Source: a virus
Taxonomy: Duplodnaviria > Caudoviricetes
Virus record (IMG/VR): IMGVR_UViG_2700989005_000001
Span: 1 to 64,000 of that record
Direction: 5' to 3' (one strand)
Length of the DNA stretch: 64,000 nucleotides
Shown: piece after piece, positions 1 to 64,000 of the stretch
How the letters are laid out: each line of letters starts with the position of its first letter
Numbering within the stretch: the stretch's first letter is position 1
Position numbers and translations under genes: made by a program
The notes under the pieces: generated by a model
What the model saw: the letters and a program-made list of their open reading frames with translations, nothing else
Database searches by the model: none
Told to the model about the DNA's origin: nothing

Positions 1-129
1 ACTCTGGCAGATAAAAGACAACGGTCAAGTTGTTTACGAATCGTATAATGAATATTGCCTTGAGGCATTTCTCAAAGGTGTTAGATATTCAGAACAGTAA
101 GCGCCTTTATGGCGCTTTTTGAGGTTATT

Positions 130-435
130 ATGAGACGACAAATCAATAGAATGAAAAACGATAATGGTGATTTCGAGCGTTATATGCGCACGCAAGCAGC
201 TAGATACGCTCGAAGAGAGATCATCAACAATATAGCCGATGACAATGACATCTTCTTAGTCGGTTCTTACACGATGTACAAAGATTGTGATGAAAAGGTT
301 GTTCTTCAGCTTGTACGATACGCAGGTTACGAGCGTGCTGAAGTTAAAGCAGTGCCGATTGTCGGTAGTCTTGTTGATTGTGTTAATGTCATTCACGGTG
401 TTGGGTTTAGAGTGGTGCTAAATAATGATAGTTAA
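130..435 (+). CDS. hypothetical protein
   Basis: ORF; start moved to ATG 130 after GAGG RBS. Confidence 0.7.
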   Translation: MRRQINRMKNDNGDFERYMRTQAARYARREIINNIADDNDIFLVGSYTMYKDCDEKVVLQLVRYAGYERAEVKAVPIVGSLVDCVNVIHGVGFRVVLNNDS

Positions 436-709
436 CATTGCTCATCATTCTTTTGATGTGTACATTGGTCGCGGCACCCCGTTTGGGAACCCATTTAAAT
501 CAGGGATTGACGGCACTCGAAGCGAAGTTATTGAGCTTTATCGCGAGTGGTTACGCATTCAATTACAAGACGACGAATTTAAAAAGCAGTTTATGCAACT
601 AAAAGGAAAGATTCTCGGTTGTCATTGTAAGCCTAAAGCGTGTCATGGTGATGTAATACTAGAAGAACTTGATAGATTGAGCAGCCCATTAAACAATTTT
701 ATAGGTTAA
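425..709 (+). CDS. DUF4326-family protein
   Basis: DVYIGRGTPFGNPF and LGCHCKPKACHGD motifs typical of DUF4326. Confidence 0.8.
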   Translation: MIVNIAHHSFDVYIGRGTPFGNPFKSGIDGTRSEVIELYREWLRIQLQDDEFKKQFMQLKGKILGCHCKPKACHGDVILEELDRLSSPLNNFIG

Positions 710-712
710 TCT

Positions 713-1006
713 ATGAGAGAAGCAATTGCATTATTGAAAAACACGAAGATGAGTTATACGGATATTAGCGCGTTCGGCGACCCCGTAGTATATGTTCATG
801 CAGGTCATGAAACGATTTTGAAAGTAGAATACACTGAAGATTGCTACTCATTTTTCGATTACAGAAGCAAGTACCTCTATACTGAACAATCAATCGACGA
901 CTTAGAAATACATTTAAAATCAATAGATGTCGGTCTTGATGATGATCTACCATTGAATGGTAATATCGACAAAGACACGATACCAGACGGGGAATTTTTA
1001 GAGTGA
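713..1006 (+). CDS. hypothetical acidic protein
   Basis: ORF with AGG RBS, coupled to next gene. Confidence 0.7.
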   Translation: MREAIALLKNTKMSYTDISAFGDPVVYVHAGHETILKVEYTEDCYSFFDYRSKYLYTEQSIDDLEIHLKSIDVGLDDDLPLNGNIDKDTIPDGEFLE

Positions 1007-1923
1007 AATTTAGCGAATATCAAAGACTCAACGAGTCGTTAGATCGCCCTGCGAAATATAAACTCGTCCGAGAGTTACCAAATTTAAACGTGTATGCGTT
1101 TCAAGTTGATGGTGTTTATTATGAAATAGACATTCAGAAAGGTATTATACGTGAACCGAACGGGATGAAGTCTATGAAGGCTGAGGTGTCGTTCAAAGCT
1201 CTTGATGGTAGTGGTTATAATCTAACTAAGAAAGATGATAAAACAGCTCGTATCGTATTATCAACGGTTGTCGATGCTATTTTCAGTTTTGTTAGAGACA
1301 ATTCACCTGCTCAAATAACATATAGCGCGTTCAATGACGCTGATCAGCGTGATGCAGATAAACGTCTCAGACTGTATAAGATCATGACAAAGGCGAAACT
1401 TAGAGAATTCCCTCAGTATGATTACAGAAACGTAGGTCGTGAATTCATTGTGTATGATGTGGGTTATCAACAACGTGTAGATGACTTTTCACGTCGAGCA
1501 CGTCGTCCAGTCGGGTTTGAAGAACATAGCGACCATGTTGAAGTTAATTTATCTCACGCCAATGCATATGCATTTGTAAGAGCGTTTGAAGTTGAAGATG
1601 GTTCGATGATTAGTGGTGTTCTAGGGCAAGGTCGTGCAGTTGTAAAAGCGGCTGACGAAATTGCAGCTAGGTTACGTGTAAATCGCGTTGTGTATGAAAT
1701 GTCGGACAGGGAAGGTTGGTTAGCAGCACTACAGCACCCAATTTTCGACTATGGCGAGGGTCCCGAAGAAGATAGAACATATCTGGTTGGTGCATTCAAG
1801 AACTTCTATATCGTCTTGACTAGTCAAACAAGTCTAAAAATATACACCGACGATGCAGCGTTTACCAAATACGTGAATGCATTCGATGCGCCGTGGTTAA
1901 ACCCAGAAATAATGGAATCTTAA
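1003..1923 (+). CDS. putative internal head protein (paralog 1)
   Basis: N-terminus MKFSEYQRLNE resembles the T4 capsid-targeting sequence; shares AFND...KR.RLYK.M domain with next ORF. Confidence 0.6.
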   Translation: MKFSEYQRLNESLDRPAKYKLVRELPNLNVYAFQVDGVYYEIDIQKGIIREPNGMKSMKAEVSFKALDGSGYNLTKKDDKTARIVLSTVVDAIFSFVRDNSPAQITYSAFNDADQRDADKRLRLYKIMTKAKLREFPQYDYRNVGREFIVYDVGYQQRVDDFSRRARRPVGFEEHSDHVEVNLSHANAYAFVRAFEVEDGSMISGVLGQGRAVVKAADEIAARLRVNRVVYEMSDREGWLAALQHPIFDYGEGPEEDRTYLVGAFKNFYIVLTSQTSLKIYTDDAAFTKYVNAFDAPWLNPEIMES

Positions 1924-1924
1924 A

Positions 1925-2800
1925 ATGAAATTTAGCGAATATCAAAACGAGCTAACAGAAGCGTTTAACCGCGCTGCACCCATAACAGCACGACGTGGTA
2001 ATCAGAGTTACTTCGAAATAGACGGCGCTGAGTATATGATTGGTCTGTATTATGAAGAAGATCGCAAAGCTCTAGGCGTGGATTTTATGCATAAGCCAGC
2101 GGGTGCAATGTCTTACAATTACAGCCTAGCAAAGGGTGATTCTAAAGACGCGATGACTGTTTTCGCCACGGTTATTTCTGAAATTAAGCACGTGATGCAA
2201 AACAACATCGTAAATCGAATCACATTCGCAGCATTTAATGACACAAATCGTTCTGATTCCCGTAAGCGTACTCGATTATACAAAAGAATGGCTGAACGAT
2301 TTGCCAAAGATTTAGGTTTCAAATTGAGAGTATCAAATGAATCTGAAGGTGCGTCATTCGTGATGGAACGAATCGTTCCTATTGAAGACCCAAAGCCTGT
2401 TTACACTGATAACCCGACTGGTTATGATACAGAAATGGGAACTGAATTGCTCGATTTACCTACAATCAACGACGCTGCTATTGTTAAAGTAACGGGTGGT
2501 GATGGTATTTGGTATCTTCGTGGCGGTCACTCGTTAAACATCGAAGCTGGTATTGTTGAACTTTCGGCAGGTAGCATCAATGATGATGTTGCTTGGTATA
2601 AATCATTTTACCCGTTAGAGTGGTATTATGAACCTGAAGACGAGCTTTTCTACGATGATGAGCAACGTATAGCAATGATTTCTGGTAAGATCTGGGTAAT
2701 CAATGGAAATGAGATCACCGTTTGGAGTGATGTTAGTTCTCTTGAAGCCCAAAGTGATTCGAAATTGAGTCAAGCAACGTTAGAACGAATTGGTGCTTAA
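1925..2800 (+). CDS. putative internal head protein (paralog 2)
   Basis: N-terminus MKFSEYQNELTE; paralog of 1003-1923. Confidence 0.6.
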   Translation: MKFSEYQNELTEAFNRAAPITARRGNQSYFEIDGAEYMIGLYYEEDRKALGVDFMHKPAGAMSYNYSLAKGDSKDAMTVFATVISEIKHVMQNNIVNRITFAAFNDTNRSDSRKRTRLYKRMAERFAKDLGFKLRVSNESEGASFVMERIVPIEDPKPVYTDNPTGYDTEMGTELLDLPTINDAAIVKVTGGDGIWYLRGGHSLNIEAGIVELSAGSINDDVAWYKSFYPLEWYYEPEDELFYDDEQRIAMISGKIWVINGNEITVWSDVSSLEAQSDSKLSQATLERIGA

Positions 2801-2806
2801 ATACAG

Positions 2807-2832
2807 AAAGGTAGCTTCGGCTACCTTTTTTC
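2807..2832 (+). terminator. intrinsic terminator (UUCG loop)
   Basis: AAAGGTAGC-TTCG-GCTACCTTT followed by T-run. Confidence 0.9.
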
Positions 2833-2850
2833 GTTTTAGAGCAAAAAAAC

Positions 2851-2928
2851 GGTTGCATGAATTTCACGAAACGCCTATTATAGCTACATCGAAACGACAT
2901 CGACTACTAACAAAGAGAGAACATTATG
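2851..2928 (+). promoter_or_regulatory. early sigma70-type promoter plus conserved leader cassette
   Basis: TTGCAT-N17-TATTAT then AGCTACATCGAAACGA...GAGAACATTATG, repeated across the window. Confidence 0.8.
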
Positions 2929-3120
2929 AAAGCACGCATCAATCAAGGTTTTGGCAAATACACTGAAGTTGAAATCGTTTCACACGACGAAAACTCAGTA
3001 AACCGTCTTGGTAACAAAGACAACTACACTGTTAGAATCACAGGCGGTGTTGACTGTTTCGGCAAACCTGCTAAAATCGGTGCTGTTCAGACAGTTCAAG
3101 CATCAAACATCGAATTTTAA
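2926..3120 (+). CDS. small early hypothetical protein
   Basis: first ORF after the cassette RBS. Confidence 0.75.
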   Translation: MKARINQGFGKYTEVEIVSHDENSVNRLGNKDNYTVRITGGVDCFGKPAKIGAVQTVQASNIEF

Positions 3121-3132
3121 GAGGTAACAAAC

Positions 3133-3432
3133 ATGGATATTACTGGTAAGTTAGAACTATCAATGAAGCAGTTTGTGAACACAGGGTTCAACCCGAATAA
3201 AACTCACATTCTAGTTGGTCAAGCAAGCGGTCACTCAATCGAGCGATTCAATGACGCAGGCGAAATCATGACTTCTAATGTCATGTATGTTGAAATCAAT
3301 GGCGGTATTGTGTATGCTGTGACGCACTCTAAGAGTCGTTATCAACTAACCAACGTGTCTTTTGACGAGATTACGCAAATGATTAAAGACGCTGCTGAAC
3401 GCGGTATTAACATTCCGCTTTACAACAACTAG
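3133..3432 (+). CDS. hypothetical protein
   Basis: ORF with GAGGT RBS. Confidence 0.75.
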   Translation: MDITGKLELSMKQFVNTGFNPNKTHILVGQASGHSIERFNDAGEIMTSNVMYVEINGGIVYAVTHSKSRYQLTNVSFDEITQMIKDAAERGINIPLYNN

Positions 3433-3493
3433 AAATTCTGCTTTAATACAAACGAATTCACTATTTTTGATTACTTTTTGAGAGAAATATATT

Positions 3494-3811
3494 ATGACTA
3501 CATTCAACGTTAACTTCACTGCTGCAATCGAACTTACTTCTAAAGAATTCGTTGAGACGAATCGCATCAAAGGTCGTTTCTTCAATTCAATGGTTGGTCA
3601 TGAGCAAGGCGAGCACGCATTAACTGCGCCGATTGAATCATTCAAAGTAATCGACAACAAAGTATACGCAGAGACGCGCAACGCAGTATACCACATTCGT
3701 AACCTATCTGCTGTTGCTCTTGCTGACTTCAACACAATCAACGCACCAGTTTACGTAAAGAAAGCTGATGCGAAGTTTGATGAACTAGTTAAAGCTGCTC
3801 TGTTATCGTAA
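3494..3811 (+). CDS. hypothetical protein
   Basis: ORF with GAGA RBS, TAATG overlap with cd. Confidence 0.75.
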   Translation: MTTFNVNFTAAIELTSKEFVETNRIKGRFFNSMVGHEQGEHALTAPIESFKVIDNKVYAETRNAVYHIRNLSAVALADFNTINAPVYVKKADAKFDELVKAALLS

Positions 3812-4263
3812 TGTTCCCGAAGAACAAAAGCTATTATGACTTGGTGTATCTTGACATCGCCAAGTCATTTGCTAAGAAAAGCACCTGCACACAGAAGCAA
3901 GTAGGTGCTGTCATCGTCAAGAATGATCGTATTATCTCACACGGTTACAATGGTACACCGTCAGGTATGCTTCACTGTAAAGATACCGATGACTTCGGTG
4001 ATTTAACTCACCGTCAATGGTCAGAAATTCACGAGATACATGCGGAACAAAACGCGATTTGCTACGCTGCACGCGCTGGCATATCTACTGAAGGCGCGAC
4101 TATGTATGTTACAACGTCGCCGTGTCATAACTGTGCCAAGCTGATAGTCGCGGCTGGTATCAAAATTCTCATTGTAGGTTCGATTTACAGCGGTTCACAA
4201 CCCGATTGGTGGCATTGGCTAGATGCTCGTGGTGTGAAAGTTATTATGTTCGAAGACGAATAA
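3811..4263 (+). CDS. cd: dCMP deaminase
   Basis: GYNG, HAEQNA and SPCHNC zinc-deaminase motifs. Confidence 0.92.
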   Translation: MFPKNKSYYDLVYLDIAKSFAKKSTCTQKQVGAVIVKNDRIISHGYNGTPSGMLHCKDTDDFGDLTHRQWSEIHEIHAEQNAICYAARAGISTEGATMYVTTSPCHNCAKLIVAAGIKILIVGSIYSGSQPDWWHWLDARGVKVIMFEDE

Positions 4264-4270
4264 TGTTTAA

Positions 4271-4278
4271 TATAAGTA
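4271..4278 (+). promoter_or_regulatory. possible T4-type late promoter (TATAAGTA)
   Basis: one mismatch to TATAAATA; same octamer at 5242-5249 before folE. Confidence 0.45.
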
Positions 4279-4317
4279 ATTCGGACTTATAATAGAGCTT
4301 TAACAAGAGAGAAACAT

Positions 4318-5250
4318 ATGAAAAGTACAATGTTTTTAAACAACATCACATGCATCGATCACGCATACGTTGATGAAAACGGTAAAATTAACGGTATGAG
4401 TTACAATCTATGTGTTGAAATCACCGGCGAAGTAGATGAAACTGAGCAAGTCGTAATTGACTTCAGCGGTTGCAAGAAAGCGATCAAGCAGTTAGTAGAC
4501 GAATCTGAACACGCAATTGATCACCGTCTAGTTCTTGTCAACGGATACAGTGAATATGTGTTAAGCGATATTGAAAATCGTGACCGTACACAAATCGACT
4601 CTCCGTTATTCACTGCTGTTTCGTCTGTCAATGACTGGTATCAAGAGATCGTCGATGTATCGCTATTCGATACTGATCTTCACATCCCGTCGGATACGCT
4701 GTACATGAACTATCTAACCGAGTATCTTGAAAATATGTTGCTGAAGCAGCTTAAACTACAAGGCTATCCGGTCACACACGTCACTGTAGAGCTTTCAGAG
4801 AGCTTTGACTTGCCATCATGGGCAAACACGCACGTTTCATTTCATTACGCTCATGGCTTGCGTTCTAGCTCTTCTTATGGGTGTCAGAACATTGCACATG
4901 GACATCGTTCGTTCATTGCAGTTGATGCCATGTTAAACAGTCGTGGTCGCAAAGTACTGGAGCGCATTGCTGAAGAAATGAGCGGCTACATCGTATGGAA
5001 CGACAATCTAACTGCGGAAGGTGCGGTAGCGTATTGTTCACAGCGTGGTAATTTCTATTTGAACATCGATTCAGAAGAAACAATCGTAATCAACACTGAA
5101 ACTACAGTTGAAAATCTCGCGAACTACATTGCAAAAACATACGAAGACGAGTTTCAGCGTATGGGTGTACAGCGTGTATGGGTATCTGAAGGTCTTTCGA
5201 AAGGCGCAGTCGTTGACATCAAAATCAACAAAGAATTACTCTATAAGTAA
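4318..5250 (+). CDS. queD: QueD-like 6-carboxytetrahydropterin synthase (tandem T-fold)
   Basis: IDF..K, IDH, HYAH...GCQNIAHGH and TTVEN motifs; context beside folE/queC. Confidence 0.8.
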   Translation: MKSTMFLNNITCIDHAYVDENGKINGMSYNLCVEITGEVDETEQVVIDFSGCKKAIKQLVDESEHAIDHRLVLVNGYSEYVLSDIENRDRTQIDSPLFTAVSSVNDWYQEIVDVSLFDTDLHIPSDTLYMNYLTEYLENMLLKQLKLQGYPVTHVTVELSESFDLPSWANTHVSFHYAHGLRSSSSYGCQNIAHGHRSFIAVDAMLNSRGRKVLERIAEEMSGYIVWNDNLTAEGAVAYCSQRGNFYLNIDSEETIVINTETTVENLANYIAKTYEDEFQRMGVQRVWVSEGLSKGAVVDIKINKELLYK

Positions 5251-5317
5251 TCAACAATTAATGTTTAGTAGCACGCTTCGGCGTGCTATTATTGTTTTCT
5301 GACTAAGAGGAAATAGA

Positions 5318-5986
5318 ATGTTAGACAAAAATAAAGTAGATCCAATTCTTGGACAAAAAGTTGAAGCGCATCTTCGTGAAATCGGAATGCACACGCCGAC
5401 TGTTGAAAACGGTCTAACTGATGATGAAAAGAAAGTAATTCTTGAAGATCGATTCACTGACATCATGCAAGCTCTAGGTCTTGACCTTACTGACGATTCG
5501 CTTGTTGATACACCGAAGCGTTGGGCTAAGATGATGGTCAATGAACTCATGAGCGGTCTATCACCAGATATGTTCCCTAAATGTACTGCTGTAGACAACA
5601 AAATGAACTACGATCAGATGGTTTGTGAAAAAGGCATTACTGTTCTTTCACAATGTGAGCATCACATCGTAACAATCGACGGCTTTGCAACAGTTGCATA
5701 TATCCCAAATAAGAAAGTACTTGGTCTTTCTAAGATGAATCGCATCGTCGAGTACTTTGCTCGACGCCCACAGATTCAAGAGCGTTTGACTGTTCAAATC
5801 GCTGAAGCACTGAAGTTCATTCTTGAAACTGAAGACGTGGCAGTATTGATCGACGCAAAACACTATTGCGTCAAGGCACGCGGTGTTGAAGACAACAACT
5901 CAAGCACTGTTACAAGTCACCTATCAGGTGCATTTCGTACCGAACCAGAAGCACGCGCCGAATTCATGTCTCTAGCACGAGGGTAA
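5318..5986 (+). CDS. folE: GTP cyclohydrolase I
   Basis: TPKR, SQCEHH, GLSK, RPQIQERLT, HYCVKARG motifs. Confidence 0.96.
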   Translation: MLDKNKVDPILGQKVEAHLREIGMHTPTVENGLTDDEKKVILEDRFTDIMQALGLDLTDDSLVDTPKRWAKMMVNELMSGLSPDMFPKCTAVDNKMNYDQMVCEKGITVLSQCEHHIVTIDGFATVAYIPNKKVLGLSKMNRIVEYFARRPQIQERLTVQIAEALKFILETEDVAVLIDAKHYCVKARGVEDNNSSTVTSHLSGAFRTEPEARAEFMSLARG

Positions 5987-5989
5987 TTG

Positions 5990-7366
5990 ATGATAATTGA
6001 ATACGTTATGTCTGCGACGGGTCATGCTCGTCTTGGTGCAGCACATAAACTAATGGACGTGGTTGACACGTCCTATTTGCGTAAAATACTAGACACAGCA
6101 CAAGATCTCGACGGTGTTCATAAAATCAGTATGTTGTATAACGCATACACTGAAAAGAAAGTCGGTAAGCAAATTAAAGACTTGTTCGGTGATTCTGTAT
6201 ACAAGATTCATGTCGATTCTGGCGGTCTTCAGATTGTTAACTTAGGTCTAGAGAATACACCAGAACTTCGTAAAGCAGTTTACGAGAATCAAGCAGAGTC
6301 TGGTGATATTGGCATGTGTTTCGATGAAATCCCGTTGCACAATGAAGCACAAGGTGGTGGTTCTGCTCGTATCAACACGAAAGACAAGGTCTTCATGTAT
6401 GATCTAGCGTACAAATACGGTGTTAAAACAGGTAAGAACATACGCGCTCAGATTGAAACATATCTTGAGAAAGAAAGCGATTGTAAACCGTACATAATCT
6501 TACAAGGCAACTCAGACGATGACTTTAAGGCATTCAGTGATGGTATAATGTCACAACTTGAAGGCGTTGAGCATCACATTGCTGGGTGTGCTGCTGCCGA
6601 TACATGTATTGGTAATGGCGTGCGTGAGTCTATTGACATGATGAGTGTCATTCCGAAGCTCAACATCCCAGATAAAGCAAAGAAATCTGTGCATATGCTA
6701 GGTGTCGGTTCTGTTAAGCGATTGTTGCCTGCTGTAGCTCTTATCAGAAGCGGTTATTTCGGTGATGATTTTCACATTAGCTACGACTCATCAACTCACA
6801 CTGGTTGTTTAACCAATCGTGAATACACAGATAAGCTCGGTCGTCGTCGTAAGATCTCAGGTCACGGCATCTTTAAAGATGGTAAGAAATTACCGTCGCG
6901 TGAACTAGATGAAATGCTAGATGAAGTGTGGGGTCGTTTCGGTCATGTGTTACCTCGGGGTAAGGAAGAGTTCAAAGAGTTCGCAACACGATTGTGGTTG
7001 AAAGAACTCGACAAAGAAACGATGACAGACGAAGATATTGTGTTTGAAGTTGCTTGTAATATGTGTATAATCTTATCACAAGTCAATAATTTCCAAGCAA
7101 TCATCTCCGAAACGTTTGACTTGAATACACCGAAAGCAGTTGATTTATCATCATTCTTCGATGGTTCTGTTGAGAAAAAAGAGCCGCAATCGGGCTTCAA
7201 GCATTGGTCGAAAGAACGTCGTCTAGACGTTTTAAACAAATTACTTGATGTGAAAGACGTTGCTGCATATCAGCGATGGCACGCAAGTCATATTGACAAG
7301 CTACCATCTATGCGTATTCGTCGCGGTACAACTGCTGAATTCCCAGCTTTCAAAGAACAAGAATAG
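5990..7366 (+). CDS. TGT-fold 7-deazaguanine transglycosylase (DpdA/TGT-like)
   Basis: HVDSGGLQ, FDEIP, HMLGVG and SYDSST motifs; embedded in preQ0 synthesis genes. Confidence 0.8.
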   Translation: MIIEYVMSATGHARLGAAHKLMDVVDTSYLRKILDTAQDLDGVHKISMLYNAYTEKKVGKQIKDLFGDSVYKIHVDSGGLQIVNLGLENTPELRKAVYENQAESGDIGMCFDEIPLHNEAQGGGSARINTKDKVFMYDLAYKYGVKTGKNIRAQIETYLEKESDCKPYIILQGNSDDDFKAFSDGIMSQLEGVEHHIAGCAAADTCIGNGVRESIDMMSVIPKLNIPDKAKKSVHMLGVGSVKRLLPAVALIRSGYFGDDFHISYDSSTHTGCLTNREYTDKLGRRRKISGHGIFKDGKKLPSRELDEMLDEVWGRFGHVLPRGKEEFKEFATRLWLKELDKETMTDEDIVFEVACNMCIILSQVNNFQAIISETFDLNTPKAVDLSSFFDGSVEKKEPQSGFKHWSKERRLDVLNKLLDVKDVAAYQRWHASHIDKLPSMRIRRGTTAEFPAFKEQE

Positions 7367-7395
7367 CGCCTACGGGCGCTCTTTATGAGGTATAC

Positions 7396-8304
7396 ATGAG
7401 CAATTATGATGAAGTATCAGCTATTGCGGCTGAGCATTTAGGTAAAAAAGCTGGCGATTACAGCGATTTCGTTAATATCGTAGACGTTCGACCAGATTTA
7501 CTTGTACCAATCCCGCGTGAGCTAAATCGAACTGATTACGGTATCACAAACGAAGACTTTGCAGGGTTTGATACATGGCATGGCTTCGAAGTATCGGCAC
7601 TGACTGAACAAGGTCTGCCTGTATCTGGTATGGCGAAAGTCGTGTACCCAAGCGATTCACCGAATATCGTTGAAAGTAAATCAATGAAACTGTATTGGAA
7701 CAGCTTCAACATGGCTAAAGTCGCTGCGACTCGTGCTGAAGTACAAGGTGCAATTGAAGCTATCGCGTCGCGTGATCTATCTGAAGTCATCGGTGCTGAA
7801 GTACAAGTGAGCTTCTTCACAGTCAGATCAACACAACCGCACGGTATGACAGGGTATGCAGAACTCGACAAATACGTATCTGAAGACACTGTATTCGACT
7901 CAGAAAGCGGTGCAGATGCTGATTTACTGCAAGAATCTCACGTGAAGCGCATGAAAGTGTTCACGCCGAATCTACGTTCTAACTGTCGCGTGACGCATCA
8001 ACCAGATTTCGGTGATCTGTATGTATACATGAAAGGTGAAAAAACACCAACTATTGACAGTCTCATGCAATACATCGTGTCATTCCGTAAAGAGAATCAT
8101 TTCCATGAAGAATGTGTTGAAATGATTTACAAAGCGTTACTTGATAAGTTCGACCCACAAGAGCTTATGGTAACAGCGTTATACACACGTCGCGGCGGTT
8201 GGAATATCTGCCCAGCACGTGCAACGCATGAAGAACTACTACCAGAAGCACTTGGTAGTGAAGTTGTCTCGCACACTAACGGAAGTTGTTTATTCCGTCA
8301 GTAA
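7396..8304 (+). CDS. queF: NADPH-dependent preQ0 reductase, bimodular type
   Basis: QueF motif IVESKSMKLY, catalytic SNCRVTHQPD, FHEECVE, YTRRGG. Confidence 0.93.
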   Translation: MSNYDEVSAIAAEHLGKKAGDYSDFVNIVDVRPDLLVPIPRELNRTDYGITNEDFAGFDTWHGFEVSALTEQGLPVSGMAKVVYPSDSPNIVESKSMKLYWNSFNMAKVAATRAEVQGAIEAIASRDLSEVIGAEVQVSFFTVRSTQPHGMTGYAELDKYVSEDTVFDSESGADADLLQESHVKRMKVFTPNLRSNCRVTHQPDFGDLYVYMKGEKTPTIDSLMQYIVSFRKENHFHEECVEMIYKALLDKFDPQELMVTALYTRRGGWNICPARATHEELLPEALGSEVVSHTNGSCLFRQ

Positions 8305-8315
8305 TAAGAGCTATG

Positions 8316-8341
8316 ATGAGTGTTCAATTGTGAGCACTCAT
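8316..8341 (+). other. 11-bp stem-loop between queF and queC
   Basis: ATGAGTGTTCA-attg-TGAGCACTCAT (one G-U pair), no U-tract. Confidence 0.6.
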
Positions 8342-8359
8342 ATACTTGAGAGGTTAAAA

Positions 8360-9076
8360 ATGAAAGTAGTATCTGTTCTAAGCGGTGGCTTGGACTCAAC
8401 AATCCTTACGTACAAACTAGTAGATGAATACGGCAAAGACAATGTGTTTGCATTATCGTTCTACTACGGTCAAAAACAGTCAATTGAGCTAGAAAAAGCT
8501 AAATTGACTTGTCAAAAGCTCGGTATCGAGCATCGTCTAATCGACATCTCATTCTTAGGTGAAGTGGTAGCACCTGTATGTGCAAATATCGCTGGTTCAG
8601 ATGTTGCTATGCCAACTATTCAAGACGTTCTAGGCGACCCTCAACCGCCAACTGAAGTTCCATATCGTAATATGCTATTGAACACAATCGCGTTCTCATT
8701 CGCGCAAGCAAATGGCTGTGCAGCGGTTTTTACTGGCATTCAAGTGCATGACGCATACGGTTACTGGGACTGCACACAAGACTTTCTTGACGGCATGAAC
8801 AATCTATCTGCACTGAATCGTCAACACGAGATTGCATTACTTGCTCCGTTCGCTCGTATGTCAAAGGCAGATGAAATCGCTATTGGTGTTAAGCTCGGTG
8901 TACCGTTTGAAGATAGTCTAACGTGTTACGACCCTAACGAAGCAGGTGAAAGCTGTGGTAAATGTCCGTCATGTGCTGAACGCATCATGAACTTCGGTAA
9001 AGCGGGTATTAAAGACCCAGCACCTTACTCGATTGATATCCCATGGGAACAAGTATTTGCTAAGGCAGGTCATTAA
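8360..9076 (+). CDS. queC: 7-cyano-7-deazaguanine synthase
   Basis: SGGLDS PP-loop, VPYRN, TCY...CGKCPSC; start at ATG 8360 after GAGG. Confidence 0.95.
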   Translation: MKVVSVLSGGLDSTILTYKLVDEYGKDNVFALSFYYGQKQSIELEKAKLTCQKLGIEHRLIDISFLGEVVAPVCANIAGSDVAMPTIQDVLGDPQPPTEVPYRNMLLNTIAFSFAQANGCAAVFTGIQVHDAYGYWDCTQDFLDGMNNLSALNRQHEIALLAPFARMSKADEIAIGVKLGVPFEDSLTCYDPNEAGESCGKCPSCAERIMNFGKAGIKDPAPYSIDIPWEQVFAKAGH

Positions 9077-9684
9077 TGTGTGGACTATTTGCTGCTAGAA
9101 GCAAGCAAGAGCTTATTGAATTGTCAAAGAGTAATATTCATCGTGGTTCGCGTACTCACTCTGTGAGTACGTTTAAGAACGGTCATGTGACGGTTCACAA
9201 GTTTACAGGGGCGTTCAATACAACTAATGTGCCTGATAGTGCAGATTTTTATATCTGTCATGTACAAGCACCAACGGGAACAAGTGCTCAAGCACATCCC
9301 GCTATTGTAACAATTGAAGAGAACGGTCAGTTGCATGATTCACACGTGTGGCATAATGGCATTCTTAAAGATCATTACATGAAAAAACAGACTCAAGAAT
9401 GGGATACTGCACACATCGCTGAAGCGATTTGCTACGGCAAATTAAACGAACTTGACGGTACGTTTGCTTGTTTTCACTTCATTAACGGCAATTTGCGTGT
9501 ATTTCGTAATGAAATTAGCCCGTTGTTCATGAGCGAAGACGGTACATCGTTTAGCAGCACGCGAACGATTTTAACTCCAGAGCATGTTGAGCCAAATAAA
9601 GTGTTTAACATCGACTTGAAGACGTTTAAGATGACAGTCGTAAACGAGTTCAAGACTCTTGAAAATCCCTATTTCTTTATGTGA
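9076..9684 (+). CDS. class II (Ntn) glutamine amidotransferase domain protein
   Basis: N-terminal MCG nucleophile, HRG, HNG and GTFA motifs; TAATG-coupled to queC. Confidence 0.8.
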   Translation: MCGLFAARSKQELIELSKSNIHRGSRTHSVSTFKNGHVTVHKFTGAFNTTNVPDSADFYICHVQAPTGTSAQAHPAIVTIEENGQLHDSHVWHNGILKDHYMKKQTQEWDTAHIAEAICYGKLNELDGTFACFHFINGNLRVFRNEISPLFMSEDGTSFSSTRTILTPEHVEPNKVFNIDLKTFKMTVVNEFKTLENPYFFM

Positions 9685-9693
9685 GGTTAAAAC

Positions 9694-9969
9694 ATGATTG
9701 AAGTGAATATCGACGACTTGCTGAAAAATGGTAAAGTCACATTTGAATTTGAGAAAGCAGATGGTTCTATTAAGACTGTAACTGGTACGCGCAATCTCGA
9801 TTTCATCCCTGCTGAGTTTCACCCGAAAGAAAAGCCTTTAGCTGAAGGTGAGACAAAGCCAGAGAAAACAGAAAAGCAAAAAGCGACATGCGGTTACTTC
9901 GATCTCGAAGCTAATGGCTGGCGTTCGTTTAAACGAGCTAATTTACGCGAAGTGAAATCGTTTGATTAA
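9694..9969 (+). CDS. WYL_2/Sm-like SH3-fold protein (T4 61.1-like)
   Basis: FEFEKADGS..GTRN...GWRSF pattern. Confidence 0.7.
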   Translation: MIEVNIDDLLKNGKVTFEFEKADGSIKTVTGTRNLDFIPAEFHPKEKPLAEGETKPEKTEKQKATCGYFDLEANGWRSFKRANLREVKSFD

Positions 9970-10171
9970 AGACCCGTTTGCTGAACACTTGCGCGTCGGA
10001 CAGTGTATTATTCACAAGAAGACGAGCAATGTGTATACAGTAACGAGTAAAGGCAAACTCAAGTTCGACGGTAAGTGGTACAATGCTATCACTTACACGA
10101 GCGAACTAGGCGACGTATACACAAGAACATACGACGACTTCCGCGGGTTTGAACTAAATAGTCCGCACTGA
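9962..10171 (+). CDS. hypothetical protein
   Basis: ORF overlapping previous gene. Confidence 0.6.
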   Translation: MIKDPFAEHLRVGQCIIHKKTSNVYTVTSKGKLKFDGKWYNAITYTSELGDVYTRTYDDFRGFELNSPH

Positions 10172-10265
10172 GAGACGGTCGCAGTGCGCTGATAAAACAG
10201 CGATCAACAAATAGGAGTGATGGGCCCTAACTCATCAAATCATCAACTTTCGTGAGAACTATATA
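10153..10265 (+). other. late promoter (ACTAAATA) and structured 5' leader
   Basis: hairpins CGCACTG/CAGTGCG and CGCTG/CAGCG; possible pseudoknot 10212-10245. Confidence 0.45.
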
Positions 10266-10472
10266 ATGGCTACAGAAAAAGAATTACTCGATGACGTGAA
10301 TAACTTCTGGATTGGTTGGGACCAACGTGGTCCTGAGAGTCGAGATTATGACATCGAAGATGGTAATATGCGCAAGAAATGTCGTGAGTTTGAAGAGCGA
10401 AAGAAAGCTACAGACGAACGCATTGCAGCATTTGAAGCAACACGAAACAAATACAAAAGACGAGAGAAATAA
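10266..10472 (+). CDS. hypothetical protein upstream of gp31
   Basis: ORF, TAATG overlap with gene 31. Confidence 0.7.
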   Translation: MATEKELLDDVNNFWIGWDQRGPESRDYDIEDGNMRKKCREFEERKKATDERIAAFEATRNKYKRREK

Positions 10473-10810
10473 TGACACTTAAAGCACACGCAATGGGCGA
10501 ACAAATCATCATCGACACTAAAGCAGTTAAAGAAGGTGAAGAAATCAAATCTGAAGGTGGTATCGTTCTCGGGCGTGCTACTCAACCCGAAGTTCCGCTT
10601 CACGGTATTGTGATTTCTGTCGGCGAAGACGTAGACCAAAAGGTCATCAAAGTAGGTGACAAAGTTCTATTACCACTAGGTAATATCAAAAACGTACCTG
10701 ACCCACGCATTATCGAAGGTATCATGAAGCCAGACGATCAAGATCGTGCGCTATGGGTGCATACACACTACAAAAACATCGCGGCTGTATATCGCGACGA
10801 CGAGGCATAA
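10472..10810 (+). CDS. 31: head assembly co-chaperonin (GroES analog)
   Basis: KSEGGIVLG mobile loop, VISVG, KVGDKVLLP, T4 gp31-like insertion. Confidence 0.9.
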   Translation: MTLKAHAMGEQIIIDTKAVKEGEEIKSEGGIVLGRATQPEVPLHGIVISVGEDVDQKVIKVGDKVLLPLGNIKNVPDPRIIEGIMKPDDQDRALWVHTHYKNIAAVYRDDEA

Positions 10811-10812
10811 CA

Positions 10813-11202
10813 ATGAACGACAATCTTAGACTAATTGAAGTATCAGCAACTGGCTACTACAGCAACGCGACCGCAGCACACACGTGCTGGGTTACGGCTG
10901 AGTTCGTTGAGAAATATGAAGATGCGATTTGCGCATTTAGCTTTTCTTTCAGTGACCTAGACGGTAAGCATTCTGAAACAGAAGCTGAAGTTTGCATACA
11001 TGAAGAACAGCGCGACATGGCACTGGCTTGGAGTGAGTCTCAAGGTGAAGATTGGTCAATCACTGAAATCATGTTCGACCATGAAGCATTCGAGAGCGAT
11101 GACATTGAAGAAATGATCAGCTTGAACGAAGACATGAACAACACGATTGAAGTCAAGACACAAACAGTCATTACAATCGGTACTGAAACTATCATTGTAT
11201 AA
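10813..11202 (+). CDS. hypothetical acidic protein
   Basis: ORF; start ATG 10813 after GAGG. Confidence 0.7.
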   Translation: MNDNLRLIEVSATGYYSNATAAHTCWVTAEFVEKYEDAICAFSFSFSDLDGKHSETEAEVCIHEEQRDMALAWSESQGEDWSITEIMFDHEAFESDDIEEMISLNEDMNNTIEVKTQTVITIGTETIIV

Positions 11203-11228
11203 AAAAGGGAGCTAATTGCTCCCTTTTT
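11201..11228. terminator. bidirectional terminator
   Basis: A-run GGGAGC-taatt-GCTCCC T-run between convergent genes. Confidence 0.88.
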
Positions 11229-11229
11229 G

Positions 11230-11736
11230 CTATTCGTCATCTCCATAACCATACTTGTTGTTGTCAAAATCACAACGCGGGTTATTCAAGAAACTCTTTC
11301 TGTAAATCTTTTCCAATTCGCTTTTCTTCGCACCCTCTGGGTACTTAATACCTAGACTGTCTAAATGTTCTTTTTGCTCTTGCAGTTTTAATCGACTGAA
11401 GATCTTAGTTTGGTCTTTTGGGTGCTGAGGGTGATAATCATTATCTGAGTAATCAGCTTCTAGGTATTCTACTAGATTTTTAAGCCACTGAATGTAATCA
11501 ATTCCACGACCTTTCAAACCACTTCTTGTAAACTTATGAATCACAACGCCTTCGTAAGTATTGCACGCTCGACACAGAACGCCTCGAATATGCCCCGTGT
11601 TGTGGTCGTGGTCAGTATGTGGCGTGCTTTTCTCTTCACTCAATTTAGTACCGCACAACACACATCTGTCCAATTGATCCATGATTAGTTCATTACGGCA
11701 TTCTGTCAGTTCTGATTGTTTAAGTTGTTTGCTCAT
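11230..11736 (-). CDS. 49: recombination endonuclease VII (Holliday junction resolvase)
   Basis: CVLC, HTDHDH, IRGVLCRACN; C-terminal domain resembles T4 gp49. Confidence 0.85.
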   Translation of the reverse strand: MSKQLKQSELTECRNELIMDQLDRCVLCGTKLSEEKSTPHTDHDHNTGHIRGVLCRACNTYEGVVIHKFTRSGLKGRGIDYIQWLKNLVEYLEADYSDNDYHPQHPKDQTKIFSRLKLQEQKEHLDSLGIKYPEGAKKSELEKIYRKSFLNNPRCDFDNNKYGYGDDE

Positions 11737-11754
11737 GTTTTTCTCAAAAAGTTA

Positions 11755-11783
11755 TTGACTATGCTATTGTTTATATGTACAAT
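11755..11783. promoter_or_regulatory. overlapping divergent promoters
   Basis: + strand TTGACT-N17-TACAAT; - strand late-type TATAAACA at 11768-11775. Confidence 0.6.
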
Positions 11784-11808
11784 GAGAAGGCAAATTCATA
11801 TAAGGAAT

Positions 11809-12069
11809 ATGACAATGAAATTGAGACATTTAAGACAACGACTCGAAACTCTTGCGATATGTGAATTCAGCGTCGTCGAAGTTCGATACTTTGAAGATGG
11901 TCGAGAGCGTTATATCACGCCAGAGTTCGAAATCGAATTCAACCCAGAAGTGACAATCATCATGTTGTCAGATTCAAAAGGTCGAATCTCTTACAATGAG
12001 ATCGAAATAGAAAAAGAAATCGCAAGTCATGAAGAGCTTGCACATCGTGAACGTTTTTTAGGAATTTAA
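11809..12069 (+). CDS. hypothetical protein
   Basis: ORF; start after AAGGA. Confidence 0.7.
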   Translation: MTMKLRHLRQRLETLAICEFSVVEVRYFEDGRERYITPEFEIEFNPEVTIIMLSDSKGRISYNEIEIEKEIASHEELAHRERFLGI

Positions 12070-12078
12070 GGTAAAATT

Positions 12079-13086
12079 ATGAGCTTTGTGAAATACACAT
12101 CATTAGAAAACAGCTACCGTCAAGCATTCGTAGACAAATGTGACATGCTTGGCGTCAAAGAATGGGTAGCTCTTGAGAAGATCCACGGTGCCAACTTCAG
12201 TTTTATCGTCGAATTCAAACCAAGCACTGAGGAAGTACCTGGAGAGATGTCTGTAACGCCCGCTAAACGCACTTCTACTATTGGCGCTAATGCTATGGGT
12301 GATTACGACTTCTACGGTTGTACGAGCGTTGTAGAAGCTCACATCGAAAAAATGCAAGATATCTCAAATTGGCTATTTGCCAATGATTTTATCAAAAACG
12401 ATGAAACGATCATCGTCTATGGTGAACTTGCAGGTAAAGGCATTCAAAAAGAAGTCAACTACGGTGATAAAGATTTCTGGGCTTACGATATCTTATGCCC
12501 AGAAACCGGTGAGTTTCTAGATTGGGATGTTGTGCTCAAAGCATGTAAGTTTGCTGGAGTCAAGACGACTCACGAAATCGCACGCGGTACACTTGATGAA
12601 CTACTTAAAATCGATCCCCTCTTCAGAAGCTTTCACACGCCCGCTGACGTTGATAGTGAAAACGTAGCAGAAGGGTTCGTAGTTAAGCAATTGAAAGCGG
12701 AGAAACGCTTACACAACGGTTCTCGTGCAATCTTGAAGGTTAAGAATGAGAAATTCAAAGAGAAAAAGAATAAGCAGGGAAAAACGCCGCGAGCTAAAGT
12801 TGTTCTTACAGAAGAACAAGAAAAACTGCACGCTGCATTTAGTTGTTATCTAACTGAAAACCGCTTGCGCAATGTACTGAGTAAGATCGGCAAAGTTGAA
12901 GCGAAGCAGTTCGGTATGGTAAGTGGTTTGTTTGTCAAAGACGCGAAAGATGAGTTTGAACGTGACGAACGAGACGAAGTAGCAATCCCTCGTGATGATT
13001 GGGATGTTATCAAGCGTTCTCTAGTCAATGTAGCCAACGAGATCTTGCGTAAGAACTGGTTGAATATCGTTGATGGTACTTTTTAA
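12079..13086 (+). CDS. rnlB: RNA ligase 2
   Basis: motif I EKIHGANFS, YGELAG, AEGFV, ILKVK and Rnl2 C-terminal domain. Confidence 0.95.
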   Translation: MSFVKYTSLENSYRQAFVDKCDMLGVKEWVALEKIHGANFSFIVEFKPSTEEVPGEMSVTPAKRTSTIGANAMGDYDFYGCTSVVEAHIEKMQDISNWLFANDFIKNDETIIVYGELAGKGIQKEVNYGDKDFWAYDILCPETGEFLDWDVVLKACKFAGVKTTHEIARGTLDELLKIDPLFRSFHTPADVDSENVAEGFVVKQLKAEKRLHNGSRAILKVKNEKFKEKKNKQGKTPRAKVVLTEEQEKLHAAFSCYLTENRLRNVLSKIGKVEAKQFGMVSGLFVKDAKDEFERDERDEVAIPRDDWDVIKRSLVNVANEILRKNWLNIVDGTF

Positions 13087-13198
13087 ACACTTTCGTAAAC
13101 TATACTGCAAGCACACGAACAGGAATGAAACAAGTGTATGTGGCATTATATTCTGGTCGTGTCCTGACTGCGGCGATGATAATTATCGCGATAGATAA
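13073..13198 (+). CDS. 41-aa zinc-ribbon microprotein (not in ORF track)
   Basis: MVLFKHFRKLYCKH...WSCPDCGDDNYRDR; fills the gap before the terminator. Confidence 0.6.
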   Translation: MVLFKHFRKLYCKHTNRNETSVCGIIFWSCPDCGDDNYRDR

Positions 13199-13220
13199 AG
13201 CTCCTTCGGGAGCTTTTTTT
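13197..13220 (+). terminator. intrinsic terminator
   Basis: AAAGCTCC-TTCG-GGAGCTTT plus T-run. Confidence 0.9.
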
Positions 13221-13272
13221 GTATCTGAAACATGACATAAGTACTCATAACAGTATATGAGTGAGACTTATC

Positions 13273-13824
13273 ATGGCATTTATGAAAAAAGAGAAAGACA
13301 CAAAAGACATTACAGAAGCAGATGTACAGTACGCAATTGCCGTACAAAGCGTATGGATTCACAAGAGATACACAGCGGTTATACCAAACTGTTACACCAA
13401 GTTCGATAATGAAGCTGATTTATTTGGTATTCGACCAAGTGGTTTATGTGATGAGATTGAAATCAAAGTATCTAAAGCAGATTATCGAGTTGACGAGCAG
13501 AAAACTGTTCTAATCGAAAATGAGTCTTACGATCACTGGCGTGACAAGTATACCAAAACACCAAAACGTGATGCATTGCAAGATGGTAAAATGAGCAATT
13601 ACTTCTGGTATGCATTCCCGAAAGGTCTTGTCGACCATGCTGATGTACCTGAGTGGGCTGGTATAATCGAAGTAGATGGTTTTCTCAATGCAAGAGAAGT
13701 AAGAATGCCAAAACGTCTACATGGTGGAAAGATGACAATCGAAGAGCAGTTAAAGCAAATCAAGAAATTGGGCTTTCGATTCTGGAATCTGGTTAAAAAG
13801 AACAAGAAGAGCGAAGCGAAATAA
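13273..13824 (+). CDS. MmcB-like PD-(D/E)XK nuclease
   Basis: EADL...EIEIKVSKAD, NYFWYAFP, VPEWAG. Confidence 0.7.
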   Translation: MAFMKKEKDTKDITEADVQYAIAVQSVWIHKRYTAVIPNCYTKFDNEADLFGIRPSGLCDEIEIKVSKADYRVDEQKTVLIENESYDHWRDKYTKTPKRDALQDGKMSNYFWYAFPKGLVDHADVPEWAGIIEVDGFLNAREVRMPKRLHGGKMTIEEQLKQIKKLGFRFWNLVKKNKKSEAK

Positions 13825-13854
13825 CCAACTGAGGCCCAAAAATTGGGCATCATC

Positions 13855-13908
13855 TTAGTAGTATTAGTAGTTTTAGTGAAGTTAGAGATATTAGTAATAT
13901 TAGGGGAT
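13855..13908 (+). repeat. six 9-bp TTAG-initiated tandem repeats
   Basis: TTAG at 13855, 13864, 13873, 13882, 13891 and 13900. Confidence 0.8.
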
Positions 13909-13984
13909 TGAAAATAACTTGAGAAAGTTGTTGACAGTCCCCTTTTTTGATCGTACTATACAGTCCTTGAAACAATTTATGTGA

Positions 13985-14518
13985 GTGAAGACTATGAACT
14001 TGAGTGAACGTGAAGAAGAGCTAAGATCGTTATCGATTGAGCATGTGGACGATGAAGTTGCTGTTACTGTCTCATGTGCTGGCATGCTGAATTACTACAC
14101 TGTTTGCCCGTCAGAGTTCAAAGACTTTTTGGACAACCATGAGGGAACAGCTTATGTAGCATTTGAATGGCACAACATGCCATGTGATTTACAAGACGAA
14201 GAATTAGACTTCGACGGTCTACTTGCTTGGTTTAATCTCGATGAACAAGAACGTGAAATCTGCGAAGCATTGTATAATAACAACGTTTGTATGTCATTCG
14301 AAGATGCAGCCGAGAAAATCAGTGACTGTTGGGTGTTCGAAGGCACAAGCGAAGACTATGCAAGACATGTAACGTCTGAGCTAATGGGTATTCGCTTAGA
14401 AGATATGCCTGTCATTGTAAGCAGCAACATCAACTGGCGTGATGTATTCATCGACCTTGACGCAGAAGGTAATATCTACGAAATTGGTCGCGACAAATAC
14501 TTAACAGTACACGGTTAA
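13985..14518 (+). CDS. ArdA-like antirestriction (DNA mimic) protein
   Basis: very acidic; C-terminal EDYAR...P....NINWRDVFIDL resembles ArdA. Confidence 0.6.
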   Translation: MKTMNLSEREEELRSLSIEHVDDEVAVTVSCAGMLNYYTVCPSEFKDFLDNHEGTAYVAFEWHNMPCDLQDEELDFDGLLAWFNLDEQEREICEALYNNNVCMSFEDAAEKISDCWVFEGTSEDYARHVTSELMGIRLEDMPVIVSSNINWRDVFIDLDAEGNIYEIGRDKYLTVHG

Positions 14519-14519
14519 A

Positions 14520-15098
14520 ATGAGTAGCACAAAAGGTAAAGTCAACAAAGACGATTACTACGCTACGCCAGACTGGATTGTTGAAGAGTTTCTACTAGAG
14601 TTTGAAACTCGCATTCAGCATGAGCACGAGAAGAGCATGGCAGGTATGTACGTGCTCGACCCATCATGTGGTGGTTGTTCAGAACACAAAGCAGCATATC
14701 CCGTAGCATACAAGAGTTTGTATCATGTTGATATTGACACAATGGACATTCGCGAAGACAGTCACGCGCAAATTATCGCGAACTATCTTGAAGCTGATGT
14801 TCAAGTGAATTACTACGATATGATCATGACTAACCCACCGTTCAGCTTATCAGTTGATTTTGCAGAGAAAGCACTGAGCGAAGTCAAGAATGGTGGTTAT
14901 GTTGTCATGCTACAACGTCTTAACTGGCTAGGTAGTATCAAACGAAAGCCTTTCTGGGATGAAGCACCCCTGAGAGCAGTGATGGTTCATCATCGAAGAC
15001 CATCATTTCACGGTACAAAAGGCACAGACTCGATTGAGTATGCGCACTTTGTATTTCAAAAAGGTTACGCAGGTAAAGCAGAGATTATAGTAATATGA
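14520..15098 (+). CDS. DNA N6-adenine methyltransferase
   Basis: DYYATP, VLDPSCG (SAM binding), TNPPF catalytic motif. Confidence 0.85.
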   Translation: MSSTKGKVNKDDYYATPDWIVEEFLLEFETRIQHEHEKSMAGMYVLDPSCGGCSEHKAAYPVAYKSLYHVDIDTMDIREDSHAQIIANYLEADVQVNYYDMIMTNPPFSLSVDFAEKALSEVKNGGYVVMLQRLNWLGSIKRKPFWDEAPLRAVMVHHRRPSFHGTKGTDSIEYAHFVFQKGYAGKAEIIVI

Positions 15099-15310
15099 TT
15101 ACTTCAGTTGAAACTTATGAAGGTCTACTAGACACATTCGACAAACCACAACAAATGAAAATCGTAGATGGTGATGTTCATTATTCACTATTCGGCACTC
15201 AGTTGTTTAGTCGCAAAAGCGAACTATTGCTAGAGACCTACTTGGTTTCAACTGAATCTACGCTCGGTGATGTTTACATGTGGAGAGTGGCATGTCGTTT
15301 ACGAAAATGA
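15095..15310 (+). CDS. hypothetical protein
   Basis: ATGA-coupled ORF. Confidence 0.65.
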   Translation: MITSVETYEGLLDTFDKPQQMKIVDGDVHYSLFGTQLFSRKSELLLETYLVSTESTLGDVYMWRVACRLRK

Positions 15311-15684
15311 GAAAAATAAGGGAATCTATGTCCAATTTTAAAGCAAATCTAGCAAGTCGTAGTACGATTAAGATCAATGGTACTGAGTATCACGGTACAA
15401 GCGTGACAGTTAAGAACGGCAAAGTCGTTGTTGACGGTCGTTTGCAAGGTGATATTGATGACCGCGTGGTAAACGTGTACATTGATGGTGACTGTACTCT
15501 TGTTCAAAACGAGAACGGCAATATTGCATGTCGTAACGTACAAGGTGACGTGACAACGACTAATGGCGATATTGAATGTGACGATGTTGATGGTTCAGTA
15601 TCATCAACAAACGGTGATATCAAATGTGGTGATGTTGCTGGTAATGTAAGCACAAACAACGGGGATATTATTCGAAAATGGTAG
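15307..15684 (+). CDS. beta-helix repeat protein (DUF4097-like)
   Basis: repeated V.G.V.T.NGDI.C units. Confidence 0.7.
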   Translation: MRKIRESMSNFKANLASRSTIKINGTEYHGTSVTVKNGKVVVDGRLQGDIDDRVVNVYIDGDCTLVQNENGNIACRNVQGDVTTTNGDIECDDVDGSVSSTNGDIKCGDVAGNVSTNNGDIIRKW

Positions 15685-15950
15685 ATAAAACTCGAATCAA
15701 AGAAGTAATTGACCTCGCGATTGAAAAAATTGAAGCAGGTTCAAATATTGCACACAGCGTGCAAGAGTTTACTCCGTTTGATATTGTCAACTACTTACAA
15801 GAAATTGGCTACGAAGCTCATGATCTTGAGACAAACGGTTGGCAAGTAGACTTCTGGCAAGATTTCACCAAAGACGGCTGCAAGAAACTTACATTTGCAG
15901 GTAGCTGGTATTTCGGTCAATCAACACTGAGTGAGGCATGTGATGACTAG
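15678..15950 (+). CDS. hypothetical protein
   Basis: coupled ORF. Confidence 0.7.
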   Translation: MVDKTRIKEVIDLAIEKIEAGSNIAHSVQEFTPFDIVNYLQEIGYEAHDLETNGWQVDFWQDFTKDGCKKLTFAGSWYFGQSTLSEACDD

Positions 15951-16239
15951 ACAAACAGATTTTTTCGGTCGAGAAATTAAAGACGGTGACTTTGTATTGC
16001 GTGCAAAGAACTCAGGTCGTTCTTACTCAATGAACGTACTGCTCGTTGTTGACTTGCCTGATGGTCGTCGTAAATACCTAGAACTCAGACCTTACGGTGG
16101 TGTTAGCAACAATGCCAAATTACCTGTCGGTAGTTCAGCGACGATTGTCGAACCTGAAATCGTCGAGCAAAAGTACCCAGATGCTTATCGCGCTGCGTTA
16201 GTAGAAGCTGCAAATCTTCGCACGGTAATCCCTCGATAG
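15943..16239 (+). CDS. hypothetical protein
   Basis: DFFGREIKDGD start motif; GAGG RBS. Confidence 0.7.
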   Translation: MTRQTDFFGREIKDGDFVLRAKNSGRSYSMNVLLVVDLPDGRRKYLELRPYGGVSNNAKLPVGSSATIVEPEIVEQKYPDAYRAALVEAANLRTVIPR

Positions 16240-16308
16240 TTGTTCTCGATAGTTGTTGACGTGAGTTGTCAATTGTGTATAATGCTCTTAAATTGAAGGA
16301 GAACTACT

Positions 16309-16446
16309 ATGATTGACAACATGATACGCGACATGATTGAGTCTGAATATGAATTCGATGACATCATTCATTGTCTTGAAAAGCAATACAAGATGCCTCA
16401 TATAGAAGCAGTGGACGCTCTAAACGAGGTAATTAACGATATGTGA
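16309..16446 (+). CDS. 45-aa hypothetical protein upstream of rIIA
   Basis: AAGGAG RBS after TTGACG/TATAAT promoter; MIDNMIRDMIES... Confidence 0.7.
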   Translation: MIDNMIRDMIESEYEFDDIIHCLEKQYKMPHIEAVDALNEVINDM

Positions 16447-16453
16447 GAAATAC

Positions 16454-18523
16454 ATGATTATTCATACCCCTGAAAGTAAAGTCCAAACATCTGGTAAGAT
16501 GCGAACGGCTGGCTTTAATATGAAAGCAAGTGCAAAAGGCTTTCGTATTATTTCGACTACACTATACAAAGACCCTATTCTAGCTATTGTACGTGAATTG
16601 ACATGTAACGGCTGGGATGCTCATCAAATGAACAAAAATATCGATAAAGCAATCGAAGTACACTTGCCGAATCAGTTTGAACCATGGTTTGCAGTGAAAG
16701 ATTTCGGTTGTGGTATGAGCGATGACGAGATCTTTGGCGTGTACACGACTGTTTTTGATTCGACGAAAGACGACTCGAACGACGTGATTGGTGCAATGGG
16801 TCTTGGTTCTAAGACACCGTTTAGCTATAACAACGGTCAATCGTTCACTGTTAAGTCAACAAAGAACGGTCTTAAAGCGGTTTACTCTGCTTATCTTGAT
16901 AATGGCGAACCTGCAATCACTTGTATGTCAGAGCCTGCACCAACTGATGAGCCTGATGGTGTTGAAGTAATCGTACCAGTACGTAAAGAAGACTTCAATC
17001 GCTTCAAAGAAGCTGCAAACAAAGTAATGCCGTACTTCAAAGCACCTGCTGTTGAGACGAATATCACTCTTTCTGAGCGTAATTTCACTCATATGGACGG
17101 TTACTTCACTGAAAACAAGAAGAATTCATGGCGTTCTGGTGATGTTTACGCAGTAATGGGCAATGTTTGTTACCCACTAAGTGAATATCACATTCAAGAT
17201 ATTCATCTAGTTCGAAACTACTTCAAGAACTCTGATCTATACATTGAATTCCCGATTGGTGAACTCGATGTCAGTGCGTCTCGTGAAGAGCTTCACTATG
17301 ATGACTATACGATTGACAATATCAATAAGCGTGTGAATGAAATCAATTCTAAGTTTCTAGCTGAAGCACAGAAATGGGTTGATGATCAAAACTTTGATTA
17401 TATCGGTGATGCATATCGCGCTTGTGACAATCGTTTCAATGACGTTGTGCTGAAGAAGCTGAAGTTTAATGACGAGCTTGTGGCGACTTATGCAAGTCGT
17501 ATGCTTAAAGATTTCCCGATTATGGGTAAAACTGTACGTATGCGACCTGAGTGCAGCAATAAAGAAGGTGTTCAACGCAATACCCGTGCTGCGCGTCCGT
17601 ACGACTTGGTCAACCCGCGTAATGATTACTCTAAAAAACCGATTACGGTCATTGTTGACGATTTGAAGTCTGGTGGTGTTGCAATCACAAAAGAATATAT
17701 TCGTCAAGAAAACGTGAGTATTTTCTATCATCATGACGATAAGCCGTCTACGACTGCACCGTTGGCATTCTTCAAAGAACGTCTTCGTGATTGTGAGTAT
17801 CGCGTGTTGAAAACGTCTGATTTGAAAGCGAATTACACGCCTCAGAAGAAGAGCGTCAAGAAAAAACCAGTGTCAGCTACAATTCGTTTGTATGAAATGC
17901 GAATTAATGAAGACGGCGAGCGTACAGTTAAAGCATCTGACGTTAAACGCGAAGTATTAAAGAGCGGTTCGTTTCATTACGTAAGTCTGTTCCGTGATTA
18001 CATTGAGAAAGTACCAGAGTGTGGTCATGGTCTTGATTACCATCGTTCGTTGGGTATGATCGAGACGATTATGCGTATTAAAGGCATTGATGTTGTTTAC
18101 ATCGCTCGACGTCCTGAGTACGTTCACATCAAAGGTAATGAAAATGCTGTAAATATCTTTGATATTAAGTTTAACAAGCGTGAATTGCGTAGTAAAATTG
18201 ATTGGAAATCATACACAGTTGATAATAATCTGTACGGGTATCGCAGTGCGCTTGTGATGACGTGGAATAATGATGCTGTTCGTAATCATTTCGGTTACGC
18301 TCGTTCTTATCACACGTGTAATCAGACGATTGATCGACTGTGCGACCACTTCTCTGCTATTCGCGACGTTCGAACACAAGAGCAAGAAAAGCACTTAGAG
18401 AAGTTGAAAAAGATTCAAAATGAATCGAAATATGAATTGCTATTCAAACTTGTTGGTTCTAACACGTGTGAAGAATCAACTACAAAACTAATTAAACTCT
18501 TGAGAGGAAAACGCAATGGTTAA
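16454..18523 (+). CDS. rIIA: rIIA protein
   Basis: GHKL-type N-domain (RELTCNGWDAH, DFGCGM, GLGSK), SREEL; precedes rIIB. Confidence 0.93.
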   Translation: MIIHTPESKVQTSGKMRTAGFNMKASAKGFRIISTTLYKDPILAIVRELTCNGWDAHQMNKNIDKAIEVHLPNQFEPWFAVKDFGCGMSDDEIFGVYTTVFDSTKDDSNDVIGAMGLGSKTPFSYNNGQSFTVKSTKNGLKAVYSAYLDNGEPAITCMSEPAPTDEPDGVEVIVPVRKEDFNRFKEAANKVMPYFKAPAVETNITLSERNFTHMDGYFTENKKNSWRSGDVYAVMGNVCYPLSEYHIQDIHLVRNYFKNSDLYIEFPIGELDVSASREELHYDDYTIDNINKRVNEINSKFLAEAQKWVDDQNFDYIGDAYRACDNRFNDVVLKKLKFNDELVATYASRMLKDFPIMGKTVRMRPECSNKEGVQRNTRAARPYDLVNPRNDYSKKPITVIVDDLKSGGVAITKEYIRQENVSIFYHHDDKPSTTAPLAFFKERLRDCEYRVLKTSDLKANYTPQKKSVKKKPVSATIRLYEMRINEDGERTVKASDVKREVLKSGSFHYVSLFRDYIEKVPECGHGLDYHRSLGMIETIMRIKGIDVVYIARRPEYVHIKGNENAVNIFDIKFNKRELRSKIDWKSYTVDNNLYGYRSALVMTWNNDAVRNHFGYARSYHTCNQTIDRLCDHFSAIRDVRTQEQEKHLEKLKKIQNESKYELLFKLVGSNTCEESTTKLIKLLRGKRNG

Positions 18524-19556
18524 CTTGCCACTCGAAACAAAACAGTCTATCGTTAAAGCATCTGCTAATGGTATGACACAGAAAGACAACGCGGCGAAGC
18601 ATGGGACTTCGCCAACCACTCTACGCCGTGTTCTTGCTGAACATCGTGATGGTAAATTCAGCTTGAATACTGCAAAGCAAGTTGTCAAACGCCCGCGCCG
18701 TAAACAACATTGTCAAGACGTATTCAAAGAAAACCTAGAGAAGTTGCTAGACACTACTGGTACTAAAGAGCCAACGCCTAAGACGAAAGCACCTGAGCCT
18801 GAAAAGACTCTTGATCAAAAGCTTGACGAGGCGATTGAAGAATTCGCTTATGTAATCACGCCAGTTAACGTGTCTTTTACTGTTGACGGTCAAGCTTATT
18901 CTGCCGATATCACAGCACCGAACTACAGCAAGATCGTTGAAGCATTGCTAGACAATGACGGTGCTACCGCAGTTGAACTTCTAGATGTAGCAAAAGGCAT
19001 TGAAGAGTTTATGCTTGGTAATGTCAAAGTGAAAGGTGGCGTTGTTAAGTACAAAGACCTTGATATCGATGGTGGTATGACTGGTCGCATTCTTGAAGCT
19101 ATGGAAGATGGTGACAAGACTCAAGTGACTAAACTCGTGAAGTTCTTCGAGAATCTAATCGAGAACCCATCGCGTCGCGCTGTCGAAGAGCTTTACGGCT
19201 TCTTAGAAGCTGCTGATATCGAACTAACCGATGATGGTCACTTCTTAGCGTACAAAAAGATTCGCGACAACTACAAAGACATTCACAGTAACAAAATGTG
19301 CAATAAGCCAGGTACACGTGTATGGATGTTGCGTCACCAAGTGAACGACAACAAAGATCAAACTTGTTCGGCTGGTCTGCATGTCTGTTCGAAAGGTTAC
19401 TTGCCACACTTTGGTGGTGCTGCGGGTAATCGCGTCGTGCTTTGTAAAGTCAACCCACGTGATGTTGTGTCTGTACCATCTGATTACAACAACACCAAGT
19501 TGCGCTGTAGCGAATATCTAGTTCTGAAAGAGCTAGACAAAAATACTTTGAAATAA
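18516..19556 (+). CDS. rIIB: rIIB protein
   Basis: N-terminal HTH, NPS, DGHFLAYK, CSAGLH, VVSVPSDY. Confidence 0.93.
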   Translation: MVNLPLETKQSIVKASANGMTQKDNAAKHGTSPTTLRRVLAEHRDGKFSLNTAKQVVKRPRRKQHCQDVFKENLEKLLDTTGTKEPTPKTKAPEPEKTLDQKLDEAIEEFAYVITPVNVSFTVDGQAYSADITAPNYSKIVEALLDNDGATAVELLDVAKGIEEFMLGNVKVKGGVVKYKDLDIDGGMTGRILEAMEDGDKTQVTKLVKFFENLIENPSRRAVEELYGFLEAADIELTDDGHFLAYKKIRDNYKDIHSNKMCNKPGTRVWMLRHQVNDNKDQTCSAGLHVCSKGYLPHFGGAAGNRVVLCKVNPRDVVSVPSDYNNTKLRCSEYLVLKELDKNTLK

Positions 19557-19560
19557 TTTT

Positions 19561-19637
19561 AAAAAAGGGTTGACTTCGGTCAGCCCTTTTGTGTATTATA
19601 CAACTACTGAAACGAAACAACGAAAGAGAACATTATG
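19561..19637 (+). promoter_or_regulatory. terminator hairpin containing -35 of early promoter, plus leader
   Basis: AAAAGGGTTGAC-TTCG-GTCAGCCCTTTT, TATTAT, GAAACGA...GAGAACATTATG. Confidence 0.8.
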
Positions 19638-19892
19638 ACTGCACAACAAATTATCGCTTCACTAGAATCAACATATGACATCGACTATGCTTGTACAACT
19701 ACTGATGGTGAAGTTCACACAATCACTGAGTATCGTGAAATCATCGGCTGTCTTGTAGTTTCACCGCGTCGAGGTAGTATTGGTGTTGGTTATGTTCATG
19801 ATGACGACACAGATGAAGTTCAACCGTATGATATTACGTGGTTCTCGTCTGATGACCTAAATTCTATCGAAGTTCACATTGATTGCTTATAA
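19635..19892 (+). CDS. hypothetical early protein
   Basis: ORF after cassette. Confidence 0.75.
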   Translation: MTAQQIIASLESTYDIDYACTTTDGEVHTITEYREIIGCLVVSPRRGSIGVGYVHDDDTDEVQPYDITWFSSDDLNSIEVHIDCL

Positions 19893-19904
19893 GAGGAAAA
19901 CATT

Positions 19905-20249
19905 ATGAAAGTTATGAACGCTACTGACTTACGCGCTGTTGAAGCACTTGTCGAACAGAATGACGCAGCGGTCGTTAATAAAGAAAAATACCGCAGTGCT
20001 CTTGCTTTCGCATATGGCTGCATGAACAGTATTCAACGTTCAGTATATCGCGATTATCATCTGAATGTGTTAGCCGAGCGTTATGACATTGAGTACTGCA
20101 ACGATGATCAAGTTATCTTGCCTCACGGTGCATTGAAGGCAACTATCAAATTCATCAAAGAAACTCTAAGTGATTCTGATTATGCAGAACTTAAAGAATA
20201 CTTTCAATTCACAATTGCACTGGCGGTGAACGACAATGAAACGATTTAA
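19905..20249 (+). CDS. hypothetical protein
   Basis: GAGG RBS. Confidence 0.75.
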   Translation: MKVMNATDLRAVEALVEQNDAAVVNKEKYRSALAFAYGCMNSIQRSVYRDYHLNVLAERYDIEYCNDDQVILPHGALKATIKFIKETLSDSDYAELKEYFQFTIALAVNDNETI

Positions 20250-20919
20250 GAAACATATTCGAAAATACGATGAGCATGGAGTTGCTCAGTATAATATGCT
20301 GATGATATTCGGTTTGATGATAGTAATCGCTCTATCAATAGCACTTACTGCGGCAAATATATTATTTTCATTCGAAATACAAAACCCTGACGCGAACATC
20401 ACAACACCGGGTGATTCTTTCTGGACAGTATGGATGGCAATGAGTACAATCGGTTTTGGTGACAAGTACCCTGTCACTACAGGTGGTCGATATGTCATCG
20501 GGTGTATGTTTGTTGTTGGTACATCGTTACTGGGTTTGACTATTGGTATTATCAACTCATGGGTCGTGTCCAAGTTTGATAAAAGCATTCAGAATCGCGT
20601 GTTGAAGAGTCAGAACGATGCATTATTGCACAAACTAGACCGTCTTGAGACGCATTTAGGCATCGATCAAGAAGTTCGATTTGATAAAGATGCACATGGT
20701 ATAGATACAATAATTGATCAGTATTTTGACAGCAACGATAAAGCCGATAGATTTGTTACACTTGGTCAAGATGATAGCGGTCGATATGTCGTAGCAATAA
20801 ATCAGCTAATAGTCGAAACGCAACATACATCAATGAAGTGGCATACTTTCATCAATGAAAAAGATGCTGTTAAATTCTTTGAAGAAACTAGTGAATTATT
20901 TCACACGGAGCTATTATGA
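20236..20919 (+). CDS. 2-TM potassium channel (KcsA-like)
   Basis: TM1, pore helix DSFW, filter STIGFGDKYP, TM2. Confidence 0.88.
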   Translation: MKRFKKHIRKYDEHGVAQYNMLMIFGLMIVIALSIALTAANILFSFEIQNPDANITTPGDSFWTVWMAMSTIGFGDKYPVTTGGRYVIGCMFVVGTSLLGLTIGIINSWVVSKFDKSIQNRVLKSQNDALLHKLDRLETHLGIDQEVRFDKDAHGIDTIIDQYFDSNDKADRFVTLGQDDSGRYVVAINQLIVETQHTSMKWHTFINEKDAVKFFEETSELFHTELL

Positions 20920-21407
20920 TTCGTAAAATTATACTCGTTGCACTAGCAACACTGACACTTGCCGCATGTGACAACAAACCTGCGACGCTTGATACTAACG
21001 CTTACTATGCTGAACAAGAAGATGAACAGCTACTAGTTGACGCACCAACTACTGAAAAGTTTGATGTGACGCCGCCTGTTGTTGAAGAACAACCGCAACA
21101 ACCACAGACAGTCGTTGTACAGCAAGATGACGGGTTTGATTTAGGTGATGCAGCGATTGGTTTTGTTGCTGCTGAGTTAATCGACGAAGTAGGTGATTCT
21201 TTTGAGTCGAAGAAGACGCACGTTAAGCAAGTTGTAATCAAGCAGCCTGTAAAGAAAGCGCCAGTGATTAAACGTGTTGAACCTAAAAAGGTAGAAGCGA
21301 AGAAGATAACAAAGACTGTAGTCAAGAAGAAACAGAAAAAAGAAAGCTTTTTAAATCGAGCAGTCAAAAAAGTGAAAAAATCGAAGTTTAAAAAACGTCG
21401 CAGATAA
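20916..21407 (+). CDS. putative lipoprotein with Lys-rich tail
   Basis: signal peptide with lipobox LAAC; acidic middle, basic C-terminus. Confidence 0.75.
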   Translation: MIRKIILVALATLTLAACDNKPATLDTNAYYAEQEDEQLLVDAPTTEKFDVTPPVVEEQPQQPQTVVVQQDDGFDLGDAAIGFVAAELIDEVGDSFESKKTHVKQVVIKQPVKKAPVIKRVEPKKVEAKKITKTVVKKKQKKESFLNRAVKKVKKSKFKKRRR

Positions 21408-21436
21408 AAAAAGGGAGCAATTAGCTCCCTTTTTTG
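21405..21436. terminator. bidirectional terminator
   Basis: A-run GGGAGC-aatta-GCTCCC T-run; core is the reverse complement of the 11201 terminator. Confidence 0.88.
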
Positions 21437-21997
21437 TTATTTTGACTTCTTAGCGGCTTTTTTAGCACGTTTAGTAGCCTTTTCAATCTTTATCAGCTCT
21501 GCTTCCATCTTCTCAAGACCTTGAAGATATTGATCAGATTGCTTGATGTCGCTACGAAATACGCCTTTCGCTGTTGCAATATCAATGTCACTGTTGAGAC
21601 TTGTGCGAAGCTTACGAACTAAGAACAACGAACGCTCTAAGTCTTTTTCAAATGCTGCTACTTTCTTCTCAGTGATATCGTCTTGTTTCAGTGAGCGATA
21701 CTTCTCGATTTTCTTCATAGTCTTTTTGAGTTCGCTGTAGTCTTTGCGTGCTTGACCGCCTGCAAATAACGCACCACCAATAAGACCATGAATACCGAGA
21801 CTAATTGCACCCCATGTTGCAAGTGGTACAGCGACTGCCAAACCACCTGTTGCTGTCGCACCCGCTGCTGCGGTCATAAAGCCAAATGCAGCACCGAGAG
21901 ATGCACCAGCTAATGCAGAACGACCAGCCCATTGCTTTATTGTAGCTTCTTTAAGCTCTGTTTCTTTATATTCATCAAATGTTTTAAGTTCCATCAC
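21437..21997 (-). CDS. putative virion-internal glycine-zipper membrane protein
   Basis: LKTFDEYKETELKE CTS-like start, Gly/Ala hydrophobic hairpin, basic coiled coil; late promoter upstream. Confidence 0.6.
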   Translation of the reverse strand: MMELKTFDEYKETELKEATIKQWAGRSALAGASLGAAFGFMTAAAGATATGGLAVAVPLATWGAISLGIHGLIGGALFAGGQARKDYSELKKTMKKIEKYRSLKQDDITEKKVAAFEKDLERSLFLVRKLRTSLNSDIDIATAKGVFRSDIKQSDQYLQGLEKMEAELIKIEKATKRAKKAAKKSK

Positions 21998-22026
21998 GGT
22001 ATTCCTTTGTTGTCAGTAATAAAAAA

Positions 22027-22094
22027 CGAGGGAAGCGACTATAGTTGGAACCAATACTCGCAGTGACCAATGCGATACATAGTCACGACCCTCG
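22027..22094 (-). ncRNA. candidate structured RNA / leader
   Basis: nested stems CGAGGG/CCCTCG, GTGACTAT/ATAGTCGC, TCGCA/TGCGA, then U6. Confidence 0.5.
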
Positions 22095-22121
22095 AAACTG
22101 AATAAAATATTGTGTATGATA

Positions 22122-22129
22122 TATTTAGT
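22122..22129 (-). promoter_or_regulatory. late promoter variant ACTAAATA
   Basis: reverse complement of TATTTAGT, upstream of the structured RNA. Confidence 0.55.
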
Positions 22130-22262
22130 GCTACAACACTACTTGATTTACAATTTTCTCATAAAAAAGACAAAATAATTGTTGACTAAAGTGTAAAAAA
22201 TGCTTATCATAAGGCATATTCTGATTAAACGTTCAATAATCCAACAAAAAGAGATTTATATT

Positions 22263-22727
22263 ATGACACCAAAAGACATTCTACGCGCTGCGAACACTAC
22301 TGTTTCTAAGCTGAGTATTTTAAATGGCGAGTACAGCACAGTTGTTCTAGGCTCACCTGCAAGTGGTAAAAACACTATGCTATTGGGTATGATGATGCAA
22401 CGTGGCATCGACAACTGTACAATGATCGTTACAGAAACACATCCCGCTAATATGGCTAATAAAATTGGTGTTGGTGCATTGGTTGTATGTGGTGGACTGA
22501 ATCTTGAAAAACTCATTGAGGCAGTTTCATTTGCATGTACTCAAGATCGTGAACATATCTTCATCGAGCACGTGCAGCCTATGTTAGGTCACGACATCGT
22601 TGAAATTCTAGAGTCAATCGTGAAACCATTCAACAAGCGCATCTACATCGGTATTCAAGCTGCACGCAGTAGCGGTCTAGGTGATAACTATAAAACACAA
22701 ATGATGAATACATTGACACTGGGGTAA
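22263..22727 (+). CDS. degenerate P-loop NTPase-like protein
   Basis: GSPASGKNT Walker A-like motif. Confidence 0.55.
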   Translation: MTPKDILRAANTTVSKLSILNGEYSTVVLGSPASGKNTMLLGMMMQRGIDNCTMIVTETHPANMANKIGVGALVVCGGLNLEKLIEAVSFACTQDREHIFIEHVQPMLGHDIVEILESIVKPFNKRIYIGIQAARSSGLGDNYKTQMMNTLTLG

Positions 22728-22729
22728 TT

Positions 22730-23005
22730 ATGAACTTCTTTCAAATAAGCATGAATTTAGCTATTGACCCATCAATTGAACCAGACGAAGAGTGGGCTGA
22801 TAAGCAATTGATCATTGCTTCTAGTCACGAAATGGCTAGAAAACTTGCTGATGCACGCAAGAAAGGTCGTCATGGTTGGTTCGACCCTAATGTGTGCTCT
22901 ATCGACTATCTCTATGAGTTGCGCGATAAAGCACTTGAAGATAATGATCACGTGAGTGTAATGAACTACACCGCAATGATCGCTATGCGGGAGAGTGTAC
23001 AATGA
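22730..23005 (+). CDS. hypothetical protein
   Basis: ORF; KLADARKKGRHGW phage motif. Confidence 0.7.
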   Translation: MNFFQISMNLAIDPSIEPDEEWADKQLIIASSHEMARKLADARKKGRHGWFDPNVCSIDYLYELRDKALEDNDHVSVMNYTAMIAMRESVQ

Positions 23006-24015
23006 ATGTACTATTCACGAGTCTATTCGGCTCGAAACTCTATGGCACAGACACGCCAGAGTCAGATACAGACTACAAAGCTGTCTTTCAACCTGAAATA
23101 CGTAAACTGTTGCGCGGTGTTGCAATAAAGAACTCAGTACACACGACTGGCAAATCGTTTGAGAAGAACGGTGCAGACGATGAAGACTTTGAATATATAC
23201 CAGTTCAAGTGTTCATGCGTGACTTTCTTGCAGGTCAGTCGTATGCAATTGAATTGGCATTTAATGCACTACAGAACCCAGATGACTGCAACCCTGCATT
23301 CTCTGCTATGTGTCGTGAGTTAACAAGTACGTATTTGACATCAAACGTTAAAGCAATGACTGGTTACGCGCTCAATCAAGCACAGAAGTACGGCATCAAA
23401 GGTACGCGACTAAACAGCCTTATGCAATTCGCCCGTGCTGTAGAGACGCACAACGTCGATTCTAAAGCGAAGTTGGGTTCAAGCCCTGAGTTGTGCAAAC
23501 AACTATGGGAACTGTGTGCAGAAGACGCTCACGTGCGTTTTCAGTGGTATCATGGGCCTAAAACTAAAGACGCGAGCGATTTGAAAGACCCTGCATTCAG
23601 TGTGCTTGAGAAAGTATTCGGTCTTGAGATAACGTTTGAAGAAGCTGCGGGTCGTCTTGAGAAGATGATGAGCAAATATGGTGCTCGTGCATATCAAGCG
23701 CGTGCTGCAAGTGGTTCAGATTGGAAAGCGATATCACATGCCATGCGTGTAATCGATCAAGCAATCGATATACTAACAGTAGGTAAGTTGGAATTCCCTT
23801 TGAAGAACGCAGCGTTCTATCGTGACGTGAAACAAGGTAAGTACAAGTGGGAATATGTGTCTGAAGTGCTGCAAGAACGTCTTGAAGTGCTAGAAAATGC
23901 AAAAGATACAACGTCACTTCCGAATCACACACCTGAATTGGTTAATGATTTCTACGAGTGGTATGATGACTGGCTTGACGAATTCTACTTCCCTTCAGTA
24001 TATAGTTACAATTGA
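23002..24015 (+). CDS. Pol-beta superfamily nucleotidyltransferase (NrdC.11/RlaP-like)
   Basis: GSKLYGTDTPESDTDY, DWKAISHAMR. Confidence 0.85.
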   Translation: MNVLFTSLFGSKLYGTDTPESDTDYKAVFQPEIRKLLRGVAIKNSVHTTGKSFEKNGADDEDFEYIPVQVFMRDFLAGQSYAIELAFNALQNPDDCNPAFSAMCRELTSTYLTSNVKAMTGYALNQAQKYGIKGTRLNSLMQFARAVETHNVDSKAKLGSSPELCKQLWELCAEDAHVRFQWYHGPKTKDASDLKDPAFSVLEKVFGLEITFEEAAGRLEKMMSKYGARAYQARAASGSDWKAISHAMRVIDQAIDILTVGKLEFPLKNAAFYRDVKQGKYKWEYVSEVLQERLEVLENAKDTTSLPNHTPELVNDFYEWYDDWLDEFYFPSVYSYN

Positions 24016-24016
24016 T

Positions 24017-24024
24017 TATAAATA
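24017..24024 (+). promoter_or_regulatory. T4-type late promoter
   Basis: exact TATAAATA. Confidence 0.8.
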
Positions 24025-24049
24025 CGTTAAACAAATAAAGAGGTTTAAC

Positions 24050-24301
24050 ATGAAAGGTTTTAACGATTTTTTCAAAAAAGGTGAAGTCAAACTGCAAGAA
24101 ACTGAACAAGAGTTTCACGAGCGTGTTGTCAAACATCGTAAAGTAGATGATAGCCGTTACCCAGACTTGTCTAATTCAGGTCTAGAGGGTCCATATACTG
24201 ACCTGAATGGTAAAGTTTATTACTACGATGCACGTGAGGGTATGTACTACGACCCTGACACAGACATCTACATCACTGCAAAAGACTTACGTTTACCGTA
24301 A
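24050..24301 (+). CDS. putative internal head protein with YYD repeats
   Basis: late promoter; MKGFNDFF...LQE CTS-like; YYYDAREGMYYDPDTD. Confidence 0.65.
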   Translation: MKGFNDFFKKGEVKLQETEQEFHERVVKHRKVDDSRYPDLSNSGLEGPYTDLNGKVYYYDAREGMYYDPDTDIYITAKDLRLP

Positions 24302-24306
24302 AACAC

Positions 24307-24329
24307 AAAGCGCCTACGGGCGCTTTTTT
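24307..24329 (+). terminator. intrinsic terminator
   Basis: AAAGCGCC-TACG-GGCGCTTT plus T-run. Confidence 0.88.
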
Positions 24330-24343
24330 ATTGAGAGAAATAT

Positions 24344-24799
24344 ATGATTACACTAATTCAAGACCAAAACTCCCTTCAATTCATGTTCAATGATGACCTT
24401 TTGCTATCTGCAACATGGGAATCATACATCGATCAAAACTACAACTGTGAAATGTACAAGACAGCTATGGTTGAAATCCCTTCAATTGGCTGCACTGTCG
24501 TACGCGAAAAATACGACGCTCGTAATATAATCGAAACACTGCTTAAAACACGCGAACTAGAACCAGACGAGTTCGAGTTAATCACAGACCTATTCCCTCA
24601 CGTCGATGTGACTCAAGAAGAACATCACTGGCATTGTGAATGCTGCGGTGGGGTTCATGATACCACAACAAACATATTCAACCAAGAGACTGGTAAAGAA
24701 CTTGAGTTTCATTTCGACGGACATTTTGGTGATAGCACATCGCTCATGCCTCATCAATTACTTGAGTTCTGTCTATATGGTTGGTTAATTGACCAATGA
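24344..24799 (+). CDS. hypothetical protein (HCECC motif)
   Basis: ORF with RBS. Confidence 0.7.
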   Translation: MITLIQDQNSLQFMFNDDLLLSATWESYIDQNYNCEMYKTAMVEIPSIGCTVVREKYDARNIIETLLKTRELEPDEFELITDLFPHVDVTQEEHHWHCECCGGVHDTTTNIFNQETGKELEFHFDGHFGDSTSLMPHQLLEFCLYGWLIDQ

Positions 24800-25170
24800 T
24801 GTCACCGAGAGTACTCGTCTGTGGTGGTCGTAAGTTCAGGGATAGAAAACTTGTTTATGCTGCGTTAGATAAGCTATACAATAGCTTCTATATAGGGCGA
24901 ATGACTATTATAGAAGGCGGCGCACTTGGTGCTGATCGACTTGCGCAAGATTGGGCGAATCAAGCGCACATCGATGTTGATTTAATCACGTGCGAAGCTG
25001 AGTGGGACAAATATGGCGATTCTGCGGGTTTTAAACGCAACTCCGACATGGCTGATCTCAAGCCAGACATATGTTTGGCATTCAAAGGCGGTCGCGGCAC
25101 TCAGAACATGATTGACATTTGTCGAGAGCGTTCAATCAAAGTGCATACGATCAATTGGAAATATAGATGA
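24796..25170 (+). CDS. SLOG-family protein (DUF2493/YspA-like)
   Basis: VLVCGGR, GGALGAD, AGFKRN, GGRGT..M. Confidence 0.85.
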   Translation: MMSPRVLVCGGRKFRDRKLVYAALDKLYNSFYIGRMTIIEGGALGADRLAQDWANQAHIDVDLITCEAEWDKYGDSAGFKRNSDMADLKPDICLAFKGGRGTQNMIDICRERSIKVHTINWKYR

Positions 25171-25180
25171 GGAAAAGATA

Positions 25181-26446
25181 GTGGGTTTAACTAATTGCCA
25201 ACAAGGTGCAATGAATGCGTTTCTCGACTCTGATGGGCATATGACTATTTCTGGTCCCGCGGGTTCTGGTAAGACATTCTTAATGAAGTCTATTCTCGCG
25301 GCACTTGACGCAAAAGGCAAGAACGTAGCAATGGTAGCACCAACTCACCAAGCAAAGAACGTGCTACACAAAATGACAGGTCGTGATGTATCAACGATTC
25401 ACAGTCTACTGAAAATTCACCCAGACACGTATGAAGATCAGAAGCACTTCAAGCAAGCTGGTGATGTTGAAGGTCTAGACGAAATTGATGTGCTTGTGGT
25501 CGAAGAAGCAAGTATGATCGACAATGAGCTATACGACATCATGGGTAAAACAATGCCACGCAAGTGTCGCATTCTAGGTGTTGGTGATAAGTATCAGCTT
25601 CAACCAGTGAAACATGAGCCTGGTATTATCTCACCGATGTTCACTAAGTTCAACACTTATGAAATGACTGAAGTTGTACGACAAGCAAAAGACAACCCGT
25701 TGATTCAAGTCGCAACTGAAGTACGTCAAGGTGAATGGCTACGCACTAACTGGTCAAAAGAGCTGCGTCAAGGCGTTTTGCACGTTCCGAACGTGAATAA
25801 AATGCTAGACACTTACTTGAGTAAAATCAACACCCCTGAAGACTTGCTTGACTATCGTATTCTTGCTTACACAAACGATTGTGTTGATACGTTCAATGGT
25901 ATTATTCGTGAGCACATTTACAACACGAGCGAACCATTTATCCCGAATGAGTATCTTGTAACACAAATGCCAGTTATGCAGTCAAACGGGAAGTACCCTG
26001 TTTGTGTCATTGACAATGGTGAAATCGTTAAGATTCTTGATGTTCGTCAGAAAACAATCGATGGTATGTTACCAAAAGTAGACAACGAATCGTTTGATGT
26101 TGCTGTGCTAACTGTTGAGAAAGACGATGGTAATGTGTATGAGTTCACTGTTCTGTGGGATGACCTACAGAAAGAACGCTTTGCGCGTTACTTGATGGTT
26201 GCTGCTGGTACTTACAAGTCGATGCGTGGTAATACTAAACGCTACTGGCGTGCTTTCTGGGGCTTGAAAGAGCAGATGATTGAAACTAAGTCTCTTGGTG
26301 CATCAACAACTCACAAGTCACAAGGTACGACTGTTAAAGGTGTGTGTATCTACACTCAAGACATGGGATACGCCGAGCCAGAGATTGTTCAGCAACTTGC
26401 TTATGTTGCACTAACTCGACCAACAGATTGGGCATTGTACAATTAA
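25181..26446 (+). CDS. dda: Dda SF1B DNA helicase
   Basis: GPAGSGKT, APTHQA, EEASM, GDKYQLQPV, THKSQGTT. Confidence 0.93.
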   Translation: MGLTNCQQGAMNAFLDSDGHMTISGPAGSGKTFLMKSILAALDAKGKNVAMVAPTHQAKNVLHKMTGRDVSTIHSLLKIHPDTYEDQKHFKQAGDVEGLDEIDVLVVEEASMIDNELYDIMGKTMPRKCRILGVGDKYQLQPVKHEPGIISPMFTKFNTYEMTEVVRQAKDNPLIQVATEVRQGEWLRTNWSKELRQGVLHVPNVNKMLDTYLSKINTPEDLLDYRILAYTNDCVDTFNGIIREHIYNTSEPFIPNEYLVTQMPVMQSNGKYPVCVIDNGEIVKILDVRQKTIDGMLPKVDNESFDVAVLTVEKDDGNVYEFTVLWDDLQKERFARYLMVAAGTYKSMRGNTKRYWRAFWGLKEQMIETKSLGASTTHKSQGTTVKGVCIYTQDMGYAEPEIVQQLAYVALTRPTDWALYN

Positions 26447-26524
26447 TTTCAAAAAGTAGTTGACAAAACGTGTGAGTGGCAGTAATATGTCACTCAACGC
26501 CTAACGAAACAAGAGAACAAAATC

Positions 26525-26839
26525 ATGAAATTCAAAATGCCTAACTGGCTTGACAACACTGTGATTCTCGCTCAAGAAGCTAAATCACACCCTCGTATCA
26601 CTGCTGCTGTTCTTGTAGCTGTATTAGCACTTGGTTATGTCAGTTATACTCGTGTACCTGCAATTGCATCGTGTACATGGACTGCTGTAATCGATCAATC
26701 TGTACCATGGGATTTGTGGCGTCACAACATGTGGAACAATAACTGTCAATACTACAATGGCACTCGTTGGATTGCATTAGAGAAAGTCATGGACGTTGGC
26801 GCAGGTTCTGCTGAAGAACTAGAGGAATTGGCTCTATGA
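26525..26839 (+). CDS. hypothetical membrane-anchored protein
   Basis: single TM segment; early promoter TTGACA upstream. Confidence 0.7.
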   Translation: MKFKMPNWLDNTVILAQEAKSHPRITAAVLVAVLALGYVSYTRVPAIASCTWTAVIDQSVPWDLWRHNMWNNNCQYYNGTRWIALEKVMDVGAGSAEELEELAL

Positions 26840-27079
26840 TCTTAGCAACTGCTGAAGAAGTTCAAGAATACTTAGACAAAGCGCGTGCATGGTTATGCAC
26901 GCCGTCTGGTAGAATGTTCAACGATTGTAAGTCTGTTGCTCGTACGGCATATGCAGAAGCATTAGCAAACGTAGACGGTAAAACAATCTACAATTTGAAA
27001 CAAAAGCGAGATTAATAGCAAATTCATATGAAATCATGTGAATAATGTGTTAAATTCCAATAAATAAGAGTGATATATT

Positions 27080-27841
27080 ATGAGTATTGCAACTACATCT
27101 GGGCATCGCTTCGGCATGCTTGTTAAATCAATCACAACTGGCATCGAAGGTACGGTAATCGGTATCACACAGTGCATCGCAGGGTGTGAATTGCTTGAAG
27201 TTCGAGCAAAAGACGCTAAAAATGAAGTGAAAACTCATGTTTTTAGCTCGAAATTAGTCGAAATCGTCAATTCTAATCGAGTTGAAGAGTATGAAGCTAT
27301 CTTCGCAGAGACAAATACTACAATGCCAATTCGTCTTGGTGATGAAGTTGAAGACACAGTTTCAGAAGCGAAAGGTATCGTAACTGAAATTCAATACTCA
27401 GTGAACGCAGCACCTAATGTGCTTTTGATTAAGCCATACGCAGAGCATGAAACGAATATTTATGCATCTGCGCGGGTCATTAGCTGTAAGCAAACAGGTC
27501 ACTCGATTCACGATAAGATCATCAACAATCGTCAAAAGCGTGAGCGTGATGAGCTTAAAGTGGAATTGCTGCAAAAAGCTCGATGCATGGCAACTGGCGC
27601 AACTGGCTTAGTCACTGCCATTTTCAATCAAGCAAACGGGACAATCTCGGTTGGTATTCAACCCGTGAGTAAAGAAGGTCGACTACTCGATACTCATTAT
27701 ACCGATATTGAATTAGTCGAAATCGTCACTGAAGAAGCAAAGAAAATCGTTCAACCTAAAGAGACAAAGCTCAAGAAAAGTGGCTCACTGCGCTCCCATG
27801 AACTGTCTTCATTGCGACGCAGTGGTATGCATACAGTGTAA
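27080..27841 (+). CDS. hypothetical protein with three internal repeats
   Basis: three V....TG..G.V..I units. Confidence 0.7.
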   Translation: MSIATTSGHRFGMLVKSITTGIEGTVIGITQCIAGCELLEVRAKDAKNEVKTHVFSSKLVEIVNSNRVEEYEAIFAETNTTMPIRLGDEVEDTVSEAKGIVTEIQYSVNAAPNVLLIKPYAEHETNIYASARVISCKQTGHSIHDKIINNRQKRERDELKVELLQKARCMATGATGLVTAIFNQANGTISVGIQPVSKEGRLLDTHYTDIELVEIVTEEAKKIVQPKETKLKKSGSLRSHELSSLRRSGMHTV

Positions 27842-27892
27842 AACTAACAGCGCCATATTTGCACGTGTGCAACAAGCACAAGGAAGCACAAT

Positions 27893-28354
27893 ATGAAGTT
27901 CGCATTGTTAAGCTTGGCAATAATGCCATTGATTGCGAACGCACACGTACACGATGATTGGATGACTGTTCATCGTGTTGATGTTCGCACACATGAGCCA
28001 ATACACACTGCAAGCACGAACTCAGTCAATCGTCTTGCTGTGCTCACAATTGACTGTGATAAAGCAATCACGTTGTATGAAACGAGAGCATACCTGACCG
28101 CTGCAAAACCGGACGAAATCTGGTATTCACTAGATGGGAACCCATACGTGCGAGTCGAGAGTAATCAGTTACAACAACAATCATCTGTCACGACTTATCT
28201 TGGTAATAGTGATGATGTTATCGATACGCTCAAAACAGGAAATATGCTCGAATATGTTGTAAACAACGGGCACGGTGTGTCATACTCGTATCATTTTAGT
28301 CTACACGGCATGAATGATGCATATGACGCACTCGGTGAATTATGCAAGTGGTAA
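27893..28354 (+). CDS. putative exported/periplasmic protein
   Basis: signal peptide ending ANA; Cys pair. Confidence 0.65.
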   Translation: MKFALLSLAIMPLIANAHVHDDWMTVHRVDVRTHEPIHTASTNSVNRLAVLTIDCDKAITLYETRAYLTAAKPDEIWYSLDGNPYVRVESNQLQQQSSVTTYLGNSDDVIDTLKTGNMLEYVVNNGHGVSYSYHFSLHGMNDAYDALGELCKW

Positions 28355-28358
28355 CAAA

Positions 28359-28874
28359 ATGAAAGTTATATTCTTGGACATAGACGGCGTTCTAAACAAC
28401 GCTTTAGAAGTCGATGAGCACATGGACGTGCTATTGAATGGCGAGTATCAAGGGATTTATTCGCCTCGATGCGTCGACCGTTTAAATGATCTCATTAAAA
28501 GAACTGACGCACGCATTGTGCTTACAAGTGTGTGGCGTTGTGGTCTTAGTATCGATGAGATCAATACAGTGCTTAATGATATGGGTGTTAATGGTGAATG
28601 TATCGGCAAAACAGATATGCTCGACCATCAATACTCATGGGCTTTTCGTGGTAATGAGATTCTTAAATGGATTCAAGACAATGAAGAGTTGCTTGGTAAG
28701 CGATACGACTTTCGAAGCTATGTCATCTTAGATGATGACACTGATATGTTGTTATGGCAACGTCATAACTATGTAAACTGCGACCCAGAGATCGGTATGA
28801 CGGATCGAGTAGTCGCAAAAGCTGCTGCAATACTTAATAACGCAATTTGTTCTGATGCAGGTCAAGAGTTTTAA
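28359..28874 (+). CDS. HAD phosphatase (HAD_SAK-like)
   Basis: VIFLDIDGVLN, TSVWR, RGNEI..W, YVILDD. Confidence 0.85.
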   Translation: MKVIFLDIDGVLNNALEVDEHMDVLLNGEYQGIYSPRCVDRLNDLIKRTDARIVLTSVWRCGLSIDEINTVLNDMGVNGECIGKTDMLDHQYSWAFRGNEILKWIQDNEELLGKRYDFRSYVILDDDTDMLLWQRHNYVNCDPEIGMTDRVVAKAAAILNNAICSDAGQEF

Positions 28875-28943
28875 AGTATTTGACACAAACAACAATAGAT
28901 GTAATAATCTAATCTCAATCAATGACAAAATGGGGAGCCCAAT

Positions 28944-29969
28944 ATGTCACACGCAATCTTTATCGGACGCTTTCGTCCATTCCACAACGGTCATCTATCT
29001 GCAATCACACAAGCATTCGACGCGCTTGACCTAGACAAGATGACTATCTTAATCGGTAGCTCTAATCGACATCGTTCAGTTAAAAACCCTTTCACGTTCG
29101 AAGAAGTACGCGATATGATGGGTGTTGCTTTACCTGACGATATTCGAAGCAAAGTTCGCTTTGTACCACTAGGTGATTACGCGAAAGACGACGTTTGGCA
29201 GTCAAATGTTCGTGCTAGTACGAAAGGCGCCACTCACATCGTTGGTTACGACAAAGACGAAAGCAGCTACTATCTCAAGCTATTCCCTGAGCTAAAACTA
29301 TTTCAACCTGAACCAGTGAAGATGTATAACAGAGTTATCTCTGCAACTGACTTCAGAGAACTGTACTTCAGCGAGATTCTACTGAATCACCCTGTAATGT
29401 CTGGTCTGATTCCCAAGCAAACAATGATGTTTCTTGACGATTGGAGCAAAACAGAGCATTTCACTGAAATGAAAGCTGAATACGATAGCTCAGTGCGCGA
29501 AATCGAGAAGTTTAAAGATTATCCCTACCAAGGTCACTTGAATATCGCGTGTGCTGACAGCGTTGTGATGTGTGCAGGTCATGTTCTTCTTGTCGAGCGT
29601 AAGTTCAACCCAGGCAAAGGCTGTTTAGCATTACCTGGCGGTCATAAGCATGAGAAAGAAACATTCTTAACTGCTGCGATTCGTGAACTACAAGAAGAAA
29701 CTAACATCAAAGTCCCAGAGAAAGTCTTGCGTGGCTCGCTCAAAGATGAGAAGATGTTCGATAACCCAAATCGCTCTTACCCACACACTCGCATCACAAT
29801 GGCATATCACTTCAAAGTGCAGCCAAACCCTGACAACACTTTCCCGAAAGTGAAACCAGCCGATGATGCTGTGTCTGCAAAATGGTATTCGTTGAGCGAA
29901 GTAATGGACATGCAAGAACGTTTGTATGACGATCACTACCAAATCATTCAGTATTTCACTGGCATCTAA
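28944..29969 (+). CDS. natV: bifunctional NMN adenylyltransferase / Nudix hydrolase (NadM-Nudix)
   Basis: GRFRPFHNGH, KNPF, ISAT; Nudix box GG...E....AAIRELQEE. Confidence 0.92.
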   Translation: MSHAIFIGRFRPFHNGHLSAITQAFDALDLDKMTILIGSSNRHRSVKNPFTFEEVRDMMGVALPDDIRSKVRFVPLGDYAKDDVWQSNVRASTKGATHIVGYDKDESSYYLKLFPELKLFQPEPVKMYNRVISATDFRELYFSEILLNHPVMSGLIPKQTMMFLDDWSKTEHFTEMKAEYDSSVREIEKFKDYPYQGHLNIACADSVVMCAGHVLLVERKFNPGKGCLALPGGHKHEKETFLTAAIRELQEETNIKVPEKVLRGSLKDEKMFDNPNRSYPHTRITMAYHFKVQPNPDNTFPKVKPADDAVSAKWYSLSEVMDMQERLYDDHYQIIQYFTGI

Positions 29970-30005
29970 CTAATGGGGCAGTAATGCCCCTTTGAGGAAA
30001 TTAAT

Positions 30006-30278
30006 ATGAGCATTAAACAATTAGCAAAAACTGAAGTAAACAATTACAACACTGCATACGTAGATGTATACAAAATTCGTGAAGATATGATTGCAAAGTA
30101 CTCTGCTGCTCGTGCATGTGTTGAACGCGGCGATGGTACTATGAAAAACTGTACATTACGTCGTGAAATCTGTCGCGCTCTTGATAATTCTAGTGATTGG
30201 AATAAAGTTGCTAAGACTGATTCTGGTCGTCTATTGTATCAACGAGTGAAAAGCAATTCACTAGAGAACTTTGTATGA
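30006..30278 (+). CDS. hypothetical protein
   Basis: GAGG RBS. Confidence 0.7.
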   Translation: MSIKQLAKTEVNNYNTAYVDVYKIREDMIAKYSAARACVERGDGTMKNCTLRREICRALDNSSDWNKVAKTDSGRLLYQRVKSNSLENFV

Positions 30279-30625
30279 ACGCATACCGAATCAACACATC
30301 AATCGAAGATCTAGCAATAGTAAAAGGCGATTTGTTTGTTCAAAGTCCATTCAATGAACATGAATATAAAATGGCTCGTCAACCTCAACGACCACCAATG
30401 CATATCGACTTGATTACTCAGTTTCATCATCTTTATAATGAAACGACTGCTGCTGATGACGAAATCGCTGAATTGGTTCTAGAATGGAAGAATCAATACA
30501 AAACACGAACCGAAGCTTTGAATATGTTTCGCCAATCACTGCTCGAACAGCGCCAATCGATTGATGAACAAATCAAACAAACTACATCTACCATTGAACA
30601 ATTACGTGAAAAGTTCGGAGAGTAA
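30275..30625 (+). CDS. hypothetical coiled-coil protein
   Basis: coupled ORF. Confidence 0.7.
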   Translation: MNAYRINTSIEDLAIVKGDLFVQSPFNEHEYKMARQPQRPPMHIDLITQFHHLYNETTAADDEIAELVLEWKNQYKTRTEALNMFRQSLLEQRQSIDEQIKQTTSTIEQLREKFGE

Positions 30626-30626
30626 T

Positions 30627-31253
30627 ATGCACGCATATGACTTAGTAAGAAAAATGCAAAAGGTTGTTGAGTCTTGCGAGACAATTGAACAACTACGCAA
30701 TGCAAGAAAGTACCTCATGCGCTGTCAAGACTATGCACTCGATGGTGGCAATGATAGCTACATCACTACTATCATGGTTGAAGTTCAAGACCTCGATGAG
30801 CGAATCACAAATAAGATTGTTGAGCTTTCTGATACTCGTGGCATGAACGCTATCGAAACTGGTGTTATCAAAGTCGGCATCGATATTCATGGCGTAATTG
30901 ATCAATCACCAGAGTTCTTCGCGCTGTTAAGCAAACTACCAGTTGAAGTGCATATCATCACTGGCATTAAAGAAGAACTCGATACTGATGTACCAGATGA
31001 CTTAGAATATGATCACTGGTTTAGCATTCATCAATCATGTGAAGACGACGGCGTTGAAATCTTGTACGACGAGAAAGGTCGCCCATGGGTCGATGACGAA
31101 ATCTGGAACAACAAGAAAGCTGAATACTGCCGTGAGAATCAAATCAATATCATGATCGATGACTCACCAACGTATGCTAGATCCTTCGAAGGTCTTGATA
31201 CTTTCTATCTACAACTAACCAATACTGTTCGTGATGAATGGAGACGCAAATGA
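30627..31253 (+). CDS. HAD-like (5'-nucleotidase-like) domain fused to helical N-domain
   Basis: GIDIHGVID, IITG, K..YC, MIDDSP. Confidence 0.65.
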   Translation: MHAYDLVRKMQKVVESCETIEQLRNARKYLMRCQDYALDGGNDSYITTIMVEVQDLDERITNKIVELSDTRGMNAIETGVIKVGIDIHGVIDQSPEFFALLSKLPVEVHIITGIKEELDTDVPDDLEYDHWFSIHQSCEDDGVEILYDEKGRPWVDDEIWNNKKAEYCRENQINIMIDDSPTYARSFEGLDTFYLQLTNTVRDEWRRK

Positions 31254-32391
31254 GAAATTACGGCATTATAGACCGAGAAGGCAGATATCTACTTGTGCTA
31301 GACATTGACAATGAGATAAAAGTCATGGCAATCTTTTCTGAAATCGAAGATGCAAATCGTGTGCTGTACAAATATGATTTCGATAAGCAAGGCTTTCGCG
31401 TAATTGAACTACAACCATTGGAAAAGAAACTATGAACGTATCAAATGTAATGTCACAACACGCTGAAATTCAAGATGCACTTATTGCTATGCTCGACGAT
31501 GAGTTCAACGGCAAAGGTCATATCGAATATGCAGATTACTTCGATGACGAACAACTATGGGAAGTGCAATACTTCGATGGTGAAACAGTACAAGAAGTCA
31601 TTGTAACTACAGTCGCGCTCGAAAAATGGATGCATAATAACAAATGATACATGACATTATCATCGAACATCGTCGCATCATGAACATAGTCACTGAGTTG
31701 TGCCAACTCAAATCATATGAATTCATTGATGACATCGAGTACGATGAAGACAAACAAATATTCTATGTCACTATCGCTGAAGAAACTCAAAACGGCACTG
31801 AATACATAGAATGTAAAATCACTCTGCAACTAGTAGAAAACTACTATAAGGCTTGACAATGAAATTACCAGAATACTTACAACACATCAAAGTAAACGAA
31901 AACGTAATTACAGTAGACTCAGCACGCGATAAAGCTTTGGTCATCGATTACCTACAATCAATCAAAGCACGATTCCATACTGTACAAAAGACAGTTAGCC
32001 GCTGCGAAATTCACGTCAAGAGAGCTTAATCATGAAAGAACTACTTAAAACAATGAAAGAAACTGAAGAAGCCATCGCAGCGAAGTTTGGTCTAGACCAT
32101 CTATGGCACGGACTAGTAGACTGCACCGATGTGCTATTCACATGCGATCTAGTAACTGACGACGTGAAAGACATGCATACCGTCATTAATCAAATACGTG
32201 AGTTCCAATACGGCTTTGAAGACGCTAATGCATTAGAAGAAGGCGATTGCTATGCAGTAGAAGTTTACGGCACAAGCGTGTGGCTATCAACTGATAACAA
32301 ATACATGTTGACTACTGCCGATGACGGTAGTGGCAATAGAGACTTCTATATCTTCGATATGAATAATCTCAGATCATATGAATTATATTAA
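31250..32391 (+). CDS. run of small hypothetical genes (31250-31435, 31432-31647, 31644-31856, 31859-32029, 32032-32391)
   Basis: translationally coupled ORFs. Confidence 0.65.
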
Positions 32392-32394
32392 AGA

Positions 32395-32463
32395 AAAGGG
32401 TTGACAGTTGTCAGCCCTTTCGCGTATCATACACATATCAAATCAAGAAAGGAAAACATTATG
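32395..32463 (+). promoter_or_regulatory. terminator/-35 hairpin early promoter cassette
   Basis: AAAAGGGTTGACA-gt-TGTCAGCCCTTT, TATCAT, AAACATTATG. Confidence 0.75.
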
Positions 32464-33295
32464 ATTGGACTATCTATTATCATCGCAGTATTCAGCGTCG
32501 TGCTAATGATAGACTCACACGAGCAAATCATGTCTAAAGAATACAGAAACTTTGTCTTGATATTCAATGCCATTTGCTGTATAGTCAATCTAGCTAACAT
32601 GATTGTGATTCACAAATACGGAGTAACACTATGAGCTTGACAATACTACTAATGACACTTCTATGCTGTGCAATACTCACTGGCATGAGTATCTTCAGCT
32701 TCATTAACAAACCTAGATTCGTGAAACTAGTAATCACTGCTGTTCTAGGCTTTGTCTCGTATGTTCTACTACACGTAACGGCAGGCGCAATATGAATCAA
32801 ACTATCAAAGCAATATGCATAGACAATACTTCAACTCGTATCGATAAACCAGAACCACCAAGCGGCATTACTCTAGGCAAAGAATATGTCGTTCACATGT
32901 ATAACGTAAACGAACATACAAATAAACCACCTATGATTCGTATTACTAATGACAACAACCAACGAGCAAGCTATGTCGCTGCACGCTTTAATCTATCAAT
33001 AGGATAAACTCATGTTCGCACTATCAATCTTAATTCTGATTCTCACTACATATCTGTTTGTAACCGATAAATCAAAACGAACAGTTCCATTCGTGGCTCT
33101 GCTAATAACAACTGCGTTTAACTGTATCATTCAGTATTACCTAATTGATATTCTATCATTGAGCTTTAAACTATCGTAATGCAAACACTAATCAATCTAC
33201 TAAACGATATACCTATCGGCTACCTCATGCTTGTTCTATGTGCTCTAGCAGCTATAGCCGGTTGGTGCCTGAGCGATATATCAAACGATGACTAA
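32461..33295 (+). CDS. four small membrane proteins (32461-32634, 32631-32795, 33012-33179, 33179-33295) plus 32792-33007
   Basis: hand-translated 38-57 aa hydrophobic ORFs with ATGA/TAATG overlaps. Confidence 0.65.
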
Positions 33296-33386
33296 AAACG
33301 CTTAGAATCGCTCTCACAGCGTCTCAGAGCATGGTACAGATACGATTGTTTTTAATATATCGCACCATGCCTCGTTTAAATGCACA

Positions 33387-33495
33387 TGTGTATAAATCTG
33401 TGGATAATATGTGTATGAGATTGTGCATAAGTGTCTGAAATCTGTGTATAAAAACATGATTTAGCTGTGCATAAGTCTGTGGATAATGTGGATAA
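33387..33495. promoter_or_regulatory. DnaA-box array (candidate replication origin or DnaA-titration locus)
   Basis: TGTGNATAA at 33387, 33399, 33422, 33443, 33466, 33478, 33487; TGTGTATGA at 33410; intergenic. Confidence 0.75.
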
Positions 33496-33665
33496 CTTTT
33501 TAGTGAAAAAATGGTGAAAGACTCATCGGCTCCTGTGTGGTACGCGGCAGTCTAAAACCTTACACCATTTATGAAAATCTAATTCGCTTCGCATCTTCTT
33601 GCTTGACAGCCAGCGGCATTATGTGAGAGAATGCAAAGAGATTTGAACTGCCTACGGAGGTAATT

Positions 33666-33812
33666 GTGATTACATTGGCGTTATTTTATATGAGTCGCGA
33701 CATGCAATACAGCGAGCGACCAAGTGACTTGTACCTTGGTACATGTATTTTAGACTTTGCATTAATCGCCACGATGTTCTGTGGTGTAATGATGTTCACT
33801 GGTAATTGGTAA
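33666..33812 (+). CDS. 48-aa small membrane protein
   Basis: GGAGGT RBS, GTG start, TTGACA promoter at about 33603. Confidence 0.6.
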   Translation: MITLALFYMSRDMQYSERPSDLYLGTCILDFALIATMFCGVMMFTGNW

Positions 33813-34135
33813 TGTTGTTTAAGAATTACAGAGTGAATCGCCATGTTCGTGCTCGTGCTATAGAGTTATTGAATTGTGGTGAGTTGCATCGCGTGTATAC
33901 TTGTTTAGAGTTACATCGTGGTGTGAGTGACGAGATGGTTAGTTTGATTAAGCTTAAACTAAAGCATTTGCAGCGTATGTACGTACGGCAGAGTGATTTG
34001 CCGAATGATTTAGAAGATTGTTATTCTTTTATCTGTGCGTATCACCCGCCTTGTGAACATCGTAAGTTGCGTGAATATGAGCGTAAGTCGTGGTTGAAAT
34101 ACATCATAGAGAACATTAATAAGGTAAAGATATGA
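33812..34135 (+). CDS. YTC...RKxWL family paralog
   Basis: YTC and ERKSWLKYII. Confidence 0.65.
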   Translation: MLFKNYRVNRHVRARAIELLNCGELHRVYTCLELHRGVSDEMVSLIKLKLKHLQRMYVRQSDLPNDLEDCYSFICAYHPPCEHRKLREYERKSWLKYIIENINKVKI

Positions 34136-34440
34136 AGAAGTACCGATTGGGTAATTTGTTGCGTGGTGGTTGGTCTGGTGAGTTTGCCAGTTTAGAAGAG
34201 GCGTGGGTTCAGTTAGGTTCGCGTTTTCTACTATCATTTCCGTGTGAGAAATGGGAGAAAGACATTGGTATGTCTATCAATGAAGATGGTGGTCGTACTG
34301 TGTATATGTATGTTCAAGAAGAGAACAAGTATGGTCAATTAGATTGGGCTTGTTGTAAGAACGGTGTGTTCTATATGAACGAACGAGTGCCAGTAACGGC
34401 AGACGATTACAAGCGTTGCAGTGATGTAGAATTTTTCTAA
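34132..34440 (+). CDS. hypothetical protein
   Basis: AAGG RBS, ATGA overlap. Confidence 0.7.
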   Translation: MKKYRLGNLLRGGWSGEFASLEEAWVQLGSRFLLSFPCEKWEKDIGMSINEDGGRTVYMYVQEENKYGQLDWACCKNGVFYMNERVPVTADDYKRCSDVEFF

Positions 34441-34450
34441 GGGTTATAAG

Positions 34451-35059
34451 ATGAAACGAATTGAAAGACATAAGAAAGTAGTAGACAAGAAAGCGATTAT
34501 GCCGAGCGGTAGTATGGTACGAGTTGAGACGTACTACAACACATGGTCTGGTTATTTGAATTGCCTTGACTCGGGTGATGGTATACGTGGTATAGAGCAA
34601 CCGACTTATATGCTAGTATCTGACAATGGTGCTTTTTACTCAGTTGAAGAAGATAAAGTAAATGGTAACAAGCAGACACAGACAAAATACGATGGTCAGT
34701 TGGTACTTGTACATGCTCGATTGAAGTTGTCAGCGAAAGATTGGGATTGGTACCCTTGTAAGTGGAAGAGTGGTCGTCTTGTATATGCGTATAAAGAAAC
34801 TGATTTTGTCGATGAAGAGCACGAGCTAGTTGTCGGTGAGATACTAGACATTTATGCCGCAAGCGATAGTACATCGTCATATGCACATGACGCGACAGTT
34901 GTTGTATCACGTCCGACACAAATTGCTGTTGAGACGTATGGTAAACTAGTAGTGTTTACGGTTGGTTCTGATACAGATGAACTCGTATCTGATTGTGGTG
35001 ATTATCGTATTGATGGTCGATATGCTGCTAGTCAGTACGATGAAGAGCTTCATTCGTAA
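34451..35059 (+). CDS. hypothetical protein
   Basis: ORF with AAGG RBS. Confidence 0.7.
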   Translation: MKRIERHKKVVDKKAIMPSGSMVRVETYYNTWSGYLNCLDSGDGIRGIEQPTYMLVSDNGAFYSVEEDKVNGNKQTQTKYDGQLVLVHARLKLSAKDWDWYPCKWKSGRLVYAYKETDFVDEEHELVVGEILDIYAASDSTSSYAHDATVVVSRPTQIAVETYGKLVVFTVGSDTDELVSDCGDYRIDGRYAASQYDEELHS

Positions 35060-35068
35060 AAGTTAAAG

Positions 35069-35096
35069 AAAAGGGTTGCGCTATGCAGCCCTTTTT
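35069..35096 (+). repeat. 28-bp direct repeat, left copy (terminator/promoter hairpin)
   Basis: AAAAGGGTTGCGCTATGCAGCCCTTTTT identical to 36050-36077. Confidence 0.9.
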
Positions 35097-35128
35097 TATA
35101 TTCTACAGTTTTTGAATTGGAGGATAAT

Positions 35129-36043
35129 ATGACTAGAATTAAATGGACACCTGAACGTCTTAAAGAAGATGCATTGAAATACAAGACTCGTACTGAATGG
35201 TGTAAAAACTCAAGTGGAGCGTACAATGCTGCTCGAAACCGTGGTTTATTAGATGAGTGTTGTGCTCATATGAAGTCAAGTCAGAGACCAAACGGATTTT
35301 GGAATTTAGAAACACTTCAAGAAGATGCATCCAAGTATAATTCTCGTTCTGAATGGGAGAAACGGTCTAGAAGTGCATATTATGCTGCTCAAAGGCGTGG
35401 TTTATTAGATGAGTGTTGTGCTCATATGAAGCCATCGACTAAAACGTTGATTAATCGTTGTATATACCGAATCTATGCTGGCAACGAGATTTACATTGGT
35501 CTAACTTATGATGTTGATGTTCGTTTCCGTGAACATAAAACAAAAACAAAGAAAATTATCAAGTTGATTGAGCGTCATGGTATTGATAATGTGAAGTTCG
35601 AGCAAATAACTGATTACATGGACCAAGAACTCGCTCAGATTGCTGAGGCAGAACACATAGAGAGTTATAGAAACAATGATTGGGTTATTTTAAACCGTGC
35701 AAAAGCTGGGGCGTTAGGGAAAGCTAGATTGAAATGGAATTTAGAAACACTTCAAGAAGATGCATCCAAGTATAATTCTCGTTCTGAATGGGAGAAACGG
35801 TCTAGAAGTGCATATTACATCGCTCAGAAAAGAGGTCTCCTTGATGAGTGCTGTGCTCATATGACACGATTGAAAAGACCAAACGGATTTTGGAATTTAG
35901 AAACACTTAAAGAAGATGCATCCGTTTACAAGACTCGTAATGAATGGCGAACAAAATCAAGTAATGCTTATAGCGCAGCTAAGCGACTGGGATTAATTGA
36001 TGAGTGCTGCGGTCATATGCCGAAAAGAGCCAAGCGAAAATAA
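35129..36043 (+). CDS. GIY-YIG (Seg-like) homing endonuclease with four ~50-aa repeats
   Basis: central CIY..YIG..R..EH domain; repeats W.LE.L.EDA..Y..R.EW...S..AY..A...GLLDECCAHM. Confidence 0.8.
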   Translation: MTRIKWTPERLKEDALKYKTRTEWCKNSSGAYNAARNRGLLDECCAHMKSSQRPNGFWNLETLQEDASKYNSRSEWEKRSRSAYYAAQRRGLLDECCAHMKPSTKTLINRCIYRIYAGNEIYIGLTYDVDVRFREHKTKTKKIIKLIERHGIDNVKFEQITDYMDQELAQIAEAEHIESYRNNDWVILNRAKAGALGKARLKWNLETLQEDASKYNSRSEWEKRSRSAYYIAQKRGLLDECCAHMTRLKRPNGFWNLETLKEDASVYKTRNEWRTKSSNAYSAAKRLGLIDECCGHMPKRAKRK

Positions 36044-36049
36044 TTTAAT

Positions 36050-36124
36050 AAAAGGGTTGCGCTATGCAGCCCTTTTTAGTATTATAGCTTTATCGAAACG
36101 ACAACGACTAGAGAGAATATTATG
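36050..36124 (+). promoter_or_regulatory. 28-bp direct repeat, right copy, within early promoter cassette
   Basis: hairpin with TTGCGC, TATTAT, ATCGAAACGA...GAGAATATTATG. Confidence 0.85.
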
Positions 36125-36439
36125 CAAATCATCAACGAAACTAAGTCATTTACTGTTTCACGTCACCCGCGTGGTGGTATGCGCCATGAGCTTGATAAAA
36201 GCATGTACGCGAAGAACGGTAATGCTTTGTCTTCAGTTCGCATTTATCTAGCTGCTGAGTACGGTATGATTGAAGGTCAAGACTACACAATTGACAGTGG
36301 TATGACTTATACTCTGCTACGTATTGAGCGCATTAACGATATTAATGCCAAGAATAATTTCTTTCAAGTCGGCGAATACTACGATTTAGACATCGATTTT
36401 GCTTCTAACACTGTACGTATGTACCAAGATAAGGGATAA
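36122..36439 (+). CDS. hypothetical early protein
   Basis: ORF after cassette. Confidence 0.75.
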   Translation: MQIINETKSFTVSRHPRGGMRHELDKSMYAKNGNALSSVRIYLAAEYGMIEGQDYTIDSGMTYTLLRIERINDINAKNNFFQVGEYYDLDIDFASNTVRMYQDKG

Positions 36440-36443
36440 AACT

Positions 36444-36851
36444 ATGAAAATTCTACCAGATTTCCTTGATAACACTGAAATTCGCCGTGTAATTAGCGAA
36501 AAAGCACTGGAATTACGTCAAAATACCGCGATTTTAAGCGATGAAGACGCTTACACGTGTCATATTTTAGATGATCACGTCGAAATCAAGCTTGGCGTTC
36601 TTGCTCAACAAAAAGCTATGCGTATCATTAAAGATAAAGGCGAAGCTTTCTGTGACCATCTACAAGCTAATCCTGAAGCTGTATTTGGTCGTGAATTGAC
36701 TTCAACTGAAGCTGAATATCTCAACGAGATTTTTCAAAACAAGCTTAGTGCATTTGTACATAGCGTATCGCGTGTATTTGAAGATGCCGATGATATTGAT
36801 TTTGTATTTGTGCGTAAAGCATGGTTAAAATTCTTGATTAATTCACTATAA
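36444..36851 (+). CDS. YTC...RKxWL family paralog
   Basis: YTCH, AFVH, VRKAWLKFL. Confidence 0.75.
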   Translation: MKILPDFLDNTEIRRVISEKALELRQNTAILSDEDAYTCHILDDHVEIKLGVLAQQKAMRIIKDKGEAFCDHLQANPEAVFGRELTSTEAEYLNEIFQNKLSAFVHSVSRVFEDADDIDFVFVRKAWLKFLINSL

Positions 36852-36870
36852 AAGCAAAAAAAAGTACAAA

Positions 36871-36941
36871 AAGTGGTTGCGTGATGTAGCCACTTACTGT
36901 ATTATTCTCTTATCGAAACGAGATACAGAGAGAACATTATG
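36871..36941 (+). promoter_or_regulatory. early promoter cassette
   Basis: AAGTGGTTGC...GTAGCCACTT hairpin, TATTAT, ATCGAAACGAGATACAGAGAGAACATTATG. Confidence 0.8.
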
Positions 36942-37112
36942 ACTTACGCAAACGCTACTAAAATCGACGCAATTGAACTTGTTATGTCAATGACAGAAGA
37001 CCAGTTCTACGACCTTATTGCTGAATCAAATGCAAATGATGATTACGCGTTTTCTGCAAAAGTCATGAAAGCTCAATCTGACTTACGTCGCGCTGGTAAA
37101 ATTAACTACTAA
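36939..37112 (+). CDS. 57-aa early protein (not in ORF track)
   Basis: MTYANATKIDAIEL... directly after cassette RBS. Confidence 0.7.
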   Translation: MTYANATKIDAIELVMSMTEDQFYDLIAESNANDDYAFSAKVMKAQSDLRRAGKINY

Positions 37113-37173
37113 GTGCTTGACACTTCCACCAGCAATAGCCGATAATAGCTTTATTGAAACGAGAGAGAACATT

Positions 37174-37425
37174 ATGAACTTAATCACACGCAGCAAAATC
37201 AATCACGATTCACTTTGGCTTAAAATCTTGACTGCTGATAAGAGCGAAGTAAAGCTATTCATCGGTCGTACTGGTGTTAAAATCAGTCACAAAACGACTG
37301 CTGCTTCAGCTAATGTTATGCGTGAAGTCGCGAACAACGTAAACAAAATGTTCAATGAGCTATACAAGAGCGGTTTGCCTTACGGTCAAATCATCGAGAA
37401 AATTGAAGCAGCTTACAAGGGATAA
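37174..37425 (+). CDS. hypothetical early protein
   Basis: TTGACA/GATAAT promoter and GAAACGAGAGAGAACATTATG leader. Confidence 0.75.
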   Translation: MNLITRSKINHDSLWLKILTADKSEVKLFIGRTGVKISHKTTAASANVMREVANNVNKMFNELYKSGLPYGQIIEKIEAAYKG

Positions 37426-37428
37426 GAT

Positions 37429-37863
37429 ATGAGAGCAATTGAGAAATCAGAAATCATCAAAGAAATTCGCGCAATGGCTACTGAAATGTCTAATGACAAT
37501 GCTTTGCTTGCAGATTCTTACGAGTATAGCTGTTGTACTGTCGTGAATCGTGTTTCAGATTTGTTTGAAGCTCGATATGACTTGTCGAAAAGAGAAAAAG
37601 CAAGACTTTATGCACCATGTAATGAACATGTAGAAGAAGCAGGTCTTGAGTTTGTTAAAACTGTCATTGCAGACTCTTACGGTGTACTTGGTTTTATTCT
37701 ACCAGAAGATACAATCGATGAACTACAAGACGATTTTGATTGGGGTCTAGCAGGTGCTTTTGTACACGCGATTGCTCGTGCATACGGGCCGTTGAATAAA
37801 GAACATTTCGTAGCAGCACGTAAAGCATGGTTGAAATTCTTGTCACAGTACGAGGGAAAGTAA
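37429..37863 (+). CDS. YTC...RKxWL family paralog
   Basis: YSCC, AFVH, ARKAWLKFL. Confidence 0.75.
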   Translation: MRAIEKSEIIKEIRAMATEMSNDNALLADSYEYSCCTVVNRVSDLFEARYDLSKREKARLYAPCNEHVEEAGLEFVKTVIADSYGVLGFILPEDTIDELQDDFDWGLAGAFVHAIARAYGPLNKEHFVAARKAWLKFLSQYEGK

Positions 37864-37864
37864 A

Positions 37865-38242
37865 ATGAATCTACACGAACTCATTCGCCAAGCCGCGTCT
37901 GATTTACTTGAAGATGACATCACTTCAAACATCAATAGCTATACGTGCAATCGCATTGTTGATCTTATCGACGATAGCAGTGATTACACTTATAGCGAAG
38001 TTAAAGCAGTTATTCGTGAACTCGCTAAGTCGTTCTTATATGCAGTATTGCGCAATCCCGTCGAAACACTTGGCTTTGAGCTAGAAGAGGCATCACGCTC
38101 TGAACTCAAGTGGATCATGGCTGATTCTTTCTTCTCATCTGCGTTCATTCACGTGATTTCTATGCGCGGTAAAGAAATTGATTTTGAATGTTTCGTAGCG
38201 GCTCGTAAAGCATGGCTGAAACATATCGTGGAGAATGTGTAA
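37865..38242 (+). CDS. YTC...RKxWL family paralog
   Basis: YTCN, AFIH, ARKAWLKHI. Confidence 0.75.
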   Translation: MNLHELIRQAASDLLEDDITSNINSYTCNRIVDLIDDSSDYTYSEVKAVIRELAKSFLYAVLRNPVETLGFELEEASRSELKWIMADSFFSSAFIHVISMRGKEIDFECFVAARKAWLKHIVENV

Positions 38243-38664
38243 TGAAACATCTAAGTGAAATCAAAGTAGCTGCTGCTGAACTGCTAGAAGATGGTGATAT
38301 TTTAACGGATATGTACGGCTATACGTGTAATGAAATTGCGTTTCTTGTACGTTCTACAAAAGATGTAATGGAAAAATATTCGTCTTACGTTGACGTGAAA
38401 AACACGTTATCCGAGATTGCAGCGCCTTTTGTTAAGCGAGTTTATGACAATGCATTACAAGGCAAAATCGACTTGTCTGAAGCAGCACTGTCTAAGCTTA
38501 AAGCCTGTCTAAACGTCGATTATTACCGCGGTACGTTTATTCACGATATTGCTATTCAAGACAATGGCAAAGTAGATTTAGAGCTATTTACTGAATATCG
38601 TCGCCAATGGCTAGAGTTTATCTTGACTCAGCCGAGTGAACATGAAAATCAAAGAAAGGTATAA
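38242..38664 (+). CDS. YTC...RKxWL family paralog
   Basis: YTCN, TFIH, YRRQWLEFI. Confidence 0.75.
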   Translation: MKHLSEIKVAAAELLEDGDILTDMYGYTCNEIAFLVRSTKDVMEKYSSYVDVKNTLSEIAAPFVKRVYDNALQGKIDLSEAALSKLKACLNVDYYRGTFIHDIAIQDNGKVDLELFTEYRRQWLEFILTQPSEHENQRKV

Positions 38665-38666
38665 TC

Positions 38667-39989
38667 ATGACTTTAGCTGAACTAGCAGTAGAACATCCGT
38701 ATTACTGTGCTGATAGTAATTACCATAGTAACGAGTCGGGTGGTGTATTTGAGACAATGACAGAGTTTTTAGACGAGTTCGAAGACGCTGACGTTGATTA
38801 TAATCTAGTATTCCGTTGGGATGTCAAGCCGAACTTGTCTGAAGACTGCGAAACACCGCTTGATACGTACTACGCCGAGATCTTTATGATGCATCAACGT
38901 AAAGGTATTTTCGCGCCGTTCTTCATTCGTTCTATTACTGAAGACGAAGTACCGCGTTTTATCGAGTACTTGAAAGTACATCATCAAACAATGCAACAAC
39001 TATGGAAGCCACTATGATCATTAATATTCTAGCGTTTTATCTACTTGTCGCACTTGGTGCTTATCTGTATATTGCTGGTGGTGATTATGCCATGTACAAG
39101 CTCAAAGGCAAGTTAGACAACAAGTTCCCGATTACATCAATCGAAACGCATAAGTGCATTGCTTTCTTTAGTTTAATCTGGTTCGCACTTGTGCTATTCT
39201 TTATCAGAGACCGTATGCTTGATATGGTCAACTATTTCACGGGAAATAAAAAATGAAAGATTTAATTGTAGGTATTGCGACTGTTTTCGTAGTCGCGTTT
39301 ATGGCGATTGTTGGGGTTATCTGGTCGATAATTGAATTCCTCGTCGGGCTGGTGGTACTATTAGGTGCTGTCATCATCGGTATTGTTGCGACTGTACTCG
39401 GGGCGTTTCTCGCAGCAATTACATGGCCATTTGTAGAAGCTCATAAAGCTTACAAACGTAAGAAAAATGATTAATCTAAGATCATTGCTCGCCAGAGTCA
39501 AACAAGAGCGTGATGGTCCTGTATTCGATGAATGTCGATGTACTGTATGTCATAAAGACTTTGCAGTTGCAGATTGTATTCATGATTACGGGCATCACGA
39601 CGGTTGGGAAATGCCACCTTATACTGAAATTCAATGCCCTGAGTGTGAATGTGGTGGTTGTATTGAAGATTTCTGGTCGAGTGAAAAAGCAATTATTGAA
39701 CATGGTGAATATCTACGCGAACATAAACCATGTCAATTTGAAGAATACAAGACGTACTTCCCAGACGTGTATGGGGTTGATAATGAAACTCAAAAAAGGT
39801 AGTGTTTTAGAAGAGACTTTGCTCGGCGATGCGTTCAACTATGAAATTGTCTCGCCAGTGACGGTTCGGAAAGACAAGTATTCATTTGTAATGCAAGTTA
39901 TAAGTGTAGCTGGTAAGAAGATCGTTAATGGTTATCGTGCAAACATGACCATTAACAAAACGTCTAGTCGATTTAAAGTCATAAAGTGA
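38667..39989 (+). CDS. run of hypothetical genes (38667-39017, 39014-39256 membrane, 39253-39474 membrane, 39467-39802 Zn-finger, 39783-39989)
   Basis: coupled ORFs; hydrophobic segments and CxxC pairs. Confidence 0.65.
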
Positions 39990-40154
39990 GAAGCAAAATG
40001 TATAATGGTAATATGAACACTCCCGCGGGAATAGACTTAGACAAGCGTTCAGAATCGTACGAGGATTTCCTACTGAAGAGTAATGACAACTCTGAATATT
40101 CCCGTCGTGTAAAGCGCGCCATTAAAGCGAAACGAGCAAAGCGAGGTTATTAAC

Positions 40155-41704
40155 ATGATTTACCGTTTCTGGAAAACATCAAATGATATCTGTCTTATTG
40201 AAATGACAGACGACCATGCCAACGAAGGCAAACGAGCGTATATGACTGACATGAATGATCTATACAAAGAAGAACATGGTCGTTATATTCTGCTCGGTCA
40301 TATTCATGCTTGGGGTACTATTGACTTTAGTACTTACGATATTCGCGAGTTACGTTGTCTCGGCTCTATTGAAACACAAGATCTTACTTTATCAGCTCAA
40401 GATAAATCTATCTTACAGCGTTGTATTGATAAAGAGGGGTTTGATTACGCCATGTTCCATTACAGTGATTATCACACAGTCGAGCGCAATCGAGTTCACT
40501 CTAAAGATTTTCATGCACTGAGAAACAATCTAGTCTCTGCTAAACGTGAGCTTGAAACATGGTTATCTATGCAAGGGGTTGAGTTATGAAAGTAGGTGAC
40601 GTTGTTAAAGTCTCTGCTGCGCCAGCTAGTCGTTATCACAATATCGACGGTCAACCAGTGACTATAATTGCTATTACTGAACATGATAACAAGCCGTTAT
40701 ACGTGTTCTTTCATGGCGGTCAGAACGGTACTGGTTATGGGGCAATGTTAGAGCACGGGTTTAAACGATGAACAAGATGTATGCCATTCGTTCTTCTCTA
40801 TACGGGTTGTTATGGAAAGTCGTTATATTCTCAGACAACTACGACCGAAGAACTGTTTCATATCATTTCACTTACAACGGGGCTTATGAGTTATGTCGTA
40901 AGCTAAACGAGGAAAGACAATGATACAGGTACAACAAGTTTCACTAGATATTGACCAATGGCTTGAGTATTCTTTGCAGAAATTCGAAGACGCGAAATCG
41001 CAATATCTCAAAGCCGTTGCTACAGCGAATGCATTCTCATGGAAGAAAGAAGAACCAGTTCTGGTGAAAACGTTCTTCATGGAATACGGTGGTGAAAGTG
41101 ATCCTCGTTATCTGCTTGAGTTCTGGTCTGAAGTCAATGCATATATTGACGAGCACACGAGCGACGACTGGCAGTTTTGTTGTATTGAAGAAAACGAGTA
41201 TGACGCCAACGATGACCCGTATGAAGATTACGAAATGCTATCGACTTCTATTGCAGTATATGCAACGGTCAAAGGCGATGATTACACGCAGTCTGAAGAA
41301 TATCGAGCGTTGAAAGATGACGTTGATCGTTGTCTAGATCATCTATTAGAATGCAAGGAAAATTTCAAGCGGGAGTTTAACAAATGAGCCAAATGGAATA
41401 TAATAAAGGGGTATTGCATCCCACTAGAAAGTCGATTGAAGAACTAGCTGAAGAACTCGTAACAGATTTACCAAGCTATTACGATTCTAAAGTCGAATAT
41501 CTCTTGGATAATCACGTCGATTATGGGCTAGTTTTGGTTTGTGACAAACCTTACACTGTCACTTTTGAAGCCGAGCGCGAAGACCTATATCATATTGCAC
41601 GCGCTGACGTGCAAGAAAACGGTGATATTCATTTCGAGACGTATCACTATAACGGTGGTGCTCACTGGACTGAAGTAGTAGAAGGTGCATTGCGTGAAAG
41701 TTGA
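40155..41704 (+). CDS. hypothetical genes (40155-40589, 40586-40771, 40920-41387, 41384-41704)
   Basis: ORFs with RBS and overlaps. Confidence 0.65.
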
Positions 41705-42608
41705 TTCAGTAGACAAGATTGCCATGTACATGTCGATGGTGAGTAAAACCCCTTTTCGATACAAGGGTAATTTGTACGTCCCTAAGACGATGCGCATTCA
41801 AGAGAACATACGCAAGGGATTTTTATGTCCAGCGTCTTGTGGTTCATGTTGTGGTCGTTGGAGTTTAGATTATCTACCAAATGACTATCTCGATGAACAT
41901 GACACGCATGGTGTAGAGACACGCGCTCCGTTAGAAGCTCAATCTGACTTATACGAAAAGCGTGTAATCAATGTCAACGGGAAAGACGTAGTTTTACTTT
42001 CTGACACTCAAGAAAAAGATTACACGAATAGAACATTAAAGCCGAATGCATGTCGTAATGTCAGTATGACAGGTCGTTGTGATATTCACAATTTCGTATT
42101 ACAAGGTGATTATGGTCAACCGTTCTCATGTGATTTCGAAATCATACGTTTCATCTCACCTGCTGGTCATGCTCAAGGTCATGTAACAGAGAAGCAATTC
42201 AAAGAGGGTATTAGATACTCGATTGGTCGTATTACAACTGATCTGTATGCCAATGACCGTCATATGCGCGACGTACATGGTAAATGGCGTGAAATGAAGA
42301 GCTTGTCACACCCTGATTTTATCGATGTTAAACATGTTGATTTACCTGGCCCTAAGTGTAAACTAACTGACGTAGATGAAGACAGCGTTGCCGATGCGAT
42401 TCGTAAGTTTCGTCGTCTACAAGTATGGAGTGATTACTTCGGTATTGAGACGTGGTTAGATGAGATCATCGACTGGCTTGAAACGAAGAAGTTCGGTTCA
42501 TTTGTTGTTAATGCACAGCCACAGACGAAATTCAAAGAATCAGATACAGGTTATACGAACATGAAGCCGTATGAACTAAGTGATTATGAGAAAAATGAAG
42601 ATAATTGA
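41694..42608 (+). CDS. CxxxCxxCC cysteine-cluster (YkgJ-like, putative Fe-S) protein
   Basis: CPASCGSCC, NAC...GRCDIH...PFSC. Confidence 0.6.
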   Translation: MKVDSVDKIAMYMSMVSKTPFRYKGNLYVPKTMRIQENIRKGFLCPASCGSCCGRWSLDYLPNDYLDEHDTHGVETRAPLEAQSDLYEKRVINVNGKDVVLLSDTQEKDYTNRTLKPNACRNVSMTGRCDIHNFVLQGDYGQPFSCDFEIIRFISPAGHAQGHVTEKQFKEGIRYSIGRITTDLYANDRHMRDVHGKWREMKSLSHPDFIDVKHVDLPGPKCKLTDVDEDSVADAIRKFRRLQVWSDYFGIETWLDEIIDWLETKKFGSFVVNAQPQTKFKESDTGYTNMKPYELSDYEKNEDN

Positions 42609-42937
42609 TGGTTGTCAATGGTGATTATCTAATGAGAATAGTTGAATTAGAAGCGCAAATGAAAGCTCTTCAGAAAGAGATTGACGAAGAGCGTGATAAA
42701 TGTCGTCATACAAGAGTCACGTATACTATTGGTTCAAATGACAGTGGTGATTGGCGTGATGTTCGTTGTATTGACTGCAAGACCGTACATCGTTTCTACT
42801 CTCATGTTGATATATTAAACTATCATATGCAACGTGAGATTGGTAGTGATTTGAGTATTGAAGAAGAGAAGTACAAAATCTACTTGCAAGTTAAAGCAGC
42901 GATTGACGGTGAGCCAGTTCCACCATATCCATATTAA
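42605..42937 (+). CDS. coiled-coil plus zinc-ribbon protein (paralog of 43516-43818)
   Basis: CRHTRV...CIDC. Confidence 0.7.
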   Translation: MMVVNGDYLMRIVELEAQMKALQKEIDEERDKCRHTRVTYTIGSNDSGDWRDVRCIDCKTVHRFYSHVDILNYHMQREIGSDLSIEEEKYKIYLQVKAAIDGEPVPPYPY

Positions 42938-42945
42938 GGACTAAC

Positions 42946-43515
42946 ATGGCAAAACTTTACTACAATTATTCCGCTATGAACGCGGGCAAATCTGCACAGT
43001 TGTTACAAGCTGCTCATAACTATGAACAGACTGGTTCTACTGTGTGGTATTTTAACTACTACCAAGACAATCGTTTTGGTGGAACTGGTAAGATCTCAAG
43101 TCGTATTGGGCTTGAGCATGATGCAGTATTGTACTCTGAGGACTTCGACTTCATTGACTATGCGTTATTTGAACTAGTTCCTGCTGCGATTTTCGTTGAC
43201 GAATGTCAGTTTCTAACTGAGAAACAAGTACTTCAGCTTGCTACTCTTGTTGATCAGTACAACATACCAGTGCTTTGTTATGGCATACGTAATGATTACA
43301 TGGGTAATTTGTTTGCGGGTTCTGCTGCATTGATGTGCCATGCCGATGAGATTCGCGAAATCAAAGCAATGTGTTCAGTTGATGGTTGTCATAAGAAAGC
43401 AACACATATCGGCTTGTACATCGATGGTGAGCGCGTAACAGAAGGCGAGCAGACACATATCGGTGATACTGATTACCGTAGTATGTGTCGTAAGCATTTT
43501 CTAAAGGGGATTTAG
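42946..43515 (+). CDS. tk: thymidine kinase
   Basis: SAMNAGKS, SSRIG, VDECQF, C-terminal Zn site and CRKHF. Confidence 0.95.
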   Translation: MAKLYYNYSAMNAGKSAQLLQAAHNYEQTGSTVWYFNYYQDNRFGGTGKISSRIGLEHDAVLYSEDFDFIDYALFELVPAAIFVDECQFLTEKQVLQLATLVDQYNIPVLCYGIRNDYMGNLFAGSAALMCHADEIREIKAMCSVDGCHKKATHIGLYIDGERVTEGEQTHIGDTDYRSMCRKHFLKGI

Positions 43516-43818
43516 ATGGACAGCGTATTTGAATTAGAAGCGCAGATTGCCGAGCTTCAACATAAGTTAGAACAAGAGCGCAGTCGTTGCCAACATACTC
43601 GTGTGGCTTATGAACTCAAGTCTAACACGGGCAATTACGACCCGACGTGTGATTGTTATTGGAATGAAGTGAAATGCATTGACTGTGGTACTCGTATGCA
43701 TTTTGATTCAGACGATGACAATATAAATTATCGTCTTAAAGGTGTAATCGGTTCTGAAGCGCAAATTCAGAAGACCGATTACGAAACATATTTGAAAGTG
43801 AAAAGGGTGTTGGGATGA
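43516..43818 (+). CDS. coiled-coil plus zinc-ribbon protein
   Basis: CQHTRV...CIDC. Confidence 0.7.
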   Translation: MDSVFELEAQIAELQHKLEQERSRCQHTRVAYELKSNTGNYDPTCDCYWNEVKCIDCGTRMHFDSDDDNINYRLKGVIGSEAQIQKTDYETYLKVKRVLG

Positions 43819-44766
43819 AATACGTACGTTATACAGAATATAACGATCACGAAGGTGAAACATGGCATCGTTTTATACCGATGACAGACCCGTGTTTAGA
43901 CAAGTTTCTAGATGTCATGAAGCTAGTTGAAGATGATCCCGAAGAATCGTATTCGATTGAAGTCGATGCCGACGGTAAAGTTGTTCAATACGACGAATCA
44001 TACGTGAAAGTTCTTGAAGAAGAAAGTACGTATATGAGCGGTTACATGGACGTGTATGCCGTATGTAATATTAACGAAAAGCTATTCGAATGGGTTGCCG
44101 ATGTCGAAAATGACGTTGAAGCAACTTGCGAACTACTATACAAAATGGGGTGGGCAAAATGAGCCAAGCACTATATGACGCAGTAAAAGCGTACAACGAC
44201 GAACATGGTTATTCAAACGAGCCAGATTCGATGTATGAAACATTTGTAGAATGTTTGAGCAAGCGAGTCGTCCAAGAAGAAACCGATTCTGAGCATCGTT
44301 GGTATGACGTTCGTTCTGTCGTACATGCTGTTGACATCGACGGTGTAGAGCGTTACTTCGCTACGTTTGATTATCACATTACTGGTGATAACTGTGCCAG
44401 TGACATGTGTTTAGACATGCCGACGCTTGATGATGTAGCAGAAGTTCATCCGCATCAAGTGACAATGACTGTTTACAAGTAATGGACAAATGTACATTAA
44501 CTGCGTTATGTGAGCGGGCGGCTTTGTTGTCTGTTCACTTACCAGTTGAGAAGCGTGACCGTTGTCTATCTATGATTGATGTGCTACTAGCTAATTCACA
44601 TTGGCCCGATCTAAAGATTGGTGGTTGGTTAGAGCACATTATCACAGTGTGTATTGAAAACGATATAACGACTATCGACGCAGAGCGTGAATTCAGTCGT
44701 CCGATAAAACATGCGTATTACAGAAGTATAGGTCTTGAACCGCCAGTGACAATTGATCTATCATAA
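43815..44766 (+). CDS. hypothetical genes (43815-44162, 44159-44482, 44482-44766)
   Basis: coupled ORFs. Confidence 0.65.
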
Positions 44767-44798
44767 GTAATACGTAAGTCATCAAATAAGGAACAACA

Positions 44799-45092
44799 AT
44801 GAAAAGCTTTAAAGAATTCAACGAGTCGGTCATGCGCGTATCGAAAAATTTCATATACAACACGCCGAATCGAAACATCGATCTAGTTGTGTTAGATGTA
44901 ACTGATGATTCTGGTAATTGGAATGTATCAGGTGATACAGTTCATTATGTTGAGTATACAGGTGTGAGTGTAAGTGAAGTGAAAACAGCAAGCGTAGCGC
45001 AGTTTACTTCTCTTGTAACTAAACGCGGTTCTCGATTAGATCGTGGTCAGATTGAAAAGATAAAAAGCGGTGAAGATTTAATTAGCCGTTAA
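44799..45092 (+). CDS. putative internal head protein
   Basis: MKSFKEFNE CTS-like start; late-type CATAAGTA at 44762. Confidence 0.65.
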   Translation: MKSFKEFNESVMRVSKNFIYNTPNRNIDLVVLDVTDDSGNWNVSGDTVHYVEYTGVSVSEVKTASVAQFTSLVTKRGSRLDRGQIEKIKSGEDLISR

Positions 45093-45104
45093 TTAGCCGT
45101 TAAT

Positions 45105-45129
45105 AAAGCCCCTTAATTGGGGCTTTTTT
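45105..45129 (+). terminator. intrinsic terminator
   Basis: AAAGCCCC-ttaatt-GGGGCTTT plus T-run. Confidence 0.88.
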
Positions 45130-45177
45130 AGGTCTGAAGAAAAATAAAAGAAAAAAGTTTAAGTTTTTTGCAAAAAG

Positions 45178-45267
45178 TGGTTGCGTGGTGAATGGTGATT
45201 TAGTATTATATCTACATCGAAACGAGATACACAATCTTAAACGACTTAACTAAGAGAGAACATTATG
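45178..45267 (+). promoter_or_regulatory. early promoter cassette
   Basis: TTGCGT-N17-TATTAT, CTACATCGAAACGAGATAC...GAGAACATTATG. Confidence 0.8.
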
Positions 45268-48200
45268 CCAAGCAATCTAAACAACATCAAAATCAAAGAC
45301 ATTCGCGAATTCGGTATCAGCACTATTTTATACAAAGATTTCACTATCTTTGCTACTGAAGAAGCAGATGAGATTGTACTACGCGCTGCTGTATGTTACG
45401 ACGAAAACTCAGACGCACACGTATCAGTGACTGAAGTATGCGGTGACACTCTTAAAGAAGCGAAAGCTTACTTGCAAGCTGAGTTGAACGACATCGAGCA
45501 CACTGCTGGTCAAATCGCTGAAATGGCAATTGCACAAGATGACTTCACTGGTCAATACGAAGACCTAGTTGCGAAATGCACTGCTCCGAAAGTTGAAAAA
45601 CCAGTAGAAGTTAAAGCCGAAGCGCCTAAGAAAACTAACGTACGTGGTCAAGCAGCACGTGAATTAGTAGCTGAGAAAGCAACAGAGATTCTTGGTATGA
45701 CTGACATCACTTTTGAGCAGCGTGGCAAGTACAAAGATTGGTACATCATGAGCAACGACGCTGAAGGCAATGCATTTGAGCAACGTCTAGACGTATTCAA
45801 GAAGAAACTAGTAGTAATGGGAGCACTGTAATGCAAAAGATTTATGTTGTACGCTATCAAACTGACATGACTGAAGGGCGCGGTATGATGAAACCAACCG
45901 CGTATTTCACAAACGAAGATGATGCATGGGCTTGTACTAAAGGTAAGACTGGTGTCATGGGTCGCAAGCCTGCAAAAGGCGACTGGCGAAATGAATCGTA
46001 CCCTGATTGGGATGTTAAAGAAATTACAGTGTACGAGTCACTTGACGAAAGCACAGCCGCGCATAGAGAGAGTCTAAAGCAAGCTGCGTTAGCGAAACTA
46101 AGCAAAGAAGAGCGATGGGCGTTGGGACTATGACAAGACAACAAGAGCGTATTCTAGAAGGTCTACGCAACGGCACGATGATCGCATACGCTTACACTAG
46201 CAATAACAAGCTATGCTTTCATGAGCAGCAAAACAGACCGTGTGTATTGCCGATGACGATTACGTGTCGTGCTTTACTCAAGAAAGGTTTAATTTCGCTT
46301 GCAGATCATACGAGCGTATCATTAGAGCATTATCAAGGTGAGGCACAGCATGTTAGCGTTAATTAAATCGCGAGTTGTATACGACAGAATCCCTATTAAC
46401 ACTGCTGAAGAGCTTCGCGATAACATTACTGATGTTCGCATGTTCAATGACGAATTAGACTTGTTCTACCCGTGCGGTAAGCCGGGTATGGTCAAGCGTC
46501 TGTGTTTTGTCAAAGCGGCAGATGTTGATTTCGACGGTGAGACATACGATGATGCACTGACACACTTTCAAGAGAATTACAAGAAGTATTGGGAGGTGAT
46601 AAATGTCTGATATTACAGCTATCGTATACTTCGGTTCGTACTTCGGTGTTATGTTGTTGATTATCGCGTATTACATTTACTACGAAGTTAAAAACAACAA
46701 AGAGAAGACAACGAGTGATTTTGCTCAACGTGTTCTAGTGATTGGTATGTTATGGCCCTTTATTTCAATCTTTATAATTGTGATTGGGTCGGCAATTGCT
46801 GTAGAAAAGTTATTCATAATGGTTGTAAACAAGCTAAAAGGCAGATAAAATGGTAAATCAAATCAGACGTATTAACGGTGAAGATTTTATTGTGAAATCT
46901 CATCGAGATAACAAGTGTGAAGTACAAAAACTTTCACATGCTGAATTAGTTCTTGACACGTACGAAGTTCATGAGCTAGAATCTTTCGAACTGATTACAA
47001 CACTATATGATACATTTTAAGGACATATTATGAACATCAAAGATTTGAGATTTTTCTTTCGCGGCGATGACGCATACGTTGCAATTCACACTACGAATTC
47101 AAATTATTTTCTACACAGCATGCCTGCTACAGAGAACGGTTTTGTTGTTGTGCCAAAAAATCAGATGCACAAATATGAAAGCTTTACGTATGATGAATAT
47201 AGAAATGCATTCAGTAATTGGGACGACGAAGATTTCATCAACGAAGTTGAATGGGTTTATAAGCTTGGTAGTGATATTCTCGAATCTCGTAAAGAAAAGC
47301 AACGTGCAAGGTCTGCTGAAAACTACCAAAAACGAAAGCAGAAAAAATCTATGGGGAATGACGAGAATAGTTCTCAACCCTCATTGAATACGCCGATGGG
47401 ATACGCTGTTGCGTTGATGCGCAATGATTTATCGGCTCGTGAGCTACTATCGATGCATGACGGTCTTGCTTCTTCTGAGCAAATGTATTTGAAACACGTC
47501 GAGAATGTTACAGGTGAACCGAGAGGTTCGGCAACAATTTTCAATGCAAAACGATTGTTAAAAACGACTCTACGTTCACAAGAAATCAGTGAAATCAATG
47601 CAGAGATTCAACGTCTTGAGCAACTAAAAGCACAACTTGCAAACAAATAAAACTTTATCCAAAACTTGAGAGAAAAACATTATGAACAAATCAGTACAAC
47701 TAGTAATCGCATTCGCTGGAACTTACATGCCAACTGCATACGAGCTTGGTCAGAATTTCTACGACGAAAGCAAAAGCGATACATATATCGACTCAGTGCG
47801 TCGTCAATGTGCTAAAGAGCTTGAAGAAGGTGTGAAAGCGGGATTGCTAACTCGCGTCAAAGGTAAGAAATACGCAGGTTCTACTAAGTTTGCACACCGT
47901 TACACATGTCGTAAGTACGCTGACAAGATTGGTCTGAAGAACGTACAGTACCGTGACGGTCGCAATGCTCCACCACGCACTGGTATTATTGCACTGATTG
48001 AAAAATGTATTGCCGAAATGATTGTCGATAAGTCGTACCGTCATAAGAAATTCACTTCGAACGAAGTTGGTATCGAGACTGTTATTCAATACATTCGAGA
48101 AGGCAAAACACCTGCTGCACGCAAGATCTTGCGCAGCCACGCGAACACATATGAAAAGAACGTAAAATACGTTGTTCGCAATCATCGCGGTGTGCTTGAT

Positions 48201-50274
48201 GACCAAGCTGTTAATTTGCAAGACTTGGTGAAATAATGCAACCAATAGACGTAAGAGAAAGATTGCCGCATGAAAGCGGCACTTATCTCTGTATCAGATA
48301 CGGTATGCCGTATAAACCAGAGCCAATTGAATTCGATGCGGGCGATGAGCAACTAGATGAAGAGCCAAGATGGTTTGATTCTCTAAGTCACATGCATGGT
48401 GGTGGCGGTGGTGTTAAACGTTACTGTGAACTGACTAACGCAGAGAAATACTGGCGAACCAACTTCGGTAAAGTGATTTATTGGTTCGAATCACCTGAGA
48501 ATCACATGAGTGGTCACGATTTCAAAGATTACATGATTGCAGAACTTAGTAGTCGCGGTATTGACCCAGATGAAATCACTGGCGGCTGGGAAAAAATTGA
48601 ACACGGAGATATCAAATGCATCAAATGACAGTACACGTATGCGACTACTGCGATTTTCAAAGCATATTACAAGGTGAAGTTGCAGCTCATGAAAAGCGTT
48701 GCGCACAGCACGACACGTTTTTAAAAGTCAAAGCAATTCAGCAAGCACAAGCAAGCGCATATCTTGATACGATTCGTTTACGTGCATGTTCGTTCAAGCA
48801 CTTGTTTGAAATCATTCAAGATGAAGAAGACATGATCATCGAAGCGGTTCACGTGTTACACTACTACGGTGAAGAGCGTAAAACACCGCGAATGATGAAT
48901 GTCAGATGGGAATATTGTCTTTTCAGTACTCAACACAAGCCATTTATCGAAGCGCGTATGACACACAGTGCGCCAGTTGGTGAGAATACTTGCTCGATGT
49001 GGTCAGAAAACAACGAAGATATTAAGCGCGGTCTAGCTTGCAATATTCGTTGTCATTGGGAACAACAAGGTAGTAGAAAATCGTTTGATTTGTATCGCAA
49101 GTATCTAGGACACATACCAGGTGTTAACTGTGGTTCGGGCGGTGGGGTTGGACAATGCAATTCTTATCTAACACTATGGAAAGATGACTTTCCGTTAATT
49201 CGAGGTTAACATGAATTTAGAAGAATACCGAGCAAAGTGCGAAGAAATTTTAGAAAACGCTGAACGTTACGCGAACGCGATTCACCCTTATTTGAGTGAT
49301 TATGAAAATCGAGAGATTCATGGTTCTATGCGATTTGTCAGTGCTACAATCGACGAAGAAGGTGATATCTGTATTCTATTTGAAGATCGTTTCCGCGGTG
49401 AAGTGTTTGACGACAGCGTTTACACGTACGACATTGGTGATTTCTTTACCACTGAATCGACAGACGCAGAGATTGCTTCATATATCGAACAAGCAGAAAA
49501 AAGAAAGCTTGAACGCGAAGCGCGAATCGAAAAGAAAAAAGAAGACGAGAAAGCCGCAATTGAAGCGCGAGAACGCGCTGAGTTGAAACGTCTTTCTGAA
49601 AAATACCAATAGAGGTTAACATGAAATACGTATTGAAAGAAGAAGGTCGCAACTCAAGTCACATCCCTACTGGCGACATTGGTTTACTCGCACACGAAGA
49701 TGAAGAAAATTACGTCTACGTGTATTGGTTTAGTGTTGATGAGTTGCATCATTATCATAAGTCCGATAATGCAATCTCAATTCAAACCAACGACTGTCCT
49801 GACAAGAAAGCTATTGCGCGTGCTAAACATCTACTTGAAATGGGTCAGACAACTGACGAAGAACGCGAAGAAACGATGACGTTCTTCCAAAATAAAGTTC
49901 AAAATGTTCTTCACAACGCGACTGAGTTTGCAAATCGCATCAAATACAATTTGTCGGAATTTGAACAATTCGACTGCTCTGAATTCACGCTGACAAGCGT
50001 AGTGTTAGACGAAGATGGTGATGTCTGTATTCGCTTTGATGAAATGTACGCGGGTGGTGATGAGGGTGTGATTACGTACTCTCATAACATTCAAGACTTC
50101 TGGGACGCTGAAAGCACTGTAAAAACGATTCAAGGTTACATTGACGAGGCGACGCAACGAGACAAGAAAATGAAACTTGAACAAGAGCGCGAACAGAAAG
50201 AAAACGAAACTCAAGAGAAAAAAGAGCTTAAACGTCTCATGCAGAAATACATTTTCAGTGAATTACAAATTTAA
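45265..50274 (+). CDS. early operon of hypothetical genes (45265-45831, 45831-46133, 46130-46366, 46350-46610, 46603-46848, 47030-47650, 47682-48236, 48236-48628, 48616-49209, 49211-49612, 49621-50274)
   Basis: contiguous coupled ORFs; the last two share a DE.GD.CI.F domain. Confidence 0.65.
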
Positions 50275-50280
50275 CTAAAA

Positions 50281-50351
50281 AAAGGGTTGCTTCGGCGACC
50301 CTTTTTGCGTATTATAGCTACATCGAAACGAGATACAGAGAGAACATTATG
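50281..50351 (+). promoter_or_regulatory. terminator/-35 hairpin early promoter cassette
   Basis: AAAGGGTTGC-TTCG-GCGACCCTTT, TATTATAGCTACATCGAAACGAGATACAGAGAGAACATTATG. Confidence 0.85.
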
Positions 50352-51188
50352 AACTACACAACTGAAACAATCAAAGCTTGCATGAATCTAGTTGCTACAT
50401 TGAAATCAGACAAGATTACAAAAGGTAATGTTGAGAAGCTTCGCGCTGCATATCGCGCACAGCAAGATCAAGAAGTGTCTATTGCTATGTCTTCTATCTG
50501 TTCGATTGCAGAGCGTCATTTAGACCGAAAAGCAGCGAATCGTCCTGCAATGAGCAAGTGTGCTGAATCTTACTTGAACTTTGATTGGCGTGATATCCCG
50601 GGTTGTGTTGGTTTTTCACGTGAAGTACTAGAGGTGTAACATGGTTAGTCTTTTAAAAGCAGTTAATAGTGAGTTCACGAGCTATACAGATCGCGTACTG
50701 CCATCTGTAATCGCAGAGAAAGTCGCTAGTGCGTGTGAGCAAGAATATTGGGCAACGTTTTACACACACGATTGCAAGTCACTTGACACCGCTGATCGTG
50801 ATGTCGTATTCGATCTTATTGCAAACGAGCTTGGTCTTGAAAATGGGTGGCCTATGTATGGTTCTTCTGACGAGTACAAGCAACAGTTCAAACAAGAACT
50901 TGAGAAATTGGAGACAGCATGAAACTACTAGTTAAAATCAAAGAATTTCTTTTCCCGACGATTACACCACCTGAAATAGGTGAAAGATATCTTCAAATTG
51001 ACAAAGATTGGGTTGACACGAGCGTCGGAGCGAATATAATCGAAGTCGTGAATGTATCGAAAGACGGTAAGCACATACAATATGATTGGGTGTGCATCGA
51101 GGGCAAAGACCATTCGATATCGTCTAGAACTACATACGAAATGTCAACACATCACCTTTATAACTATTTCGAGAAACATAATGACTAG
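50349..51188 (+). CDS. hypothetical genes (50349-50639, 50641-50922, 50919-51188)
   Basis: ORFs after cassette. Confidence 0.7.
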
Positions 51189-51603
51189 AATCAATTGTAT
51201 GCCGGTTGAAACGCTCTCAGACAAGCATTTACTTGCAGAGTACAAAGAGATAACTCGTCCCTTCAACAAGGTGGAGAAGCGCATACAAGCGCATACAATG
51301 GGTAATGTGGTCATTCCTGAGCATTATGTGCTTGGTACAGGTCACGAAACGTTCTTTTTTGATAAGTTGCATTATCTTTACGTTCGTTATCGTGACCTTT
51401 GCGAAGAGTTATTACATCGTGGTGTGAATATCAACGTTGAACAGTTCGATGATATATGCGAATGGATTGAACGTACGTTCGTTGACACGCCGTATTGGAA
51501 TTATTGGACACCGCGACCAGAAGACATGTATTTGAATATGGCGCGATTAGTCAAGCGCAGCAACTTTGACACCGCGAAATCTGAAGCATTAACATTAAAC
51601 TGA
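51181..51603 (+). CDS. denV: pyrimidine-dimer glycosylase, endonuclease V
   Basis: MTRIN...L.DKHLLAEYKEITR, LGTGH.TFFFDKL. Confidence 0.93.
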   Translation: MTRINCMPVETLSDKHLLAEYKEITRPFNKVEKRIQAHTMGNVVIPEHYVLGTGHETFFFDKLHYLYVRYRDLCEELLHRGVNINVEQFDDICEWIERTFVDTPYWNYWTPRPEDMYLNMARLVKRSNFDTAKSEALTLN

Positions 51604-51613
51604 GGAAAGTATC

Positions 51614-53901
51614 ATGACAATAGCACAGTTTCAACAAGATGAATTATACGAGCGTTCTGATTTTAAAGTGCCAGAAAAGCCACCGATTCGTAAGACACGC
51701 TGTAAAGTAACTGAAGAAAAAGAAGATAAGAAAATACTCAAAATCATTATGATTTGGTTCTTCGTGACTATAGCAGGTATCGCATTGTCAGCTTGCTTCG
51801 GGCTACTGTCAAACAAGATTGAAATCGGTGACCGTTATTATCTTCTAAACGATGTGGGATGGGAGCGAAGTCAGAGTGTTGATTTTGGCATTGTTGTAAC
51901 TGACGTGAATTACAATGCTGAGAGAATACGTTACAAGTACATTGGATTGGATGCGCTACCCGAGAAAGAAATGTCGTTTACGGCGCTAAAGTATTCTTAT
52001 GTCCATGAAGACAGCGTTGACATCAATACTACAACGGAGAAAACAAAATGACCGCCCCGAGATTCGTAGGTTTAATTGTAACTACATGGATTGGCATTCT
52101 TATTTTCTTCATGATCCACATGTCGGGATATTCGATGCTCAAACCTGATATTAAAGTCGGTGATGTTTATCAAACTGTCAAGGTATCAGAATTCGCAAGC
52201 GACCCCGACGAAGTAACGATGATCGAAATCACTGAAATCAGCAAAGACGGCGACGACGTTCGTTACATTTACAAAATGATAGACAATAAGGCGTATAACG
52301 ACGACGGCGAGCAATATCAGTGGAAGATGAAAAAGCGTCATATCTATCGCAACTACGAGAAAATCAATCATGAAAGCAACCGACAAGCAGATCGAACTAT
52401 GTAACTTGCTTATTGACAACGGTGCGCCGTTTGAACTCAAACACCCGCATGAAGACAGCATAGAAGCTGCCGACCAGTTCATCAAAGCGAATCGTCATTA
52501 TCTACAGCGTGGTATTGTCAAGCACGAGAACTATTATCACAAAGCAGTCGAGAACGGATTGATGCCTGAAGATATTGGTGTGTGGAATATGTAAAAAGTG
52601 GTTGCATTGTCGAATCAGATACGTATAATGAACTCATCAACTGAAGAGAGAATCATTATGAAAAACACAAGCATCGACAACGATTTGAAATGGGTTTTGT
52701 ATTTATTAATTGCAGCGTGCGTAATCGGGATTGCATTTATCGCGTGTCTGACTTACTCTTCGTTATCGAAGTCTGACACAGTTCTAAGAACGCTGACTAC
52801 AGATTACGGTAAAGTCGTGTCAGTATCATCATGTGATAGTCGAAAGCATTCAATAGATTGTTTAGTTAGAACTGACAAATACAATCTTGGTAGAATTCGC
52901 GTGACAGATTACCCAGGTGATGATATGATATACGTCGGCGACAAAATCTTTCTAGAGCGTCGCGTATACGAAGATCGTGTTGAAACACGCAAAGGTCGTA
53001 ACGGTTATACTGTAAGGTCTTCTGTATGTTACTCATGGATGCCATGTTTTGACAAATATGATAACAATTAATCGAGGGAATAGATATGAGCTTTAAAACA
53101 CGAGTGCAAATCTGGCGAGTTTCACGTTCAATCGTGATGTTCACTTACAATCTATTAGTTGCGGTCTCGCGTAGCTTCTAGAAAACGAGGGATGGTATGC
53201 AGTTCACGCTATCCCTTAACGACTTATCACCAATGGGATTCGACGAATTTAGTAAAACAGTCGATAAAGTCAGGGAAGAATTAGAGGAAGAGAATTATGA
53301 AAGTAGTGTACGAAAATGCGACAAAACACGAGAAAGGTTTATTAGTTTACTTGCATTTCAATGAAGAAACTGAATATTGTGTTGGTAAGAACGGTTCTGT
53401 TCAGCGTGGCAAGTCGTTTCACGGCAAAGTGAAGCGCGGTGAAAAGGTATACGCAAACGAACATGTAGTTGGTCACAAAAGCAACACAGTTGAAGAAGCG
53501 AACAAGCGAGTATTCAAATGAACGATAACGAACTAAAAGGCTTGCCGACGGACATCGACTTGCTAGAAACAGCAATTCAGTTACTCAAAGCAAAACCGTA
53601 TGAACAGCGCCGTTTAGAACATTTAGCAAATGTTATGACTCGCGTTCAGTCTCAAGTGCTCAAGCGAAAAGCTGAACTTGACTGTTGGGCAGTGAAGCCA
53701 TTCACCAGAATGGACATGAAAAAGCTACAAATCGTACCAACGAATGGCGTGTTTTATCAAGATCAGTTGATTCACACGTACGACAAAGACGCTCAAGCGT
53801 TTCATATGCTTGATTATTTCAAAGAGAACGACATCAAATCATACGGTGAGTTTCTTGACCATCTTAGCGAATTGGAGAATAAAGTATGCACGCAGGTGTA
53901 A
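51614..53901 (+). CDS. hypothetical genes (51614-52051, 52048-52404, 52370-52594, 52658-53071, 53297-53521, 53518-53901)
   Basis: ORFs, several with a single TM anchor. Confidence 0.65.
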
Positions 53902-54866
53902 TTGGTAAATTTAACAACTACCATCAAGGTCATTTCAAGCTGATTAAGTTCGCGCTATCGCTTGCAGACAAAGTAACTGTTTTGCTTTGCACTGAAAACA
54001 CAGACCCGATTGATGTCGAAACACGCATGAAATGGATGCATCAAGATTTCGGTAATCGTATCTGCATCAAAGTGATCTGCCCGAGCGATGAAGGTCTATC
54101 TAATAAATCTGAATCAGATCGCGAAGTATCAAAGCAATGGGCTGAGTACATCGACGAGCATTTCCCAGAGATTGATGCATTCGTTGGTTCTGAGCAATAC
54201 ATCAATTACTGTGCTGAGTACGGTAACTTCGATGGAATCATCTACGATGAAGCGCGTGAAATCACACCTTGCTCAAGTACTTCGGTTCGCGAGAACGATT
54301 CACACGAGTTCTACAGCCCGAGCGCACAGCAAGATCGTGTAAAGAGAATTGCATTCATCGGTCCCGAGTCTTGTGGTAAGTCTTGGAACGCAGCATCAAT
54401 CGCAGCCGCTAACGGTTATGAACTTGTACTTGAAGCAGCACGCGATATCATGAGTGACAATCACTACACTGAACACGACGTACTAGAGTTCGCGATTGCA
54501 CAAACTGCACGAATTGAAGCGACTGGTAAAGAAAGTGACACTGTAATCGTTGATTCTTCAGCCGTTACATCGGCTGTTTACAGTCAGTTTCAATTCAATC
54601 AATCATCGGTTCTTCTTAATGCATTAGCTGCATTTGAAAGCATTGATGCTTACGTACTGTTTCGACCAAACTGCGAATTTGTTCAAGACGGGACTCGTAC
54701 ACAGTCACAAGAAGATCGCGAACGTTGGTTTGAACTTGCTAAATCTATGCTTCTTCGATTGAACAAACCATTCTTGATTGTTCAGAAAGGTAACAATTGG
54801 GAAGAACGTTTACACGAAACAGCAAGTCATGTTTCATTACTGAGAGATAAAGTAAAATGGGTATAA
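53886..54866 (+). CDS. nadR: NadR-like NMN adenylyltransferase / nicotinamide riboside kinase
   Basis: GKF..YHQGH, SSTSVR, GPESCGKS P-loop, QDGTR. Confidence 0.9.
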   Translation: MHAGVIGKFNNYHQGHFKLIKFALSLADKVTVLLCTENTDPIDVETRMKWMHQDFGNRICIKVICPSDEGLSNKSESDREVSKQWAEYIDEHFPEIDAFVGSEQYINYCAEYGNFDGIIYDEAREITPCSSTSVRENDSHEFYSPSAQQDRVKRIAFIGPESCGKSWNAASIAAANGYELVLEAARDIMSDNHYTEHDVLEFAIAQTARIEATGKESDTVIVDSSAVTSAVYSQFQFNQSSVLLNALAAFESIDAYVLFRPNCEFVQDGTRTQSQEDRERWFELAKSMLLRLNKPFLIVQKGNNWEERLHETASHVSLLRDKVKWV

Positions 54867-55793
54867 TCTGGATTTCTAATATCGCTATTGTTGTTGCAAC
54901 TTTGTTAGTTACAATAATCATGAAGTGTGTGTTTATGATGGACATCGAGTTTAATCGATATCTTGATAAGCTGCAACTTTTCAAATATCGTCACATATTC
55001 ACCAATAAAATGATGCATGAAATTACTAAAGATAAAGACGATATGGCGTTCTGGGCGTTTACATTCATGGTGTTTGACGTTGTTATATTGGGCTTGTTAT
55101 GGTTACTGAGCGTTGCGTTTCCTGTAATCGCATTTATCATACTCATTCTGATTCTAATTCGAATCATCGTTATTAAGGTGAAAAAATGTTAATAAAAACG
55201 GTCGGCGCAATACTGATCCTGATGTGGCTGATTAACTTAGCCACCCCTATTGTACTTTCTGTGGGCGGGACATTGATAAACTACATGTTTCGCAGTGAAA
55301 TTCCGTTCGTAGATTGGGCTAGAGCTTATCAAGAATTCAAGTATGAATGGGCCACAAATGGGTTTATGCACAATGATGATCACGTCGTCGCGTACTTAAT
55401 GTTTGACTTGATTGTGGGATTCATAGTAACATTAATCAGCTTGTGGCTGTTAGAGCAAAGCGCCGTCATATGGTTTATGATTGCCATCCCATTCATTGTC
55501 CGATTTATTACAGGGTTTATTAAAAAATGAGTTTAACAGATTACAGCGAGAACGAACTGCGTGAAGAACTGCAACGTCGCGAAGCTGAACGAGAACTACG
55601 TGATAGTATTCAAGTAGTTCTTGGCAATACACCAGTTCAAGATGTAGAAGCACGACTTACTAGCCTAGCTCAATCTTACCTCGAAGATGAATTAAAAGAT
55701 CGAGAAATAGACACGCAATGGGCGTATGAAGAAATAATGCAGCTCGTGTTTGGGCAAGATATCTTCAGCAAAATAAATCGCCTACGTCGCTAA
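54857..55793 (+). CDS. two paralogous membrane proteins (54857-55192, 55186-55530) and a hypothetical (55527-55793)
   Basis: hydrophobic; shared DD....(F/L)M.FD...G segment. Confidence 0.65.
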
Positions 55794-55817
55794 CAACTAC
55801 TTTGAGAGAAATATATT

Positions 55818-56492
55818 ATGTTTGATTTATTGTTTAACATTAACCACACTGTGTTTTCTATCGGTGATTATGCAGTGTCTGGTCTAGAACTATGGGCGAC
55901 ACTTACAGGTTTAATCTGTGTTATCATGGCGAGAATGAACATGAAGCACAACTTCACAGTCGGTATTGTCAACTGCATCGGGTTTGCAATTCTGTTCTTC
56001 CAGATTCAGTTGTATAGCGACGTGCTCTTACAAGGATTCTTCATTGCGATGTCGATTTTCGGCTTCTATCAGTGGAATAAGCAAGGTGAGAGCGAAGTCA
56101 AGATCAGATATTTAAAAATGCGCAAGTTCGTTGCTTCGATTGTCGCGACATTAGTCGGTACTGCTGCACTAGCTTACTTCATCGACCCGATTATGTACTT
56201 CAGTGGTTCACTACTCGTTACCGATTACGTACATATTCCTGCTGAACTTGCGGTACAAGACGCTTTCACGACAGTAGCAAGTATCATGGCGTTCATGTTA
56301 ATGATTCAGCGTAAAGTCGAAGCATGGTGGTACTGGGTTGCAGTTAACGTGGTATGCATTGTGAACTACAGCACACAAGGTGTAATTGTAGTTGCCGCTG
56401 AGTACTGCATTTTCTTGGCAAACGCTGCGTATGCTATCGCAATCTGGCATAAAGAAGGCATGAAAAACGAATACATTGAGGTGAATTCATGA
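55818..56492 (+). CDS. pnuC: nicotinamide riboside transporter
   Basis: multi-TM; LYSD..LQ, DAFTT, RKVEAWWYWVAVN (WxxW.N) motif. Confidence 0.92.
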   Translation: MFDLLFNINHTVFSIGDYAVSGLELWATLTGLICVIMARMNMKHNFTVGIVNCIGFAILFFQIQLYSDVLLQGFFIAMSIFGFYQWNKQGESEVKIRYLKMRKFVASIVATLVGTAALAYFIDPIMYFSGSLLVTDYVHIPAELAVQDAFTTVASIMAFMLMIQRKVEAWWYWVAVNVVCIVNYSTQGVIVVAAEYCIFLANAAYAIAIWHKEGMKNEYIEVNS

Positions 56493-58591
56493 GACAAATC
56501 ATATTCAACGGCTACAACGGCAAAGAAGTTGAAGAATTTCACAACGGGCTTGAATATATCCCACAAGAAGGTGAAATCAAATTCAACGGCAAGTACTACA
56601 AAGCAAATACCACGTTCTTGGTTGATGCAGATAATTGCCTTGGTGTTATCGACGATAGCACATGGGACGAAGTGAAAGACGCTGTAAACGGCGTTTTTAA
56701 GGCAACTGGTGAATTCACGAAGCGTTTTCCAGACACTGACGTTGTAGCAGTTGTCTTTGATAACGCACTACCGCAAGCATTAGACAAAGCGTTGCAGCTT
56801 GCATTCATTCACAATCTCGACCGTAACAGCGTTGATTGTCAAGTCATGCTAAACGGTTACGAGCAACTAAAAACAAAAGGTTGGATTGGCGATGGTTGTT
56901 AAAGGGTTACCAGTTTATCTAGTTGGCTCACCGTGCATCATGATCGATGCGCAAACTAAAGCTCCACTAAATGGCACTGTTCAAGAAGATGTCGAAAAGC
57001 AAGTATTGGAAATGCGAAGCTTCTTGAGCAAACCGAATTTGTGGCTTGAGAAAGTACTTGAAGAACTAGCGGACGGCGCGATTCAAGAAGGTGCAACTGC
57101 ACTATACTTGTACGACGTTGACCATTATGCAGAAATCCCGAACACGGGTACCATTTACAAGATTCGAGGGGCGTGGGCATGACATATCGAAAGTTCGACT
57201 TACGTGAGAACTTCGAGCACTGCACTGACGAGCAAATGACGAATTTGCATTTCGTATTTGATAAAGTCGAACCTTATTGGCGTGATTGCAAGATGCTAAC
57301 CGAAGAACAGCGTTATCGGTTAGCTCAGTGTCATACAATGGCGGTTGCTCAGACGTTAAGAAACGCTATCATTGATCGTGAACGCCATCAAATCATGGAA
57401 CGATTACGTCAAGAAGAAGCAGATCGTATTTACGATGGTGATGTATCGAAGTTATATTTGTACTACCCACACCATCTTGTAGATGACGAATACAAAGTCA
57501 AAGCACTATGGTGGGTTGAGTATTGTGATGAAGATATCGAAAATATCGAAGCTGCTCTTGTGAAAAGTCGCTATAGTGAAGGTCGCTTTATGACCCGTGA
57601 TCGTTATCACCTCGAAACGATGATGAATGTTTTTGATGTAGTACGTGAAAAACTTGAAAGAAGATACTTGATGTAGTGTTTTGATTCGTGTATACTCTTA
57701 AAAAAGGAGTATCACATGAACCAAGTACCAGATTTAATCTTCCATCTAATGAACGACAATGAAATCATCACAATGTGTTTCATTGTTGCTCTAACACTCG
57801 TGATAATGCACGCAATTACGTTTAGAAATTGCGTTGTGTTATTCTTTTCATCATTTATTCACGGCATCATGACATTCATTGCCTTGTTCTATACGCCAAT
57901 GGGGTAAACAATGCAAATCGATCATCTAAAACTCGATGAAATTCGAGATAAACTGAGATTCTTGAATAATCGCGAGAAAACATTACTCATGGAAGAGATA
58001 ATGCGCGATCTTAGCTTCTTTCATGGAAACAAAGACAAACGTCGTGCTGCTCATTCGTATATGAAGATAGCACATGGTGGAAACTTTCATTTTAAGGATT
58101 TGAAAAATGAGCGCACCTAGTACTGCACATTTCTTCGCTGTTCATGAAGACGGCGAGCGAGAACATTTAGGTTATATTTTCTGCAACTGTGGTTGGGTCT
58201 TCCATGAAGAACACTTCTTGGCTGATCTTGCAGACGACATCGAACACAGCGCGATTCTAAACGGCACTATGAAGAAAGGTGTTGAGTGGGATTATGTCGA
58301 GGCATATGGCATGGTATGGTCAAAAGAAACTGTAATGAGCCATTTACCAGATCTCGCACCAACAAGAGGTGAGTGATGTTAGATGCGATTCACTTCACTA
58401 TCATCAAGTCGCCTATCTTGTTCACTGTGTTAGAATCATTTCTTATTCTATTCACAGCGGGAGCAATGGAGTGGATACCTGAGTCAGATGAATCAGAAAT
58501 CGGAATCGCCGTATGTCTGTTTTTGTTCTTCATGTCAATGATGATATTCATACCGTACATGTGGGTTTTCTATGAACCATCATACTTCTAA
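56489..58591 (+). CDS. hypothetical genes (56489-56902, 56886-57182, 57173-57676, 57716-57907, 57911-58120, 58107-58376, 58373-58591)
   Basis: coupled ORFs. Confidence 0.62.
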
Positions 58592-58612
58592 GACGCTTCG
58601 GCGTCTTTTTTT
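58590..58612 (+). terminator. intrinsic terminator
   Basis: AAGACGC-TTCG-GCGTCTT plus T-run. Confidence 0.88.
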
Positions 58613-58638
58613 CGGTTTGAATAAAATAATTTGAAAAA

Positions 58639-58705
58639 GTGGTTGCATTAAATGACGAATACCCCTAATATAGCTATATCGAAACGAGATACAGAGAACA
58701 TTATG
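58639..58705 (+). promoter_or_regulatory. early promoter cassette
   Basis: GGTTGCAT, TAATAT, AGCTATATCGAAACGAGATACAGAGAACATTATG. Confidence 0.8.
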
Positions 58706-61700
58706 AAAACTCATCTACGCGACAATGCAGTAACAAGCACGACTCACATTGAACTTGAAATCACGACACCTGTTCTTGGTTGGTTCAATAATGAATTCAA
58801 TCAAGCTGACGGCTGGGTGATTGTTGCACTAGATGAGTTCGAAAAAGCGTTTCTTGAAAATGCATCAATCGACCACTCAAATGTGTATCGCGTTATGAAC
58901 GATGATCGCACTAGCTTGTGTCGAATCGACGTTGAAAATGAAACATATGCGTTTCTCGACAACGGTGAGTTAATGGAAACTGGCATGTACAAATTCGAGC
59001 GACCTGCTAAGTATCGTTCACTGTACATTGACAGCAAAAATGAACTATTCAATCAAGGGAAATAATATGTTGAAACTAACTGTGTTTGATATTGAACAAG
59101 TCGTTCAAGTAGGCATGGCGATTCGCGTACAGAACATTCGCACTGAAGAAGTCTTTACAACTCATGTCGGTTTGATTCGCGGTCACTACGTTGCAGTGTA
59201 TGACGATGACAGCATTTACACGTTTACTGACGGGACTCGATTAGATGACTCTGAGCTGTTTCGTCTAGCAGACAACGCAACACTAACACACATTTAAAGG
59301 AAAACATCATGTTTGGTTTTGTAGAAGATATTTTCGATAGCGCAGTTAACACAGTTGATGATTTCATCAACGACCCGATTGGTCAGACTGTGCATCACGC
59401 AACGTCACCGATTCGCGACGCAGTTGAGATCATCGACGGTCTAACTGAAGGCGAAATCAGAGGTATGGCTGTTGCTCGTCTAGGCGCAGATGTTGCGGCT
59501 GGCATGGCAATTTCAGAAATCATCGAAGAACTTGAGCTTGGAGAATAGTAGTGACAGTACAAAAAGAAATTGTCTGGAAACGTCACGTATGTTTAACGTA
59601 CTATCATGCGTTTATAATCACGTTCAATGTATTCATTGCATCGTCAATGTATGAACATGCAGTACCGACAATCATCGGGTTGCTACCTGGGATGGCGATT
59701 GGTGTCAGTTCATGGCTAATTTTTGAAATGTGGTTCGATAATAGAAAAACATTCGTTAAAGATGTGCAGGCGCCAGTAAAACATCTGATTACGTACCTCA
59801 TTGAAAAAATGAGTAAGAAAAATGCCTAAAGCAATATTCACGCTATTTCGAATAGTCGCAATCTATGCAGTTGGTGTAATGACACCGACTCTATACTCAC
59901 ACAACCCAATGATGCTCATCGCACCCGCGATGGTTGTAATCGGGTTCGGTGTTTCACTAATCACGGATATAGCATCTAATGAAAAAAGCTAAAATCGAAG
60001 CAAAAATCGGTATGTCGTCTCTTTGTGGTGTATCAGGTTCATTCCCGTTCGCACACGGCAATTACTGTAGCAACTCACAAGGCTATTACTTTGTCAACTT
60101 ATGGGCAGAGAATCTTAAACATCTAGTAGCTAACGATTACTTGCCTGACGGGCAAATCGAAGTGCTGTTGTTTAGAGACAATATGCAACAAAACTATCGT
60201 TATGCCTACGTTATTGACGAACGTGTGCCGAAAGAAGCAATTCACGCGCCATACTTCTGCGGCATTGCGACCTCAGTTGAGATCATGCGCTATCACTACC
60301 AAACACCAGACGATAAATGTCTATGTCATACTGAAGATCACAGATTGCTTAGTGTGCGTTCGCAAGACATGAAAGGTCGTACAGTACGTCATTGCCCTGA
60401 GTGCGACACTCGCTACACTATTCAGATGCCAAGGCGCGACGCTATCTTTCGTGTTCAGACGTTTACCGAGGACGGCTGGGGCAAGTGGAAGCTTCTGTAT
60501 CACACGGGTGGTGTTTTCTACACGATTCCTGAAAATGAGCCGGTAGCTGCCGAAGACATCATCAAGGTTGACGTGAAACCGGTGAATGAATTCGGTACTG
60601 GCGACGATCAGCAAGCGGCAATCTCGCTTGAGCAATTTAACTTCAGTGGCGTTGTTGAGAAAGCAATCCCACAAGAAGTAGACGGCAAGATTGAATATTT
60701 TGTACAAAAATAGTACAAAAATCGGCGTTCCTGCGGAGCTGAGTGTCTGACGACACTGTTTCAGCTCCTTGGTTTATTGAGGTACTTATGGTATTCACTG
60801 AAGAGCAGCTTGATCAAGTCGAGCACAACTACTCGCATATTGATACTGTCAATCTTGCAGATAGAAAGGGCGTGCCACAAGCGAAGTATGTCATAGAGAT
60901 ACGACAAGGCACGTATACTAAATTCAAAACATCTTGGTTAAGTCAAGATTCATGCGAAGAGCGAGATATTGACCCAGAGCTAGTCGGTTATTGGATCTTA
61001 TCAGACGCAATCGACCCTTATTGGTACTCAGTTCAAGAATGCTTAGAGCAGTATGAATGGGAACCAGCACGCGAAGTAACAATCACAACATGGGAAGCAA
61101 TTTAATGAGCACAAATTCAAGCATTAGCATTACACAAGAAAACGGTCAAGTTCGTTCAATCTACTGTCACTGGGATGGTGGTTTATGGGATGGTGGTGTT
61201 GCTGACAATCTACTTCAGTTCTACCGAACAGAAAACGAAATCAATGCACTTATCGATCAAGGTGAATGTAGCTCACTTAGTGGTACAATCGAAGATAGCG
61301 TTTTCTACGCTCGTGATCGTGGTGAAGACCTTACGATTTACATCGACAACATCCCCGAGCAAGAATACAACTACATGTTTAAAGACGGTAAATGGTTTGT
61401 ATGTTGTCCTGAAACAAATTGGGAAGATGTCGTTCTAACAAACGAGCTTCGAATTGAACTTGAAAACTGTGAAGACTAATCATGTCAAATTATCAACCCG
61501 AAGAAATAATCAAAGACGCTTCTGGTAACGAATATCAGATCGGCGCGTATTATAAAGTCACTGAGACTGAACCCAATTGGGGATTTCGAGAATCTAGAAT
61601 CGTACAGATGGTTCCTAATTTCGATTTTGCATATCATACAGTCGAAGAAGTTCACGGTGTATTCGGTACAATTCGCAAGCCGCCTCCGAAATTAATCGAA

Positions 61701-62120
61701 GGCAAAGCATATATGTTCTGCATGTGTGATTCTAACGAGCGTAGCGTAGGCATATGGGGCGGAATAGACAAAGGCTTTGTATGCGGTCCCGTTAATCTTA
61801 AAATGTCTCAAATCGACGCACAGACGCTCTCAGAGGTATAGATGAAAACTACGTTCTTTAATGCATCGGGAAATGAAATGAGCTATCAATGGTTTCACGT
61901 ACCGTTTGCTTATACAAAAGTGAATCTCGGTAACAAGCAATTGGTGATTGCTGAGATTTCACGTAATGTAAAACGCATCGCGTATGCATTACGAAACAAC
62001 GATACAGGTCGTATTGGTATTGTTCGCTTTAAACCGATTCATGAAGATCGTAAGCGCGGAAAATACTTCGAATACAAAGGTAATAAAGTTTTCTTGAAAG
62101 ATGTCGGGGTTGTTCTATGA
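58703..62120 (+). CDS. early operon of hypothetical genes (58703-59065, 59067-59297, 59309-59548, 59551-59829, 59979-60713, 60743-61105, 61105-61479, 61482-61841, 61842-62120)
   Basis: contiguous ORFs; 61105-61479 carries the phage YCHWDG motif. Confidence 0.65.
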
Positions 62121-62286
62121 AGTGTGAAATCTGCGGACACCCTGACGGGTACAGTGATGGTGTTGGTATGATTCTGTGCAATGACTGCTACAGTTTAGCA
62201 CGCAGACCATTTATTGGCTACACTGAAGAAGAAAAGCCAGTTATCGTGCCTCCGTCACTTATAGACAAAATCAAAAAACTTTTCGA

Positions 62287-62361
62287 AAAGGGTTGACAGA
62301 TGTCAGCCCTTTTTTGTATTATAGCTACATCGAAACGACAACGACTAAAGAGAACATTATG
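62287..62361 (+). promoter_or_regulatory. terminator/-35 hairpin early promoter cassette
   Basis: AAAAGGGTTGACA-ga-TGTCAGCCCTTTT, TATTATAGCTACATCGAAACGACA...GAGAACATTATG. Confidence 0.85.
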
Positions 62362-63677
62362 ATTACACTATCTACAAACAAAGAACAACTAGCTATCTTC
62401 TGCGTACTTGATTCAGCACTAAGTGCTCCAATCATGAACTTTGTTAAAACAAAGACAGTTCTCGACTCTACTGTGTATGAACTTGAGTTGTTGTACCATC
62501 TTGAGTTGTCACGCGAAGATGTTCTTGCATTAGCAAAAGCAGTTCAAGCAAGTGACTTCGATCACGTCGATGAAATCGGTCTTATCTTCAACGAATCAAT
62601 GTCAGAAATGCTTTTTGAAATCTACGAAGAAAACGACACAGAATCTGTTCACGGTATCGCACTATAAGGAGCGCATTATGATTTACTCATTATCACCTGT
62701 ACTTTGGTCTTTTCAAGATGTTGAGCGACAAACCGGTCTTCGAATTTGGGAAGAAATGATCTCTAACGTCGAAGGCACTGGCATTCGTTTGTTTGCTGCG
62801 AAGTACAATCAATTTGTTTTTGATGCAGTTCACTCTAGCATACCGCTATGTGATCACTTTAATGTACTCGAACCGCTAGATGCGACAATCAACTTTCATA
62901 AAAACAGCTACACGATTGTTATCATTACAGAAGATTCATTTGATGTGCTTTTCTCAGAGCGTGCAAGCGAACGTACAATCGCTGACGTTGAAGAACTTAT
63001 CAACAATTGTGCTGAAAGATGGAATGAAGATCGTCTATGCACGCACGAGCAGCGTTACACAATCGAGTGGTGCAGTGCTAGTCAAGACTACATCATCAAC
63101 ACAGTGTCATTTGACCGTAAGTGGGGTTAATCATGGAATGGCTTATTTTCTCGGGAGTATGTGCTTGTATTGCCATATATCTGACTTGCAAAAAAGACTG
63201 CAAGCATGACTGGATGATCGTCAAAGACGAAACAACGAAATCAAGTGGTGAAGTATACGGCGAAATGACAGGCAACGTCCCAACACCTCGTAACTCATAT
63301 CACATGCAAGAACTCACGTCACGCAAGCGTATTATCATTATGACGTGCGTGAAATGTGGTAAGATAGACAAAACAGTGGAGACTATCTAATGCAGTACAC
63401 GTTAGAATTACTAAATGAAAAGCTCGAATCTCTGAAGAAAAAACAATTTGGGTGGGTTGTAGCATTGCCTCACAAACAAGGTGGTGAAATTGCAGTTGTT
63501 CAGAAAATCATTTCTGACATTGCAGTACAGATTACATCAATCGAGCACGATATTAAACTTATCGAAGCTTCACGCGGGTTAAACGCAACGACTGTTAAGC
63601 AATTAGTTGATGAGCACTACCGTGTACATCACGGACTTGATGAAAACGACAACTTTATTACACGAGCGGCAGACTAA
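62359..63677 (+). CDS. hypothetical genes (62359-62667, 62678-63130, 63133-63390 TM plus CxH/CxxC, 63390-63677)
   Basis: ORFs after cassette. Confidence 0.65.
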
Positions 63678-64000
63678 TGGAAATTGAAATCGAACGTAAA
63701 TGGCTAGTTACTGGCGAACAATATCGCGAATTTGTAAACTGGCTGAGCTATCGTGACAGCGACACCACGGGAATGAACATATATCAACGTTATTTCAAGA
63801 AAAATGAAATCGCTTTTATTGATGGTTCGTTTTACATCAACAGTCGAGTGAAAGCACATCGCGGTTATCTAATCAAAGCACCGAAAGATTGCCCTGACTT
63901 AACTGGCGTGAATCTACGTAAGCTCGGTGCTCGTATGCGTCGAACTGTGCATGAAGATTCATCTGAAAGTCTTGAATTCACTATCAAGTTACCTCACGGT
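63677..64000 (+). CDS. CYTH-domain (triphosphate tunnel) protein, truncated by window end
   Basis: MEIEIERKWLV ExExK motif, later RMR and FTIK. Confidence 0.75.
   Translation, partial: MEIEIERKWLVTGEQYREFVNWLSYRDSDTTGMNIYQRYFKKNEIAFIDGSFYINSRVKAHRGYLIKAPKDCPDLTGVNLRKLGARMRRTVHEDSSESLEFTIKLPHG

What the first reader, a model, noticed from the sequence alone, without database searches (positions are those of the whole stretch)
31000..35100. Sharp GC-skew inversion centred on the DnaA-box array with no change in coding strand
Seen (hand counts of 60-nt lines): upstream lines 32641, 32821, 33001 and 33181 give C/G = 15/9, 17/9, 13/7 and 16/7. Downstream lines 33781, 33901 and 34141 give C/G = 4/17, 5/17 and 6/22. 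All flanking genes are on the + strand, so gene orientation cannot explain the flip. Established: a C-rich to G-rich switch on the top strand marks bidirectional origins. Inference: this independently supports a fixed bidirectional origin here. By eye the skew fades within a few kb, which would fit origin-proximal forks later overtaken by recombination-dependent replication.
Basis: partly seen in the sequence, partly recalled or inferred. Interest (0 to 1): 0.8.

Follow-up and report, generated by a model that had tools for sequence, protein, structure and literature searches.

The report
Local strand-skew flip in KVP40-like phages
A large Vibrio phage related to T4 has one sharp, evolutionarily conserved switch in strand base composition at a conserved non-coding region, which makes that spot the best sequence-based candidate for a fixed start site of DNA replication, though this is not proven.

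Summary
All seven hand counts reproduce exactly. The window belongs to a 246,964-bp KVP40-like Vibrio myophage.

- **Size:** the GC-skew jump at 33.35-33.40 kb is the largest in the genome at three window sizes, about 6 sd, and exceeds the jumps at coding-strand switches.
- **Not an amino-acid artefact:** it is strongest at third codon positions and persists at fourfold sites.
- **Type:** it is a keto/amino (G+T versus A+C) flip, not a purine flip.
- **Extent:** it is local, about 4 kb to the left and 1.4-2.4 kb to the right. No genome-wide V exists.
- **Conservation:** 13 of 13 related genomes show it at a conserved non-coding module. It ranks first genome-wide in 4 of 4 whole genomes scanned.
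- **DnaA boxes:** 4 of the 13, including KVP40, have no DnaA boxes at the locus.
- **Position effect:** in phage 1.081.O other genes fill the G-rich zone, and a displaced homologue lacks the skew.
- **Control:** T4's four annotated origins show no such jump.

Best reading: a fixed, origin-like, bidirectional initiation zone (confidence about 0.45). Transcription or R-loop asymmetry and selection on strand composition remain open.

The parts
28944..33295 (+). Left arm: natV (NMN adenylyltransferase/Nudix, 28944-29969) followed by 13 small + strand genes. Synonymous sites are C- and A-rich, and the effect is generally stronger in the genes nearest the intergenic region.
   Evidence: Per-gene GC3 skew is -0.06 to -0.70 in 13 of these 14 genes (33012-33179 has 0.00) against a genome mean of -0.05 (sd 0.185). 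Five of the six genes from 32032 to 33295 fall in the bottom 0.5-4.5 percentiles. Pooled fourfold G:C for 30006-33295 is 30:75, against 5107:3340 genome-wide. G-ending codons make up 0.207 of twofold R-ending codons (genome 0.325), and GGC is 0.59 of Gly codons (genome 0.19).
33296..33378 (.). Left non-coding module, deeply conserved (CTTAGAAT..TCAGAG..TTTTTnATATnnCGCACCnnGnnTCGTT).
   Evidence: The five-lineage alignment A1 has runs of invariant columns here, although flanking proteins are only 27-69% identical. The module is also recognisable by eye in 1.081.O. Its function is unknown.
33387..33495 (+). Array of seven DnaA-box-like 9-mers, each at most 1 mismatch from TGTGGATAA and all in one orientation. 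Starts: 33387, 33399, 33422, 33443, 33466, 33478, 33487.
   Evidence: Three of the five perfect boxes in the genome lie here. It is the only cluster among 60 boxes with at most 1 mismatch genome-wide. The seven-box array recurs in 8 of 13 related loci, with spacing within 1 nt of the window's; F86 has five boxes; four loci have none.
33500..33600 (.). Right conserved non-coding stretch.
   Evidence: Alignment A1. No Rfam match was found in 32000-36500 at E <= 1.
33603..33632 (+). Sigma-70-like promoter-like site: TTGACA-N18-GAGAAT with TG before the -10 hexamer.
   Evidence: Consensus scan gives 10 of 12 matches. It is conserved in KVP40. This is a pattern match only, with no transcript data.
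33666..35059 (+). Right arm: four genes (33666-33812, 33812-34135, 34132-34440, 34451-35059) with a G- and T-rich, C-poor coding strand at all three codon positions.
   Evidence: GC3 skew is +0.34 to +0.59 for the last three genes (98th-100th percentile). Fourfold G:C for these four genes is 31:7, or 42:14 with the 35129-36043 gene included. All 28 Gly codons are GGT; G-ending codons are 0.567 of twofold R-ending codons and C-ending codons 0.317 of twofold Y-ending codons. The 102-aa and 202-aa proteins are 69% and 61% identical to KVP40.0173 and KVP40.0174. No family with a known function was found.
35067..35097 (+). Intrinsic-terminator-like hairpin followed by a U run. It marks the end of the G-rich island in relatives that lack the next gene.
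   Evidence: Fold energy is -18.2 kcal/mol, z = -4.8, with 0 of 200 shuffles as good. A 45-nt stretch is 97.8% identical in nt-1, and a matching hairpin occurs in F86.
35129..36043 (+). GIY-YIG homing-endonuclease-like gene, an indel-variable insertion that is also G-skewed (GC3 +0.28).
   Evidence: Pfam GIY-YIG E = 4.4e-5; PHROG homing endonuclease E = 8e-6. It is absent from ValKK3 and KVP40 and longer in XZ1. It has no paralogue in the genome.

Best explanation
The conserved intergenic region at 33.3-33.7 kb is a fixed site where DNA synthesis starts in both directions: an origin in the broad sense, whether primed by an RNA, by primase or by an invading 3' end.

Inferred mechanism. Near that site each parental strand spends extra time single-stranded. 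The + strand is exposed to the right, as the displaced or lagging-strand template of the rightward fork. The - strand is exposed to the left. Single-stranded DNA deaminates (C to T, A to G). Over many infection cycles the + strand therefore becomes G/T-rich on the right and C/A-rich on the left.

The footprint stays local (about 1.4-3 kb right, about 4 kb left). The proposed reason is that only the first, uncoupled or slow stretch of synthesis is tied to this site, while most later replication in T4-like phages starts elsewhere by recombination.

The DnaA-box array is an accessory, not the core of the element, because the flip persists in lineages without boxes.

Shown here: the flip, its polarity, its uniqueness, its linkage to the non-coding module, and its independence from gene content and from the boxes. 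Inferred: that replication starts here and that mutation, rather than selection, makes the skew.
For: 1. **Both arms deviate in opposite, origin-type directions.** On the left GC3 is about -0.42 and AT3 about +0.17; on the right GC3 is about +0.38 and AT3 about -0.27 (row 3).
2. **The flip lies on the keto/amino axis.** That jump has z = 5.6 and is the genome maximum. The purine axis gives z = 1.7, whereas coding-strand switches give purine jumps.
3. **It acts at the nucleotide level.** All codon families shift the same way within a block and in opposite ways between blocks, while amino-acid composition is near normal.
4. **It weakens with distance on both arms.** GC3 is +0.57, +0.41, +0.34, +0.28 and -0.19 at +0.5, +0.8, +1.3, +2.1 and +2.8 kb. 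On the left it is mostly -0.36 to -0.70 within 1.8 kb and falls to -0.03/-0.07 beyond 5 kb.
5. **It is tied to the site, not to the genes.**
   - 13 of 13 related loci have a jump of +0.26 to +0.45.
   - In 1.081.O the flip sits at the conserved module with unrelated genes downstream, and the 202-aa homologue lying 5.9 kb further on has GC3 -0.01.
6. **It is unique in each genome.**
   - It is the top GC-skew jump in this genome and in KVP40, D484 and nt-1, in 9 of 9 scans.
   - Of 32 same-strand intergenic gaps of at least 120 nt, only this one has a large change (+0.80; the others -0.32 to +0.21).
7. **The scale matches T4 biochemistry.** Without helicase, leading-strand synthesis from an origin R-loop reaches about 2.5 kb. 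Origin forks also move slowly, giving short nascent DNAs early in infection (PMC3016281, passages and section 12).
Against: - No replication data exist for this locus. No RNA run and no raw-read run was listed.
- T4's four annotated origins leave no local skew.
- No marked AT-rich unwinding element was found: the least stable 40-mers nearby reach only the 99.5th percentile and lie inside a gene. The intergenic region has no GATC.
- The MotA activation domain was not detected, so a T4 oriF/oriG-type middle promoter is unlikely.
- In the window lineage, nt-1 and F86 the right arm ends at or near a conserved terminator, so it matches a transcription unit as well as a distance.
- Polarised singleton substitutions among four 94-97% identical genomes show no current asymmetry in the right arm. 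C>T is 0.020 per site and G>A 0.016 per site.
- Those same substitutions show net erosion of the skew: G lost 10 versus gained 2, and C lost 6 versus gained 13 (n = 36; recombination tracts may dominate these counts).
- A jump of 0.8 at third positions is very large for a purely mutational effect of one round of origin firing per infection.
Confidence: 0.45

Rival explanations
1. Transcription-linked asymmetry. The right arm is a short, very heavily transcribed early operon running from the promoter-like site at 33603 to the terminator at 35067-35097. Its non-template strand is exposed in the transcription bubble or in R-loops and loses C, or it is selected to be G-rich so that R-loops form. 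The left arm would then need an unknown leftward transcript, or selection against R-loops.
For: - The island begins just after a conserved promoter-like site and ends at or near a conserved terminator in the window lineage, nt-1 and F86.
- Genome-wide, the coding strand carries G>C and T>A at fourfold sites (5107:3340 and 13260:9712), as expected for transcription-linked bias.
Against: - The other 31 same-strand intergenic gaps show no systematic rise in skew: mean change over all 32 is 0.011, Wilcoxon p = 0.98.
- An equally good or better promoter-like site at 32401 (11 of 12 matches) precedes the genes with the most negative skew.
- No leftward sigma-70-like site scoring above 9 of 12 was found. 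No TATAAATA late-promoter motif (motif recalled) occurs on either strand in 29-37 kb.
- GGG density in the right arm is average, at the 47th percentile, so there are no G-clusters typical of R-loop initiation zones.
- The left arm is the more deviant arm at fourfold sites, and sense transcription cannot explain that.
Confidence: 0.2
2. Selection on strand composition for a polar DNA function centred on the conserved module. One example would be dense primase or helicase-loading sites on the strand that must be primed first on each side. Another would be some other strand-specific signal unrelated to replication start.
For: - The skew also shifts codon positions 1 and 2. GC2 skew is at the 99.6th-100th percentile in two right-arm genes, and GC1 and GC2 are at the 0.3-0.5th percentile in 33012-33179.
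- The skew persists across lineages whose fourfold sites in conserved residues are only 0.45-0.55 identical in six of the nine gene pairs compared (0.58-0.79 in the other three), against 0.29-0.41 expected from composition.
- Recent substitutions erode rather than feed the skew, as expected if selection maintains it.
- GTT versus AAC counts are 16:41 on the left and 43:16 on the right, the largest such jump in the genome. That T4 primase recognises GTT is recalled, not taken from a call.
Against: - The GTT/AAC asymmetry is no larger than base composition predicts: observed/expected ratios are 0.83 and 1.42.
- No specific oriented motif was identified.
- A few kb of coding sequence is a large target for such selection.
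Confidence: 0.15
3. Gene-specific composition. The two blocks simply hold genes of different origin, codon adaptation or amino-acid make-up (horizontal transfer, a mobile cassette), and their juxtaposition is coincidental.
For: - The locus is a variable region of small genes of unknown function.
- It carries mobile insertions: the GIY-YIG-like gene at 35129-36043 and an extra 546-nt gene in phi-Grn1.
- By megablast, KVP40 matches only up to window position 33,815.
Against: - G+C content is unchanged across the flip, at 0.34-0.43.
- The flip is strongest at synonymous sites.
- The two main right-arm genes are orthologous in KVP40, at 69% and 61% identity.
- The flip recurs in 13 of 13 genomes and is first-ranked in 4 of 4.
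- Unrelated genes occupy the G-rich zone in 1.081.O, and the relocated homologue there lacks the skew.
- The two blocks shift codon choice in opposite directions, which translational selection would not do.
Confidence: 0.05

Closest known systems
Bacterial chromosomal origins (oriC): GC/keto skew switch with a DnaA-box cluster
   Same: The polarity of the switch is the same, C/A-rich then G/T-rich on the top strand. A cluster of seven same-orientation DnaA-box-like sites, spaced at about one or two helical turns, lies at the switch point.
   Different: - The skew extends only a few kb rather than over a replichore, and there is no genome-wide V.
- The local amplitude is far larger: a jump of 0.8 at third positions.
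- The boxes are dispensable for the skew.
- No clear unwinding element and no GATC cluster were found.
- The host is a virulent T4-like phage that encodes its own replisome (the latter statement is established knowledge of the family, not tested here).
Phage T4 origins oriF/oriG (R-loop origins) and oriA/oriE
   Same: - The phage family and replication logic are related: origin firing early, recombination-dependent replication later.
- A promoter-like site lies next to the candidate site.
- The footprint is about the length of helicase-independent leading-strand synthesis in vitro, about 2.5 kb (PMC3016281).
   Different: - T4's four annotated origins show no local skew jump beyond coding-strand effects.
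- T4 oriF and oriG need a MotA-dependent middle promoter plus an AT-rich unwinding element. No MotA activation domain was detected here and no marked unwinding element was found.
- There is no sequence similarity to this locus outside Vibrio phages.
Transcription-associated strand bias and GC-skewed R-loop zones
   Same: G>C and T>A occur on the non-template strand downstream of a promoter-like site, bounded by a terminator.
   Different: - The reversed bias of the upstream, co-oriented genes is not expected.
- There is no general effect at the other 31 gaps.
- There is no G-cluster enrichment.

Membership tests
oriC-type (DnaA-dependent) bidirectional origin | Cluster of DnaA boxes | tested here: met
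   Seven boxes with at most 1 mismatch lie within 109 nt. This is the only cluster in the genome. However, the cluster is absent from 4 of 13 related loci that keep the flip.
oriC-type (DnaA-dependent) bidirectional origin | Adjacent AT-rich DNA unwinding element | tested here: inconclusive
   Only a short conserved TTGTTTTTAATATAT stretch lies 30-45 nt left of the first box. The 40-nt duplex stability there is at the 84th-90th percentile, which is not extreme.
oriC-type (DnaA-dependent) bidirectional origin | Genome-scale skew switch (replichores) with the cumulative minimum at the origin | tested here: not met
   The raw cumulative minimum is at position 4. Only a local notch is present. The + strand detrended GC3 minimum at 33,770 is narrow.
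oriC-type (DnaA-dependent) bidirectional origin | Binding of DnaA and origin firing at the site | not testable with these tools
   This needs ChIP, marker-frequency analysis or 2D gels. No raw-read or RNA runs were available.
T4 oriF/oriG-type R-loop origin | MotA-dependent middle-mode promoter | tested here: not met
   No PF09114 (MotA_activ) match was found in the genome. The control genomes did not ring either, so the search was not validated on a genome known to carry the family. AsiA is present. The promoter-like site at 33603 is of the sigma-70 -35/-10 type.
T4 oriF/oriG-type R-loop origin | AT-rich unwinding element downstream of the promoter in which a persistent R-loop forms | tested here: inconclusive
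   The stretch 33,620-33,760 has ordinary stability, at the 11th-81st percentile. R-loop formation cannot be tested here.
Transcription/R-loop GC-skew zone | Positive GC skew on the non-template strand starting at a promoter | tested here: met
   Skew is +0.3 to +0.44 from about 33,650 onward, after the promoter-like site at 33603-33632.
Transcription/R-loop GC-skew zone | G-clusters (runs of at least 3 G) enriched on the non-template strand | tested here: not met
   GGG density is 5.6 per kb against 5.9 per kb genome-wide, the 47th percentile.
Transcription/R-loop GC-skew zone | General relation between promoter-proximal position and skew in the same genome | tested here: not met
   The 31 other same-strand gaps change by -0.32 to +0.21, and the mean over all 32 is 0.011.

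The most novel reading that the evidence does not exclude
The notch is the accumulated mutational footprint of uncoupled, strand-displacing DNA synthesis that starts in both directions from the main early origin of KVP40-like phages. On this reading, the origin of a T4-like phage can be read directly from sequence. The conserved non-coding module would be the origin core. The seven-box array would mean that most lineages of this clade recruit, or sense, the host initiator DnaA, which has not been described for T4-type phages in the literature searched.
Probability: 0.3. Interest if true: 0.8.

Novelty: new variant of a known kind. Interest (0 to 1): 0.68.

Why it matters
No paper found in these searches maps a replication origin for KVP40-like phages. 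The one paper found that names a putative origin for a close relative used only the global cumulative skew and placed it elsewhere (PMC5107563, passage seen).

This locus is a single, sharply defined landmark. It ranks first in 4 of 4 genomes scanned and is present at 13 of 13 loci examined. It gives a precise, testable candidate: a fragment of about 370 nt.

If it is an origin, three things follow:
- A few-kb mutational footprint could locate origins in viruses that lack genome-wide skew.
- The first kilobases of origin-started synthesis would appear to differ in strand exposure from bulk replication.
- A T4-type phage would appear to have acquired, and in some lineages lost, binding sites for the host initiator.

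If it is not an origin, the conserved bipolar skew still needs an explanation, because none of the usual causes accounts for it. Gene orientation, amino-acid content, codon adaptation and horizontal transfer were all tested.

Tried and rejected
- **Amino-acid artefact:** rejected. The skew is strongest at third and fourfold sites.
- **Gene orientation:** rejected. All genes are on the + strand and the purine skew is unchanged.
- **Horizontal island or gene-specific composition:** largely rejected.
- **Double-strand-break resection hotspot:** considered by reasoning only. Plain 5' resection would expose the opposite strands and predicts the opposite polarity. Break-induced replication from such a site gives the observed polarity, so it is folded into the best explanation.
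- **Primase-site (GTT) selection:** the asymmetry is present but no larger than base composition predicts.
- **Substitution-direction test:** four genomes 94-97% identical gave n = 36 in the right arm. This is low power and confounded by recombination tracts. The counts in the homing-endonuclease stretch are invalid because ValKK3 lacks that gene.
- **The search for related loci with the 202-aa protein in viral contigs:** no relatives found.
- **Pattern scan for the conserved module in viral contigs:** it returned KVP40 itself plus three hits that I judge to be chance, as they lack the rest of the module and show no flip.
- **Sequencing runs:** no RNA holder was listed and all 24 runs are kept as contigs, so neither depth nor transcripts could be read.
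- **Rfam:** no match at E <= 1 in 32000-36500.
- **Function of the 202-aa protein:**
  - No Pfam family, and only a PHROG of unknown function.
  - Atlas hits scored at most 0.77.
  - Only 5 homologue clusters were found.
  - The AlphaFold model had mean pLDDT 43, too poor for a fold search, so none was run.
- **Earlier findings of this scan:** none for this genome.
- **Literature searches**: no paper on this locus, on DnaA boxes in KVP40-like phages, or on a mapped origin in them. The original KVP40 genome paper did not appear in the searched library and was not read.

Full report
**1. What the window is**

The window is bases 1-64,000 of a 246,964-bp virus record. The stretch 32,400-35,200 is 97% identical to Vibrio phage phi-Grn1 and 95-96% identical to XZ1 and ValKK3. 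It matches KVP40-group phages more distantly, and all 24 matching records are Vibrio phages. The phage is therefore a KVP40-like, T4-related myophage (Schizotequatrovirus by the records' taxonomy).

**2. Check of the observation**

All seven hand counts reproduce exactly. In 300-nt windows GC skew falls to -0.26/-0.31 at 32,750-33,200 and rises to +0.27/+0.44 at 33,650-35,000. AT skew changes in the opposite sense. ORF lists, my own gene calls and three relatives' annotations all place the flanking genes on the + strand.

I scanned the whole genome for the difference in skew between the W bases to the right and the W bases to the left of each position. Position 33,350-33,400 ranks first at every W:

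| Measure | Jump | sd |
|---|---|---|
| W = 600 | 0.469 | 0.084 |
| W = 1500 | 0.398 | 0.066 |
| W = 2500 | 0.327 | 0.061 |
| Third positions, 500 sites per side | 0.82 | 0.147 |

This exceeds the jumps at true coding-strand switches such as 126.8 kb. The largest negative jump in the genome lies at 35.5-36.3 kb, so the G-rich stretch is a bounded island.

**3. Is it an amino-acid or codon artefact?**

It is not. I used 378 self-called genes plus three small local ORFs.

- The three genes at 33,893-35,059 have GC3 skew of +0.34 to +0.59, the 98th-100th percentile.
- Five of the six genes at 32,032-33,295 have GC3 skew of -0.36 to -0.70, the 0.5-4.5th percentile.
- At fourfold sites G:C is 30:75 for 30,006-33,295 and 42:14 for 33,666-36,043, against 5107:3340 genome-wide.

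Codon families shift coherently:

| Codon measure | Right arm | Left arm | Genome |
|---|---|---|---|
| G-ending among twofold R-ending codons | 0.567 | 0.207 | 0.325 |
| C-ending among twofold Y-ending codons | 0.317 | 0.495 | 0.487 |
| GGT among Gly codons | 28 of 28 | 0.28 | 0.64 |
| GGC among Gly codons | 0 | 0.59 | 0.19 |

Amino-acid composition is close to the genome's. Opposite shifts in the two arms argue against translational selection.

The flip lies on the keto/amino axis (jump z = 5.6, the genome maximum) and not on the purine axis (z = 1.7). Coding-strand switches show up on the purine axis.

**4. Genome scale**

- Raw cumulative GC skew rises with the coding strand, and its minimum is at position 4.
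- A first detrending over both strands put the minimum at 169,920.
- Restricting to + strand genes and removing their mean places the global minimum of cumulative GC3 skew at 33,770. This is a notch about 100 units deep and a few kb wide, not a replichore-scale V.
- The cumulative keto curve has its local minimum within 20-50 kb at 33,227.

The phi-Grn1 genome paper placed a putative origin at 51,089 in its own coordinates from the global cumulative skew. It noted that the skew follows transcription direction (PMC5107563, passage seen).

**5. Anatomy of the locus**

The 370-nt gap at 33,296-33,665 contains, from left to right:

- **A left module** conserved across five deep lineages (alignment A1).
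- **Seven DnaA-box-like 9-mers** in one orientation at 33,387-33,495. They include three of the five perfect TGTGGATAA in the genome. They form the only cluster among 60 sites with at most 1 mismatch genome-wide.
- **A second conserved stretch.**
- **A promoter-like site**, TTGACA-N18-GAGAAT with an upstream TG.

Downstream lie four genes of unknown function and a strong terminator-like hairpin at 35,067-35,097. After these comes a GIY-YIG homing-endonuclease-like gene. That gene is absent from ValKK3 and KVP40 and longer in XZ1.

No Rfam family matches. No marked unwinding element, no GATC and no late-promoter motif were found.

**6. Comparative evidence**

The 202-aa protein has homologues in 44 phage records, all Vibrio phages. 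I examined 13 genomes:

- window, phi-Grn1, XZ1, ValKK3
- KVP40, VH1_2019
- QD01, VS2
- nt-1, CZ01
- D484, F86, 1.081.O

All 13 show a jump of +0.26 to +0.45 (1.2 kb on each side) at the orthologous non-coding region. Per-gene GC3 confirms it in KVP40, nt-1, D484, F86 and 1.081.O.

The seven-box array is present in 8 of 13, with spacing within 1 nt of the window's. F86 has five boxes. KVP40, VH1_2019, D484 and 1.081.O have none at the locus. KVP40 and D484 have no perfect box in their whole genomes.

Whole-genome scans of KVP40, D484 and nt-1 rank the locus first for GC skew at all three window sizes (9 of 9) and first for keto skew (3 of 3).

Fourfold sites in conserved residues are only 0.45-0.55 identical in six of the nine gene pairs compared between lineages. 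The other three pairs reach 0.58-0.79. The chance expectation from composition is 0.29-0.41. The shared skew is therefore only partly inherited and must be maintained.

In 1.081.O the flip sits at the conserved module, at locus L010 about 1,850-2,250. The downstream G-rich zone of about 3 kb holds genes with no homologue in the window's right arm. The 202-aa homologue lies 5.9 kb further on, with GC3 -0.01. The skew therefore follows the site, not the genes.

**7. Controls**

- Among 32 same-strand intergenic gaps of at least 120 nt in this genome, only this one shows a large change in GC3 (+0.80). The others range from -0.32 to +0.21.
- A promoter-like site at least as good, at 32,401, precedes the most negatively skewed genes.
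- In T4 the annotated origins are oriA 16,763, oriE 79,355, oriF 115,321 and oriG 152,947. They show z <= 1.5 for A, E and G. For oriF z is about 2.7-3.3, but that origin sits among coding-strand switches. T4's top jumps are the strand switches themselves.
- The T4 replication review likewise says that some origins coincide with transcriptional divergence and skew shifts, while oriA and oriC do not (PMC3016281, passages).

**8. Mechanism**

One process that exposes the + strand to the right and the - strand to the left of a fixed point explains four features at once: both arms, the keto character, the weakening with distance and the site linkage. Bidirectional start of DNA synthesis does exactly this.

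The limited reach fits what is reported for T4. Helicase-independent leading-strand synthesis from an origin R-loop extends about 2.5 kb. Origin-started forks progress slowly, giving short nascent DNAs before recombination-dependent replication takes over (PMC3016281, passages and section 12). This link is an inference.

Several results count against it:

- T4's origins carry no such footprint.
- There is no clear unwinding element.
- The right arm coincides with a promoter-to-terminator unit in several lineages.
- A small polarised-substitution test shows no current C>T excess and shows net erosion of the G excess (G lost 10, gained 2; n = 36). Those counts may be dominated by recombination tracts.

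**9. Rivals**

- **Transcription or R-loop asymmetry** explains the right arm's boundaries. It does not explain the left arm. It is not supported by the other 31 gaps, by G-cluster density or by any leftward promoter-like site.
- **Selection on strand composition** remains possible, for example for priming sites. The substitution flux and the shifts at codon positions 1 and 2 hint at it, but no specific motif stands out beyond base composition.
- **Gene-specific composition** is largely excluded (section 6).

**10. Verdict**

This is the single most extreme compositional landmark in each of four KVP40-like genomes, and it is conserved with or without DnaA boxes.

The origin interpretation is the most economical reading but is unproven, and it needs two amendments. 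The footprint is local, not genome-wide. The DnaA boxes are accessory.

No report of this locus was found in seven literature searches. The original KVP40 genome paper was not in the searched library and was not read.

Noticed in passing
window 35129-36043; L012 7980-9203; L021 5004-6047: The GIY-YIG homing-endonuclease-like gene just after the terminator varies by presence and length. It is absent from ValKK3 and KVP40. XZ1 has a 1224-nt version. VH1_2019, a KVP40-group phage, has a 1044-nt gene at the same site, whose homology was not checked. The window's copy has no paralogue in the genome.
   Followed up: partly
L006 (phi-Grn1) 4912-5457: phi-Grn1 carries an extra 546-nt annotated gene inserted between the last upstream small gene and the box array, so this intergenic region also receives insertions. 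I did not identify the gene.
   Followed up: no
records OQ164647/OM782678/ON190024, MT135026 and PP712916: Several deposited relatives' records start or end inside or right next to this locus. PVA8/PC-Liy1 break within the intergenic region, V09 starts inside the 202-aa gene, and TCU_VP02_YC ends in the intergenic region. This may be chance or an assembly effect of the region.
   Followed up: no
nt-1 record positions 39,117 and 39,139: Phage nt-1 has a second pair of perfect TGTGGATAA boxes 22 nt apart, about 21 kb from its main array. I did not look at their context.
   Followed up: no
G000:C1:91256-91510: An AsiA homologue is present (E = 1.2e-46), but no MotA activation-domain match was found in the genome. 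The MotA search also rang in none of the control genomes, so the absence is not established.
   Followed up: partly
window 35058-35102; L008 about 8716-8760; L011 9124-9150: The terminator hairpin after the 202-aa gene is 97.8% identical over 45 nt in nt-1, although the adjacent proteins are only 64% identical. A near-identical hairpin occurs in F86. Such conservation is unusual for a terminator.
   Followed up: partly
window 33666-33812: A 48-aa hydrophobic ORF (phrog_16778) follows the promoter-like site directly in the window. In nt-1, D484 and F86 its homologue sits just upstream of the 202-aa gene instead, so gene order inside the G-rich zone differs between lineages.
   Followed up: partly
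window 28944-29969 and 30627-31253: An NMN adenylyltransferase/Nudix gene (natV-like) lies at the far end of the left arm. The 208-aa gene at 30627-31253 is the one ValKK3 annotates as nicotinate-nucleotide adenylyltransferase. Both are NAD-salvage genes typical of this phage group.
   Followed up: no

Follow-up and report, generated by a model that had tools for sequence, protein, structure and literature searches.

The largest non-coding gap in the genome of a virulent T4-type Vibrio phage contains eight phased DnaA boxes, an arrangement from which we infer that the phage probably recruits the DnaA of its host. The window, by which we mean the whole 64,000-nt stretch analysed, is part of a virus record of 246,964 bp, and the array studied lies at 33387-33495. 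All eight boxes are predicted sites that read in one direction, as TGTGNATAA on the + strand (= TTATNCACA on the - strand). An earlier note on this DNA had claimed seven perfect + strand TGTGNATAA sites, at 33387, 33399, 33422, 33443, 33466, 33478 and 33487, and a motif scan reproduced all of them; three of the seven are TGTGGATAA, as it had said, the one-mismatch box that it placed at 33410 is present and reads TGTGTATGA, and its start-to-start spacings of 12, 11, 12, 21, 23, 12 and 9 bp are exact. The sites are thus spaced by ~11.4 bp or double that, three box pairs are separated by 3-bp gaps, and no reverse-oriented box with one mismatch or fewer occurs within the island.

Box matches in the 64,000-nt window number 13 as compared with 4.4 expected, a total reached in none of 100 shuffles, while genome-wide there are 25 perfect boxes (both strands) against ~7.3 expected per strand. 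A scan of the whole genome for further clusters, a check that had been proposed from the window, returned the array as the sole cluster in 246,964 bp; it holds eight sites with at most one mismatch in a 150-bp window, and no such window elsewhere in the genome holds more than three. For any one box, the Poisson probability that six more lie within 109 bp is 1.6e-18, and the chance of such a cluster in the genome is about 1e-17. DnaA-box clusters, as defined from PMC2533591, comprise at least four closely packed intergenic boxes with no more than one mismatch to TTATNCACA; here 109 bp contain eight boxes, of which seven are perfect. On these grounds we file the array, as a predicted element in a new setting, under the DnaA-box-cluster kind, in the sense of a place outside oriC where DnaA binds stably.

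The closest named relatives of the phage are the Vibrio alginolyticus myoviruses phi-Grn1 (98%), XZ1 and ValKK3, and more distant ones are KVP40, phi-pp2, the VS1/VS2/QD01 group and nt-1/CZ01. Islands from ten phages were aligned, and then those of the nine box-bearing phages. How many boxes there are, and how they are ordered, oriented and spaced, does not differ among three long-separated clades, one made up of the window, phi-Grn1, ValKK3 and XZ1, another of VS1, VS2 and QD01, and the third of nt-1 and CZ01, between which a neighbouring 202-aa protein is ~60% identical. Between clades, DNA identity is 78-84% in the array as compared with 69-70% in the neighbouring gene. Across the nine box-form phages, 59 of the 64 fixed box positions are invariant, against 4 of 8 N positions and 16 of 37 spacer positions (Fisher test on fixed versus N and spacer invariance, p 4.5e-8, a value that overstates independence because the nine rows stand for three independent lineages). 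Selection thus appears to act on the box positions and not on the surrounding DNA, with the DnaA consensus as the apparent unit under purifying selection. Because the array is under selection, the observation exceeds what the earlier note had claimed.

The individual boxes, all on the + strand, show the same pattern. Box 2 (TGTGGATAA, 33399-33407) and box 4 (TGTGCATAA, 33422-33430) have the same letters in all nine box-form phages. The free position N is T or C among relatives in box 1 (TGTGTATAA, 33387-33395), for which nt-1 has a one-mismatch form, T or G in box 5 (TGTGTATAA, 33443-33451), and C or G in box 6 (TGTGCATAA, 33466-33474). Box 3 (TGTGTATGA, 33410-33418), with its one mismatch, is degenerate in each clade, with TGTG retained. 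Box 7 (TGTGGATAA, 33478-33486) is TGTGGATTA in the VS and nt-1 clades, and box 8 (TGTGGATAA, 33487-33495), which abuts box 7, is CGTGGATAA in the same clades. When four public runs were compared with the window, the only differences inside the array, among those listed in a table that leaves out 54 less-supported ones, fell at 33391, which is N in box 1 and is where run X2 varies, and at spacer position 33396, run X4 having no cover over 33458-33645. Contigs of run X2 diverge from the window exactly at 33293/33298, and a mosaic junction marks the island's left edge in this run, in phi-Grn1 and between clades.

The intergenic gap is, as reported, 370 bp, from the stop of a 38-aa ORF to a GTG at 33666, and the island is the longest stretch of the genome without an ORF of at least 50 aa outside the tRNA cluster (27 tRNAs at 110,760-117,509); no tRNA genes lie within the window. 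The 38-aa ORF (33179-33295, + strand), whose equivalent is annotated in XZ1 as a 117-bp CDS, has its stop at 33293-33295, which forms the left edge of the island. There follows a left conserved block (33296-33380), kept in box-bearing and box-less relatives and partly in D491s/6E35.1a, with the elements AAAACGCTTAGAAT (33296-33308), CTCAGAGCATGGTACA (33323-33338) and CGCACCATGCCTCGTT (33361-33376) and an AT-rich patch at 33340-33360. The AT-rich stretch previously noted at 33344-33360 is present but weak, the 20-mer at 33340 falling only in the least stable 0.37% of the 20-nt windows of the genome. Two further features that had been picked out are likewise present in the window but, by alignment, not kept in the VS and nt-1 clades: the GCATGGT/ACCATGC arms at 33329-33335 and 33364-33370, and the one-mismatch IHF-like site AATCATGTTTTTA (33449-33461, - strand), which is found in the ValKK3 clade.

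To the right of the array, a block at 33496-33600 that includes CTCATCGGCTCCTGTGTGGTA is conserved in Schizotequatrovirus-type phages and much less so in nt-1, the identity of this block between the window and VS2 being 69%, and between the window and nt-1 50%. It leads into a predicted sigma-70-type early promoter (33603-33632, + strand), with TTGACA at 33603-33608, an 18-nt spacer and a TG-extended GAGAAT at 33627-33632, which scores 10 of 12 consensus matches plus the TG in a consensus scan, is kept in all Schizotequatrovirus rows of the alignment and is recognisable in nt-1. As a recurring element, the promoter motif GCTTAGAAT was sought in the genome and has a single occurrence per strand. 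A GGAGG ribosome-binding site (33656-33660, + strand) precedes the first gene downstream of the island, a hydrophobic 48-aa ORF with a GTG start (33666-33812, + strand) that belongs to phrog_16778 (E 2.3e-33), a family without assigned function; its homologue follows the island in every relative compared, including D491s.

Other readings of the island were tried and rejected. As an RNA gene it gave only two noise matches to eukaryotic snoRNA families in Rfam (E up to 10), and its inverted repeats at 33329/33364 and 33509/33559 lack compensating changes in the other clades when judged by eye. As coding DNA it offers a - strand ORF that is not conserved, with 47 aa here as compared with 101 aa annotated in QD01, and the boxes are spaced out of frame rather than by multiples of 3. 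Skew in GC or AT was also discarded as a sign of an origin: GC skew tracks the direction of transcription, with no feature at the island.

A survey of relatives, also suggested in advance, gave a divided answer: the array is kept in nt-1, whereas in KVP40 and phi-pp2 the boxes are gone though the flanks are conserved. Both flanking blocks, left and right, persist along with the promoter and the 48-aa ORF in KVP40, phi-pp2, VH1_2019, PVA8 and V09, none of which has boxes, and from KVP40 and phi-pp2 it follows that the array is accessory to this phage group rather than essential. Since the flanks outlast the boxes, they have a function of their own that does not depend on them. Co-oriented pairs of perfect boxes no more than 14 bp apart are absent from all three whole genomes of KVP40, D491s and T4, so that the role of the boxes is dispensable; the nt-1 and QD01 genomes have the array plus one further co-oriented pair each. 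The idea that the array had moved elsewhere in box-less phages was dropped, none being found in the KVP40 or D491s genomes.

The box-less island of KVP40 is patterned. Its central segment is preserved in length and has an AA period of 11.5 bp (0 of 500 shuffles), as compared with 11.4 bp in the box form (0-2 of 500). Positions 8-9 of the boxes (AA) are retained in seven of eight boxes, while positions 1-4, 6 and 7 are retained in 18 of 48 cases (Fisher p 0.001), and position 6 is changed from A to G in five of the eight repeats. Judged by this pattern, the KVP40 segment is not the product of random decay. D491s/6E35.1a retain part of the left block and the ORF, together with remnants resembling boxes 3-4 and a 10-nt tandem repeat of variable copy number. 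What results is an island in which conserved flanks appear to surround an exchangeable, helically phased repeat module; the swapping of repeat modules between retained flanks is typical of iteron origins.

Host DnaA is likely to be the ligand of the array, because the fixed positions are kept, N is free and the phage is without a DnaA of its own (no dnaA in the 246,964-bp genome), and because the composite formed by boxes 6-8 recurs in bacterial genomes, recalling a known Bacillus cluster. This composite, which starts with box 6 and consists of a box, GTC, a box and an abutting box, was searched for with three positions left free and is present in 16 genomes among 185,579 prokaryote species, one genome each; by record title, 14 are Bacillota-type, one is Desulfuromusa and one is another bacterium, and in three of the 16 the match to the window is perfect across 32 nt. 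The 28 flanking ORFs include TsaD (gcp) three times and DnaB_2 twice, the others being assorted housekeeping genes (best 25 of 41 matched families); we take gcp to be the older name of tsaD. In B. subtilis, a conserved DnaA-bound cluster lies downstream of gcp, and stable DnaA binding there needs about four or more densely packed boxes, according to PMC2533591. That a Vibrio phage and distant bacteria have this composite in common is best explained by convergence on, or conservation of, what would be an optimal multi-DnaA site. Capture of the array from a host was considered and set aside: a 20-mer from the left block has no exact match in the same 185,579-species collection, and none of the 16 genomes with the boxes 6-8 composite is a Vibrio.

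The likeness to Bacillus clusters, which according to PMC2533591 also have at least four dense, near-consensus, intergenic boxes, consists of these composite matches; those clusters lie in bacterial chromosomes, mostly of Bacillota here, whereas the array belongs to a virulent T4-type Vibrio phage. The suggestion that host DnaA is bound stands as likely, given that the box pattern fits the DnaA consensus, whereas the label 'oriC-like' that went with it fails: there is no GATC, there are no repeated 13-mers, and all boxes point one way rather than forming two opposed arrays. GATC is absent from 33251-33701, and the count for 33296-33600 is 0 as compared with 11 in the 232-bp E. coli oriC; oriC has three 13-mers where the island has one 20-bp AT patch without repeats, and combines weak ATP-dependent sites with an opposed right-hand array where the island has eight co-oriented strong boxes. 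The left half of oriC (unwinding element, R1, R5M) does resemble the island in having an AT-rich element 5' of co-oriented boxes written as TGTG, and in both the AT-rich part is followed, before the first box, by a short string ATCGCAC, which may be chance.

DnaA-box clusters outside oriC that inactivate, reactivate or recruit DnaA include datA, DARS and, among plasmid and prophage origins that combine box arrays with an initiator of their own, P1 oriR and RK2 oriV. Both datA and DARS need specific box orientations together with IHF or Fis sites, whereas the IHF-like site of the array is not conserved, and the plasmid origins (P1 oriR, RK2 oriV) pair boxes with iterons and a rep gene, none of which was found by the island. 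T5 is a virulent phage type that brings its own replication genes. In T5-like phages, ~8 DnaA boxes, often paired 3 bp apart, lie in a conserved untranslated injection-stop region, and tethering to membrane-bound DnaA is proposed, according to a preprint (bioRxiv 10.1101/866236). About half of the T5 iss boxes have one or two mismatches, whereas those here are nearly all perfect, and the T5 boxes are set in two inverted-repeat units inside the terminal repeat, whereas the array is co-oriented and lies in an internal early-gene region. The array has the three 3-bp-gap pairs and no inverted-repeat units, and the record is classed as linear without end repeats.

For T4 itself, PMC3016281 describes oriE as a set of evenly spaced direct repeats together with a need for an early promoter, and leaves undefined what the repeats do. 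Its repeats are 24-bp-spaced coding repeats inside gene 5, without sequence homology to the array, and DnaA-like 9-mers at oriE are at chance level (seven one-mismatch sites against 7.35 expected in the 4.5-kb locus). Homology with oriE was rejected because of this position within gene 5 and the missing sequence relationship; any likeness is functional and not homologous, because those repeats are gene 5 coding sequence without DnaA-like sites. Regarding the T4 R-loop origins of the oriF/oriG type, a MotA-dependent middle promoter upstream of an unwinding element was not found at the island. AsiA is present in the phage and no MotA_activ match was obtained, in a search that matched no control genome either; literature on KVP40 and nt-1 (PMC2988021) agrees on the absence of MotA. 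With AsiA present and MotA not recognisable, the MotA-dependent R-loop origins of T4 could not be copied as they stand.

The reading that we favour, tentatively and as one whole statement, is that the array serves an accessory origin, or a control region, as an iteron-like module loaded with DnaA. Maintained by selection, it would act in cis as eight protomer sites on which host DnaA builds a phased oligomer. The island would be modular, with a left block containing an easily melted AT patch, a central phased protein-binding array and a right block running into a strong early promoter, and host DnaA would load the central module both here and in the VS and nt-1 clades. Its most likely function would be as an accessory origin, or origin enhancer, that serves phage DNA synthesis in its first rounds: bending induced by DnaA, and opening at the AT patch aided by transcription from the nearby early promoter, would provide an entry point for the phage's own T4-type helicase-loading proteins. 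It is possible, if doubtful, that the island is an origin with an exchangeable initiator module, which would be DnaA in the ValKK3, VS and nt-1 lineages and another factor, or curvature, in KVP40.

Origin function is speculative. Counted in its favour were the variable tandem repeats of D491s, the polarity of the AT patch, as in oriC, and the combination of repeats and early promoter at oriE. Counted against it were an AT patch of ~20 bp that is only in the top 0.37% for instability, the absence of GATC or 13-mers and the lack of a skew feature. The phage, being T4-type, presumably carries its own replisome, so that the usual job of DnaA, the loading of host DnaB, would be unneeded, which also counts against an origin. 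Origins usually mix in weak, ATP-DnaA-specific sites; the perfect boxes here are all high-affinity consensus sites, as in titration clusters, and this too was counted against, as were the lack of co-oriented box pairs in KVP40, D491s and T4 and the survival of the flanks where boxes are missing.

A role as a DnaA sink in trans, like a Bacillus cluster or E. coli datA, in which multiplying phage genomes would titrate or inactivate DnaA and suppress initiation on the host chromosome, seems unlikely. The seven perfect boxes all fit the consensus, boxes 6-8 have the very letters of bacterial clusters outside origins, and box loss in KVP40 and D491s would fit an accessory host-takeover function. 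A sink nevertheless needs no fixed box order or spacing, no conserved flanks and no AA phasing in the box-less form, and one incoming genome supplies only eight sites, so that its effect would probably be late, coming once takeover has normally been settled. The strictly conserved spacing, and the AA phasing that persists in KVP40, argue for what would be a cis-structural role rather than a pure sink, and a cis role is also suggested by the largest ORF-free run and by the fixed number, order and spacing of the boxes. That role could instead be the control of transcription, a DnaA-wrapped segment (in KVP40, a curved one) tuning the promoter at 33603-33632 or blocking read-through from the variable genes upstream, and we regard this too as having little probability. 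DnaA is a known transcription factor (PMC8203912), and such control would couple early expression to the state of host DnaA. The island ends in a conserved predicted promoter, no + strand intrinsic terminator was found in 32500-34500, and AA phasing of 11.4-11.5 bp is common to the box and box-less forms; against this, the boxes lie ~110-220 bp upstream of the -35 hexamer, far for direct activation, and the predicted promoter is equally conserved in the box-less clades.

Readings that part with the favoured one over the ligand, or over what DnaA would do once bound, carry less weight. It is improbable that DnaA is not the ligand and that the repeats are iterons for a phage protein or another host protein, or were selected for intrinsic curvature. 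KVP40 does keep AA phasing without the DnaA recognition bases, the A-to-G change at position 6 (five of eight) suggests another specificity, and the neighbouring small proteins are without assigned functions. Yet the repeats fit the DnaA consensus exactly, down to its free fifth position; the composite is also found in distant bacteria, with DnaA the obvious factor in common; and no candidate phage DNA-binding gene was found beside the island. Very improbable is a role in DNA handling, whether the phage DNA is tethered or paused by DnaA, most of which is membrane-bound, in the way proposed for T5, or the island is a packaging or DNA-end site; packaging in T4-type phages is not known to be site-specific, which counts against a DNA end. 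Records of the PVA8 group, TCU_VP02_YC, 6E35.1a and V05 end or join inside the island, but the break points are at differing positions, also in box-less phages, and contigs of runs X1, X2 and X5 span the island. The three 3-bp-gap pairs recall the paired boxes of T5-like phages, although tethering in T5 is itself only a proposal of the preprint (bioRxiv 10.1101/866236).

An array of DnaA boxes under selection in one branch of the T4 family would show that even such self-sufficient phages engage the host initiation machinery. Textbooks present T4-type phages as the example of replicating without the host initiator; were the island an origin with an exchangeable module, the T4 family would have its first one that depends on DnaA. 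More broadly, phased consensus DnaA-box arrays would then be widespread and largely undescribed phage cis elements that hijack the host initiator. The literature searched gave no description of DnaA boxes in KVP40-type phages and, as a virulent-phage DnaA-box array in print, only that of the T5 preprint (bioRxiv 10.1101/866236), Ori-Finder-style predictions in two other phages being the only other matches. Close relatives with identical flanks, with and without boxes, make natural comparison pairs, and the question is directly testable, since the array is carried by nt-1, QD01 and CZ01, phages of Vibrio natriegens, a laboratory host that is not pathogenic.

A scan of IMG/VR suggests that the phenomenon reaches well beyond this phage group. 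At least 120 contigs there have three or more co-oriented perfect boxes (gaps 0-14 bp), and 56 of the 80 loci listed have at least four perfect boxes within 300 bp, and up to 11, often spaced by 11 bp. No Bac_DnaA appeared beside the 56 arrays among the best 25 of 31 matched families, and the terminase of one array-bearing contig is at best 36% identical to those of named isolates. The 93 ORFs flanking the 56 arrays include 10 Terminase_6N, five Terminase_3, six GP88 and two P22 portal matches, and such terminase and portal neighbours indicate that the IMG/VR arrays sit in real phage DNA.

The left block of the island (33296-33380) contains a motif, AAAAACGCTTAGAATCG, which is also present twice in an unrelated 30-kb viral contig from IMG/VR (L012, reverse strand, 6100-6560). 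There, both copies lie directly 3' of a promoter-like stretch containing TTGAC, the first is followed by TCAGAGCATGG, and the palindrome-like TGTGACATTTTGTCA likewise occurs twice; no DnaA boxes were found in this region of the contig. It may be that the left block is itself portable, as an independent element.

Co-oriented arrays of DnaA boxes are also found in other phages. Among the matches listed, phage contigs at IMG/VR loci L019-L098 carry such arrays with 4-11 perfect boxes, which are frequently TGTGGATAAC and spaced 11 bp apart; in about ten of these listed loci, a large terminase gene encoding 416-420 aa lies ∼1 kb from the array. Within the box-bearing relatives, nt-1 and QD01 each have one additional co-oriented pair of perfect boxes elsewhere in the genome (record positions 39117-39147 and 102409-102429, respectively).

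The exact edges of the island carry extra inserted ORFs of no assigned function. In phi-Grn1, phiGrn1_0284 (181 aa, phrog_32648; L005, 1712-2257) adjoins the left boundary of the island. In nt-1, ORF037 (176 aa, no family; L002, 1863-2393) follows the promoter and precedes the 48-aa ORF. A 308-aa ORF 1.5 kb downstream of the island (35117-36043, + strand) encodes a GIY-YIG domain (E 4.6e-5); its matches to homing-endonuclease PHROGs are weak, and a segment of roughly 60 aa is present in it three times.

The rightward promoter is overlapped by a weak promoter-like site that faces leftward (TTCAAA, 18 nt, CATAAT; 33618-33647, - strand; 9 of 12 matches). Any transcript from this putative site would run into the box array. 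Inspection of the alignment by eye indicated that its hexamers are apparently kept in KVP40 and not in the VS clade.

When mapped onto 33296-33670, several of the database entries for related phages have an end or a join within the island. The right block contains the start points of three records (PVA8, vB_ValM_PVA8 and PC-Liy1), and the left block contains the end of that of TCU_VP02_YC. The 6E35.1a record opens with the initial codons of the 48-aa ORF; in V05, the central segment is joined at its end to a tRNA region, and the records of V09 and TCU-VP04-AIR2 end ∼1 kb from the island. The break points do not fall at one shared position, and box-less phages are among those affected. Assembly trouble, chosen start points and real DNA ends are all candidate causes.

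In the island of D491s, a box-less phage, a 10-nt unit, CAGCCAAGAA, is present in tandem in ∼3.5 copies (L139, 1730-1775), as compared with ∼1.5 in its relative 6E35.1a (L140, 1730-1745). In the whole 246,964-bp genome, GATC is under-represented, with 615 sites as compared with ∼903 expected from base composition.
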